Shown here: positions 1-64,000 of the stretch, one piece after another
Position numbering within the stretch: the first letter of the stretch is position 1
How the letters are laid out: each line of letters opens with the position of its first letter
DNA from: an uncultured Clostridia bacterium
Lineage (GTDB): Bacteria > Bacillota > Clostridia > Christensenellales > Borkfalkiaceae
Assembly: GCA_934248055.1 (NCBI GenBank)
Contig: CAKQKI010000008.1
Span: 1,835 to 65,834 of the forward strand
Length of the DNA: 64,000 nt
Direction: 5' to 3'
Translations under genes and position numbers: made by a program
The notes under the pieces: generated by a model
What the model was told of the DNA's origin: nothing
What the model saw: the letters and a program-made list of their open reading frames with translations, nothing else
The model's database searches: none

Positions 1-528
1 TCCGATAGAGCAGTGAATAACCGCCGTTTTATCGAGCCTGTATTCAACCTTACCTGCTTTAACGTCTTTAATCGCCTTGGCAACGTCCATAGTAACCGTG
101 CCCGACTTGGGACTCGGCATCAATCCCTTAGGACCTAAAACCTTACCGATACGACCTACCACGCCCATCATGTCGGGAGTGGTTATAACAACGTCGAAAT
201 CAAACCAGTTGTCCTTCTGAATTTTAGCGACCATTTCTTCCGCGCCTACGTAATCCGCACCTGCCGCCTGAGCCTGATCCGCTTTATCGCCTTTTGCGAT
301 AATTAAAACTTTTGCGTTTTTACCCGTTCCGTTAGGAAGGACGATAACGCCTCTGACCTGCTGATCCGCTTGTTTCGGATCTACGCCGAGTTTGGTGTGG
401 AATTCGATCGTTTCGTCAAACTTCGCTTTAGCGGTGTTTAAAACGATGTCAATCGCTTCGTTTACGTCGTAAGACTTTGTTTTATCGAAACTCTTTATGC
501 TGTCGGCATACTTTTTACCGTATTTCAT
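1..528 (-). CDS. rplA: 50S ribosomal protein L1 (uL1); C-terminal part lies beyond the window edge
   Basis: Hand translation of the minus strand from ATG at 528-526 gives [29 protein letters not shown]...[31 protein letters not shown]. This is typical uL1. It lies directly downstream of rplK, as in the L11-L1 operon. Confidence 0.9.
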
Positions 529-585
529 TATATTAGAATCCTCCTCGTGGTTTTATAGCGAGATTACTCTCTCCCACTCTCCTTT

Positions 586-1011
586 TTATTCTTCGACGGT
601 GACGCCCATACTGCGCGCGGTACCCTTGATCATGCTCATGACCGCTTCGAGAGAAGCCGCGTTTGTGTCTACCATCTTGATTTTCGCAATCTCTTCAACC
701 TGAGCCTTGGTAAGTTTTGCTACCTTGTTCTTGTTGGGAGCCGCGCTTGCCGTTTCAATTCCGCACGCTTTTTTGATAAGTTCCGGAGCCGGCGGCGTTT
801 TAAGAATAAACGTGAACGAACGATCCTGATATATCGTTATAACTACGGGGATAACGTATCCGATCTTGTCCTGAGTTTTTGCATTGAACTCTTTGGTAAA
901 TCCGGGAAGGTTGATTCCGTAAGGTCCGAGTGTGGAACCGACGGGGGGTCCCGGTGTTGCTTTTCCGGCTTGTAACTGTAATTTAACTACAGCCGTTACT
1001 TTTTTAGCCAT
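586..1011 (-). CDS. rplK: 50S ribosomal protein L11 (uL11)
   Basis: 141-aa ORF starting [43 protein letters not shown], the canonical L11 N-terminus. Confidence 0.97.
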
Positions 1012-1100
1012 AAAAAATCCTCCATTCGTGGTACTTGCAAGACGCCTTTAAAAATTTGACGTCTCTCCCACTTTATTCTTACGAGAAATATCTCGTGAGT

Positions 1101-1622
1101 TTACTTTAAAAGTTTAAGTTGAACGAAATCCGCTTCTACTTCCGTTTCCGTATTGAACATAGCGACTTTTACTTTTGCCTTCTGCGCCGATACGTTCATA
1201 TCTACTATTTCGCCTTCGAAAGTGTCGAGCGGGCCGCTCATAATGCGGACTCTGTCACCGATATTAAAGTCTACTTCGGTTACAAGGTCTTCAAGCCGCA
1301 TGCGTTTGACTTCGTCTTCACTGAGCGGAAGAGCCTTGCCCTGAGGTCCTACGAACCCCGTGACGCCGCGCGTGTTAGTTATAAGATACCATAAATTATT
1401 CGAGTAAACAAGTTTGATAAACACGTAACAGGGAAGAATTTTTCTTAAAACGACTTTCTTTTTGCCGTTTTTTTCTTCGATAGTCTGCTCCATGGGAATT
1501 TTGACTTCGAGAATCTGCCCCTGCAGGTTGCTGTTTTCAACCATTTTTTCGAGCGTGTCTTTCACCATAGCCTCGTAACCCGAATAGGTATGGATTACGT
1601 ACCATTTTGCCGTTTCTGCCAT
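1101..1622 (-). CDS. nusG: Transcription termination/antitermination factor NusG
   Basis: 173 aa. Starts WYVIHTYSGYE (NGN domain) and has a C-terminal KOW-like segment GDRVRIMSGPLDTFEGEIVDM. Conserved secE-nusG-rplK synteny. Confidence 0.95.
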   Translation of the reverse strand: MAETAKWYVIHTYSGYEAMVKDTLEKMVENSNLQGQILEVKIPMEQTIEEKNGKKKVVLRKILPCYVFIKLVYSNNLWYLITNTRGVTGFVGPQGKALPLSEDEVKRMRLEDLVTEVDFNIGDRVRIMSGPLDTFEGEIVDMNVSAQKAKVKVAMFNTETEVEADFVQLKLLK

Positions 1623-1631
1623 AACCGCTCC

Positions 1632-1880
1632 TTACGCGACGAGCAACTTAAGAAGTTGACCCAGACCGAAATCTATAAGCGTTATAACGACCATAAACAC
1701 GAGAACTACACCTATAACGACGAAGGTTTGCTTTATAACCTTACCGAAAGTGGGCCAGGTGACCTTTTTAAGTTCGGAAAACACTTCTTTAATTTTTTTG
1801 CCCATTCTTACGAAAACGTTGGGCTTTTTGTTTTTTGGCTGAACTTTTTTTACTTCTGCAGCCGCGGTCTTTTCTTTCAT
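1632..1880 (-). CDS. secE: Preprotein translocase subunit SecE
   Basis: 82 aa with the motif ELKKVTWPT followed by a single TM helix. Sits between rpmG and nusG. Confidence 0.85.
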   Translation of the reverse strand: MKEKTAAAEVKKVQPKNKKPNVFVRMGKKIKEVFSELKKVTWPTFGKVIKQTFVVIGVVLVFMVVITLIDFGLGQLLKLLVA

Positions 1881-1912
1881 TTTACACTCCGTTATCCAGG
1901 ATTTTATTCAGA

Positions 1913-2074
1913 TTACTTAGTTTCTTTGTGTGCGGTATGCTTTTTGCAGAAAGGACAATACTTGTTGAGTTCGATCCTGTCAGGCGTGTTCTTTTTGTTT
2001 TTATATACGTCGTAATTTCTCTGTTTGCATTCCGTGCATGCAAGCGTAATTCTTACTGCATTACCTTTTGCCAT
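1913..2074 (-). CDS. rpmG: 50S ribosomal protein L33 (below the 60-aa ORF-track cutoff)
   Basis: Hand translation gives [53 protein letters not shown] (53 aa). It has the CxxC...CxxC zinc-ribbon L33 signature and lies upstream of secE. Confidence 0.9.
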
Positions 2075-2241
2075 AATTTCTATCCTTCCTAAAAAATTAA
2101 CACCCCTACGGAGTGCTTATACATTTTACCCTATTTGCCACCGATTGTCAACGGTTTTAAACGTATTTTATAAAAAACCGAAAAATTTTTGTTTTTTACG
2201 CCGTTACCCGTATTACCGCGTAACGGCGTTTTTATCCGTAA

Positions 2242-3102
2242 TTACCTATCGATAATTTCAAATCCCCTGTCTTTAAGCCAGCGAACGGATAATTTAACCC
2301 ATTTATGAAAGTCTGAAGACGTGCTTTCCATTACGCCCTGATACGCTTTTTTGCCGTACGCCGTTTCGTCCGCGACGGAAAGACCGTGCTGACCTTTTTC
2401 AAAAATATGAACGGTAAACGGAACGCCGCTGTTTTCGTAAGCGTCCGCAAGCAAAAGAGAGTTTTTCACGGGTACGCAGCCGTCGTTAAAGGTGGAAACG
2501 ATAAACGCGGGCGCGCTGTCTTTATCCACGCGGTTTTCAAGAGAAAGAAATTTTTTAAGTTCTTCGTTATTTCCGCAAAGGCTGTCGAACGAACCCCGAT
2601 GAGCGCTTTTGCCCGACGTAACGACGGGGTAAATAAAAAGCGACGCGTCCGGACGGACGAACGGCTTGCATTCTCCCAAAAAATTCAACTCTTCGGATTT
2701 GTGAAGAATCGATATGCAGCCGAGAAGATGACCGCCTGCGGAAAATCCTACGGCAGCCACGCAGTCGGGGTTGACGAAAAGCGCGTCTGCGTTTTTGCGG
2801 ATATAACACATTGCCATCGCCGCTTCTCTGAACGCCGACGGGTATTTCGCTTCGTTGCACGAATAATCGAGAATGAACGCGTTGTAATTTTCCGCCGTGT
2901 ATTTCAAAGCCACGGGTTCCGCTTCTCTCGCGCTCGTGTGGACGTAACCGCCGCCCGGTATAACGAGCATGGCGGGGTGCCTGCGCTCGGCGCAAATCTC
3001 GCCCGTCTGTTCAAGAAGACAGCATTTTAAAAAACCTTTTCTTTCGTTTTCTTTTCTTTCGATACCGAACTCTTTATAGAGATCTACCGTAAAAATTTTC
3101 AT
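2242..3102 (-). CDS. Alpha/beta-hydrolase fold esterase/lipase
   Basis: 286 aa. Nucleophile elbow GFSAGGH, oxyanion-like VIPGGGY, C-terminal HG. Confidence 0.7.
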   Translation of the reverse strand: MKIFTVDLYKEFGIERKENERKGFLKCCLLEQTGEICAERRHPAMLVIPGGGYVHTSAREAEPVALKYTAENYNAFILDYSCNEAKYPSAFREAAMAMCYIRKNADALFVNPDCVAAVGFSAGGHLLGCISILHKSEELNFLGECKPFVRPDASLFIYPVVTSGKSAHRGSFDSLCGNNEELKKFLSLENRVDKDSAPAFIVSTFNDGCVPVKNSLLLADAYENSGVPFTVHIFEKGQHGLSVADETAYGKKAYQGVMESTSSDFHKWVKLSVRWLKDRGFEIIDR

Positions 3103-3130
3103 ATTATTATCCTTATATATCTGGCGTTTA

Positions 3131-4021
3131 TTATTTTTTTACCGTCGAATATCCGAATTCGTCCAGCAAACTCTCTTTATCCCGCCAGTTTTCTTCTACT
3201 TTAACGTAAGTAGTCAAAAATACTTTCGCGCCGAGAAATTTTTCAAGACTTTCGCGGGCAAACGCGCTTACTTTTTTTATCGCCGCGCCCTGCTTTCCTA
3301 TTATAATCGATTTATGATTCTGCTTTTCGCATACGATATCCGCGTCTATTTCGTAAACGCCTTTTTCGTTCTTTTCAAACCTGTTGATAACGACCGCAAC
3401 GCCGTGCGGCACTTCTTTATCGAAGCACAATAAAACTTTTTCGCGTATAATTTCTTTAACCATGAATTTTTCAGACTTGTCGGAAACGACGTCGCCCGAA
3501 AAAATCGGCTCCCGCTCGGGAAGAGCCGAAACCAGCACGTCAAGAAGTTCTTTTACGTTGCGACCTTTTCTCGCGGATACGGGAACGATGTCGCCGACGC
3601 CTTCGATTTCCGATATTTTTAAAAGCCCCGCGGGAATATTTTCCTTCGGCATAATATCGGTTTTTGAAAACGCGACAACCGTTTTTACGCCGCTGTCTAC
3701 GACGGATTTCAGGTTTAAAAGGTCTTCGTCTTTAACTCCTTCGTGTCCGTCGAGAACGAAAAGCGCAAGGTCGGCGTCTTTTACGCTCCTTCGCGCTTCG
3801 CGCTGCATTTTTCTGCCGAGTTCGGTAGACGATTTGTAAAACCCGGGGGTATCCGTGAAAACCACCTGATAATTTTCACGGGTCAGAACGCCGAGAATTT
3901 TCTCGCGCGTGGTCTGCGGTTTTGGCGAAACTATCGCCACTTTTTCTCCTACGAGAACGTTTATCAGAGTTGATTTTCCCGCGTTCGCTCTTCCTACGAC
4001 CGCAACAATTCCGCTTTTCAT
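3131..4021 (-). CDS. era: GTPase Era
   Basis: 296 aa. G1 motif GRANAGKST, DTPG, and a C-terminal KH domain. ybeY-era synteny. Confidence 0.95.
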   Translation of the reverse strand: MKSGIVAVVGRANAGKSTLINVLVGEKVAIVSPKPQTTREKILGVLTRENYQVVFTDTPGFYKSSTELGRKMQREARRSVKDADLALFVLDGHEGVKDEDLLNLKSVVDSGVKTVVAFSKTDIMPKENIPAGLLKISEIEGVGDIVPVSARKGRNVKELLDVLVSALPEREPIFSGDVVSDKSEKFMVKEIIREKVLLCFDKEVPHGVAVVINRFEKNEKGVYEIDADIVCEKQNHKSIIIGKQGAAIKKVSAFARESLEKFLGAKVFLTTYVKVEENWRDKESLLDEFGYSTVKK

Positions 4022-4027
4022 ATCGCT

Positions 4028-4498
4028 TTATCTGAAACACCTTATGTTATTCATTACTTCTTCTTCGTAAGCGCGCATTTCGCGTTTATCGGCTTCGGTT
4101 ATATGGTCGTAACCGAAAAGATGCAAAAGCCCGTGACAGAATAAATATAAAACTTCCCTTTCGTAAGAGTGTCCGTACTCTTCGGCCTGCTCGGCGGCGC
4201 GCTTCGGGCATATCGCCACGGAGCCTATAAACAAACCGTTTTCGGTGCAGTCCAAAGGAAAATCTTTTTTCGATACCGTTTTCCCCCTTATGCCGTCAAG
4301 CGACGGAAAAGACAAAACGTCCGTAACCCTGTCGGTATTTCTGAAATCGCGGTTGAGAGCGCGTATCTCGTCTTCCGTGACGAACGCAAGTTCCGCGCAT
4401 AAACTATCTTTCTGCGACAGAACGTTATAAACTTCCGCCGCCGTTTTATCGATGCCGAGCGGCGACTTTTCCGCAATTATTTTCAATCCTTTTTTCAT
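4028..4498 (-). CDS. ybeY: rRNA maturation endoribonuclease YbeY
   Basis: 156 aa with the zinc motif HGLLHLFGYDH. Confidence 0.9.
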   Translation of the reverse strand: MKKGLKIIAEKSPLGIDKTAAEVYNVLSQKDSLCAELAFVTEDEIRALNRDFRNTDRVTDVLSFPSLDGIRGKTVSKKDFPLDCTENGLFIGSVAICPKRAAEQAEEYGHSYEREVLYLFCHGLLHLFGYDHITEADKREMRAYEEEVMNNIRCFR

Positions 4499-5982
4499 TT
4501 TTTAGACCCGCTTTTGAGTTTAGGGTATTTGACTCTGTCGTGATAAACGCCCGCAAGAGAATTCGTTATCGTGTTTCTTATGATATCGAGTTCCCTGAAA
4601 GTAATGTCGCAATCGGAAAACTGTTCGGCGTCCATTCTCTCTTCGATTATCTCTTTCACCGCTTTGTCAACGTTTTCGTGACTGCGGGTGCCTATGCTTC
4701 TTACCTTCGCTTCGCAGGCGTCGCAAATCATTATTATGGCGTTGATTTTCGTTTGCGGCTTAGGTCCGGCGTAACAGAAATTATCCATATTGAGTTCGCC
4801 GTCGGTATACTTAAGCGCTTTCGCGTAAAAATACCGTATAGGCATAGTGCCGTGGTGTTGTTCGGCGGCGTCGGCAAGCACTTCGGGAAGACGCCATTTG
4901 CGGATAAGTTCCGCGCCGTCTTTCGCGTGCGACCTGATTATTTCGGTCGAAAGTTCGGGCGAAAGTTCGTCGTGCGGGTTAACGCCCGTCTGATTTTCCG
5001 TAAAATATTCGGGTTTTTTAATTTTTCCTATATCGTGATAGTACGCACACGCCCTTGCAAGTAACGGATTTTCGCCTATCGCGTTACTGCACGCTTCGGC
5101 AAGCATTGCAACGATCGTAGTATGATTGAAAGTTCCGGGAGCAAGCGCTATCAAGCACTTTATAAGCCTTGCTTTGTGGTCGGTAAGTTCGGCAAGCCTG
5201 AAATTAGTAACCGCCCCGAAAGCGATTTCGAAAAACGGAAGCAAAAGCATCATTATTCCGTCGCTTAAAACGCCGCTGCCGAAAGCGAAAAGCGCGGTTC
5301 TTCCGAGAGCGCGGAGTCCTTCCGCGTCGAGTTCGCTCACGCTCGTTGTAAATTCAAGGCAAACCGCGCTCACGATTACGGGAATCGCTATAAATACGGA
5401 GTGTCCGAGTACTTTTGCGCGCGATCCTTCGCCGTCTATCATAAACACGGCGAAAATGCCCGAGATAAAGTTGATGATGAGCGAAGTGTAAATTACCCTG
5501 TCGTAATCGGGCGAAGTTCTGACGAATAAATCGAGAAGCAGCATGCAAATGCAGAACGCGCAGTTCAGAAACAACGCCGCCCTTCTTCCCACTAAAAGAA
5601 GCATAAGCAGCGCGCACAGCGCGAAAGGTCTTAAATACGGATTGATTTTTCCGAAAAGCCAACACGCCGCCATAGACACGGTCATCACCGTGAAAAACAT
5701 AAATATATTCGACGTTTTATAAAGAAAATCGCGCATTTCGGTGTAAAAATAAATGTACGTAAGCGCGAATACGAACGCAAGCGCGAGAATTATATAAATT
5801 TTTTCGGACAATTCTTTCGAGCCCGATAAAAAATCGCCCCGATTGCCCGTACCGCCGACTTCGACTATCAGAGCGACGAAAGTAAGCCCGACTATTATCA
5901 GTGTAAGCAATACGAACAGCGATATGGTTCTGAAATAATCTATCGCTCTCCATTTTATTTTCTGCTGATTTTTCATACTCAA
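4495..5982 (-). CDS. Multi-pass membrane HD-domain phosphohydrolase (PgpH/YqfF-like)
   Basis: 495 aa. Several TM helices are followed by an HD domain (YHDIGK, EQHHGT). It sits between phoH and ybeY as in Bacillus and Clostridium. The ATGA overlaps at both ends suggest an operon. Confidence 0.8.
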   Translation of the reverse strand: MSMKNQQKIKWRAIDYFRTISLFVLLTLIIVGLTFVALIVEVGGTGNRGDFLSGSKELSEKIYIILALAFVFALTYIYFYTEMRDFLYKTSNIFMFFTVMTVSMAACWLFGKINPYLRPFALCALLMLLLVGRRAALFLNCAFCICMLLLDLFVRTSPDYDRVIYTSLIINFISGIFAVFMIDGEGSRAKVLGHSVFIAIPVIVSAVCLEFTTSVSELDAEGLRALGRTALFAFGSGVLSDGIMMLLLPFFEIAFGAVTNFRLAELTDHKARLIKCLIALAPGTFNHTTIVAMLAEACSNAIGENPLLARACAYYHDIGKIKKPEYFTENQTGVNPHDELSPELSTEIIRSHAKDGAELIRKWRLPEVLADAAEQHHGTMPIRYFYAKALKYTDGELNMDNFCYAGPKPQTKINAIIMICDACEAKVRSIGTRSHENVDKAVKEIIEERMDAEQFSDCDITFRELDIIRNTITNSLAGVYHDRVKYPKLKSGSKK

Positions 5983-6950
5983 TCCTTTTCGCGCGCCTTT
6001 TCGCTTTTTTCGTAAGCCCTTATTATCGCGGCTACGAGCGGGTGACGCACAACGTCTTTATGAGAAAGTTTTACTATCTCTATCCCTTCGATATCTTTAA
6101 GCACCGAAAGGGCGTTTACAAGACCGCTTTTTTTGCCTTCGGGAAGATCCGTCTGCGTTATATCGCCCGTAACCACGACTTTGCTGCCGTTGCCCATACG
6201 GGTCAGAAACATTTTCATCTGCTCGACGGTGGTATTCTGCGCTTCGTCGAGAATAACGAAACTGTCGGAAAGGGTTCTGCCGCGCATGTAAGCGAGCGGC
6301 GCGATTTCAATCACGCCTTTTTCGAGAAGGGCGCGATAATTGTCCTGCCCGAACATTTCCGAAAGCGCGTCGTACAGCGGGCGCAGATACGGATCTACTT
6401 TATTTTGTAAATCTCCCGGCAAAAAACCGAGTTTTTCACCCGCTTCAACCGCGGGTCTCGTAAGAATTATCTTATCTGCGAGTTTGTTTTTATACGCGGT
6501 TACCGCAAGCGCGACGGCAAGATAGGTTTTGCCCGTACCCGCGGGTCCCACGCCGAAAACAACGGTGTTTTTATTTATGGCGTCAACGTATTTTTTCTGC
6601 CCCACGGTTTTGCATTTAATCTGCTTCCCGCGGGACGTTACCGCCACTACTCCGCTCACCGCTTTCGCAATATCTTTCGCTTCTCCGCTCAGAACGAGAT
6701 CTTTTATATAACCTATTTCGGACTTGTCCGCCTTTTCGCCCGACTTTATTATTTCGAGCAATTTTTCCGCTATTTCAACGGCAAGTTTAACCGACGATTT
6801 CTCTCCCGTGAATTTAACCGCGCCTTCGTCGACGTAAGCCGTAGTATCGGTGCATTTTGTGAGCGCGTTGAGATTTTCGTCGAAAACCCCTAAAAATTCC
6901 GATAAAATCCTTGCGTTTTCTATTTTGATTTCTTCGGTTACAGTTTGCAA
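5979..6950 (-). CDS. phoH: PhoH-like ATPase
   Basis: 323 aa. Walker A GPAGTGKT, Walker B FVILDEAQN, and GDITQTDL. Confidence 0.9.
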   Translation of the reverse strand: MQTVTEEIKIENARILSEFLGVFDENLNALTKCTDTTAYVDEGAVKFTGEKSSVKLAVEIAEKLLEIIKSGEKADKSEIGYIKDLVLSGEAKDIAKAVSGVVAVTSRGKQIKCKTVGQKKYVDAINKNTVVFGVGPAGTGKTYLAVALAVTAYKNKLADKIILTRPAVEAGEKLGFLPGDLQNKVDPYLRPLYDALSEMFGQDNYRALLEKGVIEIAPLAYMRGRTLSDSFVILDEAQNTTVEQMKMFLTRMGNGSKVVVTGDITQTDLPEGKKSGLVNALSVLKDIEGIEIVKLSHKDVVRHPLVAAIIRAYEKSEKAREKD

Positions 6951-7017
6951 ATTATCCTCCGTAAAACCATTTATGTACCTTTCCGCAAGCGACTGCGTTT
7001 GCGATTATATAAAACGC

Positions 7018-7917
7018 CTATGCGGAAATAACCCTTTTTAGTTTCATATAAACGTTCACTCCGCCGTCCGTTTCTTCCGTAACTATTTCGACGGGTTCGT
7101 CGTCGCTTTCGGAAGCCGCCGTGAAAGCCGCGGTTTTTTTTGCCGTTTCATCGGGCAACGCGCACGGAAAAAAGCGATTTTTCTCGTAAATTATTTCAAC
7201 CGTTGCGATAACGTAAGTAGGGTATTCCGCACCGTCCTTATCGGTAATGCACGCCTTTACGAGTACCGCGCCTTTTTTCACGACGTCACCTTTATTTACA
7301 ACCGCCGTTCCGCGAAGAACTTTTACTTCGCCCACCGTTCCGTCAACGTCGCTGACGATATTTTCTTCGTTTTCCGAAAGAGTTTTGCCGTTCCCGCGCG
7401 AAATTTCAAGATTTATAACGAGCCTGTTGCCCTTTTTCTTTACCGCGGCGAACGACAGTTCGGGATTATCTTTTAAAATTTTGCTTTCGAGTTCGGAAAA
7501 ATTCACCTTTTCAAATCTCGAAAAAGGTTTTATACCCGTTTCCGAAACGAGAGTTTTCGTCCGCGAAGAATAACACGCGCCGCTCCCCGTAACGTCGACT
7601 TTAAATACGAAGCCGTCCGAATACGCTGCCGTAAGCAGAAAAACGGCGAACCCCGCAACGAATCCGATATGCTTAAACGCCGTAAACAAAGGCGACAACA
7701 CGCCCCTGTACGCGCATTTTTTAATAGTATAGCACAAATTACCGCAAATAGCAATTATTTTGCGTTTGTCGTTAAAATCCACGGTTACTTCGAAAGTTTT
7801 TTCTCCCGCGCTGCGCATACGAAGAACGTTTACTCCCCTTAACCTGAGATATTCCGTAAAAACGGCGGCGTTTTCGCCCGAAAGCGTGTAAACGCATCTT
7901 AAAAGCCCGCGTTTCAT
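7018..7917 (-). CDS. yqfD: Sporulation protein YqfD (stage IV-like)
   Basis: I start it at the internal ATG 7917 (MKRGLLRCVYTLSGENAAVFTEYLRLRGVNV...), which forms an ATGA overlap with the yqfC stop. It has one central TM segment. Conserved yqfC-yqfD-phoH order. Confidence 0.75.
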   Translation of the reverse strand: MKRGLLRCVYTLSGENAAVFTEYLRLRGVNVLRMRSAGEKTFEVTVDFNDKRKIIAICGNLCYTIKKCAYRGVLSPLFTAFKHIGFVAGFAVFLLTAAYSDGFVFKVDVTGSGACYSSRTKTLVSETGIKPFSRFEKVNFSELESKILKDNPELSFAAVKKKGNRLVINLEISRGNGKTLSENEENIVSDVDGTVGEVKVLRGTAVVNKGDVVKKGAVLVKACITDKDGAEYPTYVIATVEIIYEKNRFFPCALPDETAKKTAAFTAASESDDEPVEIVTEETDGGVNVYMKLKRVISA

Positions 7918-8177
7918 ATTTTCCTTTCTATCGCGGTTACGTCGCCGAGAATGGTAACGTCGCCGTCGAGATAAGCCCCTACGGACAGTTTTTTGCCCCT
8001 GAACACGATTTTGCCCGAAGTAAGCCCTACCGTTATTTCGTCCGGTTTGACGTCTTCTATCTTTTTTGCTCCTTCGATATGCGCTCCGTATCCGCCGTAA
8101 ACAGACAAGCGGTACGCGCACGCCGAACAGGACGGGTCGATTTTTAAAAATTTACAGATATTCTCGCTGAAACTCAT
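7914..8177 (-). CDS. yqfC: Sporulation protein YqfC
   Basis: 87 aa. Its size, position directly upstream of yqfD, and the sequence ...YGGYGAHIEGAKKIEDVKPDEITV... are typical of YqfC. Confidence 0.75.
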   Translation of the reverse strand: MSFSENICKFLKIDPSCSACAYRLSVYGGYGAHIEGAKKIEDVKPDEITVGLTSGKIVFRGKKLSVGAYLDGDVTILGDVTAIERKI

Positions 8178-8298
8178 AATTTAATTTATTATTTTAACCG
8201 CGCGCGTATGACAAGCGCTTGACTTATCGCGCGAATTGTTGTATATTTTATTGCATAATTATTTTCGGCATTTTACTGAAATAAAGGAGAGTTCTGAT

Positions 8299-9345
8299 AT
8301 GAAAGAAAAAAAATTATTCGGCAAAACGCGAAACGGCGAAGATGTTTACGAATATACGGTAAATAACGGCGAGGCGTCGTTTTCCGTTCTTACTTACGGA
8401 GCGACTCTGAGAACTCTGACCGTGCCTTCCGAAAGCGGGAATACCGACGTTGTTCTCGGTTACGACTCCGTTTCGGAATACGAAAATAACGACGGCTATC
8501 TCGGCGCTACGGTAGGCCGCAACGCAAATCGGATAAAAGACGGCAAATTCGATATTTACGGCGTTCCTTACGCGGTGACGATAAACGAAAAATCGAAAAG
8601 CAATAATCTTCACGGCGGTTTTTGCGGATTCGATTCGCAAATATGGAACGTTCTCGACTCGGGCGATAACGAAAATTCCGTAGAAATGTCGCTCTTTTCA
8701 AAAAACGGTACGGACGGTTTCCCGGGAGACGTTCTCGCATACGCGCGTTTTTCTCTCGACAAAACGACCCTTACCGTGGAATACACCGCCAAAACCGATA
8801 AAAACACCGTGTGCAATATGACTAATCACGCATATTTCAATCTCAACGGCGCGGGAGAAGACGGAGCGCACGACGTTTATCTTAAAATAGATTCCGATTA
8901 TTTTACCCCCGTGGACGAAAATCTCGTTACGACGGGCGAAATTTTATCCGTAAGCGGCACGCCTTTCGATTTTACCGATTTCAAACAGATTAAAAAAGAA
9001 GAAAACGCCGATAACGAACAGATAAAAATAATGAACGGTTACGACGTGAATTACTGTCTCGGCACGGACGGCGGATTAAACCTTGCCGCAACCGCGGCGT
9101 CGGAAAAAACGGGTATTATCATGAAAGTGTTCACCACCCGCCCCGCAATTCAGTTTTATTCTGCGTGCTGCTTAACCGAAAGAAAGGGTAAAAATAATAA
9201 AATTTACCGTAAAAACTCGGCGTTTTGTCTGGAAACGCAAACTTACCCGTGCGCGGTAAGCCATCCGCATTTTCCGACGGCTCTTCTCAAAACGAACGAA
9301 AAATTCCGTTCGGTAACCAAATTCGAATTCACTAAAAAAGGATAG
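8299..9345 (+). CDS. galM: Aldose 1-epimerase (mutarotase)
   Basis: Motifs GATVGRNANRIKDGKF and NNLHGG. I prefer the start at 8299 (MKEKKLFG) because AAGGAG lies 8-13 nt upstream. Confidence 0.85.
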   Translation: MKEKKLFGKTRNGEDVYEYTVNNGEASFSVLTYGATLRTLTVPSESGNTDVVLGYDSVSEYENNDGYLGATVGRNANRIKDGKFDIYGVPYAVTINEKSKSNNLHGGFCGFDSQIWNVLDSGDNENSVEMSLFSKNGTDGFPGDVLAYARFSLDKTTLTVEYTAKTDKNTVCNMTNHAYFNLNGAGEDGAHDVYLKIDSDYFTPVDENLVTTGEILSVSGTPFDFTDFKQIKKEENADNEQIKIMNGYDVNYCLGTDGGLNLAATAASEKTGIIMKVFTTRPAIQFYSACCLTERKGKNNKIYRKNSAFCLETQTYPCAVSHPHFPTALLKTNEKFRSVTKFEFTKKG

Positions 9346-9347
9346 TT

Positions 9348-10358
9348 ATGAAAGATTTATATATTCCTACCGATTACAAAAACAAACTCGATCTTCTCGA
9401 TACGGAGAAGGCGATTAAATTCGTTAAAGACGAATTTGAAAAAACCCTTGCCGAAACGCTCGGGCTTACGAGAGTTTCGGCTCCCATTCTCGTTTTATCG
9501 GGCACCGGCATCAACGACGATCTTAACGGCGTCGAACGCGCGGTAAAATTCGACGTTCGCGGACTTGACGGAAAAAACGCCGAAATCGTTCATTCGCTCG
9601 CAAAATGGAAAAGAACCGCTCTTAAAAAGTACGGTTTTAAAACGGACAGCGGTCTGTATACCGATATGAACGCCATTCGCCGCGACGATTTTATGGACAA
9701 TCTTCATTCGATTTACGTCGATCAATGGGACTGGGAAAGAGTTATCGACCGCTCGGAAAGAAACGAAGAATTTCTTAAAAAAATAGTAACGACGATAGTC
9801 GGCGCGATTGCGGACGTAAACGAAAAAACGAAAAAGAAATTTCCGTCGCTCGATCTCGATATAAAGCGCGAAGTAACCTTTATAACGACCGAAGAATTGT
9901 TAAAACTTTATCCCGACAAAACGGCTAAAGAGCGCGAAAACGCCATAACGAAAAAATACGGCACCGTATTTTTAATGCGGATAGGAGATAAACTTTCCGA
10001 CGGAAAACCGCACGACGGACGCGCTCCCGACTACGACGACTGGTCTCTTAACGGCGACGTTCTTTTTTACAACCCCGTTCTCGGCTGTTCTTTTGAAATT
10101 TCGAGCATGGGAATAAGAGTGGACGAAAAATCGCTCGTTTCTCAACTTGAAAAAGCGGGGGTCACGGAAAGACTTAAATTCCCCTATCATAAAGACGTTT
10201 TAAGCGGCGCTTTGCCTTTAACGATAGGCGGCGGCATAGGTCAGTCGCGGCTTTGCATGCTTATTCTTCAGAAAGCGCATATCGGCGAAGTTCAGGTTTC
10301 TCTGTGGCCTGACGGCGTGGAAGAAGAAGCCGCAAAGCACGGCGTGAACATATTATAA
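9348..10358 (+). CDS. asnA: Aspartate--ammonia ligase (asparagine synthetase A)
   Basis: 336 aa. AsnA-type class II aaRS-like fold (LTRVSAPILV, GTGINDDLNG, GGGIGQSRLCM). Confidence 0.9.
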   Translation: MKDLYIPTDYKNKLDLLDTEKAIKFVKDEFEKTLAETLGLTRVSAPILVLSGTGINDDLNGVERAVKFDVRGLDGKNAEIVHSLAKWKRTALKKYGFKTDSGLYTDMNAIRRDDFMDNLHSIYVDQWDWERVIDRSERNEEFLKKIVTTIVGAIADVNEKTKKKFPSLDLDIKREVTFITTEELLKLYPDKTAKERENAITKKYGTVFLMRIGDKLSDGKPHDGRAPDYDDWSLNGDVLFYNPVLGCSFEISSMGIRVDEKSLVSQLEKAGVTERLKFPYHKDVLSGALPLTIGGGIGQSRLCMLILQKAHIGEVQVSLWPDGVEEEAAKHGVNIL

Positions 10359-10440
10359 CGCGTTTTTCGTGTTCAGGCGCAGTCGCTTAGCCACAAGTCT
10401 TTAAAAAAATTTAAAAACGCGCGTTTTCTAACTTATATTT

Positions 10441-10475
10441 ACGCCGCGGCGATAATTTTCGCCGCGGCGTCTTTT
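10441..10475. terminator. Bidirectional rho-independent terminator between convergent genes
   Basis: Perfect stem ACGCCGCGGCGA / TCGCCGCGGCGT with a 6-nt loop (TAATTT), followed by CTTTT. It lies between asnA (+) and the lipoprotein gene (-). Confidence 0.6.
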
Positions 10476-11139
10476 AATCATGTTTTGCAAGAATTTCACC
10501 GCTTAAACCGTCCGCAAGGTACGCCACGGTGCCGTTCGCGTTTACGAATCCCACGTAGTAATAATTTCTGCCGTCGCCGCCAAGAAGTCTGATTCTTATT
10601 TCCGTTTTAACCGACTTTTTGCAAAATAAATCGCTTACCGTTTTTTTATCGTATTCCGACACTTTTTCAAGTACGGCGCGGTAGTCGCAAGTATCTGAAA
10701 ACCTTTGACTTTTTACGGTAAAAACTTTATTGTCGCCACTCGATTTAATCTGAATTTCGATAGATTCCGCTTCGGGAAATTTATCCACTTCGAACGACGA
10801 AGAATACTTTCCCGACACGGGATCGTAATCGAGCGCGCCGTTTATTACTTCTTTTCCGTAACTTAAAAAAACTTCCGCGCCGCTCATGCTCTCGCCGCTT
10901 TTTTCCGCTTTCACGGTGATAAAATTTTTAAGCGTTCCCACAAAGCCGTCGGCCACGTATGGATTTTCTCTCCGTTCGGGAATAACTGTGATTTTATATC
11001 CGTTTTCATCGCACTCGTAATAGTCAAGGCGAAGTTCGGAAAGATAAATCTCGAGATTTACGTTTTTTTTGCACGCGATAGAAAATATCGTAAGAAACAC
11101 TATTAAAACGGCGCAAAATGCTTTTAACATATTTTTCAT
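10474..11139 (-). CDS. Hypothetical lipoprotein
   Basis: I prefer the internal start at 11139 (MKNMLKAFCAVLIVFLTIFSIAC, signal peptide plus lipobox). The longer ORF would overlap the divergent gene at 11234. Confidence 0.55.
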   Translation of the reverse strand: MKNMLKAFCAVLIVFLTIFSIACKKNVNLEIYLSELRLDYYECDENGYKITVIPERRENPYVADGFVGTLKNFITVKAEKSGESMSGAEVFLSYGKEVINGALDYDPVSGKYSSSFEVDKFPEAESIEIQIKSSGDNKVFTVKSQRFSDTCDYRAVLEKVSEYDKKTVSDLFCKKSVKTEIRIRLLGGDGRNYYYVGFVNANGTVAYLADGLSGEILAKHD

Positions 11140-11233
11140 AAAACAACTCTCCCGAAAAAAATATATGATATAGTCGGGCGAATTATAATTTATACTTGCT
11201 TTTTCCGCGCGATTTTGGTATATTATTATAAAT

Positions 11234-13284
<2,051 letters not shown>

Positions 13285-13300
13285 ACAAGGAATTAACGAC

Positions 13301-14836
13301 ATGGAGCAACATCAGAAAGTACTCGTATTCGATTACGGCAGTCAATATAACCAACTTCTTGCAAGACGCGTCCGCGAACACAACGTTTTAAGCGAACTTA
13401 TCTCCTGCAAAACCACGGCGGAAGAAGTAAAAAAAATCAACCCCGCGGGAATAATTTTAAGCGGAAGCCCCCACAGCGTTTACGATAAGGACGCGCCGTC
13501 CATCGATAAAGATATATTCGATCTCGGCATACCCGTACTCGGCGTATGCTACGGAGCGCAACTGATAACCAAAACGTTCGGCGGCAAAGTCGAACCCGCC
13601 GAAACCGCCGAATACGGTAAGACGGTCACTTGCTTTTTAAACAGCCCTTTGTTTAAAGGCACTCCCGAAAAGAGCGTTACCTGGATGAGTCACGGCGATC
13701 GGGTAAAGGAACTCCCCGCGGGTTTTAAATGCGTGGCAAAAACCGACACCTGCCCTTACGCCGCTTTCGAAAACGAAGAGAAAAAGATTTACGCCGTTCA
13801 GTATCACCCCGAAGTAAAACATTCGGAATACGGTTTTGACATACTCGGAAATTTCCTTTTCGGAATATGCAAAGCAAAGGGCGACTGGACAATGTCGGAC
13901 TTCGCCGAAGAACAGATATTGAAAATCCGTGAAAAAACTGCGGGCGGCAAAGTGCTTCTCGCTCTCAGCGGCGGCGTTGACAGCGCGGTTGCGGCGGCTC
14001 TTCTTCATAAAGCCGTGGGCGACAGGCTTACCTGTATTTTCGTGGATCACGGTCTTTTGAGAAAAGACGAAGCCGCGGAAGTAGTGCGCGTATTTAAAAC
14101 CGAAAGGGGTATGAATCTTATAAAGGTCGACGCGTCGGAAGAGTTTTTAACCGCTTTAAAAGGACTTACCGAACCCGAAGACAAGAGAAAAGTTATCGGC
14201 GCGCAGTTTATAAAAGTTTTTGAAAAAGAAGCGAAAAAAATAGGCGCGGTGGACTTTCTCGTTCAGGGAACGATTTATCCCGACGTTATAGAAAGCGGAA
14301 AAGGTTGCGGAGCGAAAATCAAATCGCACCATAACGTAGGCGGACTTCCGTCGGTAGTCGATTTCAAAGAAATAATCGAGCCGCTCAGAGATCTGTTTAA
14401 AGACGAAGTGAGAAAACTCGGCTTCGAACTCGGTCTTCCGGAGCATATCGTTATGCGTCAGCCCTTCCCGGGACCCGGGCTTGCAATAAGAATAATCGGA
14501 GAAGTTACGCGGGAAAAAATAGCGATACTTCAGGAAGCCGACTATATCTATCGCGACGAAATCGCAAAACACGGTTTAAGCGGAGAAATATGGCAGTATT
14601 TCGCCGTTCTTACTAACACAAGAACTGTAGGCGTTATGGGCGACAGCAGAACCTATCGCTACGTTTTAGGTCTTCGCGGAGTTACGAGCGTTGACGGTAT
14701 GACGGCAGACTGGGCAAGAATCCCCTTTGACGTATTAGCGGAAATTTCTTCAAAAATAGTAAACGAAGTAAAAGAAGTAAGCCGCGTGGTTTACGATATT
14801 ACTTCAAAGCCGCCGGCAACCATAGAATGGGAATAA
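13301..14836 (+). CDS. guaA: GMP synthase (glutamine-hydrolysing)
   Basis: 511 aa. GATase segment (GVCYGAQL), PP-loop SGGVDS, and the C-terminal PPATIEWE. Confidence 0.97.
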
Positions 14837-14867
14837 TCCGCGACGCATATTACTTTCGGAGTAAAAC

Positions 14868-15839
14868 ATGGAATTATCAGACGTTAAATGCCCCTTTTGC
14901 GGTAAAGAATATAAAATAGACAATTCTTTAACCGAAATCGAATGCGAAAACTGCAAAAAGGTATTTACAAAAGAAAAAGGCTCGAAATATTTCAAGAGCG
15001 TTTTGAGAATAAAAAAAGAAGAAAGAAAGATTGCCGAAGGCGCAAAATACGCGGAAGCGGACAGGCTTTTGGACAAGGCGAACTTTTATATCGCAAACGA
15101 AGATTTTGAAAGCGCGCTTAACGCTTTGAATTCCGCGCTCGAACTCACGACGGTAGACCCGAGAGTCTATTTTGCCATCGCCGCGGCGAAAACCAAAAAT
15201 TTTACAGATCTCGACGATACTTCTCACGTCGTATACTTAAAGCGCGCAATAGAACTTGCGGGCGAATCCCAGAAAGAAGAAATAAAGCGGACGTATTCGG
15301 CGTACTATAAAAAACGCAGTATTCCGCAAGAAGAGCGCGAAGAGTACGAAAAACAGGAAGCCGACGCAAAAACGAAACGCGTGGAAAGTCTTTTAAAAGA
15401 AGGCATTCCCCTTCATTTTTCCCGCGAAAAGTCCGTTAAAACGCTGAAAATTATTTTGCCCGTCATCTCGGCTTTGGCAGTAGGCGGAATGATTGCCGCG
15501 TTCATAACCGAGAACGCGGTAGCAACGATTGTTTCGTCGCTTATCATGATTGCCGCGGCGGGCGTTGCGTTTGCGTTTATGTCGAACAACTCCAAAGTAA
15601 AACTGTTCAACTCCGTTCTCGATTTTTACGACTCTCTTAACTATTTCGATTTTACTTCCGCGCAGCGTTCTGACGTGATGAAACAATTAGAAGAAATAGC
15701 CGTAAGTTACGTTAACAAGGAAACCGACACTACTTTGCGGAATAAAATAAGAAACCTTGTAGAAATCGCTTTGAAAACGGGAAACGAAAAGGTTGCGGAG
15801 TATATTGAAAACGATAAAAAATTAAGCCGTGAAATTTAA
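14868..15839 (+). CDS. Hypothetical zinc-ribbon / helical-repeat protein with two TM helices
   Basis: 323 aa. N-terminal CPFCG...CENC ribbon, then a TPR-like segment, then two adjacent TM helices. Confidence 0.5.
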   Translation: MELSDVKCPFCGKEYKIDNSLTEIECENCKKVFTKEKGSKYFKSVLRIKKEERKIAEGAKYAEADRLLDKANFYIANEDFESALNALNSALELTTVDPRVYFAIAAAKTKNFTDLDDTSHVVYLKRAIELAGESQKEEIKRTYSAYYKKRSIPQEEREEYEKQEADAKTKRVESLLKEGIPLHFSREKSVKTLKIILPVISALAVGGMIAAFITENAVATIVSSLIMIAAAGVAFAFMSNNSKVKLFNSVLDFYDSLNYFDFTSAQRSDVMKQLEEIAVSYVNKETDTTLRNKIRNLVEIALKTGNEKVAEYIENDKKLSREI

Positions 15840-15846
15840 AATCAGA

Positions 15847-15890
15847 GCCGCCGTGGTTGCAAGCGCAACTACGGCGGATTTTTTATTTTT
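15847..15890 (+). terminator. Rho-independent terminator
   Basis: Stem GCCGCCGTGGTTGC / GCAACTACGGCGG followed by ATTTTTTATTTTTT. Confidence 0.6.
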
Positions 15891-15894
15891 TATG

Positions 15895-17385
15895 CTAGCC
15901 AAGAATAATCGAAATTATTTCTTCGGGAGAGAGAAGATACTCGTCTTCTCCGTCGATAAACACGAAATACGGAACGGACTTAAATTCTCCGCTCAAAAGA
16001 GAAACGAGTTCGTCTTTGCCGACGTCGGAATCGCTTTCGTCGGAATAAAAAATCTGGTAACCGATTGCGCTTTTTATTATTTTTACCGCCGTTTTATAAT
16101 CGCAGTATAAAAATTCGGTCATAAACTCTTTGCCGTCGTAATAAACGCGCGCTTTTACCGTAACTTTTTGAATTATACCGCTAAGACTGTTATCGGTAAA
16201 ATCATACTCGCATTCTGTTCTTGCTCCGATAAGCGGGCAGATTCCGAAATTCGTTACCGCGATAAAAGGCACTTTACAAACGTCAAACCCGTCGCATCTC
16301 ATATACGCGTAATATTCGGGGACTACTTTTATTATTTCTTCACCCTTTAAAACCGACGCTTTTTCGTGTCCGCAATCGACGCATTTTTCAATCGTTTCGA
16401 GAGAGTTGGCGGGATCTTTGAATTTCTTTTCGTATCTGTGCGCTCCGCTTGAAATAATTGCGCCGCAACCGTCTGCCATGCAACGGATTTCGTGAGTATC
16501 GTCGTCTTTAAAAACGCATTCTCCCCTTACGTGTTCGCCGTATCCGCCGTAAACGCTTTCGAGTTTTTCACCGCTTTCGGAATAATAACCGCCGCATTTT
16601 ATACAAATTTTATGCGGTATTATCGCCCTGTGCAGGCAATCTCCGCTTCTTCCTTCGCATAGTTTTCCGAAATCGTGTTGCGGAGTTATGAAAATATCGG
16701 ATATTTCACGAAAATTTTCGTCAAAATATCCGCCGCAATTCCTGCATTCGAAACGACCTTTTTCACCCGTGGTTCCGCTTCCGCAATCCGATGAAAAACC
16801 TTCTTTCCATTCGGTAAAATCGTGCCGCGCGGGAATAACCACACTATCGAGTTCAACTCCGTTTTTATCAAAGTATTTTTCGCATACCGAACAAAAATAG
16901 TGACCTTTAACGCCGTTTTCTCCGCTTTTGCAATTCATCGGGCGATACTCCGTCCACTTTTCGAAATCGTGCTTATAAGGTATTTCGGTGCTTGTCAGAA
17001 CCACTCCGTCTTCATCAAAATTTTTGCCGCATTTTTTGCAATGATAATGTCCTTCCGTGCCGTTTTTCTCAGCCTTGCAATCCGCGTCTTCGTGCGGCGT
17101 GAATTCGCAAAACTCATGCCCCGTTGACGCTATGCTTATAAACTCCCGCTCCCCGCAAATAATGCACGAGCGCGATTTTACTCCGCTTTCCGTACAAGTT
17201 GCCCGCTTTACGATTTCCCAGCCTGTAAAATCGTGCGGACATTCCGAAGATATTTCTCCGCCGTTATCCGAAAGTGCGCCGCCGCCTTTTTCATTATGCG
17301 AACAGCCCGACAAAAACAGAAAAATACCGTTCGTTAAGACTATTAAAGCGGCTATTGCAAAAATTTTTATCTTTAAGTGCTTCAT
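15895..17385 (-). CDS. Cys-rich tandem-repeat lipoprotein (hypothetical)
   Basis: 496 aa with lipobox LFLSGC. It carries five to six HDF/HEF...C...G..G...C..CG..FD modules, the central ones spaced exactly 49 aa apart. Confidence 0.6.
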   Translation of the reverse strand: MKHLKIKIFAIAALIVLTNGIFLFLSGCSHNEKGGGALSDNGGEISSECPHDFTGWEIVKRATCTESGVKSRSCIICGEREFISIASTGHEFCEFTPHEDADCKAEKNGTEGHYHCKKCGKNFDEDGVVLTSTEIPYKHDFEKWTEYRPMNCKSGENGVKGHYFCSVCEKYFDKNGVELDSVVIPARHDFTEWKEGFSSDCGSGTTGEKGRFECRNCGGYFDENFREISDIFITPQHDFGKLCEGRSGDCLHRAIIPHKICIKCGGYYSESGEKLESVYGGYGEHVRGECVFKDDDTHEIRCMADGCGAIISSGAHRYEKKFKDPANSLETIEKCVDCGHEKASVLKGEEIIKVVPEYYAYMRCDGFDVCKVPFIAVTNFGICPLIGARTECEYDFTDNSLSGIIQKVTVKARVYYDGKEFMTEFLYCDYKTAVKIIKSAIGYQIFYSDESDSDVGKDELVSLLSGEFKSVPYFVFIDGEDEYLLSPEEIISIILG

Positions 17386-17439
17386 AATATAAACGTTTTT
17401 TATATTTTATCATTTTTATTATAAAATTTCAACGTTTTT

Positions 17440-18327
17440 TTAAATTATTCCGCCTTTTTGCGTTTTTCTGTATTTCAAAGGCGTTACGCCTACGGATTTT
17501 TTAAATGTTTTGGAAAAATAATTCGGCGTGTCGAAATTCAGTTTTTCGGAAATCTCGGATACGCTCATAGACGTGCAGGTTAAAAGTTCTTTTGCTTTTT
17601 CCGTTTTTAAATCGCGATAATATGCCATAACGCTTTTATTGAAAGCAAGCCTGAATTCCTTGAAAACATACGACTTGCTGTAATTCAGTTCCCTGCAAAC
17701 GTCGTCTATCGAAACGCTTTCGTAAAGATTTTTTAAAAGATACTCTTTAATGCTTGCGGCTATTTTCCCTTCGTAATCGCGATCGTTTAAAAACACGGGG
17801 TTTTCTCCGTCTTTTTCGGTTTCGTCACGCATGAGAGTTATAAAAAGACATTCGAGATTGTTTTTTATAAGTTGCATTCCGCCGAGCGTAGGCATAGACA
17901 AAAGTTCGAGTTTTTTGCTTTCCGGCGCAGACGTTTTCACGTCGAAAGTTTTTCTCGCTTCCATAGCGACGCTGTAAAAATATTTTTGAAATTCGCTCCG
18001 CACGAAAATTTTTTTGTTTTCGAAAAAACGCATTGCCGGCGATTTGCATTCGAACGATATGATTATAACTTCCGACGAAGTTTTCCCGTTTGCTTTAAAA
18101 GCATGCTTTTCGCAAGGCTTATGAAAAAGCGCTTCGCCTTCTTTCACGAGTATATCAGATCCTTCCGTAGGAACGAACACGTAATTTTTCCCGACGTATA
18201 ATATCTCCCAGAAATCGTGACTTTCTTCGGGAAAAACAAATTCTTTTGAAAAAGAAAACTCGTGAACCGCAATTATTTTGTTTATCGTTATAAGATTTTC
18301 GATTTTGTGCCTGAAATACTTTTTCAT
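17440..18327 (-). CDS. AraC/XylS family transcriptional regulator
   Basis: 295 aa. N-terminal cupin-like domain and a C-terminal double HTH (...SVSEISEKLNFDTPNYFSKTFKK...). It is divergent from the deacetylase operon. Confidence 0.85.
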   Translation of the reverse strand: MKKYFRHKIENLITINKIIAVHEFSFSKEFVFPEESHDFWEILYVGKNYVFVPTEGSDILVKEGEALFHKPCEKHAFKANGKTSSEVIIISFECKSPAMRFFENKKIFVRSEFQKYFYSVAMEARKTFDVKTSAPESKKLELLSMPTLGGMQLIKNNLECLFITLMRDETEKDGENPVFLNDRDYEGKIAASIKEYLLKNLYESVSIDDVCRELNYSKSYVFKEFRLAFNKSVMAYYRDLKTEKAKELLTCTSMSVSEISEKLNFDTPNYFSKTFKKSVGVTPLKYRKTQKGGII

Positions 18328-18480
18328 ATTAAAATTATAACCCTTGTTTTTGCACTTTGCAAGCGTTTTATAAAATTTTGTGGAGTATTTTACTCTTTTT
18401 AAGTAGTTTAAACCATTGTAAACGCGTCTTTATCGGTATAAAATATTATTAAATCGAAATAAAATCGGCAAGCGGAAAGA

Positions 18481-18506
18481 GTTACCGAAAAATTTTTTAC
18501 GGTAAC
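18481..18506 (+). promoter_or_regulatory. Stem-loop immediately 5' of the deacetylase RBS
   Basis: GTTACCG-AAAAATTTTTTA-CGGTAAC, a 7-bp stem ending 8 nt before the AAGGAG at 18515. Confidence 0.25.
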
Positions 18507-18528
18507 GGCTTGTCAAGGAGAAGCAACA

Positions 18529-19233
18529 ATGAGAATTCTGGCTGTGGGGGCGCATCCCGACGATATAGAAATCGCCTGTTCGGGAACGCTTGCAAAATGC
18601 GTAAAGCGGGGCGACAAAGTTATAGTCTGCCACGCTTCGAGCGGAAATCTCGGGCACGTGGAAATTCCGCCCGAAAAGTTAATTCCCATGCGGGCGGCAG
18701 AAGCGAAAAAAGCGGGCGGACTTGCGGGAATAGAAGTTATATGGGGCGGTTTTAACGATCTCGATATTTTTACAGAAACGAAAGAAGCGCGGGATAAATT
18801 AGTCGAAATTATTCAATACGCCGATCCCGATCTTATCATAACTCACGACCCTTGCGACTATATGCCCGATCATACTGCGGTTTCAAAACTCGTTTTCGAC
18901 GCGAGTTTTACGGCTACCCTTCCTAATTACAAAACAAAAACGGGAAAGGCGGCTAAACTCGTTCCCGTTTATTATATGGACACTCTTGCGGGCGTAAACT
19001 TTAACCCCACCGTTTACGTAAACATAACGAATGAAATCGATCTTAAACTGAAAATGCTTAACTGTCACGAAAGTCAGATCGTGTGGATGCGCGAACACGA
19101 CGGAATAGATTTTACCGATATGGTAAAAACCTGCTCCAAATACCGCGGTTATCAATGCGGCGCGGAATACGCGGAAGGGTTTAAACAATGTCAGGCGTAT
19201 CTGAAAGGAACTACCGAAAGGTTGCTTCCCTGA
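18529..19233 (+). CDS. PIG-L/LmbE family N-acetyl-sugar deacetylase
   Basis: 234 aa with the signature AHPDDIE near the N-terminus and a downstream HxxH-type region. Confidence 0.8.
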   Translation: MRILAVGAHPDDIEIACSGTLAKCVKRGDKVIVCHASSGNLGHVEIPPEKLIPMRAAEAKKAGGLAGIEVIWGGFNDLDIFTETKEARDKLVEIIQYADPDLIITHDPCDYMPDHTAVSKLVFDASFTATLPNYKTKTGKAAKLVPVYYMDTLAGVNFNPTVYVNITNEIDLKLKMLNCHESQIVWMREHDGIDFTDMVKTCSKYRGYQCGAEYAEGFKQCQAYLKGTTERLLP

Positions 19234-19257
19234 AAATAAAAAAGCAAGGAGAATATT

Positions 19258-20202
19258 ATGGATTTTAATTCAACGGTAAAAGGCAGTTTACTTGAAAACT
19301 TCTATCCCGAAGGCTGGGATTTTAAAAAAATAGACGAATGCTGTTCGCACGCGCCCGACGAAGTTTTCGAACGTCAGGAATTCTGGGACAAAAACTTTTC
19401 GCCCGTAAGTTGCGAAAGCGTTGCCGAATTCAACGTTAAAATGGGACACGAAATAGCAAACGAAATAAAAAAAGCCAAAGAAAGGCAGGAAAAAATCGCG
19501 TTTATTCTTCCCGTAGGACCTATGGGAATGTATAAATGGGCGGTTTACTTCCTTAAAGAATGGAACGTAGACTGCAAGCACGTGTGGTGCTTTAATATGG
19601 ACGAATGGGCAAACGGCGACGGCAACACGATAACGGGCGAAGCGTCGTTCCGAAGCGCAATGGAAAACGCGTTTTATAACCCGCTCGGAAATCTCACCGT
19701 ACCCGAAGACCACAGAAATTTCGCGACGAAAAACAACCTTGCGTCTTATCCCGAAAAAATCGCCGCGCTTAAAAAAGACGGCGCAAAACTCGTACTCGTT
19801 TACGGTATAGGAAGAATGTGCCATATCGCCTTTTTCGAGCCGCATTTCGGTTCGGAGTACGTCAGCGACGCGGAATGGCTGAAAGTCCCTTACAGAATCG
19901 GCGCAAAACTTCACCCGCTTACGATCGAGCAAAACGCCATTACTTCTTTCCGTTCGAGAACGAGTCTCGTTCCGTGCAGAGCAAACACGATAGGACCCGC
20001 GATAATGTTTTCGGCAGACTACGCTATCGGCGGCGCCGACGGCGCGCTTTCGCGCGGAATGCAATGGCAGGGAATGAGTTTCTGGATGACTTTGAGATAT
20101 AAGCCTACGAGATTCGTTACTTCGTCGTATATCCCCACACTCCCCGGAAAACTTTTCTTTCTTAAAGAACTTGCAGGACCTTTATGCCCGGACGTCAACT
20201 GA
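19258..20202 (+). CDS. NagB/RpiA/SugarP-isomerase superfamily protein (glucosamine-6-P deaminase-like, divergent)
   Basis: 314 aa. ILPVGPMGMY, FNMDEW and GIGRMCHIAFFEP parallel the NagB motifs ILATGSTP, FNMDEY and GIGxxGHIAFNEP. Confidence 0.65.
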   Translation: MDFNSTVKGSLLENFYPEGWDFKKIDECCSHAPDEVFERQEFWDKNFSPVSCESVAEFNVKMGHEIANEIKKAKERQEKIAFILPVGPMGMYKWAVYFLKEWNVDCKHVWCFNMDEWANGDGNTITGEASFRSAMENAFYNPLGNLTVPEDHRNFATKNNLASYPEKIAALKKDGAKLVLVYGIGRMCHIAFFEPHFGSEYVSDAEWLKVPYRIGAKLHPLTIEQNAITSFRSRTSLVPCRANTIGPAIMFSADYAIGGADGALSRGMQWQGMSFWMTLRYKPTRFVTSSYIPTLPGKLFFLKELAGPLCPDVN

Positions 20203-21143
20203 GCGGTATCGCCGTGGCGGGAACGGTGCTTTCGGATAAATTAAACCGTATAAGAAAGTACCCGTCTGCGGGAGAACTGAGTAAAATTTACGCGGAAGAA
20301 AAGTCCGTGGGCGGTCTTGTTCCGAACGTTGCGATAGATTTAAAGCGGATAGATTTTTCTTTGAACGTTTACGCGATAGGAAGAACGGGAAACGACGACG
20401 ACGGCGCGTTCATACGCGAAAAACTTGAAAACGAAGGGGTTTTAACGGAATTTTTGAGCAAAAACGACGGGATTACGAGTCACACTTTCGTTATGAGCGA
20501 TGACGACGGAAAACGAACGTTTTTTACTTACGGCGGCGAAAACGACGAATTCGGTTACGCCGATATTCCCTTTGAGAATTTAAACGTGAAAATGCTGCAC
20601 TTGGGATATTTCGCGCTTTTGCCGAAAACCGACGGCGGCGACGGCGTTAAAATTCTGAAAGAAGCGAAAAGGCGCGGAATAAAAACGTCGATAGATCTCG
20701 TTTCGGACAGCGAAAAAGGCTATTCCGGCGTTAAAGACTGTTTGAAATACGTAGACAATCTCATTATAAACGAAACGGAAGCGGCGGGGCTTACGGGGCT
20801 TGACGAAAACGATTTTAAAGGACTGTGCTACGCGCTTAAAAATCTCGGCGTTTGTGAAAGAGTAATCGTTCACTCGGCAAAAAAGGCGGCTTTTCTCGGT
20901 AATAATTCATACTTCGAGCAAAATTCGCTCACTTTGCCGAAAGGATATTTAAAGGGTTCTACCGGCGCGGGAGACGCGTTCACGGCAGGCGCGATTTACG
21001 CCGTGTTCAAAAATTTCAAAAACGAAGACGTTCTCGATTTTGCCATACGCGCCGCAGCGGTAAGTCTATCCGAATTATCCGCTACCGACGGCATGAAAAG
21101 CGCGGACGAAATTTATCGCGCAACCGAAAAATTCAAGGGGTAA
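20184..21143 (+). CDS. PfkB-family carbohydrate kinase
   Basis: 319 aa. The C-terminal GAGDAF ATP/anion-hole motif is typical of the ribokinase/PfkB family. The 5' end overlaps the previous gene by 19 nt. Confidence 0.8.
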   Translation: MPGRQLSGIAVAGTVLSDKLNRIRKYPSAGELSKIYAEEKSVGGLVPNVAIDLKRIDFSLNVYAIGRTGNDDDGAFIREKLENEGVLTEFLSKNDGITSHTFVMSDDDGKRTFFTYGGENDEFGYADIPFENLNVKMLHLGYFALLPKTDGGDGVKILKEAKRRGIKTSIDLVSDSEKGYSGVKDCLKYVDNLIINETEAAGLTGLDENDFKGLCYALKNLGVCERVIVHSAKKAAFLGNNSYFEQNSLTLPKGYLKGSTGAGDAFTAGAIYAVFKNFKNEDVLDFAIRAAAVSLSELSATDGMKSADEIYRATEKFKG

Positions 21144-21145
21144 TT

Positions 21146-21982
21146 ATGCTTGTTAATTTAAACGAAGTGCTTAAAAAAGCGCAAAATGAAAAATACGCGG
21201 TAGGGCTTTTCAACACTACCGACACCGATATGCTCGAAGCGGTTATCGGCGCGGCGGAAGAGTTGAATTCCCCCGTTATAATCGGCACGGCGGAAGTTCT
21301 TTTGCCGTACGGCGAACTTAAACTTATCGCCCCCGCTCTCGTTTCGGCGGCTAAAAACGCAAAAGTACCGGTAGTTGTTCATTACGACCACGGTCTTACT
21401 TTCGACAGATGCATGGAAGCGCTGCGGCTCGGATTTTCGTCCGTTATGTTCGACGGCTCTACAACGCCTTACGCGGATAATATACGCGCCACACGCGAAA
21501 TAGTGAAAATTTCGCACGCTTTCGGTGCGACCGTAGAAGGTGAAATAGGCCACGTGGGCGAAGCCGCAAGCGAAGACAATCTTTTAACGGATATGTATAC
21601 AACTCCCGAAGAAGCGGTTAAATACGTCGACGATACGGGCGTTGACGCGCTTGCCGTTGCCATAGGCTCCGCACACGGAGTGTATAAGAAAAAACCTATG
21701 CTCAATATCGACAGGCTTAAAAAAATCCGCTCCGCGCTCGACACTCCGCTCGTTCTTCACGGCGGCAGCGGACTAAGTGACGACGATTTTAAAAACACCG
21801 TGCGAGAAGGAATAGCAAAGGTAAACATTTTTACGGATCTTTGCCTTGCGGGCGAAAAATCGATAAAAGAAAGCGTTCTTCTTAATAACGGCTATCTGAA
21901 AATGCGAAACGAAAAAGTTTCGGCAATGAAAGAAGCCGTTAAGATGAAAATAAAACTTTTCGGAAGCGAAAACAAAGCGTAG
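21146..21982 (+). CDS. Class II (metal-dependent) ketose-bisphosphate aldolase (FBA/tagatose-1,6-bisP aldolase family)
   Basis: 278 aa. HYDHG, GEIGHVG and LVLHGGSG motifs. Confidence 0.85.
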   Translation: MLVNLNEVLKKAQNEKYAVGLFNTTDTDMLEAVIGAAEELNSPVIIGTAEVLLPYGELKLIAPALVSAAKNAKVPVVVHYDHGLTFDRCMEALRLGFSSVMFDGSTTPYADNIRATREIVKISHAFGATVEGEIGHVGEAASEDNLLTDMYTTPEEAVKYVDDTGVDALAVAIGSAHGVYKKKPMLNIDRLKKIRSALDTPLVLHGGSGLSDDDFKNTVREGIAKVNIFTDLCLAGEKSIKESVLLNNGYLKMRNEKVSAMKEAVKMKIKLFGSENKA

Positions 21983-22020
21983 CGGGGTTTAAAAAACGGC
22001 TTAAAAAAGCAATCCCGCAA

Positions 22021-22053
22021 AAAGACTGTCGGATAAAAACGCAGTCTTTTTTT
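22021..22053 (+). terminator. Putative terminator of the aldolase operon
   Basis: AAAGACTG...CAGTCTTTTTTTAT, a short stem with a T-tract. Confidence 0.45.
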
Positions 22054-22082
22054 ATGTCCGGCAATAATTACCGATATTAAAA

Positions 22083-22105
22083 AAACCCTTTTTAAAAAGG
22101 GTTTT
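22083..22105. terminator. Palindromic hairpin, possible bidirectional terminator
   Basis: AAACCCTTTTTAAAAAGGGTTT is perfectly self-complementary. It sits between convergent genes. Confidence 0.45.
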
Positions 22106-22176
22106 AGCCGAGCCGTGCGATAAAAATCGCATAAGCCGATAAAAGGTTTATCGCCGCATAAAACGGTAAGTCGGCG

Positions 22177-23226
22177 TTAAAAATCGTTGAACGTAAATTC
22201 GTCCCACGGGAGATTGACGGGTTTTTTTTCGGTTAAAATCTCGTCGGCATGTAAAAGCAGCGGGAAATCCGCGGCTTTCAATTCGCCGTTTCGTATAAGA
22301 ATTTTAACCGCTTTCGCCACTCTGCCGATAATTACGAGAGATTCGAGAGTAACGCCCTGTAATTTCGCTTTTGCCTCGTCTATATCGTATCCTTCGCCGA
22401 GCAGTACGCCCACAAGCCGCGTTCTGCCGCCGTACACGGTAACGTACAAATCGCCGAGCCCGATATAATAACTGTTTTCTTTTGCCTTGAACAAGCGCAA
22501 AAGTTTTTGCATTTCTTTCGCCGCTTCGAAGAAAATAGCCGCCTGCGAATTGAAATGCAATTCGCTGTTTTCGCCGAATTGCTTTTTATTAAGTCCTACC
22601 GTAAGCGCAATGCCCAACGCATAACCGTTTTTAAGCGCAACCGCCGCTTCGAGCCCGCGGATATCGGGGGTAATCGAAATATGATAGTATCCCGTTTTAA
22701 GCAAGCCTTTTAAAAATTCAAGCGTTTTAGAATCTCTGCCGCAGAATGCGACTTCTGTCTGATCGTGCGCCACGAGTTCGTAACTCGTGCAAGGTCCGCC
22801 TATCGCGTTGAAAGATATTTTCTTGTTTAACTTTTCCGCCGCCTTTTCCCAGAATTCGGGATAGGTTGTCAGAGCGCCGCTATTTTCGTTTACGAGCAAC
22901 CCTTTGGTTACGGACAGCACGATTTCGCCGTCTTTCAACTTAGGAATCACGTGTTCAGCAAACCATTCGACGCCGAAACTCGACACGCCCGAAATTACCG
23001 CCTGCGCGCCGTCGAGCGCAGCTTCGAGTTCTTCGATCTGATAATATTTCACGCCCTTGGGAAACGGCTTGTTAAACTTGGGATGCCTGTTTTCTTTTTT
23101 ACAGTTTTCTATAATTTCTCTGTCAAGATGCGTACCAACGAGCCGCACTTCGTTGCCGTTTTCCACCGCGGGAAACGCAAGCGCCGAGCCCATCATTCCC
23201 GCTCCTACTATCGTAATAACAGCCAT
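22177..23226 (-). CDS. NAD(P)-dependent glycerol-3-phosphate dehydrogenase family protein
   Basis: 349 aa. Rossmann motif IVGAGMMGSALA and a GpsA-like C-terminal domain. Confidence 0.7.
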   Translation of the reverse strand: MAVITIVGAGMMGSALAFPAVENGNEVRLVGTHLDREIIENCKKENRHPKFNKPFPKGVKYYQIEELEAALDGAQAVISGVSSFGVEWFAEHVIPKLKDGEIVLSVTKGLLVNENSGALTTYPEFWEKAAEKLNKKISFNAIGGPCTSYELVAHDQTEVAFCGRDSKTLEFLKGLLKTGYYHISITPDIRGLEAAVALKNGYALGIALTVGLNKKQFGENSELHFNSQAAIFFEAAKEMQKLLRLFKAKENSYYIGLGDLYVTVYGGRTRLVGVLLGEGYDIDEAKAKLQGVTLESLVIIGRVAKAVKILIRNGELKAADFPLLLHADEILTEKKPVNLPWDEFTFNDF

Positions 23227-23282
23227 ATCGTTTTACTCCTTTACGTATGATTTTTTTAACTGAATATTATTGATTGCCGACT

Positions 23283-24404
23283 TTAAATCCCGTTATTGAA
23301 AAATACGGTATACGGCGCTAATTTATCGCCCGTCGTAAAGCCTTTCTTTTTTCCCGCGTTCCGCACGTAAAATACCGCTCTGTCATTAAAAACTTCGAAC
23401 ACGAGATATTGCGCGAACAGCGGCGTTCCCGTATGCGGGTAATACTGCTTTTCTTTTAAACCGCCGTAACCCGTTAACCCGTCTTTATCGAAATTTTCAA
23501 CGTCGAACGGGCGCAGTCCGCCCATATGAACGAAAGTATAGCAATACTTTTTTCCGCGCGAATCGTTTTGCCCGAAATTATTGTTTAACGGATTATCGTT
23601 TTTATCGAAATGCAAAACCGCGCAAGACGAATTATCTTTGTATTCCACACGTTCGCCGTGAACGTGACCGTACAGATAAAACGCGTTTTTATGTCCTTTG
23701 AACATATCGTAAAACTTTTTAACGTTTCCGTTAACCATCGTTTCAACGAGTTCTTCGCCGTAATAATAGCACTTTGCAGATAAATGCCCTATAATAAACA
23801 CGGGCTTTATTCCGTCGGGATCGATTTCGTTCAATTTATTTTTTACCCAGTCAAGCGTTTCGTCGGTATAATAACCTTCGTGAGTATTGAAAGCCGTGTC
23901 GGGATCGATATTTATTCCTATAAAATCGACGCCGTTAACGACGTAATGAAACGCGTTTAAATATCTTTCTTCTATCTTATGAACAGACTTCGCTTTTAAT
24001 TTTTCCTTTGGCGGAAGTTCGCCGAACGATTTATCCATATAATCGTAAAAATCGGTCGTGTTATACGGCTCGTTTTCAGCCGTTCCTATATCGCCCAGAA
24101 TAAAATCGTTGTTTCCCGCAACGTATAAAACTTTTCCGCTTTTAGTCGTGCTTTCGGCAACGGTGTTGAGTTTTTGCTTTAAATCCAAAAAATTTTTTTT
24201 GGGCAAAGCGCAGGATTTATCCCATTCGGGATAGTCCGAAACGTTATCGCCGCCGATAATCGCAAGGTCCGCCTTTCCGAATTCTTTTACGGCGTTTTCC
24301 GCCGCAGTCAGATACGATTTTCTTAACGTTACGGGATAATCGAGCATTGCCTGCTGATTATGAATATCCGTAAAACAAAATGCCGTTAATACAGGTTTTT
24401 CCAT
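23283..24404 (-). CDS. Calcineurin-like metallophosphoesterase
   Basis: 373 aa. Motifs DIHN, GDNVSD, GNND and GHVHG. Confidence 0.7.
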   Translation of the reverse strand: MEKPVLTAFCFTDIHNQQAMLDYPVTLRKSYLTAAENAVKEFGKADLAIIGGDNVSDYPEWDKSCALPKKNFLDLKQKLNTVAESTTKSGKVLYVAGNNDFILGDIGTAENEPYNTTDFYDYMDKSFGELPPKEKLKAKSVHKIEERYLNAFHYVVNGVDFIGINIDPDTAFNTHEGYYTDETLDWVKNKLNEIDPDGIKPVFIIGHLSAKCYYYGEELVETMVNGNVKKFYDMFKGHKNAFYLYGHVHGERVEYKDNSSCAVLHFDKNDNPLNNNFGQNDSRGKKYCYTFVHMGGLRPFDVENFDKDGLTGYGGLKEKQYYPHTGTPLFAQYLVFEVFNDRAVFYVRNAGKKKGFTTGDKLAPYTVFFNNGI

Positions 24405-24430
24405 AATTAAAACTCCCTTGCGCTTAAAAC

Positions 24431-25066
24431 TTATTTTCTTAATTCTTCGTAAGAAGTTTCGAATTTTTCAACAAACGGCTTATACACTTTAAAATCTCTG
24501 AAAAAAATCTTGCTCGCATACACGCCGAGCCCTACTCTGCCGTATTTGCTTATCGGTTTTTTATCCAGCATTTCAACCACGAGTTCGCCGTCTACGAATA
24601 AAAATAAATTATTACCCGCCCGTCCGGTCTGAATATGATGTTCCGTCGAAGCGTCGAAATCTTTGATTTTCGTAAGAGCCTGCACTTTGTTTTTGAGCGG
24701 ATATTTTTCAATGCCGCACTTTCCTATCCACCAGCCTTGCAGTCCGCCTACGTACCCGGGCTTAGGAAGACCTTTTTTATAATTCCACCCGTCCGCGCAG
24801 AAAGTAAAGTTCAGATCGTTATCGTAAGGGGGAATGATTTTGCCGTAAAAATCAAGCAGAACGTCGCCTTTATAATGCTTATAGGAATAAATAAGACCGC
24901 CGCCGTCTTCTTCCATATAACCCGTAACGCCGCCGTTTTCGGCAATCCACTTACCGCCCGCAATCTCAAAATCTTTTTCAAGATTGCCGCCTGAAAAATC
25001 CGTCCGATACAGCAATTCGGATTTTTCAACCGTAATATCTTTTTCTTTTATTCTGAGTATCTGCAT
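24431..25066 (-). CDS. Hypothetical protein, possibly concanavalin-like (YesU/DUF1961-like)
   Basis: 211 aa. It resembles YesU-type jelly-roll proteins only by my recollection and is not verified. Confidence 0.35.
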   Translation of the reverse strand: MQILRIKEKDITVEKSELLYRTDFSGGNLEKDFEIAGGKWIAENGGVTGYMEEDGGGLIYSYKHYKGDVLLDFYGKIIPPYDNDLNFTFCADGWNYKKGLPKPGYVGGLQGWWIGKCGIEKYPLKNKVQALTKIKDFDASTEHHIQTGRAGNNLFLFVDGELVVEMLDKKPISKYGRVGLGVYASKIFFRDFKVYKPFVEKFETSYEELRK

Positions 25067-25087
25067 ATTTTAACAGTTTTCCTTTAT

Positions 25088-25121
25088 AAATCTTATTGCG
25101 CCGTAAATCTTATTGCGCCGT
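25088..25121. repeat. Perfect 17-bp tandem duplication (AAATCTTATTGCGCCGT x2)
   Basis: Read directly: unit 1 is 25088-25104 and unit 2 is 25105-25121. Confidence 0.95.
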
Positions 25122-25607
25122 CCAGACCCGACATAAACCAGCCGATATCCGACCTTACCGGACAGCGATTCGCCCGCTTTGTGACGAACGGACCGTTCCC
25201 GCATATTGATATTCCAAAACATTATACCCCAACTTCACGATATAGTCAATAAAAAACCTTCAACTCTCTTATTTTAAATTATACATACCGTATTATACAT
25301 ACTGTCAGCGGTATAAAGCAATACGCCCGTTTTACCGAGCCGATTTTTACTTTTTATAATTTTTAATTCCCGCGCGGCAATAATTCTTTGTCCCCCTGCT
25401 TAAACCGCCGCCCGATAGAATTTAAGGCGCTTGCCGCGGCTATTTATTCATAACGGTTATTTCCTTATTAAATATATCATTTATAAGAATCCGTTTCTAC
25501 CCGAAAACCTTATAAAATTTGCCTGATTTTTGATTTTTTAATTTTTTTATCGAAAGTATTGAAAAATTTTTTAAAATATATTAAAATGAATTTAAGGAGA
25601 AAAACTG

Positions 25608-26441
25608 ATGATTTATAACGACAGTTATATTTTAAAAACGGGTCATAGTTTTCTTGCGCCTATCTACGATCCGCCCCTTGCAACTCATAATCATACTTTT
25701 TTTGAGTTTTCTTTTATCAGACGGGGACATTGCGTAAACGTAATCAACGGCATAAGGTATCCCGTATCGCGCGGAATCTGCGCTTTACTACGCCCTTCCG
25801 ATTGCCATTTTTTTGACGACACGATGCCCGTAAATCCGAAAAAATACGAGCATATCGACGTGTACGTTTTTAAAGACGATTTTAAAAACTGTTGCGATGC
25901 AATCGATTTGAAATTGTATAACGATATAATAAATTCCGAATCTCCCGTCGTATTCAATCTTTCAAATCCCTTTCTCGAATCGCTCGATAATAAAATAGAC
26001 TACCTTATAAATAATCAGTCCGGCGAACTTGCGAAGATATTTCATAAAATCATTATCGTTTCGTTATTAGGGGCGTATCTTGAAGAAAAAGGACTTAACA
26101 ACCATAATTATCCGAAGTGGCTGAACGATTTGCTTGCAGACCTTAACACGATTGACGCGATAAGTTCGAATATTTCTGCTCTTGCCAAAAAATACGGCTA
26201 TTGCCCCGAACATTTAAGCCGCGAATTCAAAAAATTTACCGGTGAAAAACTTATAGATTACATAACCCGACAGAGAATAAAATATTCTTTGCCTTTAATA
26301 ACGGAAAACCATATGAGAATTATCGATATCGCGCAGATTCTCGGCTATCAGAAGCAAAGTTCTTTTTCGGCGAATTTCAAATCTATTATGAATTGCACGC
26401 CGAAACAGTTTCAACTGCTGCATGCCGCCGGGCAAAAATAA
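25608..26441 (+). CDS. AraC/XylS family transcriptional regulator
   Basis: 277 aa. C-terminal double HTH (ISALAKKYGYCPEHLSREFKK..., IIDIAQILGYQKQSSFSANFK). Confidence 0.8.
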   Translation: MIYNDSYILKTGHSFLAPIYDPPLATHNHTFFEFSFIRRGHCVNVINGIRYPVSRGICALLRPSDCHFFDDTMPVNPKKYEHIDVYVFKDDFKNCCDAIDLKLYNDIINSESPVVFNLSNPFLESLDNKIDYLINNQSGELAKIFHKIIIVSLLGAYLEEKGLNNHNYPKWLNDLLADLNTIDAISSNISALAKKYGYCPEHLSREFKKFTGEKLIDYITRQRIKYSLPLITENHMRIIDIAQILGYQKQSSFSANFKSIMNCTPKQFQLLHAAGQK

Positions 26442-26719
26442 TCCGAGCCGCGTTTAACTGCTGTGTTTTTTTAGTACTTCTAATCAGGAAGTTAACTACT
26501 AAAACCGATGAAAAACGAAGATAAAATCATGCGCGATAAAAATCAACGATCAGAAAATTTTTAACTTTTAATTAAATCAGCAAATAAAACGAACCTTCAA
26601 TATCGTAAAGATCGCTCGGTCTCAATGAATTTACCGATTATAAGGGTAATAACGTTTTAAGATAAAGAATGCAATTGCTTGTGTTCTGCATTTTAGATTA
26701 TACAGGGAAAAGTAATGAT

Positions 26720-29700
26720 ATGAAAAAGATGTTATGTAATTTTTGTCAGGAAACTTTAGAGTTTGAAAATCATAAATATACATGCCCGATTTGCGACAAA
26801 GAATGGAATGAAATTATCCTTAGCGATAAAAATTATTTCGATTCGGACTGCGTGTCTTATATCAATCCGATATTGACGTCAGAGTACCAAAGTTTTTATT
26901 CGTTATTGCAAAACAAACAAGTTTACGGGATTATTTTGCAAATTAAAGATATTTACGAAATCATCATCAGAATTCCCGTATTGCTGGTATGTTCTTTCAT
27001 TTTAAACGCCAAACACACGCTTAAAGGAAAGGAATTGCTTGTTTATATGATGTCTAAACCGCTGTCTTTAGGCGATTGGCGATACCTTATTTCGCTTGCT
27101 TCGGAAGTGGTAGACGAAATGGAAGAAACCGTTCCGATTGAGATCAAATCGTTGGTTAACATAGTAAAAAAATTCGTCTTTTCCGATAAAAACGGAGATA
27201 TCGTGTATTGGAGAAACAGCACCATTTCTCACGGAGCGACAAGGCAGTTAAACGATGCGGATTTATACGATGACGCCGCGACTAAATTAGAAGAAATTAC
27301 AGGTTTTTTTAAAAACAACGCTTCATTATTTCACAGTATTTCGTTCATTGACGAAAACGGCGTTGAATTGGACGAAAACAACAGCAAAATCTGCAAAAGA
27401 GGAAGGGTGTTTTTAAAAATCAACGATAAAAAATATTCTCTTTACCCTTTTTTCACCATAAAAGACGAGGGGATTTTTTTGTTCGACAGATATGTAAAAA
27501 AAATTAAAAAGACGGATATTATCGATTACGTAAAAAGCGTAAAAACCTCCGTCGAGTTTGAAGAATTAAATAATTTAAGTTTAGAAAATTCCATAAGTTT
27601 ATTTAATGCGGACAACAGTATAGACACATATACAATCGAAGAACGCGACCTTTGCGAAGAGATTGCCAACGGTAACGAATTTTTGTCACCCGATTACTTA
27701 ATCGAAGCGTTAAAAGAAGAATTAAAAAACAAAAAAAGCGTTTTTTCCATACAAATGGAAAAAGGAATGGGGAAAAGTTATTTCGTAAAAGGACTCGACG
27801 CGTTCTCATTGAATAATATTTTTATTGACGAACTTACCGTTAAAGCGTTTTATATTAATTCGACGTACAATTCCAGAGTAAACGATTTCTGTATTTGCGT
27901 CGAAGATTTAATGAGAAAAAAAACAAGCGGTTTTACGATTGCTAATTCGGTTATTCGTCTCAACATCAATTCGGCTGACCCGAGCAAGGCTTTTGCGGAT
28001 TTTTTAAACGAATACAAAAGAAAGTATTATTACGATAAAAAATTACTTTTTATTTTTGACGGAATAGACGAATTAAAAATTCAAACGGGCAAAAACATTA
28101 CCGATTTTATTCCCGATTACGATGATTTGGACGACGGAATTTATATTCTTTTGACTTTAAGAACCGATTCAAAAAACGATGAAATATCGCCGTTTGTTCG
28201 CGAATATATTTCTGATTTCAAAGGGAAAAAATATTGCTATACAAAATCAAGCGAAGAATATCTTTCGTTCGCAAAGAATTATTTTGATTTGTTTTTTGTT
28301 AAAAAAGTACTGTTGTTTTGCAAAAAAAATAAACTGAACAATAATATCAACGTGGCGAAAATGAGCGAAAAATTCTACGAAATCGAAGACAAGTCGATGT
28401 TGAATTTAAGCTTGATTCGCGAATTGACTCTTTTAAATTTAAACGACTGCATTAAAAAAGGAAACGATTATTTCAATGCCGACGAGTTGTCTTTCGGCAG
28501 CGATATGTACGTTTCTTATTTCAGCAGTATAAAAGAGTATTACGGTTCAAAATATTATGAGAAATTCGTCAACGTTTTGTGCCGTCTGGCAATTGCCGAC
28601 AGGGGGCTTTCCCTTGAAGAGTTGTCTGTTTTATCGGGAAACAACAATCTGAATTTTGCCTTTCTCGGCTTTATAAATTCCATGAAAATGTTTCTTGATA
28701 CAATCAGAGACAATAAGGGAACGTTGTTTACTATAGGCCACATAGATAGAAAGAGTATCATTTATTCGATTTTCAAACAAGAAATCGATAGTTTAAAAAA
28801 CGAGATTATTTTAAGAATAGAAAACGTTTCAAGTGACGCTTTTGCTTACGGAAACGTTGAAGACAACGTGTTTTATTGCTGTATTAACTCAATTCTCAAC
28901 GACTTAAACCCCGCAATTCCCGACGATTGCGCCGTTGCGTTCGATTTGTTTAAAAGCATGCTTAAATTGCCTTTGGATTTCGATTGGGGCGCGTTTCGTT
29001 CGACTATTATTTCCGAACTGATTGTTTTAAATAATATAACGGGGTTCGAGAAGTTTTCGTTCGACTTGAACGAAGAGCAAAAATACGATTATTTCATGAT
29101 TTTATCGAAAATCGCTTTTAATGAAATGATTTTAAAAAATACCTGTATAAGCGAGCAGTTTTTTGAAAAAGCAATTGCCTTCTATAAAGACGAAAGCGCA
29201 GACGAAAACAAGCAAAACGGTTATGCGGAAACGCTGTCTTTTTACGCTACTTTATTGTGGGATTTGGGAGAAAATGACAAGGCATATAACATTTATAAAG
29301 AAGTTGTAAAGTCCAAAAAGAATATAAATTTAACCGATAAACAATTAGTTTCTGACGTAGACCTTTTGTCGGAATACGTATGCCTGTCTAATATTGCCAA
29401 TTCGGCGCGTTTTTACGACGAGCAATTCAACAATTTAAAGTTCGTCGAACAAGGTTTGCCTTTATGTTGCGATTGCGAGAAAAAAGAGAGAACTCTCCCG
29501 TTTATGAGCGCGTGTTTTTTTAGTTATTACAGAGATATAAACGACGTAAAAAATGCGATATATTATATTAAAAACGCCATTTCGGAATATGATATATGCT
29601 GCCATAACCCCGAATCGAGAATGTATATTCCGGATTTGGTCAAGTGTATGTACAAATATATCGATTACATCAATTTAAACGATGCCGTTACGTGTGATTT

Positions 29701-29935
29701 CGACAAAGAAGAGAACTATTTTAATTCCTTAATCGATTATATTTCTCAAAATAAAGACTACGACGATCCTTTTTCATTTATGGAATACTTGTTTAGCCTT
29801 TACAGATTATACAAAACGAGAAATGATGAAAAAGCCAAGTATTATAAGGAAAAAATAATAAATTATTATTTACATTTAGATGACGCGTATAAAGAAAACG
29901 AACGTCTGGCAAAAATTATCGAAAAAGTTAATTAA
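26720..29935 (+). CDS. STAND-class P-loop NTPase (NACHT-like) with N-terminal zinc ribbon and HEPN-like motif and C-terminal TPR-like repeats
   Basis: Contents: Zn ribbon CNFC...CPIC; WRNSTISHG (Rx5H); Walker A GMGKS at 27764-27778; NACHT-style Walker B LLFIFDGIDE at 28043-28072; helical repeats in the last ~350 aa. I prefer the start at 26720 (MKKMLCNFC) over the ORF-track start at 26669. The gene is AT-rich. Confidence 0.65.
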   Translation: MKKMLCNFCQETLEFENHKYTCPICDKEWNEIILSDKNYFDSDCVSYINPILTSEYQSFYSLLQNKQVYGIILQIKDIYEIIIRIPVLLVCSFILNAKHTLKGKELLVYMMSKPLSLGDWRYLISLASEVVDEMEETVPIEIKSLVNIVKKFVFSDKNGDIVYWRNSTISHGATRQLNDADLYDDAATKLEEITGFFKNNASLFHSISFIDENGVELDENNSKICKRGRVFLKINDKKYSLYPFFTIKDEGIFLFDRYVKKIKKTDIIDYVKSVKTSVEFEELNNLSLENSISLFNADNSIDTYTIEERDLCEEIANGNEFLSPDYLIEALKEELKNKKSVFSIQMEKGMGKSYFVKGLDAFSLNNIFIDELTVKAFYINSTYNSRVNDFCICVEDLMRKKTSGFTIANSVIRLNINSADPSKAFADFLNEYKRKYYYDKKLLFIFDGIDELKIQTGKNITDFIPDYDDLDDGIYILLTLRTDSKNDEISPFVREYISDFKGKKYCYTKSSEEYLSFAKNYFDLFFVKKVLLFCKKNKLNNNINVAKMSEKFYEIEDKSMLNLSLIRELTLLNLNDCIKKGNDYFNADELSFGSDMYVSYFSSIKEYYGSKYYEKFVNVLCRLAIADRGLSLEELSVLSGNNNLNFAFLGFINSMKMFLDTIRDNKGTLFTIGHIDRKSIIYSIFKQEIDSLKNEIILRIENVSSDAFAYGNVEDNVFYCCINSILNDLNPAIPDDCAVAFDLFKSMLKLPLDFDWGAFRSTIISELIVLNNITGFEKFSFDLNEEQKYDYFMILSKIAFNEMILKNTCISEQFFEKAIAFYKDESADENKQNGYAETLSFYATLLWDLGENDKAYNIYKEVVKSKKNINLTDKQLVSDVDLLSEYVCLSNIANSARFYDEQFNNLKFVEQGLPLCCDCEKKERTLPFMSACFFSYYRDINDVKNAIYYIKNAISEYDICCHNPESRMYIPDLVKCMYKYIDYINLNDAVTCDFDKEENYFNSLIDYISQNKDYDDPFSFMEYLFSLYRLYKTRNDEKAKYYKEKIINYYLHLDDAYKENERLAKIIEKVN

Positions 29936-29949
29936 ACGGAGCGATAACT

Positions 29950-30987
29950 ATGAATAATATACAAGAATTTAAAAACGCCAAATACGGATTGATGATTCAT
30001 TTCGGCTTATATAGTTTGCTGGGAGGCGTGTATAAAGGACAACGCGGTCCTGCATACGCAGAATGGATTGAATGTAACAAGCGTATACCTAATGCCGAAA
30101 TCGACAAATTAGCGAGTGTTTTCAATCCTATTTATTTCGACGCCGACTATATTTGTCGCTTCGCAAAAGAATGCGGCATGAATTATATCGTCATCACGAC
30201 AAAACACCACGAAGGCTTTGCCTTGTTTAAATCGAATGCAGATAACTTTAATAGTTTCGACGGTACACCATGCAAAAGAGATTTAATAAAAGAATTGTCG
30301 GTTGCTTGCGAAAGATATGATTTAAAACTTGGTTTTTACTATTCTCAATGCATCGATTGGAGAGAGCCTGACGGCGGAGGATATACCGTAGACCCTAAAT
30401 ACTCCGCAGGCGCGTCATGGGATAACGATTGGGATTTTCCCGACAAAGAAAAAAAGAATTACGAGGCGTGTTTCAATAAAAAAATCTTACCTCAAGTCAA
30501 AGAAATTATGTCCGCTTACGGAAAGATATTTTTGGCCTGGTTTGATATGCCCCTTGATTCAACTTATCGACAAAGTGAAATATTATACAATACGGTAAAA
30601 GAATTGCAACCCGACTGTTTAATCAATTCCAGATTAGGAAACGGCAAATTCGATTACGTTTCTTTGGGGGATAACGAAATTCCCGATTTTATCCCTGACG
30701 CTATTTCGGCAAGCGTAGACGACAACGATATATGGGGATTTAAAAAATCTCCTTACGGACTTTACGAATCGGCATGCACTTTGAATAATTCGTGGGGATA
30801 TAGTTCTGTCGACGATGATTGGAAAACACCCGAAACCGTTTTAAATAACAGGATAAAGTTGGAAAGATTAGGCATAAATTACCTGATAAACGTAGGGCTG
30901 GATTGGTTGGGAAGAATACCCTTTAAAGCCGAAAACATATTGAGAGAGGTTCAAAAATTATATGAAGAAACGCAAACAAATAAATAA
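29950..30987 (+). CDS. GH29-family alpha-L-fucosidase-like protein (catalytic domain only)
   Basis: 345 aa. KYGLMIHFGLYS and TTKHHEGFALF match the GH29 N-terminal motifs. Confidence 0.75.
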   Translation: MNNIQEFKNAKYGLMIHFGLYSLLGGVYKGQRGPAYAEWIECNKRIPNAEIDKLASVFNPIYFDADYICRFAKECGMNYIVITTKHHEGFALFKSNADNFNSFDGTPCKRDLIKELSVACERYDLKLGFYYSQCIDWREPDGGGYTVDPKYSAGASWDNDWDFPDKEKKNYEACFNKKILPQVKEIMSAYGKIFLAWFDMPLDSTYRQSEILYNTVKELQPDCLINSRLGNGKFDYVSLGDNEIPDFIPDAISASVDDNDIWGFKKSPYGLYESACTLNNSWGYSSVDDDWKTPETVLNNRIKLERLGINYLINVGLDWLGRIPFKAENILREVQKLYEETQTNK

Positions 30988-32422
30988 AATGTTGTTTTAT
31001 TTCATTACAGACGACAACATTGAAAAACATCTTTCGACAAAAAGCGTTATAAACAGAAAAAACGAAGTCGTTTGTATTTGGAAAAACGACAAAGACGTAT
31101 CTAACGAACTTATATTTGAAGTAAAACATCTTATGGACAAAGACGAAAATATACATATCATGTCGTCTTTTGTACTCGATAAAAACTTTTACGGAGAATA
31201 CGGACTGAATTTTAATCAATCGGTTCTATTGCCGAAAAACAATTTGGAAGAAATAGGCTTTTCATTGAATAACGTAAGAATACATTGTTTCCGGTCTAAT
31301 ATTAATTTCATTGAATTAGACTACGTTGTCAATTCCGACGACCCGAAAGTTATCAATAACTTTAATTATTTTATGTCCGAAGTAAAGTCGAACGTCGTTT
31401 TAAAGTTAAGTTATAAAAAACTCAACGAAAACAATGAAGTTTACGTCGAAACAAAAGAGTTGACGGTTCTTGATTTTATATTGTCTTTAATCAAAGATTT
31501 CGGAACGCTGAACGATATGGACTTTAAAGGCGAGTTGTCATATAAATCGTTAAAACCGTTGCTGGTGTCATATTTGTTCACCGAAAACAGCACCGACGTA
31601 AATGAATTTGAAAGTAATTTAGGGCATAACTATAAAGAATCGTACAATTTAAACGAAAACCATTTGCGAAAGACTAAATATTTCAATAATTCCACGTGGT
31701 ATTATACCGTTGATTCTATTTCAAATATTACTTATTCCACCGACAATGCTTTGACAAATACCTTTTTTAGCGAAACGTTTACGGACAAGGTAAATAAACT
31801 GTATTTTCCCTTGGTCTTGTTGGCTGCGCATCAGAAATTGTATTGTTTGTACGTTTATCATAAACTTTTTGAAATAAATATCGATTTTACCACCGCGGAA
31901 GAATTAAAAAACAAATGCGACGAATTTACCGCAATAAAGGCTAATTTCGACAAAATGAGTTTGTATTACTTTTTTGACAATCCGTCTTTCATCGAACACG
32001 TAAACGTTTTCTATTCAAACGTGGTCGAGGCTTTCGGCGTAGAAACGTATAAAAAAGCGGTTTATTCAAAAACGAACACATTGATAGAGTTTTCAAATCA
32101 ATGCTCAAAATTATTGGCTAATTATAAAGAGAAAAAAGAATCTAAAAGAAAAATTATTTATGACATTTTTGCTATAATCACCGCATCTGTTTTTTCGTTT
32201 GCTTCATTGTACGATACGTTTTTAAAATTCTTAAAAAACATCAACGTTTCGTTTGGTTTTACCGACAACATTTTAATCTTTTCGGGATTTGCAGTCGTTT
32301 GCCTTATTATTCCTTTTATTTACAATCTCGCTAACAACATGAAAAAACTAAAAAAATCGAAGGCAGAGATCGCCGAAACCGAAAAAAAGATAAAAGACAT
32401 AGGTGTAAAAATAGACATGTAA
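30962..32422 (+). CDS. Hypothetical protein with two C-terminal TM helices
   Basis: 486 aa, very AT-rich, with no family I recognise. TM1 is IIYDIFAIITASVFSFASLY and TM2 is ILIFSGFAVVCLIIPFIYNL, followed by a Lys-rich coiled tail. An alternative start at 30989 would remove the 26-nt overlap with the GH29 gene. Confidence 0.55.
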   Translation: MKKRKQINKMLFYFITDDNIEKHLSTKSVINRKNEVVCIWKNDKDVSNELIFEVKHLMDKDENIHIMSSFVLDKNFYGEYGLNFNQSVLLPKNNLEEIGFSLNNVRIHCFRSNINFIELDYVVNSDDPKVINNFNYFMSEVKSNVVLKLSYKKLNENNEVYVETKELTVLDFILSLIKDFGTLNDMDFKGELSYKSLKPLLVSYLFTENSTDVNEFESNLGHNYKESYNLNENHLRKTKYFNNSTWYYTVDSISNITYSTDNALTNTFFSETFTDKVNKLYFPLVLLAAHQKLYCLYVYHKLFEINIDFTTAEELKNKCDEFTAIKANFDKMSLYYFFDNPSFIEHVNVFYSNVVEAFGVETYKKAVYSKTNTLIEFSNQCSKLLANYKEKKESKRKIIYDIFAIITASVFSFASLYDTFLKFLKNINVSFGFTDNILIFSGFAVVCLIIPFIYNLANNMKKLKKSKAEIAETEKKIKDIGVKIDM

Positions 32423-32544
32423 GCAATTAAAAAAATAGATTTTTTAATATTTTTTCAATAATTTCGTCTTTTATCAGATTGCTCCTTTTTATAAAAAGTC
32501 TAATTTGATTTCGCCGCATTCGGCAATGAAAGAGTATAAAGAAT

Positions 32545-32582
32545 AAACAAAAAACGAACCCCATCGGAACGAAAGGGTTCGT
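32545..32582 (-). terminator. Terminator downstream of tRNA-Leu
   Basis: Stem ACGAACCC (32554-32561) / GGGTTCGT (32575-32582). On the minus strand it is followed by TTTTTGTT. Confidence 0.6.
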
Positions 32583-32594
32583 TTTATTCTTGTT

Positions 32595-32680
32595 TGGTGC
32601 CGAAGGTGGGACTTGAACCCACACATGGTCGCCCATAACGGATTTTGAGTCCGTCGCGTCTGCCATTCCACCACTCCGGC
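32595..32680 (-). tRNA. tRNA-Leu (anticodon CAA), CCA encoded
   Basis: I folded the reverse complement by hand. Acceptor GCCGGAG/CTTCGGC; anticodon arm ACGGA-CTCAAAA-TCCGT; long variable arm (ATGG-GCGA-CCAT); T arm GTGGG-TTCAAGT-CCCAC; discriminator A plus CCA. Total 86 nt. Confidence 0.92.
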
Positions 32681-32800
32681 AAAAACAGTTGATTTTTAAA
32701 GCGGATTATGCAATACTATATATAATACGTTTAAAAGCAGTAATATAATAACACAGCGACGAAAAAAACGCAAACGTTTTTAAGCGTATACAAGGAAAAT

Positions 32801-35362
32801 ATGGAAAAATTAGTTTTAATCGACGGCAACAGTCTGATAAATCGCGCGTATTACGCAACCCCGCTTTTAACCGACAAAAGCGGCCGCCCGACGAACGCGA
32901 TACTCGGCTTTACGAATATGCTTATAAAAATGCGCGCCGATCTTTCGCCCGACTATCTTCTCGTTGCGTTCGACCGCCACGAGCCTACTTTCAGGCATAA
33001 AATATTCGAATCTTACAAGGGAACGCGCAAACCCATGCCCGACGATTTGCGCCTGCAAATTCCGCTTCTTAAAGAACTTTTAAACGCTATGAATATCAGA
33101 ACTTACGAGCAGGCGGGAATAGAAGCCGACGATATTATAGGCACTATCGCAAAGCGTTACGGCGGAAAAACTATTATAATTACCGGCGATAAAGACAGTT
33201 TTCAACTCGTAGACGATAACGTTTCGGTATACTTTACCAAAAGGGGCATAAGCGACGTTGAAATATATACCGCCGAAAATTTTCAGGAAAAGACGGGTAT
33301 TTTACCTTCTCAGGTTATAGATTTAAAGGCGTGTATGGGAGATTCGTCAGACAATATTCCCGGGATAGCGGGCGTAGGCGAAAAAACCGCTTTAACGTTA
33401 ATTCAGAAATACGGCGGGCTTGACGGAGTTATATCTCACGCGGAAGAATTGAAAGGCAAACTTTCCGAAAAAGTTATAAACGGAAAAGAGTCTGCATATT
33501 TAAGCAGAACGCTCGCAACCATAAATGTTCACGCGGATATTCCCGAAAATATCGAAAAAAGCGTTTTCCCCTTTCCGTTCGGCAATGAAGTAAAAAAATT
33601 ATTCGAAAGCCTTGATTTTAAAGGGATTCTGCGAAGAACGGAATTGTTCGGGGCGGACGACGCGAATCAACTCTCTCCCGAAAAAAGCGAAATACAGGTT
33701 AAAATAATAAAAAAAGCGGAAGATTTTACGGGAATTCCGAGCGGGAACGAAATAACGCTCGCCGTTCTTAAAGATATTCACGTTTTTAACGGCGATAATA
33801 CCGAATACGTAATAAAAATTGCCGAAAACATGATGCTTGACGACGGTTTTTCTTACGAAGAAGGGCTTGAATTATTCCGCGAATTCGTTGAAAACGCCGA
33901 AAATACGGTTATTTGCTATTCGCGCAAAAAACTTGACGATATTTTTTACGACGCGGGAATAAATTTTAACTGCAAGGCGGAAGATCTCGACCTTGTAAGA
34001 TATCTTGCGGATTTTTCGGGACGGGAAGAAACGCTCGAAGAAACTCTCGAAGATTACGGCAAAAACAAAAACACGCCCGCTTTTTCGCTTTACTCGCTTT
34101 ATACCGAACTTTATAAAAAACTTAAAGAAGACGGAACCGAAAAGTTATATCGCGAAACGGAACTGCCGCTTTCACGGGTTTTAACAGCCATGGAGCGCGC
34201 GGGGTTTAAAATCGATATAAAAATGCTTGACGAGTTAAAAAAGGAATATTCCGCTAAATTAAAGGAATTATCCGATAAAATAAACGAGTATGCGGGCGAA
34301 CCCGTAAACCCGAATTCACCTAAGCAACTTGCAACGCTTCTTTACGAAAAACTCGGACTTTCCAAAGGAAAAAAGAATAAAAGCGGGAATTACACCACGA
34401 GCGCGGAAACCCTTGAAGCGCTTGCGGACAAGCACCCCGTCGTTCCGCTGATTTTAAGTTACAGAACGGCGCAGAAACTTTATTCTTCGTATATAGAAGG
34501 AATGCGACCGCTTATCGACGTAAAAACGGGACTCGTTCACACGTGTTTTAATCAGACGCTCACTCAGACCGGCAGGCTTTCGTCGAAAGAGCCTAACCTT
34601 CAGAATATTCCCGTCCGCGAAGACGAAGGCAGAGTGCTGAGAAAACTTTTTATTCCGAGAAGCGAAAACAGAACTCTTATAGACGCGGATTACTCGCAGA
34701 TAGAATTGCGGTTGCTTGCGCACATGAGCGGCTGCGAAGAACTGATCGGGGCTTACAACGAAGGAAAAGACGTGCATGCCGTTACGGCAAGTCAGGTTTT
34801 CGGAGTACCGATTACGGAAGTCACGCCGCAAATGCGCCGCAGCGCGAAAGCCGTTAATTTCGGAATTATTTACGGAATCAGCGAATACGGTCTTGCTAAA
34901 AATCTGAAAATCAGCGCGAAAGAAGCCGCAGATTATATTAAAAAATATTTCGAAACTTATCCGCACGTTAAAGAATATATGGAAAAAAACGTGGAATTTG
35001 CAAAAAAGCACGGTTACGTTACCACTCTTTTCGGAAGAAAGCGAATTATAAAAGAACTTTCTTCTTCTAATTACGCGGTAAGAACGTTCGGCGAACGGGC
35101 GGCAATGAACATGCCCCTTCAGGGAACGAGCGCGGACATTATAAAAATCGCGATGATAAACGTTTTTAACCGTCTTAAAAAAGAATGCCCCGACGCGTAT
35201 CTTATTTTACAGGTCCACGACGAACTTATAATCGACGCGCCCGACGAATGCGTAGCCGCCGCTTCTAAGATTTTAAAATACGAAATGGAAAACGCCGTTA
35301 AACTGAAAGTGCCGCTCACGGTAGAACTTTCGACCGGCAAAACCTGGTATGACGCGAAATGA
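32801..35362 (+). CDS. polA: DNA polymerase I
   Basis: 853 aa. N-terminal 5'-nuclease (LIDGNSLINRAYYA) and polymerase motifs DYSQIELR and QVHDELI. Confidence 0.97.
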   Translation: MEKLVLIDGNSLINRAYYATPLLTDKSGRPTNAILGFTNMLIKMRADLSPDYLLVAFDRHEPTFRHKIFESYKGTRKPMPDDLRLQIPLLKELLNAMNIRTYEQAGIEADDIIGTIAKRYGGKTIIITGDKDSFQLVDDNVSVYFTKRGISDVEIYTAENFQEKTGILPSQVIDLKACMGDSSDNIPGIAGVGEKTALTLIQKYGGLDGVISHAEELKGKLSEKVINGKESAYLSRTLATINVHADIPENIEKSVFPFPFGNEVKKLFESLDFKGILRRTELFGADDANQLSPEKSEIQVKIIKKAEDFTGIPSGNEITLAVLKDIHVFNGDNTEYVIKIAENMMLDDGFSYEEGLELFREFVENAENTVICYSRKKLDDIFYDAGINFNCKAEDLDLVRYLADFSGREETLEETLEDYGKNKNTPAFSLYSLYTELYKKLKEDGTEKLYRETELPLSRVLTAMERAGFKIDIKMLDELKKEYSAKLKELSDKINEYAGEPVNPNSPKQLATLLYEKLGLSKGKKNKSGNYTTSAETLEALADKHPVVPLILSYRTAQKLYSSYIEGMRPLIDVKTGLVHTCFNQTLTQTGRLSSKEPNLQNIPVREDEGRVLRKLFIPRSENRTLIDADYSQIELRLLAHMSGCEELIGAYNEGKDVHAVTASQVFGVPITEVTPQMRRSAKAVNFGIIYGISEYGLAKNLKISAKEAADYIKKYFETYPHVKEYMEKNVEFAKKHGYVTTLFGRKRIIKELSSSNYAVRTFGERAAMNMPLQGTSADIIKIAMINVFNRLKKECPDAYLILQVHDELIIDAPDECVAAASKILKYEMENAVKLKVPLTVELSTGKTWYDAK

Positions 35363-35943
35363 AAAATTATCTCGTTGCCGTAACAGGCGGAATAGGAAGC
35401 GGAAAATCAACGGCTGTAAAAATTCTTAAAGACAGCGGCTACACGGTGTTTTCAGCCGATGATATTTACAGAAAATTACTGAAAAACAAGACCTTTCAAA
35501 AAGCCGTTTACGCCGCGGCGGGAATTGAAAAGCACGGCGAAAAGTTTGAGTTTTCAAAGGTGTCGGAAGCGGTTTTCAACGACGAAAAAAAACTTGAAAA
35601 ACTAAACGCCGTCACTCACCCCGCAATAATGAACGCGATGCTTTCGGAAAGCAAAGCGGCGGGCGGACTCGTTTTCAACGAAGTTCCCCTTCTTTTCGAA
35701 GGCGGATACGAAAAATTTTATAACGAAGTGATAATAGTCGTTCGCGACGAGAATTCAAGGATAGAAAGCGTTATGAAAAGAAGCGGTCTTACCCGCGAAG
35801 ACGTTATTAAAAGAATAAAAAAACAGTTCGATTATGAAAATACCGAAAATACCGCGCATACTGTTATTAGTAACGACGGCGATTTAATCGCTTTTTCTGA
35901 AAAGGTGAAAACGGTTGCGGAAAATATCGGTAAAAAACTTTAA
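35359..35943 (+). CDS. coaE: Dephospho-CoA kinase
   Basis: 194 aa. P-loop GGIGSGKST. polA-coaE synteny with an ATGA overlap. Confidence 0.9.
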   Translation: MKNYLVAVTGGIGSGKSTAVKILKDSGYTVFSADDIYRKLLKNKTFQKAVYAAAGIEKHGEKFEFSKVSEAVFNDEKKLEKLNAVTHPAIMNAMLSESKAAGGLVFNEVPLLFEGGYEKFYNEVIIVVRDENSRIESVMKRSGLTREDVIKRIKKQFDYENTENTAHTVISNDGDLIAFSEKVKTVAENIGKKL

Positions 35944-36445
35944 AATAACGATAACGGCAATATTTATCGCGCTTACGCTCGCGCTCTCCGCTTATTTGTC
36001 TTATGAAGTGGGCGGATATAAAAAATACGCGCAAAAAGTCGGCTGTTTTTGTGAGCGATACGACGTAAAGCAATCGCTTTGCCTTGCGATAATGCGCACC
36101 GAAAGCGGATTTAACGAAAAAGCAAAATCTTTAAAAGGCGCGGTCGGTCTTATGCAACTTATGCCCGAAACCGCCGAATATATGGCGCGGTCGGAAGGCA
36201 AAACGATTAACGATATTACAAGTCCCGACGAAAATATCCGCTACGGAACGGCATATCTTAATTATTTAAGCAAAAAATTTTCCGACGAAAACGCGGTTAT
36301 TTGCGCGTATAACGCAGGAGAAACGAAAGTGCGCGAATGGATAAAGAACGGAAAACTCGACGAAAAGCGGGTGTCTTATCCCGAAACGCTTGCTTATCTT
36401 AAAAAGGTAAAGAGAAGAAAATTCATTTACGAGGTTATATTATGA
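35915..36445 (+). CDS. Lytic transglycosylase (SLT domain), membrane-anchored
   Basis: 176 aa. Catalytic ESGFN and GLMQLMP motifs plus AYNAG. Confidence 0.8.
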   Translation: MRKISVKNFKITITAIFIALTLALSAYLSYEVGGYKKYAQKVGCFCERYDVKQSLCLAIMRTESGFNEKAKSLKGAVGLMQLMPETAEYMARSEGKTINDITSPDENIRYGTAYLNYLSKKFSDENAVICAYNAGETKVREWIKNGKLDEKRVSYPETLAYLKKVKRRKFIYEVIL

Positions 36446-36735
36446 ACGAAAACGAAAATTTAAATTGCGATACCGCGGAAGAATATTACGAATATTTAAG
36501 AAACGCCGAGCGGAAAAAAAGAAATAAGCGCCCGTTCGATTTTGCCGCTCTCGGACTTTTGCTGGACGCTTTTTTCGGTATAGGCGCGATATTTTCTTTT
36601 ATTTCCCTTTTAATGCTTAAAAGTCTGCCCGAAAAAACGGGGAAAGGCTATAAATGGGCAAAAGCCGTGGGAATAACGGGGCTTGTTTTCGGCGCGGCTT
36701 TTTTCACTCTCAGTTGCATTTGCCTTGCGCGTTGA
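36442..36735 (+). CDS. Small hypothetical membrane protein
   Basis: 97 aa with two predicted TM helices. Its start overlaps the SLT gene stop. Confidence 0.45.
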   Translation: MNENENLNCDTAEEYYEYLRNAERKKRNKRPFDFAALGLLLDAFFGIGAIFSFISLLMLKSLPEKTGKGYKWAKAVGITGLVFGAAFFTLSCICLAR

Positions 36736-36783
36736 GTATATAATTACCCGCTCTTTCTATTTAAAACGAATCCGATTCTAAAT

Positions 36784-37485
36784 TTAATCGACTTTTTCGT
36801 AAATTTTTAAATACTCGTTAAAATATCTTAACCCGAATTCGTAAAGCGATTTCGAGTCGAAATGCAAGCCGTCTTCTTTGGAAGTCAGACCGTCGGCAGA
36901 AACGTATCCGACCATCTCGTTTTCTTTTGCGATTTGCCTTAATTGCTCGTTCACGATGTAATAATTGCGTTGAGTTTTCAGCGTTTTACTGTCTTTAAAA
37001 TAATCTCCGAGTCCGCCGATTAAGACGGGAATACCGAAAGCGTTCAAATCCTTTCTTAACGCGGAAAGCATTTTTTCAAAGCGGATTTTATACGTCCGCG
37101 CAAGACTTTCTTCGCAATCGGCTTCGCCCTGATGCCACAATATCCCTGCCAAAGACGACGTTCTCGTTGCTAATTCGGTCTGATACACGGCGTTATCGTA
37201 CAATAAACTTCCCTTTTTCCATTCTTCAAGACTCGTTCCGCCGTCCGCGCAACATATAAGTCCTACGTCGACGCCGAATTTTTCCGCATACTTTTCGGCA
37301 AAACTTTCGGCAAGACTAACGCCCGAAAAAGACCTGTCGGGATTGATCGGTCTGAACATCGGCTGCCAACGCCCGTTACGCAACGTTTTAATATGCGACT
37401 CGTCTATATGCGCGGCTTCCGACAGTTCTCCCCTGCCTGCCATATTAGATTGTCCTATCAACAAAAAAGAATGTAGGGATTCCAT
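36784..37485 (-). CDS. SASA/DUF303-type carbohydrate O-acetylesterase (sialate O-acetylesterase-like)
   Basis: 233 aa. N-terminal LIGQSNMAGRG and WHQGE motifs. Confidence 0.75.
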   Translation of the reverse strand: MESLHSFLLIGQSNMAGRGELSEAAHIDESHIKTLRNGRWQPMFRPINPDRSFSGVSLAESFAEKYAEKFGVDVGLICCADGGTSLEEWKKGSLLYDNAVYQTELATRTSSLAGILWHQGEADCEESLARTYKIRFEKMLSALRKDLNAFGIPVLIGGLGDYFKDSKTLKTQRNYYIVNEQLRQIAKENEMVGYVSADGLTSKEDGLHFDSKSLYEFGLRYFNEYLKIYEKVD

Positions 37486-37766
37486 TCGTCACCTCTAATT
37501 ACCGAAAAGGCGTCTTTTTCGCCATTTTCCGCGACCGTTCGGGCGCAGTACATCAGTACAGCAACCCTCACGCTCGCAAAAAATCATCAAAAAATGCGCT
37601 CTTTTCGGTGCGAAGCATTTTTGCGGATGAGAAACCGACCGCATCGCGGCTCGTTCAGGCAAGGCAAACGCCCGAAGTTGTACTAAAGTACTACGAGCGG
37701 CGTTTAACGCCGCATAAATCGGTTTATCACCGCAAAAATAACTATTGATGACGAATGGAATCCCTA
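37474..37766. repeat. 293-bp structured intergenic element bounded by a perfect 18-nt inverted repeat
   Basis: TAGGGATTCCATTCGTCA at 37474-37491 is the exact reverse complement of TGACGAATGGAATCCCTA at 37749-37766. The interior contains several nested stems, for example GCGGCGT-TTA-ACGCCGC. Confidence 0.7.
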
Positions 37767-37772
37767 TCATTT

Positions 37773-38588
37773 TTATAAAAAAACCTTTATATCTTCTATT
37801 TTTTGAGCGGTTGTTTTCAGAATATGGCAATCTTCGCCGAACTTGCAATCTATGCCGTATTTCGCTTTAACCGCTTGTTTAACGGCAGCCGCTTTTTCTG
37901 TTCTCGTGTATCTGATTTCAAGCGAAACCGGGAAAACGAGTTTTTTATATCTCATTTTTTTTGCATCGGATAACGCTTTAATCGTTTTATCGTATAATTC
38001 CTTGTATAAATCTTCGCCGCGAAAATCAGCGGCGTTCCGCCCTTTCGCGCGCTTTGTAGCCACGGTGACTATATCGTCCGACACGTCGGTTATCTCGCGC
38101 AGACAAACGTCGTCGGAAACGAGCATTAACACGGGAATATTTTTAAACAGCGCTATATTCGAATCGATAAAAAATTCACCGACCGCCTTGTTTGCTATTT
38201 TGAAATACTGAATGCTTTCGGAACTGTAAGTATGGGCAAGAACGCCGTTTAAAGTTCCTTCTTTCGAGTGATAACCCAAAAATATTACGCCGTCGATTTC
38301 AAGAGAATCCGTAAAATTCATCCGCTCGATTGCCGAATTATCAAGACCTACGTCTTTGGCGCGCGGATCGACGTTTTTAAAATCCAGATTATGCCCTACA
38401 GAGTGATTATCCCAGACGTAAACCTGCTCGGCGCCCGAATCGTATAACGCGCTTATAATCACGTTAAGTTCTTTCGTCGCTTCGCAAACCGCAACATCGT
38501 ATTGCCCGCAACCTTTATGCAGGCTTTTATACGGCTCGCCTACGACGTAATTCACTCCTTCCATATCGACCGCAACCAGATATTTCAT
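37773..38588 (-). CDS. M55 family D-aminopeptidase (DppA-like)
   Basis: 271 aa. N-terminus MKYLVAVDMEGVNYV is typical of DppA/M55. Confidence 0.75.
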   Translation of the reverse strand: MKYLVAVDMEGVNYVVGEPYKSLHKGCGQYDVAVCEATKELNVIISALYDSGAEQVYVWDNHSVGHNLDFKNVDPRAKDVGLDNSAIERMNFTDSLEIDGVIFLGYHSKEGTLNGVLAHTYSSESIQYFKIANKAVGEFFIDSNIALFKNIPVLMLVSDDVCLREITDVSDDIVTVATKRAKGRNAADFRGEDLYKELYDKTIKALSDAKKMRYKKLVFPVSLEIRYTRTEKAAAVKQAVKAKYGIDCKFGEDCHILKTTAQKIEDIKVFL

Positions 38589-38620
38589 TTTGCGCTCCTT
38601 TACACATAACTTTATAGGCG

Positions 38621-38657
38621 CGGCACGAGAACGGCGTTTTTGCGTTCCCGTACCGCT
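38621..38657 (-). other. 14-bp stem-loop valid only in the minus-strand RNA (two G-U pairs), without a U-tract
   Basis: Minus-strand RNA reads GCGGUACGGGAACG-CAAAAACGC-CGUUCUCGUGCCGC. It lies 20 nt after the stop of the 627-aa gene. Confidence 0.4.
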
Positions 38658-38676
38658 CTTTAAAGTTTTTTGTTTT

Positions 38677-40560
38677 TTACAATTCGCCTGCCGAAAACGT
38701 AACGTCGTCTATCGTCAGTTCGGAAGCGACGTTCGTTCTTATCAAAAATGTTTTTACGTCGGTTTTTTTGAACTTCGTGCCTGTTAAATTCAGCGAATCC
38801 CAGTTGCTTATATCGAACCTTATAGTGTGAGCATTTCCGTCGGCGCTGACCGTAACGGCGTTAAGCGAAACGTAATTTTGCCCTATGCCGATACCCGAAT
38901 AAAATCTTACGGATATCTGCGCGTTTACAGAAGTTTTTACCTTTACGTAAACGTATTTTACGTCCGCTAATTCCGCGCCCGCAACGTTCTGATTGTAAAG
39001 TCCGTTCCATGCGGTTACCTTTCCTTTAAGGCTCTTGCCGCCCGATATTGCCCCGTCTGTTATATATTCCATCGTATTGCCGCTACCGCTCACTTTCCAG
39101 CCCGCTTCGTCTTCGAAATCATAAAGTACTTTTACGTCGCTTATAGCCGACTCGTCTTTCGCAAACACGATATCGTCTGTTTTTACCGAAGCGACAACGC
39201 TTGACATAACGAACATCGTTTTAATTTCGGTTTTATCAAACGCCGTTCCCGTCGCGCTTAAATTTCCCATATCCACGCGCACGAGATGCCACGCACCGTC
39301 CGCTTTTACGTCTTGTCCGAACTGCAGATACGACTCGTCGAAAGCGTTGTTCTCCTTAAAAAATCTTAACGTTATTCTTGTGTTTACGCTCGATTTGACT
39401 TTGAAAGTAATGTAATTTACGTCGCCGAAATCGATTTCTTTATCGAGATTATCGCGATATATTCCGTTATAACCCCCGGTTGTAGCGAAAAGCAAACTCT
39501 TTGCGCCCGATATTGCTCCGTCGGTTATATATTCTTTAGTAGTGCTTCCCGTCGTTTTCCATTTCGTCGTTTCGGTTTCGAAATCGTCAAACACGCACGA
39601 ATTTGCAAATACCGCGTTCAGGGTAACGTCTTCTACTATCGGCGCGTTGAAATCGAAGTCTGTTCCGTCCTTTTGCCACCCTATAAGGTCGTAAGGATAT
39701 AAGGCGTCTTTTTCGGCGTAATCTGCCGATACTTTTCCGCCAAACCTTACTTCGGCAACTACGTTTTGCTGACTTGTGCCGAAATTAAACGTTACGTTCA
39801 GCCTGTCGAGTTTATAATAAAGTTTTAAAACCAGAGTTCCGTCGCTCTTAACCATGCCTGCGGCAACTCTGTCCGCGTGAGCCGTATCTTCCGAATAGTG
39901 TTCCGCGCTCAACGGTTCGGCCGAAACGTCAGTATAGCAAAAACCTTTTAATAATTGCGTTTTGCTTTCGTCAATCGCGTATTCGCCGTTTACGTTTTCA
40001 AAATAATGCTCCACCGTATAATCCGCTTCGCCCGCAAATTTTTCAAGCAACGCTTTCTGCGCCGCCGTAAAAGTCGCGCTTTCGTCGGATAACGCCCTGC
40101 CGGCAACGTAAGAAATGCTTTTCACGGCCGATTTACCGTATTCGATTTGACCGTCTGCGCGTTTTACGTAACTGCGCGCGACCACGTTTGCCGAATATTC
40201 GCTTTCGGGGATATTATAAACTACCGCCCTGAAACTATACGTTCCCTTTTCGTTTTCGAAAGGAATACAGGGAATATTCAGAACTTCGGGCGTTTCAAAG
40301 GTGAGTTCTTTGCCTTGTTCCGTTTTGCTTTCGGGCAATAAAAGCGTGCCGTAAACGTAGTTTTTATTATAGGAATTTACCGTCGTCTGAAAACGAAGAC
40401 CCGATAACTCGCTCAATCTTACCGACGCGCCGTCGATAGCAGGAACTTCTCCTTCTGCGGCAAAAGCCGCGTTTTTGTAAGTCGCTACCGATAAAGACGC
40501 TAACGTCAGACTTATTACGGCGCATACGCCGATTATCAATTTTTTAATACTTCTTTTCAT
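38677..40560 (-). CDS. Secreted multi-domain carbohydrate-binding protein
   Basis: 627 aa with a signal peptide. It has a Listeria-Bacteroides-type repeat (GWQKDGTDFDFNAPIVEDVTLNAVF) and two ~140-aa CBM-like modules, each starting FDDFE/YDFED...YITDGAISG. Confidence 0.6.
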   Translation of the reverse strand: MKRSIKKLIIGVCAVISLTLASLSVATYKNAAFAAEGEVPAIDGASVRLSELSGLRFQTTVNSYNKNYVYGTLLLPESKTEQGKELTFETPEVLNIPCIPFENEKGTYSFRAVVYNIPESEYSANVVARSYVKRADGQIEYGKSAVKSISYVAGRALSDESATFTAAQKALLEKFAGEADYTVEHYFENVNGEYAIDESKTQLLKGFCYTDVSAEPLSAEHYSEDTAHADRVAAGMVKSDGTLVLKLYYKLDRLNVTFNFGTSQQNVVAEVRFGGKVSADYAEKDALYPYDLIGWQKDGTDFDFNAPIVEDVTLNAVFANSCVFDDFETETTKWKTTGSTTKEYITDGAISGAKSLLFATTGGYNGIYRDNLDKEIDFGDVNYITFKVKSSVNTRITLRFFKENNAFDESYLQFGQDVKADGAWHLVRVDMGNLSATGTAFDKTEIKTMFVMSSVVASVKTDDIVFAKDESAISDVKVLYDFEDEAGWKVSGSGNTMEYITDGAISGGKSLKGKVTAWNGLYNQNVAGAELADVKYVYVKVKTSVNAQISVRFYSGIGIGQNYVSLNAVTVSADGNAHTIRFDISNWDSLNLTGTKFKKTDVKTFLIRTNVASELTIDDVTFSAGEL

Positions 40561-40579
40561 CTTATTCTGCCCCCTTTAT

Positions 40580-40714
40580 TCACCATTTCCATTCTCCGCC
40601 GAAATCGTGCGTGTCGTCGCCGATCGAATCGAGCGGGTTGTAGCCGCTTTCAGTCATCACGTCGGTTTTAAGCAATTGTACCGTAAAAAACGGTTTTTCA
40701 TATATTTTTTTCAT
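40580..40714 (-). CDS. Unannotated small ORF, 44 aa (MKKIYEKPFFTVQLLKTDVMTESGYNPLDSIGDDTHDFGGEWKW)
   Basis: AAGGAG lies 8 nt upstream of the ATG. The ORF ends 19 nt before the 627-aa gene. A paralogue sits at 59293-59436. Confidence 0.45.
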   Translation of the reverse strand: MKKIYEKPFFTVQLLKTDVMTESGYNPLDSIGDDTHDFGGEWKW

Positions 40715-40731
40715 ACATAATCTCCTTTTTC

Positions 40732-42678
40732 TCAGCCTATGAGAAGTTCTATTTTATCAAATACGGCGCTGCCCGTTCCGCCGTAATTTATATTAAGAAC
40801 GATATATCTGAATTTCATACTCGTATGATGCGTTGCCGTAAGAGAAGACATATCGCCGTAATATATCGTTATCTCGCGCAATCCGTCGCCGTCGATAGGC
40901 GCGGTATACAGTAAACCGTTTCCCGCTCCGTCTTTTAAACTCACCGCTATACTCGTAACGTTCGTAGTGTTGACGGAAAACCGAATTGCGTACGTATTCT
41001 GATAGTTAACCCACTTATCGTTAGTGTATTGAATATCTTTTTTAGCGTCGGTAGCCGTGCCTACGCCGTCTTTTATCGTAATGCCGTTATTCCAGTTCTG
41101 CGTGCCGCTTCCTGAAAAATCGGCGGCAAAAGCCACGCCCTGCGAACCGTTGGCGGCGGTATAAAACTCCATATCGTCAAACGCAAACTGATGAGCGTTG
41201 GTTTGCGGATAAACGCCTTTGCAAGTAATTTTTAAAGTGTCTATTTTCGATTTGTCTATCGGCTTATCGCTGCCGTTTACGGCTTTCATCGCGGCAAAAT
41301 CGCAAACCATAACCGACGAGTTGTTGTCTTTGAAAAACTCTTTCACAGCCTGATAATAGTTGCCTTCCGAACCTATCGTGACGGTTAAAGTCGCAACTAC
41401 GCCGACGGCGTCTTTCGAATTGTTGAACACGGCGGAACTAATTTTCATTCTGAATCCGTTCACCGCTGAAAAGTCGGTTTTGGAAAAATCGTATTCTGCC
41501 GCTTCGAGCGTGTATTCGTTCGTACCGAACGAAGTAGGATCGTACACTTTAAGCCCCGTTTTCGATACGGATTTGATAAGATCTCTGTTTGCGTTGACGT
41601 CGTAAACGAGTTTCCATTTGTTTGCGTCGGACGCATTGTCGAAAGTTTCGAACGGCGTATCCGTGACGATACGTTTTTTGGGTATTTCAGCCGCTTTGCC
41701 GCGCGTATCCGTAAGATATTCGCCGCCCGCGCCGATTGTAATATCGTCGATTAAAACAGAAGAAGTTTTCGTAGATGACGTGGGGTGATAATAAAACCAT
41801 AAACGAACTATACCCGTAAGATCCCATACTCCGTCGCCGCCGCCCGCGTCTTCGAACGCGGTAAACGGAATAGTAACGTAACACGGATCTATGGCGTTGA
41901 GAGTCACAGCCGCGCTCCATCTCTGATACCCGCGCTTGCCTATCGAAACGGTAAATTTTCCGCCGCTGCCGTCGCTTAAAAGCCAGAATTTTATTCCGTC
42001 CGCGCCGCCCCAGTTTTTCTTATCCGGCGGGTTTATCGACTGAACGGCGGCCCAACCTTTATCCGAACGTTTATACGTAAGTTTCATGGCGACGCTGCCG
42101 TTCGCACCTTCGCCTTTTGCAAGAGTGGGAATAAAATCGTCGCCGCCGGTGTGTCTGATAAACCGTTCGCCGAGCGCATAGTCGTCCGAAAACTCTTCAA
42201 AATCGTAAATCGTTCTTACTTTCGTAACGTCGGGAACGGGCGTTTCGTGTTTTTCCTGCGTGAAAAACACGGTGCTTCTGTAAGAAACGGCTGTATCCGC
42301 TCCGCTTTTGCCTTTTTTCATTGCGTATATCCGAACGTAATATTTAGTGGAATATTTCAGCGTCGCGCTGACGGTTACGTTCGTAATAACCGTAGTTTCT
42401 TCGGCGCAAATCTCCGTAAAATCGGAGTTTTCGGATAAAGCAACGAGATATTTTTCGGCGTTTCTTTCTTCCGTCCATACAATACGCGGATTTATATCCG
42501 ACGTAACCGAATTCGCTTGCGGCGCGGTTATTTCAAAGTTGCCGAGCGGAACGTTCTGATGCTCGACTTCCGCGCCTTGCGGAACGGACGGCGGATCGAT
42601 ATGTTTTTTACACGCCGTTACCGATAAGGATAGCGCCGTTACCGCTGCAAGCAAAAAAGCAATCCATCTTCTTTTCAT
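40732..42678 (-). CDS. Surface lipoprotein with FN3-like and CBM-like modules
   Basis: 648 aa with lipobox SVTAC. It carries repeated YDFE...-type jelly-roll modules similar to those in the 627-aa protein. Confidence 0.6.
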   Translation of the reverse strand: MKRRWIAFLLAAVTALSLSVTACKKHIDPPSVPQGAEVEHQNVPLGNFEITAPQANSVTSDINPRIVWTEERNAEKYLVALSENSDFTEICAEETTVITNVTVSATLKYSTKYYVRIYAMKKGKSGADTAVSYRSTVFFTQEKHETPVPDVTKVRTIYDFEEFSDDYALGERFIRHTGGDDFIPTLAKGEGANGSVAMKLTYKRSDKGWAAVQSINPPDKKNWGGADGIKFWLLSDGSGGKFTVSIGKRGYQRWSAAVTLNAIDPCYVTIPFTAFEDAGGGDGVWDLTGIVRLWFYYHPTSSTKTSSVLIDDITIGAGGEYLTDTRGKAAEIPKKRIVTDTPFETFDNASDANKWKLVYDVNANRDLIKSVSKTGLKVYDPTSFGTNEYTLEAAEYDFSKTDFSAVNGFRMKISSAVFNNSKDAVGVVATLTVTIGSEGNYYQAVKEFFKDNNSSVMVCDFAAMKAVNGSDKPIDKSKIDTLKITCKGVYPQTNAHQFAFDDMEFYTAANGSQGVAFAADFSGSGTQNWNNGITIKDGVGTATDAKKDIQYTNDKWVNYQNTYAIRFSVNTTNVTSIAVSLKDGAGNGLLYTAPIDGDGLREITIYYGDMSSLTATHHTSMKFRYIVLNINYGGTGSAVFDKIELLIG

Positions 42679-42681
42679 CTT

Positions 42682-45279
42682 TTACTCTCCTGTTCTGTTT
42701 ATAATTAAAGCCACGTCGCACGACCAGCCGTCCAACGCGATCGTCAGGTCGCCGTTTTTCGCCTGACATGAAAACGTTTTTAAAGTAACTCCGTTTTGGG
42801 TATCGAATACGGTAACGCTGTATTTTCCGCCGTATCCGCCTTTAAAAGTTACCTGCATATTGCCTAGATTGCCGGGATTAAGGTTGGAATAGTTATACGA
42901 AGTGTCCGTAAGATAGGCGTATACCGACTCTTTCCCGAAATAGCCCGCCACCCATACTCTCGAAGCGTTCTGCCCGTCGATTATATAATTTTCAGAAGTG
43001 AGCGTATCGAGAGTAACGTAGTCGTTGCCGAACAATTTAAACATTGCCGCCGCGTTCGTATAGTTGGAATACTGGTTATACTTATTTACGCATTCTTCCC
43101 AAAAACTCGCCGCGCCCGCCGCGCCGCCGCCCATACCGCAGGTAAAAGCGGTTTGCCTGTTCAGCATTCCGTAAGGGTCTTTGTCGTGATTATACGCTTC
43201 CGAAGTGCCGCTCGCGCCCGTTTCGCCTATCAACGCGGGTTTTCCGAATTTTTTCCACATCGAATAACACTCGTTCGCAAGCGCAACGGCATAGTTGCTC
43301 TTGCTGTAATACCAGTGAAAACTTACAAAATCAACCGAATTTGCCGAATACACGGCGTCGGAATGGTCGTTGCCCGAACTTATAGACACAAGGTGGCGGT
43401 AAGGGTCGACGGAGTGCATATAATCGCCTATTTCGTCAGCCCAGTCACGCGCCTGCTCCTGCGTGATTCTGACGCCGTACCAGGTGCTGTCCATTCCTAT
43501 TTCGTTCATAAGTTCCCAGTTGAGAATATTGCGAGAATACCCGTAACGGGCAACGTAATAACGATATAGTTTTTTGGTGTCTTCTATCGCGCGCCTGTCG
43601 GTAAAATATTCCCACGGCTCGTCTAAATATCCGCCGTTGAGTTTGTTATACGGGTTAGTATCCCAGCGGTGAGAAAGCGTGGCGTCGGCGTTATCTTTTC
43701 TGAACGCCGAAATCGCCTGCATGGGTATTTGCAGATACAGTCCGTTCTCTTCGGCAAGAGATACGATTCTGTCAAACTGATAAGATTTGTCTTGTCTTGC
43801 GTCGAAATTCAATATTCCGCCCGCGGCGTTCTGCGCGCCGTAAGCGGCGTCTATATCCGTAAGCCAGGAGCGCGAAAAATTCATTCCCGCCGCTTTCATT
43901 TTCGGGAAATACACGTCGTAAAGCGTTGAGCCGAGCGCCACGTTCTGACTGTAACAAACGTTCATTCCTATGGGCATATACGGCGTGCCGTCTTCGAAAA
44001 CGAAATTCCTTTTCTTCGTTTGCTCAACGGTTATTATGCCTTTATTTTTGCTTGCGTCGGGATTTTCCGAAACGGTAACCGACGAAACGTAAGAGAATTT
44101 TTCTTTTCCGTTTTTCTTGCCGACTACTCTGTACAGCCACTCGCCGCTTTCGGTAAAGCGGAAACGGATTTTGTAATTGTCGTTGCCCGTAGCGGTAATC
44201 GTTTCTTTGCCGAACAAATCTCCGCTGACGTAATTTTTCAAAGGTTCGGCTACGAAATCAGATAAAACGGCGGTTTTAATCGGCATAGCCGACCAGAAAA
44301 ACTCTGCGGCAGATACGTATAAATCGCCCGTTGCGGTATATCTTTCAGCCCCCGCGCTGCCTGCGGCAACGCTGTTGTTCGGCTGAATTCTTACCGAATA
44401 CATGCTCGTAAGCGGGAGCGGATTGTAAACGTTGGAGTGAACGAAATCGGTTTTATCCGCGTTTACAAGACAATCGACTTCCTGCTCTTCTCCGTTTTTA
44501 TCTAATACGGGATTGCCCTTTTTATCCTTTTTTACAACCTTTTCCGTTTCTGCGCCGTAATAAAAGGTATATCTGGTCCACTCGTCGGATAATTGCGGAA
44601 GTTTAACGTAAGCCTGATCGTCGTTGCCGTAAAAATACAGGAACAGGCCGTCCGTTTTTAAATTTTTATCTGCCTTTAACCATATCGAAACGGTATCGTT
44701 GTCAAGACCTATTCCCGATTTTCCTATAACCGCTCCGCCGCTTCCGCTCTGTGCGGGAGCGGTAAGGCTGAAAGATATTTTCGCAACAGCCTTTAAAATA
44801 TCGTCTTTTTCTTCAAGCACGCCGCTTATTTTTGCGTTTCCCTGAGCGAAATACCGTCCCTTCGACGTCATATCGTATTCGGCGTTCAAATCGTATTCTT
44901 CAAACTTTCTTTCGTACCCTTTATACCAGAACGCGGGCATCGTGTAAAGACTGCCGGAAGGCGAAACGAACTGCCCGTATATATCCGATTCGGAAGGGTC
45001 GTATACGTTCACGCCCTTGATATTACCTATGACGTTGAGTTCGAATTTTTCGTTGGCAACGCGCGAAGAACTCTCGTCTTCGGATACGGTCGTCACGTTG
45101 TAATCGGCGTCTTCCGCGCCCGTTATCTGATTTTTAACGGCTGACCTTATCTTCTCGATCGTTTTTTGCGCATGATTTTTGCCTACGTCGACCGCACCCT
45201 GCTCGGGTAAACTTACAGAGCAGGAACATAAACAAAACGCTAATAATAAACTAAAAACCGCTATTATCCTTTTTTTCAT
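42682..45279 (-). CDS. Lipoprotein with C-terminal clan GH-A (GH5-like) glycoside hydrolase domain
   Basis: 865 aa with lipobox CLCSC. Candidate acid/base motif NWELMNE and candidate nucleophile LIGETG. The N-terminal ~400 aa is non-catalytic. Confidence 0.6.
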   Translation of the reverse strand: MKKRIIAVFSLLLAFCLCSCSVSLPEQGAVDVGKNHAQKTIEKIRSAVKNQITGAEDADYNVTTVSEDESSSRVANEKFELNVIGNIKGVNVYDPSESDIYGQFVSPSGSLYTMPAFWYKGYERKFEEYDLNAEYDMTSKGRYFAQGNAKISGVLEEKDDILKAVAKISFSLTAPAQSGSGGAVIGKSGIGLDNDTVSIWLKADKNLKTDGLFLYFYGNDDQAYVKLPQLSDEWTRYTFYYGAETEKVVKKDKKGNPVLDKNGEEQEVDCLVNADKTDFVHSNVYNPLPLTSMYSVRIQPNNSVAAGSAGAERYTATGDLYVSAAEFFWSAMPIKTAVLSDFVAEPLKNYVSGDLFGKETITATGNDNYKIRFRFTESGEWLYRVVGKKNGKEKFSYVSSVTVSENPDASKNKGIITVEQTKKRNFVFEDGTPYMPIGMNVCYSQNVALGSTLYDVYFPKMKAAGMNFSRSWLTDIDAAYGAQNAAGGILNFDARQDKSYQFDRIVSLAEENGLYLQIPMQAISAFRKDNADATLSHRWDTNPYNKLNGGYLDEPWEYFTDRRAIEDTKKLYRYYVARYGYSRNILNWELMNEIGMDSTWYGVRITQEQARDWADEIGDYMHSVDPYRHLVSISSGNDHSDAVYSANSVDFVSFHWYYSKSNYAVALANECYSMWKKFGKPALIGETGASGTSEAYNHDKDPYGMLNRQTAFTCGMGGGAAGAASFWEECVNKYNQYSNYTNAAAMFKLFGNDYVTLDTLTSENYIIDGQNASRVWVAGYFGKESVYAYLTDTSYNYSNLNPGNLGNMQVTFKGGYGGKYSVTVFDTQNGVTLKTFSCQAKNGDLTIALDGWSCDVALIINRTGE

Positions 45280-45295
45280 CTTTTTTCTCCTTAAT

Positions 45296-46147
45296 TCATT
45301 TTAAATCCGCCACGACGACGTATTTGTTCATCGTGTTCTGTAAAAAGGTAAACAATATAATAATCGGCACGATGGCGATTACCAGAGCCGCGTAAAGTTG
45401 CAGCCTTCCGACTTCCGACAGGCTGTCGTTCGTCTGGAATTTCAATAACGTGAGCGGAACGGTAAACATTTCGGGATCGCGCAGATAAACCATCGGACCG
45501 TAACTGTTTTTCCAGTTGCCTAAAAACGTATTCAGCGCGACCAGACACAAAACGGGAACCAACTGCGGCAAAAGTATTTCCGCCCATATTTTAAATACGT
45601 TGCAGCCGTCTAATTTTGCCGCTTCGTCCATTTCTTTCGGAACGCTTCTCATAAACGACATTATGAACAATATGCTCGTAGCCGCGCCGAAAAAGCCGGG
45701 GACTATAAGCGGAAGGTAAGTGTAAAGCCATCCGAGCGATTTAAAGAACAAAAATTTCGGTATCGACGTTACCTGCGCGGGAAGAAACATCGTGCTTAAC
45801 ATGCATATAAAAACCACGTATCTTCCCTTAAAGCGGAAACGCGAAAGCCCGTATGCCACGAACGAACTTACGAAAATATTTTGTATCACCGCGACGGAAG
45901 CAAGCATAACGCTGTTGAATATACTTTTATAAAACTTCTTTCCTATAAGAACGGTAACGTATCGTTTCCATTGAGGCGAAGCGGAAAAAAACGGTTGCTT
46001 CGCGCTGTAAAATTCCTCTCTCGTTAGAAGCGACGTCGAGATCAGCCATAAAAACGGAAATACGATAATCATCGCGAGTATTATCGTGATTATTTTGAAT
46101 ATTACCGACGAAACCGCAGGTTTTTTACCCGACAATGCTTTTTTCAT
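45296..46147 (-). CDS. Carbohydrate ABC transporter permease (MalG/AraQ-like)
   Basis: 283 aa, six TM helices, EAA-like loop EAAKLDG. Confidence 0.9.
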   Translation of the reverse strand: MKKALSGKKPAVSSVIFKIITIILAMIIVFPFLWLISTSLLTREEFYSAKQPFFSASPQWKRYVTVLIGKKFYKSIFNSVMLASVAVIQNIFVSSFVAYGLSRFRFKGRYVVFICMLSTMFLPAQVTSIPKFLFFKSLGWLYTYLPLIVPGFFGAATSILFIMSFMRSVPKEMDEAAKLDGCNVFKIWAEILLPQLVPVLCLVALNTFLGNWKNSYGPMVYLRDPEMFTVPLTLLKFQTNDSLSEVGRLQLYAALVIAIVPIIILFTFLQNTMNKYVVVADLK

Positions 46148-46155
46148 ATTTTCTC

Positions 46156-47100
46156 CTAATCGTCAAGACTGTAAAATCCCGTTTTCTGAACGAATACGAG
46201 CAGTCCCGAACTTGCAACGAGCGAAATAAAGAAAATCGTCCACCCGATTGCGCTGCCCATGCCGAATTCTCCGTCGACAAAACTCTTGTTATAAAGATAA
46301 AACACCAGCGTTGCCAGCGAATTTCCCCTGCCCATAGCGCCGTCGCCCGCGCCGACGATAGAAGATAATCCTACGGCAAGGTCGAAAACCTGTAATCCGA
46401 AAACGAGCCCCATAATAATCTGATATACGATTACTCCCGACATAAGCGGAATGCAAATACGAATCAATAGCGTCATATTGCCTGCGCCGTCGATTTTCGC
46501 CGCTTCGTAGATATGCTCGTCTATGCTTTTGACTCCCGACAAATACGTCATCATAGCGCCGCCGATTCCCCAGAAACACAGTAAAACCATTACCCAGACC
46601 GCCTGCCCGGGAGTTGCGAGCCAGGATTGATTAGGGAGCGAAAATCTTGCTAAAATCCTGTTTATAAGGGATTGATTTTTTACGCCGAAAATCGAGTCCA
46701 TCATTATTGCGAACGCCGTGCTTATAGTCATAGTGGGCATATATATAAGAGTTCGCAAAACCGAATTTACTTTGCTTTTTTTAGCGATAGCCCACGCGAC
46801 GATTATACCTATGACGAAATTTATGATCAGCGCCATTACCGTATAAATCAGAGTGTTGGATAACGCCGCGTAAAACGATTCGCCGTATTTCGTGGACGCG
46901 CTGAACAGATTTTTATAGTTTTTAAATCCTATCCACTCGGCAGAGCCTATTCCGCCGAAACCATTCCATTCGGTAAACGAAAGATAAAACGAAACTATAA
47001 GCGGAATCACGGTAAAACATGAAAATCCTATAATCCACGGACTTACAAATACCCAGCCGAGTTTTCCCTTATGCAAATCGCCTTTTCTTTTGCTTGTCAT
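46156..47100 (-). CDS. Carbohydrate ABC transporter permease (MalF/AraP-like)
   Basis: EAA loop EAAKIDGAG. I set the start at 47100 (MTSKRKG), which gives an ATGA overlap with the binding-protein stop. Confidence 0.88.
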   Translation of the reverse strand: MTSKRKGDLHKGKLGWVFVSPWIIGFSCFTVIPLIVSFYLSFTEWNGFGGIGSAEWIGFKNYKNLFSASTKYGESFYAALSNTLIYTVMALIINFVIGIIVAWAIAKKSKVNSVLRTLIYMPTMTISTAFAIMMDSIFGVKNQSLINRILARFSLPNQSWLATPGQAVWVMVLLCFWGIGGAMMTYLSGVKSIDEHIYEAAKIDGAGNMTLLIRICIPLMSGVIVYQIIMGLVFGLQVFDLAVGLSSIVGAGDGAMGRGNSLATLVFYLYNKSFVDGEFGMGSAIGWTIFFISLVASSGLLVFVQKTGFYSLDD

Positions 47101-48413
47101 AAATATTTTGCTCCCTCTGCCATTTTCGCGCAAAAGTCTTTACCGCTGAACGACGCGTCGTTGCAAAGTTTACTGAAATAAGTGGAAAAATGGTTGGTAA
47201 ATTCAGACGACGTAATCGGCGCGACGTATAAATTGTCAAGCCCGATTTTATACGAAGAATACAGCATGGGATCCCAGTTGCCGTCGGAATTTTCCGAAAC
47301 GACGCCGAACGCTTCGGTGTTCACGGGAATATCGGCAATTTTCGCGTATTTCAATTGCTGCTCTTTGGTAAGCATCCATTTGATGATTCTGAAAGCCTTT
47401 TCCTTATTTTTGCTGAACGAAGGTACCACTAAGGCGTTATAATCGCCGTAAGCGATGTCTTTGGCTTTAATAACCGTTCCGTCCCGAAGGGTTATATCTT
47501 CGGCTTTGAACGGAGCGATCGTCGCTATTTTAGTGCCTGACGATTTATAATAATCCTTTAAATTAGTAAGCGTGGCGAAATTTCCCCACCCCGCAAGACA
47601 TTTTTCGTTGAGTATCGCGTTTTCTACCGAACCGTACGTGCCGCCGCCGCTTTCGGAATAAGGAACGACCCAACCGCTTCTTACGAAGTCCTTGAACTGC
47701 TGCGCGGCTTTCCAGCCAGCCTCGTTGTTGCAGCCGATTGTTCCGTCCTGATTTATCATCGGCGCGCCTACGCTGCCGAGAAACATGTGCAACGCTTCGT
47801 TATGGCTCACGTTAAGACCCATTAAAATGTTCTGATCCGCGCCTACGCTTTTCATTAAACCGACGAATTCTTTACCCGTAAACGCTTCCGTTCTGTTATA
47901 CGGTATTCCGCCTTCAAGGGCGCTTTCGGAAACGTTTTCCCAAATCGTGGCGTTGATTACGGGAACTCTCGTAACGAGTCCTATCGGCATGCCTATAACG
48001 GCGTCGCCTATCTTCATTTTATCCTTCGCGGACGGCATAATCGATTCGCGCGTTTCTTTTAACTCTTCTGTCTTGCTGAAATCGACAAACATTTTTTTGT
48101 CTTTTTCCTGTAAATTCAACCTGCTCAATCCCCAGTTGTTAAGGAAAATTATATCTGCCGCGCTTTCGCCTATCAAATCGTTTCTCATCGTTGAAAAATG
48201 AGTGCCGTATTCTTTGAATTCCCATTCGATTTTTATATCGGGATTGCTCTTCTCGAATTCGGCAGTCCACGCCTTTAAACGCGGCTCGTCCGTTTCGTTG
48301 CTCCAACGAGCGATACGCACGACTTCGGAATCTTTTTTCTTACAACCCGAAATAGTTCCGCACACCGAAAACAACAGCGCGGCGGAAATAATTACAGCAA
48401 TAATCTTTTTCAT
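47097..48413 (-). CDS. ABC transporter extracellular sugar-binding lipoprotein
   Basis: 438 aa with lipobox ISGC. Family 1 solute-binding-like. Confidence 0.85.
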   Translation of the reverse strand: MKKIIAVIISAALLFSVCGTISGCKKKDSEVVRIARWSNETDEPRLKAWTAEFEKSNPDIKIEWEFKEYGTHFSTMRNDLIGESAADIIFLNNWGLSRLNLQEKDKKMFVDFSKTEELKETRESIMPSAKDKMKIGDAVIGMPIGLVTRVPVINATIWENVSESALEGGIPYNRTEAFTGKEFVGLMKSVGADQNILMGLNVSHNEALHMFLGSVGAPMINQDGTIGCNNEAGWKAAQQFKDFVRSGWVVPYSESGGGTYGSVENAILNEKCLAGWGNFATLTNLKDYYKSSGTKIATIAPFKAEDITLRDGTVIKAKDIAYGDYNALVVPSFSKNKEKAFRIIKWMLTKEQQLKYAKIADIPVNTEAFGVVSENSDGNWDPMLYSSYKIGLDNLYVAPITSSEFTNHFSTYFSKLCNDASFSGKDFCAKMAEGAKYL

Positions 48414-48418
48414 ATCAT

Positions 48419-49804
48419 TTACCTCTTTTCGTTATCATATATCTTTTCGTTATCATATATCAGTTGCTTATAAAACAAAGCGGAATCTTTAAGCGTTCTT
48501 TTTTGCGTGGCGTAATCCACGTAAACTAATCCGAACCGCTCGGAATACCCCTTGCCCCACTCGAAATTATCCATCAGCGACCACGCGAAAAATCCGCGTA
48601 CGTCGGCGCCTTCGGTAATTGCTCTGCGCACGTTTTTAAGATATTTTTTGTAAAAATCTATCCTGTAAGAATCGTGAACAAAGCCGTCTTCGCAAATCCA
48701 GTCGTTACAGCAAATGCCGTTTTCGGTAATATATACGGGTAATTTATACCTTTCCCACAGCGTTTTTATAACGAACCATATCGCGCGCGGCGTAACCGAC
48801 CAGTTGAGCGAATTTTTCATTTTACCGAGCGGCTGTTTCGCCACTTTGAATCCGCCGTTCCCGTCGGAAACTATTGCCGAAGCGGAATAACAGTTCTGCG
48901 CGATGAAATCCAGCGGCTGAGATATGAGTTTTCTGTCGTCTTCGCTCATAACGGGCATTTTGTCGCCGAACCGCTCGTACATTTCGGGCGGATATTCGCC
49001 GAGATATATCGGATCGCACCAGTAGCGCAAACTCATGTGCCAGTAATAATCTTCTTTTATCGTAAGAATCGACTTCGTTGCCGCTTCTATATCTTCTTTC
49101 GAATCGGTAAGCGGAAAATCGGCGTCGGTAGACATCGTAATACCTGTTTTTGCGTCGGGAACGGCTTCTCTTATCGCCTTGACGGCGTAACCGTGCGCGC
49201 GGAAAAAGTTATGCGAAGCGCGTAGCCATTCTTTCACGTCGAGTTTAAGCCCCGGAGCGTGCCGCCCCGAATGATGCCCTGCGGGCAAAAAACTCTGCGG
49301 CTCGTTGAACGTTATAAAATATTTAACTCTGTCGCCGTAAGTTTTTGCTATAAAACGCGCGTATTCCCCGAAAATTTCAGGCACTTCGTCGTTCAGCCAA
49401 CCGCCTTTGCGATATACCCAGGAAGGCATATCCCAGTGAAATAAAGTGATGAACGGTATAATATCGTTTGCGATAAGTTCGTTTATAAGGTCGTTATAAA
49501 ATTTAACCCCTTTTTCGTTAGGAATTCCGCTGTCGTCGGGAAAAACGCGCGGCCAGGAAACAGAAAACCGATAGGCTTTCAATCCCATTTTTTTCATAAT
49601 GGCAACGTCTTCTTTATAACGATTTACGTGATCGCACGCAACGTCGCCGTCAGAGCCGTCTAAGATATTACCTTCTCGTCGGCAATAATCGTCCCAGATG
49701 CAGTCGCCGCGCCCCTGCCTGTCGCCTTCGATCTGAAACGAAGCGGTAGCCGCGCCGAACAAAAAGCCTTTAGGAAAAATCAATTCGTTATCCACGTCGT
49801 TCAC
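48419..49804 (-). CDS. GH1 beta-glucosidase/6-phospho-beta-glycosidase family enzyme
   Basis: 461 aa. TFNEP (acid/base) and ITENG (nucleophile). The C-terminus carries a duplicated IYDNEK. Confidence 0.92.
   Translation of the reverse strand: MNDVDNELIFPKGFLFGAATASFQIEGDRQGRGDCIWDDYCRREGNILDGSDGDVACDHVNRYKEDVAIMKKMGLKAYRFSVSWPRVFPDDSGIPNEKGVKFYNDLINELIANDIIPFITLFHWDMPSWVYRKGGWLNDEVPEIFGEYARFIAKTYGDRVKYFITFNEPQSFLPAGHHSGRHAPGLKLDVKEWLRASHNFFRAHGYAVKAIREAVPDAKTGITMSTDADFPLTDSKEDIEAATKSILTIKEDYYWHMSLRYWCDPIYLGEYPPEMYERFGDKMPVMSEDDRKLISQPLDFIAQNCYSASAIVSDGNGGFKVAKQPLGKMKNSLNWSVTPRAIWFVIKTLWERYKLPVYITENGICCNDWICEDGFVHDSYRIDFYKKYLKNVRRAITEGADVRGFFAWSLMDNFEWGKGYSERFGLVYVDYATQKRTLKDSALFYKQLIYDNEKIYDNEKR
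48425..48460. repeat. Perfect 18-bp tandem duplication inside the GH1 3' end
   Basis: CTTTTCGTTATCATATAT x2 at 48425-48442 and 48443-48460. Confidence 0.95.
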
Positions 49805-49813
49805 TCCCGGAAT

Positions 49814-50887
49814 TTAATACTTTACCGGCATGGAACTGCCTGCGTACAACTGTTCGATAAGACTTACTATTTTCCGCGCCATACCGAGCGTTACGTACGT
49901 TTCGCGCCCTTCGCTCAATTTAAAATATAAATCCTTGTAAAATTCTGCCGTTCCAACGTCAAACGCCGTGCCGTCGTATTTTCCGCTCAGTGAGTGCGCG
50001 GCAAGATTTTCGCCGCAATATTTCGGATTTCCGTTTTCGTCCTGAAGTATTCCTTCTATCACGGGTCTTGCGGGATTTTCTCCGTCTAAGATATATTTGA
50101 CTTCGTAATTCGTCGTGCTGCATCTGAACGTGCCGCGACTGCCTTGTATTTTCAGGTTATATCCCGAAAACGCGTCGGTATTGTTTATTTCCACGTCCAC
50201 TACGGGCTTCCCGGGGGCGGTCAGTATCACCTTGCAATAATCGTCGGAATCTCCGCTTGACATAGGCGTGTGCCGCAAACGCGAAAACGCAACCTTCCAT
50301 TCGTCGTCGAAATCAAGAAAGCCGAGCGCCATTCCGAACGGATGCGGTCCCGTGTTGAAAGCGTTTCCCGCCATTTTCTTTTGCAGCGTCTGCCAGTCCC
50401 AACGACGCGCGAAAGTGTTATAGCGAATACTTACCTGCAATACGTCGCCTATTTCTTTTTCTTTTATAACGCGCAGCGCGTCGCGGTAAAACGGAGCGTA
50501 AAAAGTTTGCTGAAACACCGCCAGCGTAACTCCCTTTTCTTTTGCGAGATTAGTGAGAATATCGCATTCGTAACGATCGCGGACGAAAGGCTTTTCGCAC
50601 AATACGTTAAACCCGTTTTCAAGCAGATTTTTAGTGATTTCGAAGTGCATATCCGAAAAAGAAGCGTTCACCACCAAATCTATATCCTGTTTTTCAAACA
50701 ATTCTTTATAGTCGGAAAGAACTTCGCACCCTTCGTAACGGGTTTTTGAAATTTCACGGCGGCGCTTATCCGCTTCCACCACGTATTTCACGTTAAAATA
50801 CTCGTTTTTTTCGGAAATATAATATTTTCCGTGAATATCTTTACCGCTTCTGCCTTGCCCTATTATTGCTAAATTTAACTTTTTCAT
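49814..50887 (-). CDS. Gfo/Idh/MocA family oxidoreductase
   Basis: 357 aa. N-terminal Rossmann IIGQGRSG and EKP motif (LCEKPF). Confidence 0.8.
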   Translation of the reverse strand: MKKLNLAIIGQGRSGKDIHGKYYISEKNEYFNVKYVVEADKRRREISKTRYEGCEVLSDYKELFEKQDIDLVVNASFSDMHFEITKNLLENGFNVLCEKPFVRDRYECDILTNLAKEKGVTLAVFQQTFYAPFYRDALRVIKEKEIGDVLQVSIRYNTFARRWDWQTLQKKMAGNAFNTGPHPFGMALGFLDFDDEWKVAFSRLRHTPMSSGDSDDYCKVILTAPGKPVVDVEINNTDAFSGYNLKIQGSRGTFRCSTTNYEVKYILDGENPARPVIEGILQDENGNPKYCGENLAAHSLSGKYDGTAFDVGTAEFYKDLYFKLSEGRETYVTLGMARKIVSLIEQLYAGSSMPVKY

Positions 50888-51044
50888 TATTAACTCCTGT
50901 TTAACTTAATTGCATTATAACCGAAAATAAATCAAATGTACATATATAAAACTACATATTACATTAACAAAACTACCGTATTCGGTTGACTTTTTGCGTT
51001 ATTTATTCTATACTTTAAAAAAACTCGGTACTGGGATTAACGTT

Positions 51045-51848
51045 ATGAAAAAAAACAATTATAAATCGAGCGCGCCGTCGTTGGATTTTTATTACAATCA
51101 AAGCACGCTGGTTTCGGAATGCTCTTACGCGACGCATTGCCATAACGCGTACGAAATACTTTTTTTATTGTCGGGCACGGCAACAATATTGACCGAAGGG
51201 CGAACTTATCCGATTAAAAAATACGACCTTGTCATTACGCGACCCATGAGTTTTCATAGTATCGACATTTACGGCTCGCAAAAATATAACAGAATAAATA
51301 TTTTAGTAAATTCGAGTAAACAGTTGATACGGCTTCTTAACGCGCTGTCGCATAACCTTGAAGTAATCAACTGCGAAAATATCCCTACGATTATAGATTG
51401 TTTCAAAAAAATGGAAACTTACAACAAGCATTTTCCGATTGAAGATTTCAACGTTTTACTGAACAATCTGCTCGTGGAAGTATGCTATAATCTTCTGATG
51501 CGCGAATCCGTTATCGAGCAGGAATTTTCAACTTCGTCCAAAACGATAACGGACGCTCTCGAATACATAAACAAAAATCTTTTCGATATTAAAGACGTAA
51601 CGGACGTGTGCAGGCATTTATACGTTTCAGAAACTCATCTTTTCCGTTTGTTCAAACAGGAAGTAAGAACGTCGCCCAAAAAATATATTACGACAAAACG
51701 CTTGCTTTACGCGCAGAAACTGCTTTCCGAAGGCGAAAAGCCCACTGCGATTTTCAACAAGTGCGGTTTTAACAATTATATCTCGTTTTATCAGCGTTAT
51801 CTTGATTTTTTCGGCTATCCCCCGTCGGACGAGCCTGTCAAACCCTGA
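51045..51848 (+). CDS. AraC/XylS family transcriptional regulator
   Basis: C-terminal double HTH. The start at 51045 (MKKNNYKSS) is likelier than 50994. The 3' end overlaps convergent nagA by 11 nt. Confidence 0.75.
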   Translation: MKKNNYKSSAPSLDFYYNQSTLVSECSYATHCHNAYEILFLLSGTATILTEGRTYPIKKYDLVITRPMSFHSIDIYGSQKYNRINILVNSSKQLIRLLNALSHNLEVINCENIPTIIDCFKKMETYNKHFPIEDFNVLLNNLLVEVCYNLLMRESVIEQEFSTSSKTITDALEYINKNLFDIKDVTDVCRHLYVSETHLFRLFKQEVRTSPKKYITTKRLLYAQKLLSEGEKPTAIFNKCGFNNYISFYQRYLDFFGYPPSDEPVKP

Positions 51849-52986
51849 CCTTTTTCCCGCCTACGAAAACGCTTTTGACGTTTATATCTTCGTCGAAAAC
51901 TATAACGTCGGCGTCCTTGCCTTGCGATAATTCGCCTTTATCGAGTTTAAGAATTTCGGCGGGAACGCTCGTTACGGTTTTTACCGCAGACAAAACGTCG
52001 TAACCGCAATCTTTAACAAGAACTCTTACGAGTTTATCCGCCGTAGCGACGCTTCCCGCAAAAGCCGAGCGATCTTTAAGTTTGCAAACGCCGTCTTCTA
52101 CTATAAACGGAGTGCCGCTCATCACACCTTCTTTTATATCGGTATCGGTAATTTCAAGACTGTCGGTAACCGCAACCACTTTGTTTATCCCTTTGATTTT
52201 TATAATCATTTTAATCAGTTCCGACGGCAGATGTTTTCCGTCCGCGATGATTTCAACGTATAATTCGTCTCTTAAAAACGCGCTTTCGATAACGCCGGGA
52301 TAACGGAAACCGTGATCGCGCGTGACGGTTGACGTGCAGGAATAAAGGTGCGTTATAAGATTACAACCGTTATCTATTGCGGTTTTCATATCGTCGTAAC
52401 GGGCGTCCGTATGCCCCGCCGAAGCGATTATTCCGCAAGAAACGATATATTTGCAAAAAGCCCCGTTCTTGTCCTTTTCGGGCGCGTAAGTCCAACGAAC
52501 AATGCCGTTTTTGTATTCTTCTACGAGTTTTTTATAATCGGCTTCGATCGGGTCTGTGATAAAAGCGGGGCATTGCGCTCCGCATCGGCTCGCCGAAAGA
52601 TAAGGGCCTTCGAGATGCGCGCCTAAAATATTGCTCATCGAATTTTTATCTTTCATCGCCGCCGATATATTCGCAACGGCTTTTTTCATATTCTCAAAAG
52701 AAGCAGCCGAAATCGTAGGCGCGATGGAAGTAGTTCCGTGCCGCAAATGAACGTTTGCGCCGCGAACCACGTCTTCTGCCGTTCCGTTCACGAACGGAAA
52801 GCCGCCGCCTCCGTGCGTATGAATATCTATAAACCCCGCGGAAACGAAAAAATCGGTAAAATCATACTTTTCGTCCGCCGATTTCCGCTTTGCGGTTACG
52901 CTGTCTATTTTTTCTTTGTCGAGATAAACGTAACCGTCGAAAATCCCGTCGGGCGTTAATATTTTGTTGCTTTTTATTTCAATCAT
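51838..52986 (-). CDS. nagA: N-acetylglucosamine-6-phosphate deacetylase
   Basis: 382 aa. Amidohydrolase motifs DIHTHGG, HLEGP and AGHTDA. Confidence 0.85.
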   Translation of the reverse strand: MIEIKSNKILTPDGIFDGYVYLDKEKIDSVTAKRKSADEKYDFTDFFVSAGFIDIHTHGGGGFPFVNGTAEDVVRGANVHLRHGTTSIAPTISAASFENMKKAVANISAAMKDKNSMSNILGAHLEGPYLSASRCGAQCPAFITDPIEADYKKLVEEYKNGIVRWTYAPEKDKNGAFCKYIVSCGIIASAGHTDARYDDMKTAIDNGCNLITHLYSCTSTVTRDHGFRYPGVIESAFLRDELYVEIIADGKHLPSELIKMIIKIKGINKVVAVTDSLEITDTDIKEGVMSGTPFIVEDGVCKLKDRSAFAGSVATADKLVRVLVKDCGYDVLSAVKTVTSVPAEILKLDKGELSQGKDADVIVFDEDINVKSVFVGGKKVRV

Positions 52987-53744
52987 AATAAGCCCGCGCT
53001 GTCGGAATCGAGATACAATACCGCGTTTTCCTTAGTTCTGAGAATACTTGCCGGGCAATGCTCGTCCACTTTGCCGTTTATCGTTTCGTAAACCGCACGC
53101 GCTTTCGTTTTGGCAGGCACTATGCAAAACAGATACGGCGCGGCAACGAGCGCGGGAACGGTTAAGGTCATGGCGTGAGTGGGAACGTCGTTTATATTTT
53201 CAAAGCAACCGTCGTTCACTTGCTGACGACGGCAGATTTCGTCGAGTTTAACGGGCTTTACGAGTCTTTTATCGTGAAAATCCGCAACGGGCGGATCGTT
53301 GAACGCGATATGCCCGTTTTCGCCTATGCCCATTATAACTATATCGGCAGGGTTTTCAGACAGTAATTTTCCGTATCTTTCGGCTTCTTTATCGGGGTTT
53401 TCGGCAGATATATCTATATAATTCACGCTTTTAAACGGGACTAAACCGAAAATATGTTTTTTTAAGAAATTGCCGAATCCTTGCGGCGCGTTTTTATTAA
53501 GACCTATATATTCGTCCATGTGATAGGCGTTAATTCTGTTCCATTCTGTTTCTTTATCTTCCGTTAAAGCCTTTAACACATCGTTTTGCGACGGCGCGGC
53601 GGCAAAAATTACGTTTATTTCGCTCTTGCGGGACAACAAGTCTGCAATTCTGTTTTTTATGTCAGTCGCCGCGCTTTCGCCCATCAGCACTCTGTTTTCG
53701 AATATTTTAACCTGCAGTTTATCCGCAAAAAAAGATTTAATCAT
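52983..53744 (-). CDS. nagB: Glucosamine-6-phosphate deaminase
   Basis: 253 aa. YHMDEY and GIGENGHIAFNDP. Confidence 0.9.
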   Translation of the reverse strand: MIKSFFADKLQVKIFENRVLMGESAATDIKNRIADLLSRKSEINVIFAAAPSQNDVLKALTEDKETEWNRINAYHMDEYIGLNKNAPQGFGNFLKKHIFGLVPFKSVNYIDISAENPDKEAERYGKLLSENPADIVIMGIGENGHIAFNDPPVADFHDKRLVKPVKLDEICRRQQVNDGCFENINDVPTHAMTLTVPALVAAPYLFCIVPAKTKARAVYETINGKVDEHCPASILRTKENAVLYLDSDSAGLL

Positions 53745-54595
53745 TATAACTCCTTTAGTAATTTATAAAATTTTTCCGCGTCGTCGTCGAACGCCGCCTG
53801 CTGCGTTTCGTATTTATACGGATTTTCAAAAGTTTTTCCTACCAGCGCGTTAAGACCCGCAAACGTTTGCAAATGCGGTTCGAGCGTAACGAAAACGTCT
53901 TTTTCATAACTTTCGGAAAAATCTTTCAGAATTTCTTTTATCGACGCCTGCCCTTTACCCGCGGGAACTATCGCGCCTTCGTAAAGCGCGTCTTTTATAT
54001 GAAAATATTCTATGTGTTTTTTGAGCGGAAAATAGGCGTCGGGAAAAGGTTTGAAACCGTCTAAAACGAAGTTGCCCATATCGAACACACATTTCAGTTT
54101 TCCGCCTGCCGCTTCAAGTAAATCAAGGCAATTTGCAGGACTTTCTCCGTAAATTCCCGCTTCGTTTTCGTGACAGAGCGTTAAATCGTATTTATCCGCA
54201 AGGTCGATGAGTTTTCCGACAGCGTCGATAACTCTGTCTCTGAACGCTTCCGCTTTCTGACCTTTCGGAATATAAAAACTGAAAATCCTTACGTTTTTCG
54301 CGTTAAAATATTTCGCGGTTTCGAAAACGCGTTCGGCAAGACGCAAATGCCCAGCAATATCTCCGTCAATCGGTATTTTACCTATCGGAGAGCCTATCGC
54401 CGAAACCGACACGCCGTTTTCATCGAAAGCGCGCTTAACGGCAATTTTGTCGCTTTTTGTAAATTCCGAAACGTTTTTGCCGTTGCAGTGCCTTAATTCG
54501 ACGTATCTTATGCCGTGTTTTTTCAACGCCGCAATCTGCAAATTCAAATCGTCGGAATATTCGTCGATAAAAGCCGCTACTTTATATTCCGCCAT
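53744..54595 (-). CDS. Xylose-isomerase-like TIM-barrel protein (sugar phosphate isomerase/epimerase family)
   Basis: 283 aa. It has the pattern typical of the AP_endonuc_2 fold (HENE..., LEPH...). Confidence 0.7.
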   Translation of the reverse strand: MAEYKVAAFIDEYSDDLNLQIAALKKHGIRYVELRHCNGKNVSEFTKSDKIAVKRAFDENGVSVSAIGSPIGKIPIDGDIAGHLRLAERVFETAKYFNAKNVRIFSFYIPKGQKAEAFRDRVIDAVGKLIDLADKYDLTLCHENEAGIYGESPANCLDLLEAAGGKLKCVFDMGNFVLDGFKPFPDAYFPLKKHIEYFHIKDALYEGAIVPAGKGQASIKEILKDFSESYEKDVFVTLEPHLQTFAGLNALVGKTFENPYKYETQQAAFDDDAEKFYKLLKEL

Positions 54596-55473
54596 TATAC
54601 CGAAAACTCCCTTACTTTTTCTTCGTTTCCGCTGTCGAGCGAACGCTGAATGGCGTTCATAACGAAAACGGGCGCGATAAAATCTTTGAAATCGGCAACT
54701 TGTTTTTCTCCCGATAAAATCCGATAAAATTCGTCGAACTCTTCTTTAAAGCAGGGGTTTGAACCGTTTACGGTGAAACTAGACCCTTTCACGTCGTTTT
54801 CTACTACCCGCATCGCGTAATAACAATTATAACTTTCGTCAACAAACAACCCTATAACGTCGTACCGCTCGTAACGGAATACGACCGTAAGTTTTTTACC
54901 GTTTAAATAGGACTTTACGGACTTCGGGTATCTTCCGAATATTTCGCCCGCTATTTCGACAAGGTGTTGCGCGTAAAAAAACAATCCGCCGTTTACGTTG
55001 TTGATACTCATCGGACATCTTACGAAGCCGCCTATCGTTTCTCCGCCGATTTTATTAACGGCGTCGCTTTTCAATTCTTTTACGAACGCGTCGAACCTGC
55101 ACGAAGACCCGCCCGTGATTTTAACGCCGTTTTTTATACACGCTTCTGCAAATTCCAGCGCGTCCGATTCGCTTACGGTAACGGGCTTATCCATAAAAAC
55201 GACCATGTTTTTGCGAAGATAAGGAAGCGCGTACTTTAAATGATTATCGCCGTGCCTTGCCGTTACCACGATGCCGTCTACCTTTCCCACGGCGTCGGAA
55301 TAATCGTCAAGAACGGGAACGCCGTACTTTTCGGCAAGTTTTTCGGCGGCGCTTCTGTCATGACTGTAAACGCCCGCGATTTCCACGTCGCCGTACGCAG
55401 GGTCGCTTTTAATAAAGTTTATAAACGTGGCGGAATGTGAATTTTCACATCCTAAAAATACTATTCTTTTCAT
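54595..55473 (-). CDS. Gfo/Idh/MocA-like oxidoreductase (short form)
   Basis: 292 aa. N-terminal Rossmann-like segment and MDKP in place of EKP. Confidence 0.6.
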   Translation of the reverse strand: MKRIVFLGCENSHSATFINFIKSDPAYGDVEIAGVYSHDRSAAEKLAEKYGVPVLDDYSDAVGKVDGIVVTARHGDNHLKYALPYLRKNMVVFMDKPVTVSESDALEFAEACIKNGVKITGGSSCRFDAFVKELKSDAVNKIGGETIGGFVRCPMSINNVNGGLFFYAQHLVEIAGEIFGRYPKSVKSYLNGKKLTVVFRYERYDVIGLFVDESYNCYYAMRVVENDVKGSSFTVNGSNPCFKEEFDEFYRILSGEKQVADFKDFIAPVFVMNAIQRSLDSGNEEKVREFSV

Positions 55474-55483
55474 AATATCACCT

Positions 55484-56464
55484 TTAAATTTTAATTTCTT
55501 TTCCTTCCGATTCGTATAATTTAAGCAAAAGTGTAACTACCTTTTTCGCTTCGTTAAAATCTATATCGAATTTTTCGCCGTTTTTCAACGCCTTGTAAAA
55601 CTTGTCTATAAGAACGATATGCCCCGCTCCCCAGACTTCTTTGCCGAAAAGCGGAAGCCCGTCGCTTTTAGTTAAAAAGTTTCCGTTCAGTATAATATTG
55701 TCGTTCACGATAACCGCCGTATCTTTTGCCGAATGCAACATAATGGTTATAGGAAAACTCGTGGTTGCGGAGTTGGTGGCGTTTAAAATAAACCGACCAC
55801 CGTTTTTAAGATTGAATATTCCGAACGCGCTCTCTTCCACGTCGATAACGTCTTTTAACGTGTCGCAGGAAGTATGCCCTATAACCGACGAAGGCATGCC
55901 GCACAGCCATTGCAGTATATCGAGAGTATGCAGCGCCTGATTGATAACCACACCGCCGCCTTCGGTTTTTTTCTTTCCGCGCCACTCTTCGCTTTCATAA
56001 TAAGCCTTATCGCGCTGCCAGCATAAATAACCGCTTGCCGCCGTTATTTCTTTATCTTTAAAGTAATCTTTTATAAATCGCATCGATTCTTTATATCGAT
56101 TTTGCTGACAAACTCCGAGTTGCGCCACAGACCCGTTTACCGATCGCTCTATCCTGCTTAACTGCCCGAAGTCGATTGCCACGGGCTTTTCGCATAAAAC
56201 GTTTATATTTCTGTCAAGCGCAAAACATATCATTTCGGCGTGCAGATAATGCGGCGTGCAGATATGCACCGCGTCTAAATTTTCACGCAAAAGCATTTCT
56301 TTATAGTCTTCATACGCTTTTGCGTCAAGCCCGAATTTTCGGTTTGCGGACAAGCACCTGTCGATTTTTATATCGCAAAGCGCGGTTATGTTTTGCCCCG
56401 CTTTTAACAGCGCGGGGATATGAATACGGGCGATAGCGCCTATACCGATAATTCCTACTTTCAT
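55484..56464 (-). CDS. Gfo/Idh/MocA family oxidoreductase
   Basis: 326 aa. IIGIGAIARIH and CEKP. Confidence 0.8.
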   Translation of the reverse strand: MKVGIIGIGAIARIHIPALLKAGQNITALCDIKIDRCLSANRKFGLDAKAYEDYKEMLLRENLDAVHICTPHYLHAEMICFALDRNINVLCEKPVAIDFGQLSRIERSVNGSVAQLGVCQQNRYKESMRFIKDYFKDKEITAASGYLCWQRDKAYYESEEWRGKKKTEGGGVVINQALHTLDILQWLCGMPSSVIGHTSCDTLKDVIDVEESAFGIFNLKNGGRFILNATNSATTSFPITIMLHSAKDTAVIVNDNIILNGNFLTKSDGLPLFGKEVWGAGHIVLIDKFYKALKNGEKFDIDFNEAKKVVTLLLKLYESEGKEIKI

Positions 56465-56476
56465 ATTTTCTCCGAA

Positions 56477-57307
56477 TCACACTCCGCTGTATGCCGAAAA
56501 CCCGCCGTCCACGCAAATAATCGTTCCCGTTACGAAGCCGCTCGCTTCTTCGCTGCAAAGCCAGAGAAGGCAGCCTGTAAGATCGCTTATTTTCCCGAAT
56601 CTTCTCATAGGCGTTGCGGAAAGAATTTTATTAGTTCTTGCCGTGGGCGTTCCGTCGTCGTTATATAAAAGCCCTTTGTTCTGATTCGTTACGAAAAACC
56701 CGGGAGCAATCGCGTTGCAACGGATATTGCACGGCGCGAAATGTACCGCCAGCCACTCGGTGAAATTCGATATTCCCGCTTTCGCCGCGGAATACGCGGG
56801 AATTTTAGTAAGCGGCCGAAAGGCGTTCATAGACGAAACGTTGATTATGTTTCCGCCCGTTTTTACCATTCCTTCCGCAAATACCTGCGTAACCAGAAAC
56901 GCCGACGTGATATTAAGATCGAAAACGAATTTCAGCCCGCTCTCGTCAAGCGCGAAAAAGTCCTTTACTCCTTCGGTGTCGGGAAACATATACTCGTTGT
57001 CGCAAGTGGCTCGGGGATTGTTTCCGCCCGCGCCGTTTATAAGTATATCTACTTTTTTAAAAGCCCCCGTAACGCTGTTATAAGCAGATTTTATACTCTC
57101 TTTATCCAGACAGTTACAGCGAACGGCAAGCGCGTTTTCACCGAGTTCTTCGGCGAGTTTTTCAGCCGCGTCGTAATTTATATCGAGAAGCGCAACGTTC
57201 GCTCCGCATTCGTATAACGCCTTTGCGAACTCGCCGCAAATAACTCCGCCCGCGCCCGTAACGGCAACCGTTTTTCCTTTTAAATCTATTTTGAAAGGCA
57301 GTTTCAT
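56477..57307 (-). CDS. Short-chain dehydrogenase/reductase (SDR)
   Basis: 276 aa. TGAGGVIG, NGAG and YSAAK catalytic motifs. Confidence 0.85.
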   Translation of the reverse strand: MKLPFKIDLKGKTVAVTGAGGVICGEFAKALYECGANVALLDINYDAAEKLAEELGENALAVRCNCLDKESIKSAYNSVTGAFKKVDILINGAGGNNPRATCDNEYMFPDTEGVKDFFALDESGLKFVFDLNITSAFLVTQVFAEGMVKTGGNIINVSSMNAFRPLTKIPAYSAAKAGISNFTEWLAVHFAPCNIRCNAIAPGFFVTNQNKGLLYNDDGTPTARTNKILSATPMRRFGKISDLTGCLLWLCSEEASGFVTGTIICVDGGFSAYSGV

Positions 57308-57396
57308 TTTCTTTCTCCCGTTAAACGTTTTCGTTGCGGCTTAAAACCGCTCTGAATATGCCCCGCCGGACATATATTCCGATGTTGTTTTTGTTT

Positions 57397-57425
57397 ATTA
57401 TATCATCGGAATTCGGATAAGTCTA
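57397..57425 (-). promoter_or_regulatory. Candidate sigma-A promoter for the SDR-to-nagA operon
   Basis: On the minus strand: TAGACT (57425-57420), 17-nt spacer, TATAAT (57402-57397). Confidence 0.3.
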
Positions 57426-57513
57426 TAAAGATTTTTCCCATTATAATTAAAAAAAATTCCCACATAACGGTTTTGCGGGCGATACACATTTTTTCGTTTT
57501 AAGCCCAATTCGA

Positions 57514-57654
57514 TAAAAATAAACCGCGACAAAAAAAAGCCGCGACAAAAAAAACCGCGGTGACAAAATTAACCACGGCGGTAAAAATAAACTGCGCGAC
57601 AAAAAAAGCCGCGGTAAAAACCGCGCGACAAAAATAAGCCGCGCAACAAAAAAA
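57514..57654. repeat. Array of eight degenerate 14-18-bp units (A5-8 tract plus CCGCG/GCGCG core)
   Basis: Units read directly: AAAAATAAACCGCGAC, AAAAAAAAGCCGCGAC, AAAAAAAACCGCGGTGAC, AAAATTAACCACGGCGGT, AAAAATAAACTGCGCGAC, AAAAAAAGCCGCGGT, AAAAACCGCGCGAC, AAAAATAAGCCGCGCAAC. Confidence 0.85.
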
Positions 57655-57687
57655 CGCCCCGAAAGCCATTATCCTGCTTTCAGGGCG
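57648..57687 (-). terminator. Rho-independent terminator of the 530-aa gene
   Basis: On the minus strand: CGCCCTGAAAGC-AGGATAATG-GCTTTCGGGGCG followed by TTTTTTT. Confidence 0.7.
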
Positions 57688-57703
57688 CGTTCTTTTATTG
57701 AAT

Positions 57704-59296
57704 TTAGTACTCGTTCCTTAAATTTTTCCAAACCGCCGCGGTAAAATTTTTACCGCTTTCACTTGTCAAAAACTCTTCAATATTACTGAAATAACACACT
57801 TTTTCAAGGTATTTCTGATTATCTGCAAGGCAAACTACAGGCATTTCGACTGCGCAGCAAATATAAAAATCGTTAAGTGCCGTATCTTCGCGCTCTTCAA
57901 TTGCGAGCGCGCCGTAATTATAAAAAGATACGCCGCCGAAATTTTCTCCGCTTAAGTCGATTATCTCCGTTACTACCCTTTCGCAACTTTTGCACGACGT
58001 ATACATAACCGAAGTTTTAGTCGTTATTTCCGTATTGCTTCCGTCAAACAGATACCATATTCTTACGTCCTGCAATTTTGCCCCGCTCCCGTCGATACCG
58101 AGTACTGTTCTGTGGTATCCGGGGTTTGCTTCTCCGAGCACTTCGTTTTCAAACGATATTTCGGTAAAGTTTACGTTTTTAATCGTCGCGCCTTTGAAAT
58201 TTCCGAACAAGCCGCCGTTTCCCGCGATAAAGTTCACGGCGTGACCGTTTCCGTCAAGCGTTCCCGTAAAACCGTATCCTTCGCTTATCGCGTCGGGATT
58301 ATGCTCTATAAAAAGCGCTTCGTCGCTGCCGTCGACGGGAATAAGATCGTTATCTAAAACGTAATAACCGTTATCGTTTTTCTTTGAAGCAACTTCGAAA
58401 ATTTTCAAATCGCTTTGAGTTTTAAGTATTTTAGTTACTGTAAAAAGGTTGTTTACGTACACGTTCGAAGAATAATCGAAAACGTCCGCCCGTATAATTT
58501 CTCCGCCATTAAAAGCAAGGCTTTCCGCGGAAATTTTCACACTTTCTCCGCTTACTTTCGCAATACAATAATTTCCGTCTACAAGCGCGGGATAAAAGCC
58601 GTTCTGCAACTTATACGCATTGCCGAAAGTTATTTCGCCGTTTGCCGTTTCGGCGTATTCGGGGTTATTCTGAGTTTCGATTGCGGCTGCGCTTATTCCC
58701 GTAACGCAATCGCTGTAAAAATCTTCGGTATAGTCTTTATAATTCTCGCTTGCCATTATCTCGGCGGCAAGCATTGTCACGGAGCGCGCGTTCGCTTTAT
58801 AATCGCTCTCGGCGTATTCTACAATCTCTTTGCCGCTTTCGGTCGTTATCGATACGTACGGTAACGCGTAAACGGGCGTGGAATATTTCTCCGCCGAAGG
58901 TTCGGGGTACGATATCGAAAACGAAAATTCGCATATCTCGTTCACAAACTTTATATCTTCTTTTTTAAGACACAGCGCGCTTTCGAGTTTATACTTTTCA
59001 GAATTTTCTTTTTTAAAGCGGCTTTCGCCTATCGCGGGACCTTTCAACGCGTAAAAATTTATATCCGCTCCGGGATATTTCGTAAGAAGTTCCCTGTAAT
59101 ACTCGTTGGTGAACTTTGCCGTCCATACAATATTCTTTTCGCCGTCTTTTTCGCGCAATTCCGCGCCGACGTTCATTGAAAAACTAAAATCTGCCGCGGC
59201 ATAGTTGCCGCTGTTTTCCATTACGACGAAACAAACCGTTAAACTTGTAAGCATTGCGAAAAATAAACGCAGTATCAACGTAAAGCGACGTTTCAT
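57704..59296 (-). CDS. Hypothetical secreted or membrane-anchored protein
   Basis: 530 aa with an N-terminal hydrophobic signal or anchor. I recognise no family. Confidence 0.55.
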   Translation of the reverse strand: MKRRFTLILRLFFAMLTSLTVCFVVMENSGNYAAADFSFSMNVGAELREKDGEKNIVWTAKFTNEYYRELLTKYPGADINFYALKGPAIGESRFKKENSEKYKLESALCLKKEDIKFVNEICEFSFSISYPEPSAEKYSTPVYALPYVSITTESGKEIVEYAESDYKANARSVTMLAAEIMASENYKDYTEDFYSDCVTGISAAAIETQNNPEYAETANGEITFGNAYKLQNGFYPALVDGNYCIAKVSGESVKISAESLAFNGGEIIRADVFDYSSNVYVNNLFTVTKILKTQSDLKIFEVASKKNDNGYYVLDNDLIPVDGSDEALFIEHNPDAISEGYGFTGTLDGNGHAVNFIAGNGGLFGNFKGATIKNVNFTEISFENEVLGEANPGYHRTVLGIDGSGAKLQDVRIWYLFDGSNTEITTKTSVMYTSCKSCERVVTEIIDLSGENFGGVSFYNYGALAIEEREDTALNDFYICCAVEMPVVCLADNQKYLEKVCYFSNIEEFLTSESGKNFTAAVWKNLRNEY

Positions 59297-59436
59297 GATA
59301 ACTCTCCGAATTCGTGGAATATACTTATCCAGTCGTCTTTGAAACGCGACGAAGAGTACTGCGGACTTACGGTAACCACACTGTCCGCCTTTATCGTAAC
59401 AACAATAATCTCAGGTGTTTTATAAATTTTAGCCAT
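59293..59436 (-). CDS. Unannotated small ORF, 47 aa (MAKIYKTPEIIVVTIKADSVVTVSPQYSSSRFKDDWISIFHEFGELS)
   Basis: Its TGA stop overlaps the ATG of the 530-aa gene (ATGA). Its N-terminus is paralogous to the 44-aa ORF at 40580-40714. The RBS is weak. Confidence 0.4.
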   Translation of the reverse strand: MAKIYKTPEIIVVTIKADSVVTVSPQYSSSRFKDDWISIFHEFGELS

Positions 59437-59733
59437 TACGTATACTCGAATTTAAAAAATAATGATGAATTTTGATAAAAATTATATCACTTTGTCGAAA
59501 TTTTGTCAATTATTAGCACTTGCATTTCGTAAATTTTTATTTTTTTATTATTTTTCCTTTTTAGCCGCAAGCGATCGCACCTGAACTCGGTCATTTGCGT
59601 CGTGTTTTCAGGCTAAAACAAGGCGCGTGATAGAAGTAAATTAAGCAAAATCGATTTTTTAGCAGTTGACGTTTATGCTTTACAAAAACTCGTCGGCATG
59701 CTAAAATTAACAAAGAGATTAAAGGAGAATTTA

Positions 59734-61692
59734 ATGAACGACCAAGCGGTTTGGATGTGGAACTACGGCGACTACGAACTGTTTCACAACATAAAATTAC
59801 ATTCGAGAAGGCAAGAGTTCGGTATGGATTTTCCGCCGTTTTTTCCTATCGCGGGTATAACGCCTTTGGTGATTTTTTCCGCGACGGTAAACGTGCCTGA
59901 AGACGATTTTATCACGGTTAAAATAAACGGCAAAGGGAGAATCGGGGTCGATTATAAATTTTACCCGCCAGGCGACGGTATACCCGTGCCGAAAGGGAAA
60001 AGAAATATCGAAATAACCGTTATAAACGAAAACGGACTTCCCGCGGCGTACGCTTGCGGTAAGTACGTTAAAAGCGGTAACGTATTCGGTTGCTCGCAAT
60101 TTCGCGGCGATTTTAAACCTGTCGGATGCGTGCCGGAATATCGCTCGCCAACAGCGAACGTTGAAAAATTCCCGTTTAAATATCGCAAGGTTTTTCCGGA
60201 ACGAGAAGAAGAAACGGGCGGCGGTGCGCTATACGACTTTAACGAAGAATCTTTCGGACTTATCGTTATGGAAAACCTTTCATCTTCTGCGAAAGTTTAT
60301 TACGGCGAAAGCAGAGAAGAGGCTCTTTCGTGCGGCGATGCGATTTTATCGGAAAGCGTAAAAGCCGCTAAAAAAACGATTTTAAAATCAAGGGCGTTCA
60401 GATATATTTACGTTAAAGGCGCAAAGCCCGTTTCCCTTTACGCAAAACTCGAATATCTGCCGCATAAAAACATAGGCGATTTTCATTCCGACGACGTTTT
60501 GGTGGAAAAAGTATTCAAGGTCTGCAAGCACACTTTCGGATTATGTTCGAGAGAATTTTATTTGGACGGAATAAAACGCGATCGCTGGGTCTGGGCGGGC
60601 GACGCATATCAAACTTATATAATAAACAGATATTTAAATCGCGACGACGAAACGGTAAAGCGTACGATAATCGCGCTACTCGGAAAACCGCCTTATACCG
60701 CGCATATAAATACCATAAACGATTATTCGGCTTATCTTATAATTATGACGGCGGACTATTACAAAAGCACGGCTGACGCGGATTTTATAAAAGCGATTTA
60801 CCCCCGCGTAAAGGCGCTATATCTTTTTATAAAAGAACGGCTTGACGAAAACGGCTTCGTCGTAGAGCGCCCCGGCGACTGGATTTTTATAGACTGGGCG
60901 GTTCTCGATAAAGAAGGTCCGCACTCTTTCGAACAGATACTTTTATATAAAGTATGCGTTTCGATGAGAAATCTCGCTATGGCGGTAGGCGATGACGAAG
61001 GTTTTATTCAAAACGAAGCCTTACTTAAAGAAAAAATTTATCAAAAGTTTTACGATAAAGAACTCGGCGGCTTTGTTGACGGATACGTTTCGGGCAAGAA
61101 GCAAATCAGTCGTCAGCAAAACGTAATGGCAGTGCTTACGGGCTTTACCACGGAAAAGGAGAATGCGCTTATTCTCGAAAAAGTACTTAAAAACCCCGCG
61201 ATACCGCCGATAAAAACGCCCTATTTTAAGTTTTACGAACTTTGCGCGTTTTGCGAACTCGAAGAGGTAAAAGTTGCCCAAGATATGATAACCGAATACT
61301 GGGGCGGTATGCTTGCAGAAGGCGCGACCAGTTTTTACGAGGAATACGACCCCGCTGTAACGGGTATAGAAAAATACGCTATGTACGGCAACAAATTCGC
61401 TAAAAGTCTTTGCCACGCTTGGGGCTCGGGACCGATAGCGATCCTTCTTAAATACGTAGCAGGTGTTCGCCTTGACGAGAGTGGTAAAACGTTTACGATT
61501 ATCCCTTGTCCCGGTAAATATAAAAGATTTACGGCAACCGTTCCGGTTTTCGGCGGTGCGGTTAAAGTGGTTTACGATAACGGCAAAATAAAGGTTGCTT
61601 CGAGCGTTTCGGGCGGTAAACTGATAATCAACGACAAAACTTATATAATAAACGAAAATTCGTCGGTTACGGCGTGGAATGCGGAGAAATAA
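59734..61692 (+). CDS. Six-hairpin glycoside hydrolase, alpha-L-rhamnosidase (GH78)-like
   Basis: I prefer the start at 59734 (MNDQAVWMW) because AAAGGAG lies upstream. KRDRWVWAGDAY and CHAWGSGP resemble GH78 catalytic-domain motifs. Confidence 0.55.
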   Translation: MNDQAVWMWNYGDYELFHNIKLHSRRQEFGMDFPPFFPIAGITPLVIFSATVNVPEDDFITVKINGKGRIGVDYKFYPPGDGIPVPKGKRNIEITVINENGLPAAYACGKYVKSGNVFGCSQFRGDFKPVGCVPEYRSPTANVEKFPFKYRKVFPEREEETGGGALYDFNEESFGLIVMENLSSSAKVYYGESREEALSCGDAILSESVKAAKKTILKSRAFRYIYVKGAKPVSLYAKLEYLPHKNIGDFHSDDVLVEKVFKVCKHTFGLCSREFYLDGIKRDRWVWAGDAYQTYIINRYLNRDDETVKRTIIALLGKPPYTAHINTINDYSAYLIIMTADYYKSTADADFIKAIYPRVKALYLFIKERLDENGFVVERPGDWIFIDWAVLDKEGPHSFEQILLYKVCVSMRNLAMAVGDDEGFIQNEALLKEKIYQKFYDKELGGFVDGYVSGKKQISRQQNVMAVLTGFTTEKENALILEKVLKNPAIPPIKTPYFKFYELCAFCELEEVKVAQDMITEYWGGMLAEGATSFYEEYDPAVTGIEKYAMYGNKFAKSLCHAWGSGPIAILLKYVAGVRLDESGKTFTIIPCPGKYKRFTATVPVFGGAVKVVYDNGKIKVASSVSGGKLIINDKTYIINENSSVTAWNAEK

Positions 61693-62267
61693 AAATGTCT
61701 TTGGAAAGAGTAAGAGAGTATTTTAAGAAATTCGGTATTGAGAACAGAATAAAGGTATTGCCCGAGTCGTGCGCGACGGTCGCGCTTGCGGCACACGCGC
61801 TCGGTACGGAAGAAAAACGAATAGCGAAAACGCTTTCTTTTCACGCGGGCGAAAAAGTCGTTTTAATAGTTTGCGCCGGCGACGCAAAAATTGACAACGC
61901 GAAATATAAAGCATACTTTAAAACCAAAGCGAAGATGCTCGGCGTAGAAGAAGCCGCTTTTTTAGTCGGACACGCCGTGGGCGGGGTATGTCCGTTTGCG
62001 GTAAACGACGGAGTAGAGATTTATCTCGACGAGTCGCTTAAACGTTTTGATACGGTTTTCCCCGCGTGTGGCAGCGGCAACAGCGCGATAGAAATGACTA
62101 TTGATGAAATAGAAAAATATTCGGGTTATATCGCGTGGATAGACGTTACCAAACTCCCCGAATAAAGCGTTACGCCGTAAAACCGCAGACAATATGTAGC
62201 GCAAAAGCAAAGCGGCTTATTACCGTTACGCGCCGCGATTAGACGTAAACCGTATAAACAGGTATGC
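61653..62267. repeat. Left arm of a 615-bp inverted duplication
   Basis: Reverse-complement match to 63278-63892 with only scattered mismatches. The outer ~40 nt are more diverged. Confidence 0.9.
61695..62165 (+). CDS. YbaK/EbsC-type aminoacyl-tRNA deacylase domain protein, copy A
   Basis: 156 aa from MSLERVREYF. GHAVGGVCPF is typical of YbaK/ProX editing domains. Confidence 0.8.
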   Translation: MSLERVREYFKKFGIENRIKVLPESCATVALAAHALGTEEKRIAKTLSFHAGEKVVLIVCAGDAKIDNAKYKAYFKTKAKMLGVEEAAFLVGHAVGGVCPFAVNDGVEIYLDESLKRFDTVFPACGSGNSAIEMTIDEIEKYSGYIAWIDVTKLPE

Positions 62268-62385
62268 CGGACAAAAATAATTGAAGCCTTGCAAAAAGGA
62301 ATTACGTTTGACGCGCAAAGCGAAAGATAATAAATAAAAAACTGTTGCTTGTGACTTTATGGTCATGCAAATATAAGGGAATTAT

Positions 62386-63258
62386 ATGAAAATATCAATC
62401 AGATTTTTTAACGATAAAGAAGTGCGCGCCGCTTGGAACGAGAAAAACAACAGGTGGTATTTCAGCGTTCTTGATATTATCGGGGCAATCAGAAAAGAAG
62501 ATAATTACGAAAAATGCCGTAACTATTGGAAATATCTGAAAGCCAAACTGAAAAAAGAAAACAGCGAGTTGGTTAGTGCCACTACCCAACTGAAATTAAC
62601 TGCCGCCGACGGGAAAAAGTATATGTCGGACGCCTTGGATTCTGACGGAGTTATTAAACTCGCCGCAGAATTTCCGAGCAAGGTCGGCGCAGAGTTTATC
62701 GGCTGGTTTACGCGGTCGGACGATACGATTGACGGCAAAAGTAAGCAAAAAGCATACGCATTGTTTGATAGTTCTTTTATAGACGCCATCGAGATAGGAA
62801 CAGTCAAAGGCTTACAACAAATTCACGCGTATTTATTCGGCGGTTTATATGATTTTGCCGGGCAAATCCGCACGCTTAATATTGCAAAAGGCGGTTTTGC
62901 CTTTGTCCCCGCTATGTTTTTACAGGATAATTTACGGTTGATTGAAAAAATGCCCGAAGATACGCTTGAAAACATAGTAAAAAAGTACGTTGAAATGAAC
63001 GTTGCTCATCCGTTTATGGAAGGAAACGGTCGAAGTACTCGTATATGGCTCGATTTGATACTGAAAAAGAATCTTAAAAAATGCACCGACTGGAGCAAAA
63101 TCGATAAGAAGGAATACCTTACTGCAATGCAGGAAAGCCCCGTGGATTCTTCTCATATTTACGAACTTATAAAATACGCATTGACCGACGATATAAATAA
63201 TCGAGAAATCTTTATGAAAGGAATCGACTACTCTTATTATTACGAGCAAGTTGACTGA
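62386..63258 (+). CDS. Bro-N-like DNA-binding domain fused to a Fic (AMPylase family) domain
   Basis: 290 aa with the canonical Fic motif [12 protein letters not shown]. The N-terminus [31 protein letters not shown] is Bro-N/antirepressor-like. Confidence 0.8.
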
Positions 63259-63277
63259 TCTGTTTCAATGTTCAACA

Positions 63278-63892
63278 GCATACCTATTTATACGGTTTAC
63301 GTCTGATCGCGGCGTGTAACGGTAATAAGCCGCTTTGCTTTTGCGCTACATATTGTCTGCGGTTTTACGGCGTAACGCTTTATTCGGGAAGTTTGGTAAC
63401 GTCTATCCACGCGATATAACCCGAATATTTTTCTATTTCATCAATAGTCATTTCTATCGCGCTGTTGCCGCTGCCACACGCGGGGAAAACCGTATCAAAA
63501 CGTTTAAGCGACTCGTCGAGATAAATCTCTACTCCGTCGTTTACCGCAAACGGACATACCCCGCCCACGGCGTGTCCGACTAAAAAAGCGGCTTCTTCTA
63601 CGCTGAGCATCTTCGCTTTGGTTTTAAAGTATGCTTTATATTTCGCGTTGTCAATTTTTGCGTCGCCTGCGCAAACTATTAAAACGACTTTTTCGCCCGC
63701 GTGAAAAGAAAGCGTTTTCGCTATCCGTTTTTCTTCCGTACCGAGCGCATGCGCCGCAAGCGCGACCGTCGCGCTCGACTCGGGCAATACCTTTATACTG
63801 TTATCAATACCGAATTTCTTAAAATACTCTCTTACTCTTTCCAAAGACATTTTTATTCCTACGCAATCAACGCCGTAATCGACGACTTTTCG
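63278..63892. repeat. Right arm of the 615-bp inverted duplication
   Basis: See the left arm. The inner ends are GGTATGC (62261-62267) and GCATACC (63278-63284). Confidence 0.9.
63380..63850 (-). CDS. YbaK/EbsC-type aminoacyl-tRNA deacylase domain protein, copy B
   Basis: 156 aa. It differs from copy A at 4 residues (E15D, R17S, C25S, G82S). Confidence 0.8.
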   Translation of the reverse strand: MSLERVREYFKKFGIDNSIKVLPESSATVALAAHALGTEEKRIAKTLSFHAGEKVVLIVCAGDAKIDNAKYKAYFKTKAKMLSVEEAAFLVGHAVGGVCPFAVNDGVEIYLDESLKRFDTVFPACGSGNSAIEMTIDEIEKYSGYIAWIDVTKLPE

Positions 63893-64000
63893 ATTTTATT
63901 TTTGTCTGGCATTCCATTCGTCGGGGCTATCGTCGCATAAGTCAGCGAATATATCAACGGCACGGAAAAATAGCGCGTAAACATTTCATATATAAAAATA
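63859..64000 (-). CDS. 3' end of an unidentified gene running off the window
   Basis: An open minus-strand frame gives ...YEMFTRYFSVPLIYSLTYATIAPTNGMPDKNKIEKSSITALIA*. Only 46 codons are visible. Confidence 0.25.
   Translation of the reverse strand, partial: IFIYEMFTRYFSVPLIYSLTYATIAPTNGMPDKNKIEKSSITALIA

Follow-up and report, generated by a model that had tools for sequence, protein, structure and literature searches.

Results

The inverted repeat and its genes

At the locus described here, a gene encoding an alpha-L-rhamnosidase-family (GH78-like) protein is followed by a ybaK-like gene, a Fic gene and a second, inverted ybaK-like gene (Table 1). Repeat search and alignment delimited two arms of 618 nt that are 97% complementary and 1010 nt apart, each comprising an intact 156-aa PF04073 (tRNA_edit) ORF, 98-102 nt of 3´ flank and 45 nt of 5´ flank. 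This pair is the sole repeat of at least 35 nt above noise in the window (the whole 64-kb stretch of DNA that was analysed), ruling out chance. The structure recurs at 99.9-100% identity in metaSPAdes, MEGAHIT and scaffolded assemblies from different samples, being complete in contigs L001/L083, L084 and L085, while L086 covers the right arm and part of the Fic gene only.

A sequence-only reading of this DNA had proposed a near-identical inverted duplication of a ybaK-like gene around a Fic gene, with a full 156-aa gene and about 100 bp of 3´ flank in each arm and nothing but the Fic gene between them. The measurements and the independent assemblies bear this out, and the 290-aa Fic gene alone occupies the 1010-nt spacer. 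That the 5´ flanks reach into the last codons of the upstream gene is true of the left arm, which takes in the final 45 nt of the GH78-like gene and has its last 14 codons as 5´ flank, but not of the right arm, where the corresponding stretch is non-coding.

Table 1. Features of the ybaK-Fic locus, in coordinates of the window
Feature	Position	Strand	Remarks
GH78-like (alpha-L-rhamnosidase-family) gene	59698-61692	+	Pfam PF21209 and PF17389
Left arm of inverted repeat	61650-62267	+	native copy; 5´ end inside functional GH78-like gene
ybaK1	61695-62165	+	156-aa free-standing tRNA_edit (YbaK/ProX-like) domain protein; PF04073, E = 1.9e-22
M1, left-end fragment of MITE-like repeat	62264-62297	+	34 nt of a ~280-bp repeat; 97% identical to left terminal repeat of L002:4308-4585
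Fic cassette (~0.99 kb)	62295-63282	+	XRE-HTH relic, leader, Fic gene, ~20 nt 3´ tail
XRE-HTH relic	62298-62330	+	last 10 codons and stop; rest of gene lost here
Fic gene	62386-63258	+	290 aa; PF02661; N-terminal Bro-N-like domain and NmFic-type domain
Right arm of inverted repeat	63278-63895	-	secondary copy
ybaK2	63380-63850	-	PF04073 ORF; intact 156-aa paralogue with D16, S18, S26, S83
Relic of last 14 codons of GH78-like gene	63851-63895	-	38/45 identical; own stop; no ORF upstream; non-coding
M, core of MITE-like terminal repeat	63896-63912	-	17 nt; tip outward; marks outer end of right arm

The arms differ at 12 positions and in a diverged flank (38 of the 45 nt of 5´ flank are identical), each has a distinct outer flank, and the longest run without a mismatch between them is 215 nt. 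The homology stops 4 nt into the M1 fragment. Between the coding regions of ybaK1 and ybaK2 there are nine differences, four non-synonymous (E16D, R18S, C26S and G83S, with Met as residue 1) and five synonymous; the earlier reading, which counted about ten substitutions, listed the same four amino acid changes with residue numbers one lower. The differences correspond to a pN/pS of 0.23 (p = 0.03), and both copies may have been under purifying selection, which we count against a plain duplication. Alternatively, the differences could have been inherited from two alleles, because single-copy alleles in other strains have several of them too. The ybaK1 product scores 50.5 bits against TIGR00011 (the YbaK_EbsC equivalog, Cys-tRNAPro deacylase), below the cut-off of 153, and its nearest structures are APE2540 and TTHA1699. 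It thus falls outside the YbaK equivalog and belongs only to the broader PF04073 tRNA_edit superfamily.

The right arm is the secondary copy, as is evident from the non-coding 45-nt GH78-like relic, its ends at MITE-like fragments and a 219-nt in-frame internal deletion of the right-arm ybaK in strain L002. Contig L210, if correct, lacks the right arm. We propose that the second ybaK is a redundant copy, subject to decay in some strains.

The Fic cassette

The Fic domain spans residues 114-288 of the protein (NF046029, 277 bits, cut-off 230) and a motif scan located the core motif HxFx(D/E)GNGRxxR at residues 208-219. The structure match to NmFic (2g03) has an E-value of 1e-68, and the C-terminal motif SYYYEQ (residues 283-288) aligns to the inhibitory SYYYEG of NmFic. 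From these sequence features the protein is a predicted AMP-transferase of class III, the self-inhibited NmFic type. Compared with the class III proteins NmFic and EfFic, its Fic domain aligns with NmFic end to end, including HPFxEGNGRxxR and SYYYE(G); unlike them, the protein has an extra N-terminal domain of about 110 aa, which is Bro-N-like (19.6 bits, below the cut-off of 25.6), and its inhibitory motif ends in Q rather than G or N.

The Fic cassette is horizontally acquired. Copies of the ~0.99-kb block, 91-94% identical, occur between unrelated flanks on numerous other contigs, in at least 10 contexts, and in most of these a 71-aa HTH_3 gene precedes the block. The usual setting of the cassette elsewhere is thus a defence-island-like neighbourhood, downstream of a small XRE-HTH gene; here only the last 10 codons of that gene remain. 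In this species the cassette starts 98 nt downstream of ybaK and adjoins the 34-nt MITE-like fragment. A phage or plasmid origin was considered and dropped: the best INPHARED match was 58% identical over 58% of the protein, hence not close, and no relatives were found in IMG/VR. The GC content of the Fic gene (40.1%) is near the window mean (43.4 ± 4.3%), so composition is uninformative on foreign origin.

Relatives and haplotypes

In the related species represented by L003 and L094-L096, the GH78-like gene lies directly upstream of a single ybaK and there is no Fic gene; a comparison of copy number in relatives had been suggested with the duplication. The left arm is collinear with the single-copy locus of L003 (87% nucleotide identity, over the gene pair only) and is 92% identical to L094, where the match extends over the 3´ flank to about +100; the flank is native to about that point in L094 and L095. 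The ancestral arrangement, retained in these relatives, is the GH78-like gene followed by one ybaK.

Within the species itself, the locus occurs in at least six structural haplotypes. They mix left and right sides, with the GH78-like gene present or absent and with either the MITE-like repeat at +72 or M1-Fic at +98.

The MITE-like repeat

The 17-nt core of the terminal repeat has two matches in the window, at 62264-62280 (+) and 63896-63912 (-), where 0.06 are expected. Full copies of the repeat, 278-283 bp long with 28-nt terminal inverted repeats, were found at L002:4308-4585 and L123:3961-4241, and the same junction of M and GH78-like relic is present in L002, L123-L126 and L114-L118. In L168, an unrelated context, a 92%-identical Fic gene is followed at a distance of 49 nt by a right end of the repeat, with a different breakpoint. 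This adjacency is a hint that the cassette may be mobilised by the repeat, rather than merely adjoining it, and counts against the plain-duplication account.

Target-site duplications are absent from the flanks of the Fic-ybaK2 unit (62264-63912) and of the full copies alike, and the window, the fetched loci, the PLSDB plasmids and IMG/VR contained neither a transposase nor an autonomous element having these ends; the term MITE is accordingly descriptive and does not denote a demonstrated transposon. Searches of the repeat in plasmids and viral contigs gave no match, and no known RNA family was found in the repeat or its flanks.

Orientation of the Fic segment and exchange between arms

Among strains whose left ybaK is flanked by the 'P-M-relic' arrangement, eight contigs (L002, L114 and L116-L121) have ybaK and Fic in the same direction and one (L115) has them convergent. 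In L085, three successive variable sites of the left arm have the alleles of the right arm, a conversion-like tract at 61877-62156. Because the arms share such long identical runs, both patterns may be path or bubble-popping artefacts of assembly; they hint that the arms recombine, and short-read assemblies prove neither. All three whole-locus assemblies with the flanks of the window show one Fic orientation, and the ybaK variants P0127 and P0130 yielded more haplotypes and no clean reciprocal inversion junction.

Over about 10 kb on the left (on L001) and about 7 kb on the right (on L002), none of the genes is assigned to a recombinase or transposase family. A promoter and terminator scan of 61400-64000 gave no excess over shuffled sequences and no terminator, including between ybaK1 and Fic. 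The Fic leader, which is conserved with other loci from 62295, lies within the segment that could flip.

Discussion

The locus has what an inverted segmental duplication is recognized by: two long, similar copies in opposite orientation, relatives with a single copy and, in the second copy, a relic of the upstream gene. Beyond the Fic gene there is a second, inverted piece of native sequence, made up of the 45-nt GH78-like end, ybaK and 98 nt of flank, with its outer end at a MITE-like fragment. We conclude that the arrangement is probably an inverted segmental duplication that is specific to this lineage, varies between strains and sits at a rearrangement hotspot, and that its genes form no module. 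The order of events can be inferred from the junction sequences only. The second copy could have formed by a fold-back template switch from a 4-5-nt microhomology after Fic, returning at the inverted MITE end, or a segment between two MITE ends might have been excised and then re-entered. The haplotype in the window would be a recombinant in which the duplicated structure was joined again to an intact GH78-ybaK allele. The various haplotypes of this small hotspot, in an uncultured human-gut Clostridiales species, are the product of three components, namely the MITE-like repeat, the promiscuous HTH-Fic cassette and a ybaK of housekeeping type, and the locus offers a worked example of how a gene-sized inverted repeat around a toxin-like gene can arise by local rearrangement rather than functional pairing.

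The repeat sits near a contig end in a metagenomic assembly, 2-3 kb away from it, a position that would suit a fold-back chimera made during assembly. However, four further contigs from other samples and assemblers agree with it almost to the nucleotide, and the arms have their own differences, diverged flank and separate outer flanks. Since independent assemblies agree, the artefact, which the sequence-only reading had named as what might overturn it, is rejected, and we give it practically no credence. The same reading had raised a functional link between YbaK and Fic. Such a pair might, for example, be toxin and antidote, or Fic might act on translation with YbaK compensating. The genes do adjoin in this lineage, with both ybaK copies intact in the window. 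Yet in 80 genomes with ybaK homologues neither a Fic gene nor a second ybaK lies within 6 kb, and ybaK is absent within 3-5 kb of all 103 close Fic homologue loci (L087-L093, L097-L112 and L130-L209), so the two families do not co-occur in either set. Moreover, the Fic protein has its own C-terminal inhibitory helix motif and, if class III and self-inhibited as predicted, would need no partner; neither YbaK copy carries the inhibitory (S/T)xxxE(G/N) motif; ybaK occurs without Fic in strains L122 and L123-L127; and the L002 deletion removes part of the second copy. In the collection of papers searched, none ties YbaK to Fic domains. These comparisons do not support the proposed link, and we regard it as very improbable. 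A class I FicTA/VbhTA reading was likewise set aside, given the missing motif in YbaK and a VbhT score of 49 bits against a cut-off of 800.

The geometry invites another reading, in which the arms form a switch and Fic flips between two transcriptional contexts, the GH78-ybaK1 operon with its read-through and the orphan ybaK2. The earlier point that recombination between the arms would invert the Fic segment is correct, and the single contig L115, from short reads only, hints at it; the L085 tract and the lack of a terminator-like site between ybaK1 and Fic also fit. Against this, no recombinase is nearby, as had been noted before, the L115 and L085 patterns may be artefacts, the whole-locus assemblies are uniform in orientation, and the right arm is deleted in L002 and possibly missing in L210. 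Because the leader and promoter region of Fic lie inside the segment and a ybaK precedes Fic either way, little regulatory change would be expected. Site-specific switches (Hin/Gin, fim, shufflons) also have a segment between inverted repeats, but they use short sites with an adjacent recombinase and move a promoter or coding exon, whereas the repeats here are whole genes and the promoter moves with its gene. We consider a switch unlikely. The MITE-like ends suggest a different kind of mobility, with the 1.65-kb unit at 62264-63912 as an insertion cassette carrying Fic and a captured ybaK, moved by a transposase in trans. Mobile insertion cassettes and MITEs are non-autonomous elements with IS-like inverted ends, and some carry passenger genes. 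Here both M copies face outward in the style of terminal inverted repeats, at least two other sites have a full element whose 28-nt ends match, and L168 pairs Fic with a right end elsewhere. Unlike such elements, however, the locus has no target-site duplication, no second site for the gene-carrying unit and no cognate transposase or matching IS end in the window, plasmids or IMG/VR; the ends are truncated to 34 nt inside and 17 nt outside, and the right flank does not vary among the contigs extending beyond the right arm (L001, L002 and L084-L086). A mobile cassette of this kind is decidedly unlikely. In a broader version, also unlikely in our estimation, the ~280-bp repeat would be an active non-autonomous element that packages and shuffles ybaK, Fic and combined 1.65-kb units, each bounded by its termini, by excision and re-insertion across a population of gut Clostridiales, taking up host and defence-type genes in the manner of a bacterial 'pack-MITE' or cassette system, with the arms also letting Fic flip. 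Should the repeat ends turn out to move units that carry genes, non-autonomous elements would be capturing genes in gut bacteria, and this locus would be a tractable place to study it.

Under the segmental duplication that we favor, the 618-bp arms would serve ordinary homologous recombination, giving gene conversion and occasional inversion of the Fic segment with no dedicated machinery. In enterobacteria, gene conversion and RecA-dependent inversion occur between inverted copies of tuf or rrn. By analogy, the present locus may belong with these, having gene-sized arms of high identity, no dedicated recombinase, hints of exchange and a spacer that could flip. It differs from them in that the arms are 1 kb apart around a foreign gene, and the second copy is of recent origin, varies between strains, has decayed in part and ends at MITE-like fragments.

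An inverted segmental duplication around a Fic gene

The locus is an inverted segmental duplication, a kind of structure already known, at a MITE-associated rearrangement hotspot that surrounds an acquired, self-inhibited Fic gene. The 64-kb window holds a single long repeat, with two arms of 618 nt that are 97% complementary and lie 1010 nt apart (Table). Each arm contains an intact 156-aa ORF with a tRNA_edit domain (PF04073) and approximately 100 nt of ybaK 3´ flank, and the spacer contains the 290-aa Fic gene alone. The 45-nt 5´ flanks are identical at only 38 positions. The two coding sequences differ at nine sites, five of them synonymous (pN/pS = 0.23, p = 0.03); the sequence-only reading had correctly listed four non-synonymous changes, with residue numbers one too low (E16D, R18S, C26S, and G83S are correct).

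The window is a portion of ENA contig ERZ4568013 NODE_1800. Its arrangement recurs at 99.9-100% identity where other samples were assembled with MEGAHIT or scaffolded: two contigs (L084 and L085) have it in full, and a third (L086) covers the right arm and a portion of Fic. This recurrence shows that the inverted repeat is real, and, together with the repeat search, confirms the earlier proposal of an inverted ybaK duplication bracketing Fic.

The right arm is secondary: in its 5´ flank, the final 14 codons of the GH78-like gene persist in decayed form with no ORF upstream. Motif core and relic meet there in the sequence AATGCCAGACAARAATAAAATCGAAAAG, which strains lacking the GH78-like gene carry unchanged in their left copies, so all of these copies have a single origin. 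In L002, from a strain of the same species, a 219-nt in-frame deletion has removed the core of the domain from the right copy; thus, the extra ybaK copy is dispensable. Next on the right lies a gene whose 528-aa product fuses XRE/RstR-like HTH and ADP-ribosylglycohydrolase domains (L001:11815-12918, just past the window end; L002:2602-4188). MEGAHIT contigs L084 and L086 stop at one same point inside this gene, about 484 nt from ybaK2.

Features of the locus, haplotypes of the species, and copies of the MITE-like repeat (L-numbers are contigs fetched for comparison)
Feature	Location	Description
Left arm	61650-62267	
ybaK1	61695-62165 (+)	
Right arm	63278-63895	
ybaK2	63380-63850 (-)	
Fic gene	62386-63258	
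Motif, left arm end	62261-62280 (+)	
Motif, right arm end	63896-63915 (-)	
Full MITE-like copy	L002:4308-4585	
Full MITE-like copy	L123:3961-4241	
Cut MITE-like copy	L122:784-945	
M1	62264-62297	34-nt left-end MITE-like fragment, directly 5´ of the Fic cassette
M	63896-63912	17-nt MITE-like core, outside the right arm
MITE-like fragment	59604-59630	
Haplotype H1	window, L083-L086	GH78-like, ybaK, M1, Fic, inverted ybaK, M, HTH-ADP-ribosylglycohydrolase
Haplotype H2a	L002, L114, L116-L121	promoter-like leader, M, relic, ybaK, M1, Fic (rightward)
Haplotype H2b	L115	leader side as in H2a, with ybaK and Fic convergent
Haplotype H3	L123-L127	530-aa gene, leader, M, relic, ybaK, full MITE at +72, without Fic
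Haplotype H4	L122	GH78-like, ybaK, MITE at +72
Unnamed haplotype	L128/L129	530-aa gene side joined to M1 at +98
Unnamed haplotype	L210/L211	different outer flank, ybaK, M1, Fic, 9 nt of arm, then MITE interior

A MITE-like repeat at the junctions

A motif of 17-20 nt, GGWATGCCRGACAAAAATAA, sits at the ends of the arms and has two matches in the window against 0.06 expected by chance. It is the tip of a MITE-like element of 278-283 bp, with the end sequence ATGCCRGACAARAATAA and 28-nt terminal inverted repeats (ATGCCRGACAARAATAATTRAAGCCTTG), whose copies at different sites are about 90% identical to each other. This element matched no Rfam family, plasmid, or IMG/VR sequence, and we found no target duplications. 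Other Fic loci, approximately 588 kb in all, contain the motif a single time: in contig L168, in an unrelated context, the right end of the repeat (L168:678-760) lies 49 nt after a Fic gene 92% identical to that of the window.

Other repeats were observed nearby. An intergenic, REP-like, near-perfect palindrome of approximately 60 nt (window 59562-59620; also L002:87-146 and L115:770-860) is positioned upstream of the GH78-like gene, or upstream of ybaK in strains without that gene. Between two genes, at 57515-57665, A-rich/GC-core repeats of 16-18 nt (AAAAAAGCCGCGACAA-like) form a run of strain-dependent length, where the alignment to L123-L125 is broken between 57568 and 57618.

Haplotypes, arm recombination, and origin

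Every combination of left-side and right-side variants was found among the haplotypes of the species, as fits between-strain recombination within ybaK. The starts of L210 and L211 (positions 1-45 of each) share their first 29 nt with an intergenic window site 26 kb away (37738-37766), and a 12-mer, GACGAATGGAAT, is common to these starts and the flank outside the right arm (63913-63924). These matches could reflect a more extensive rearrangement in some of the strains, or a further dispersed repeat.

Three patterns are each compatible with recombination between the arms. Relative to the same outer flank, Fic in L115 is oriented opposite to that in eight other contigs; in the left arm of L085, alleles of the right-arm type occupy 61877, 61941, and 62156, with left-type alleles on either side at 61820 and 62230; and in L119-L121 the flank markers beside the junctions have changed places. 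However, the arms have stretches of up to 215 nt in which they are identical, and every contig was assembled from short reads, so that path choice or bubble popping could mimic all three patterns; moreover, the three assemblies that cover the locus together with the flanks of the window itself all agree in orientation. Inversion and conversion between the arms are plausible as ordinary events. The sequence-only reading, by which homologous recombination would invert the spacer, was right about the geometry, and support for actual flipping is weak.

The junctions bear on how the duplication formed. At the inner junction of the right arm, the Fic tail ending in TTCAACAG is joined to CATACCTATTTATACGG, other Fic cassettes run on as CAGTATAG at this position, and the left arm end, when reverse-complemented, has CCGG followed by CATACCTGTTTATACGG; the join thus has 4-5 nt of microhomology. 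The outer junction is located at a MITE tip. A fold-back template switch after Fic could have copied back the flank, ybaK, and the relic, with a return at an inverted MITE end. Alternatively, the stretch flanked by two MITE ends in direct orientation may have been excised and have re-entered at an inverted end, followed by a deletion. The window haplotype would be a recombinant in which the intact GH78-ybaK left side was restored, an origin that would account for the concentration of arm differences in the 5´ part.

The Fic protein and its cassette

Residues 114-288 of Fic score 277 bits against NCBIfam NF046029 ('protein adenylyltransferase Fic', NmFic type; cut-off 230) and align end to end with NmFic (2g03, E = 1e-68) and EfFic. 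Given that the catalytic motif is present and that the C-terminal SYYYEQ aligns to the inhibitory SYYYEG of NmFic, the protein is predicted to be a class III, self-inhibited Fic. At the N-terminus, ~110 residues show a resemblance to Bro-N that falls short of the Pfam threshold (19.6 vs 25.6 bits).

In other contigs, the homologous block starts at the equivalent of 62295 (or about 62330), ends at about 63282, and lies in at least 10 unrelated neighbourhoods, including methyltransferases, DUF6339, a resolvase, a rolling-circle Rep, and caspase-like and TIR-like genes. Directly 5´ of the block, most of these neighbourhoods have a 71-aa XRE-type HTH gene, of which the window retains only the final ten codons and stop (62298-62330); the HTH partner has been cut away. 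Outside the lineage of the window, this conserved gene usually precedes the cassette (L135:2719-2934 and many of L131-L152). In L135, caspase-like and TIR-like genes follow the cassette, an arrangement suggesting that HTH and Fic form a pair of the sort typical of defence islands.

The ybaK-like protein and the ancestral locus

The ybaK-like protein belongs to PF04073 and scores 50 bits against the YbaK_EbsC equivalog (cut-off 153); from its sequence, it is a free-standing trans-editing-domain protein, with membership at the PF04073 level. The (S/T)xxxE(G/N) motif is absent from it.

The relatives have one ybaK and no Fic, a comparison that the sequence-only reading had called for. In the nearest genome, Clostridiales bacterium UBA11516 (L003, 87% nucleotide identity), and in three metagenomic relatives (L094-L096), a lone ybaK comes straight after the GH78-like gene. 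L094 and L095 also have the 100-nt 3´ flank of the arms, which is thus native. None of 80 genomes with ybaK homologues (63-90% identity) has Fic or a second ybaK within 6 kb, and none of 103 loci with Fic homologues (62-98% amino acid identity) has ybaK within 3-5 kb. The ybaK-Fic pairing is restricted to the lineage of the window, and, with Fic also self-inhibited, the suggested functional link between the two proteins is unsupported. The GH78-like/ybaK pairing was seen in only one of the 80 genomes; within the clade, the two genes are separated by 2 nt in an operon-like arrangement (window 59698-62165; L003:4040-6471; L094-L096).
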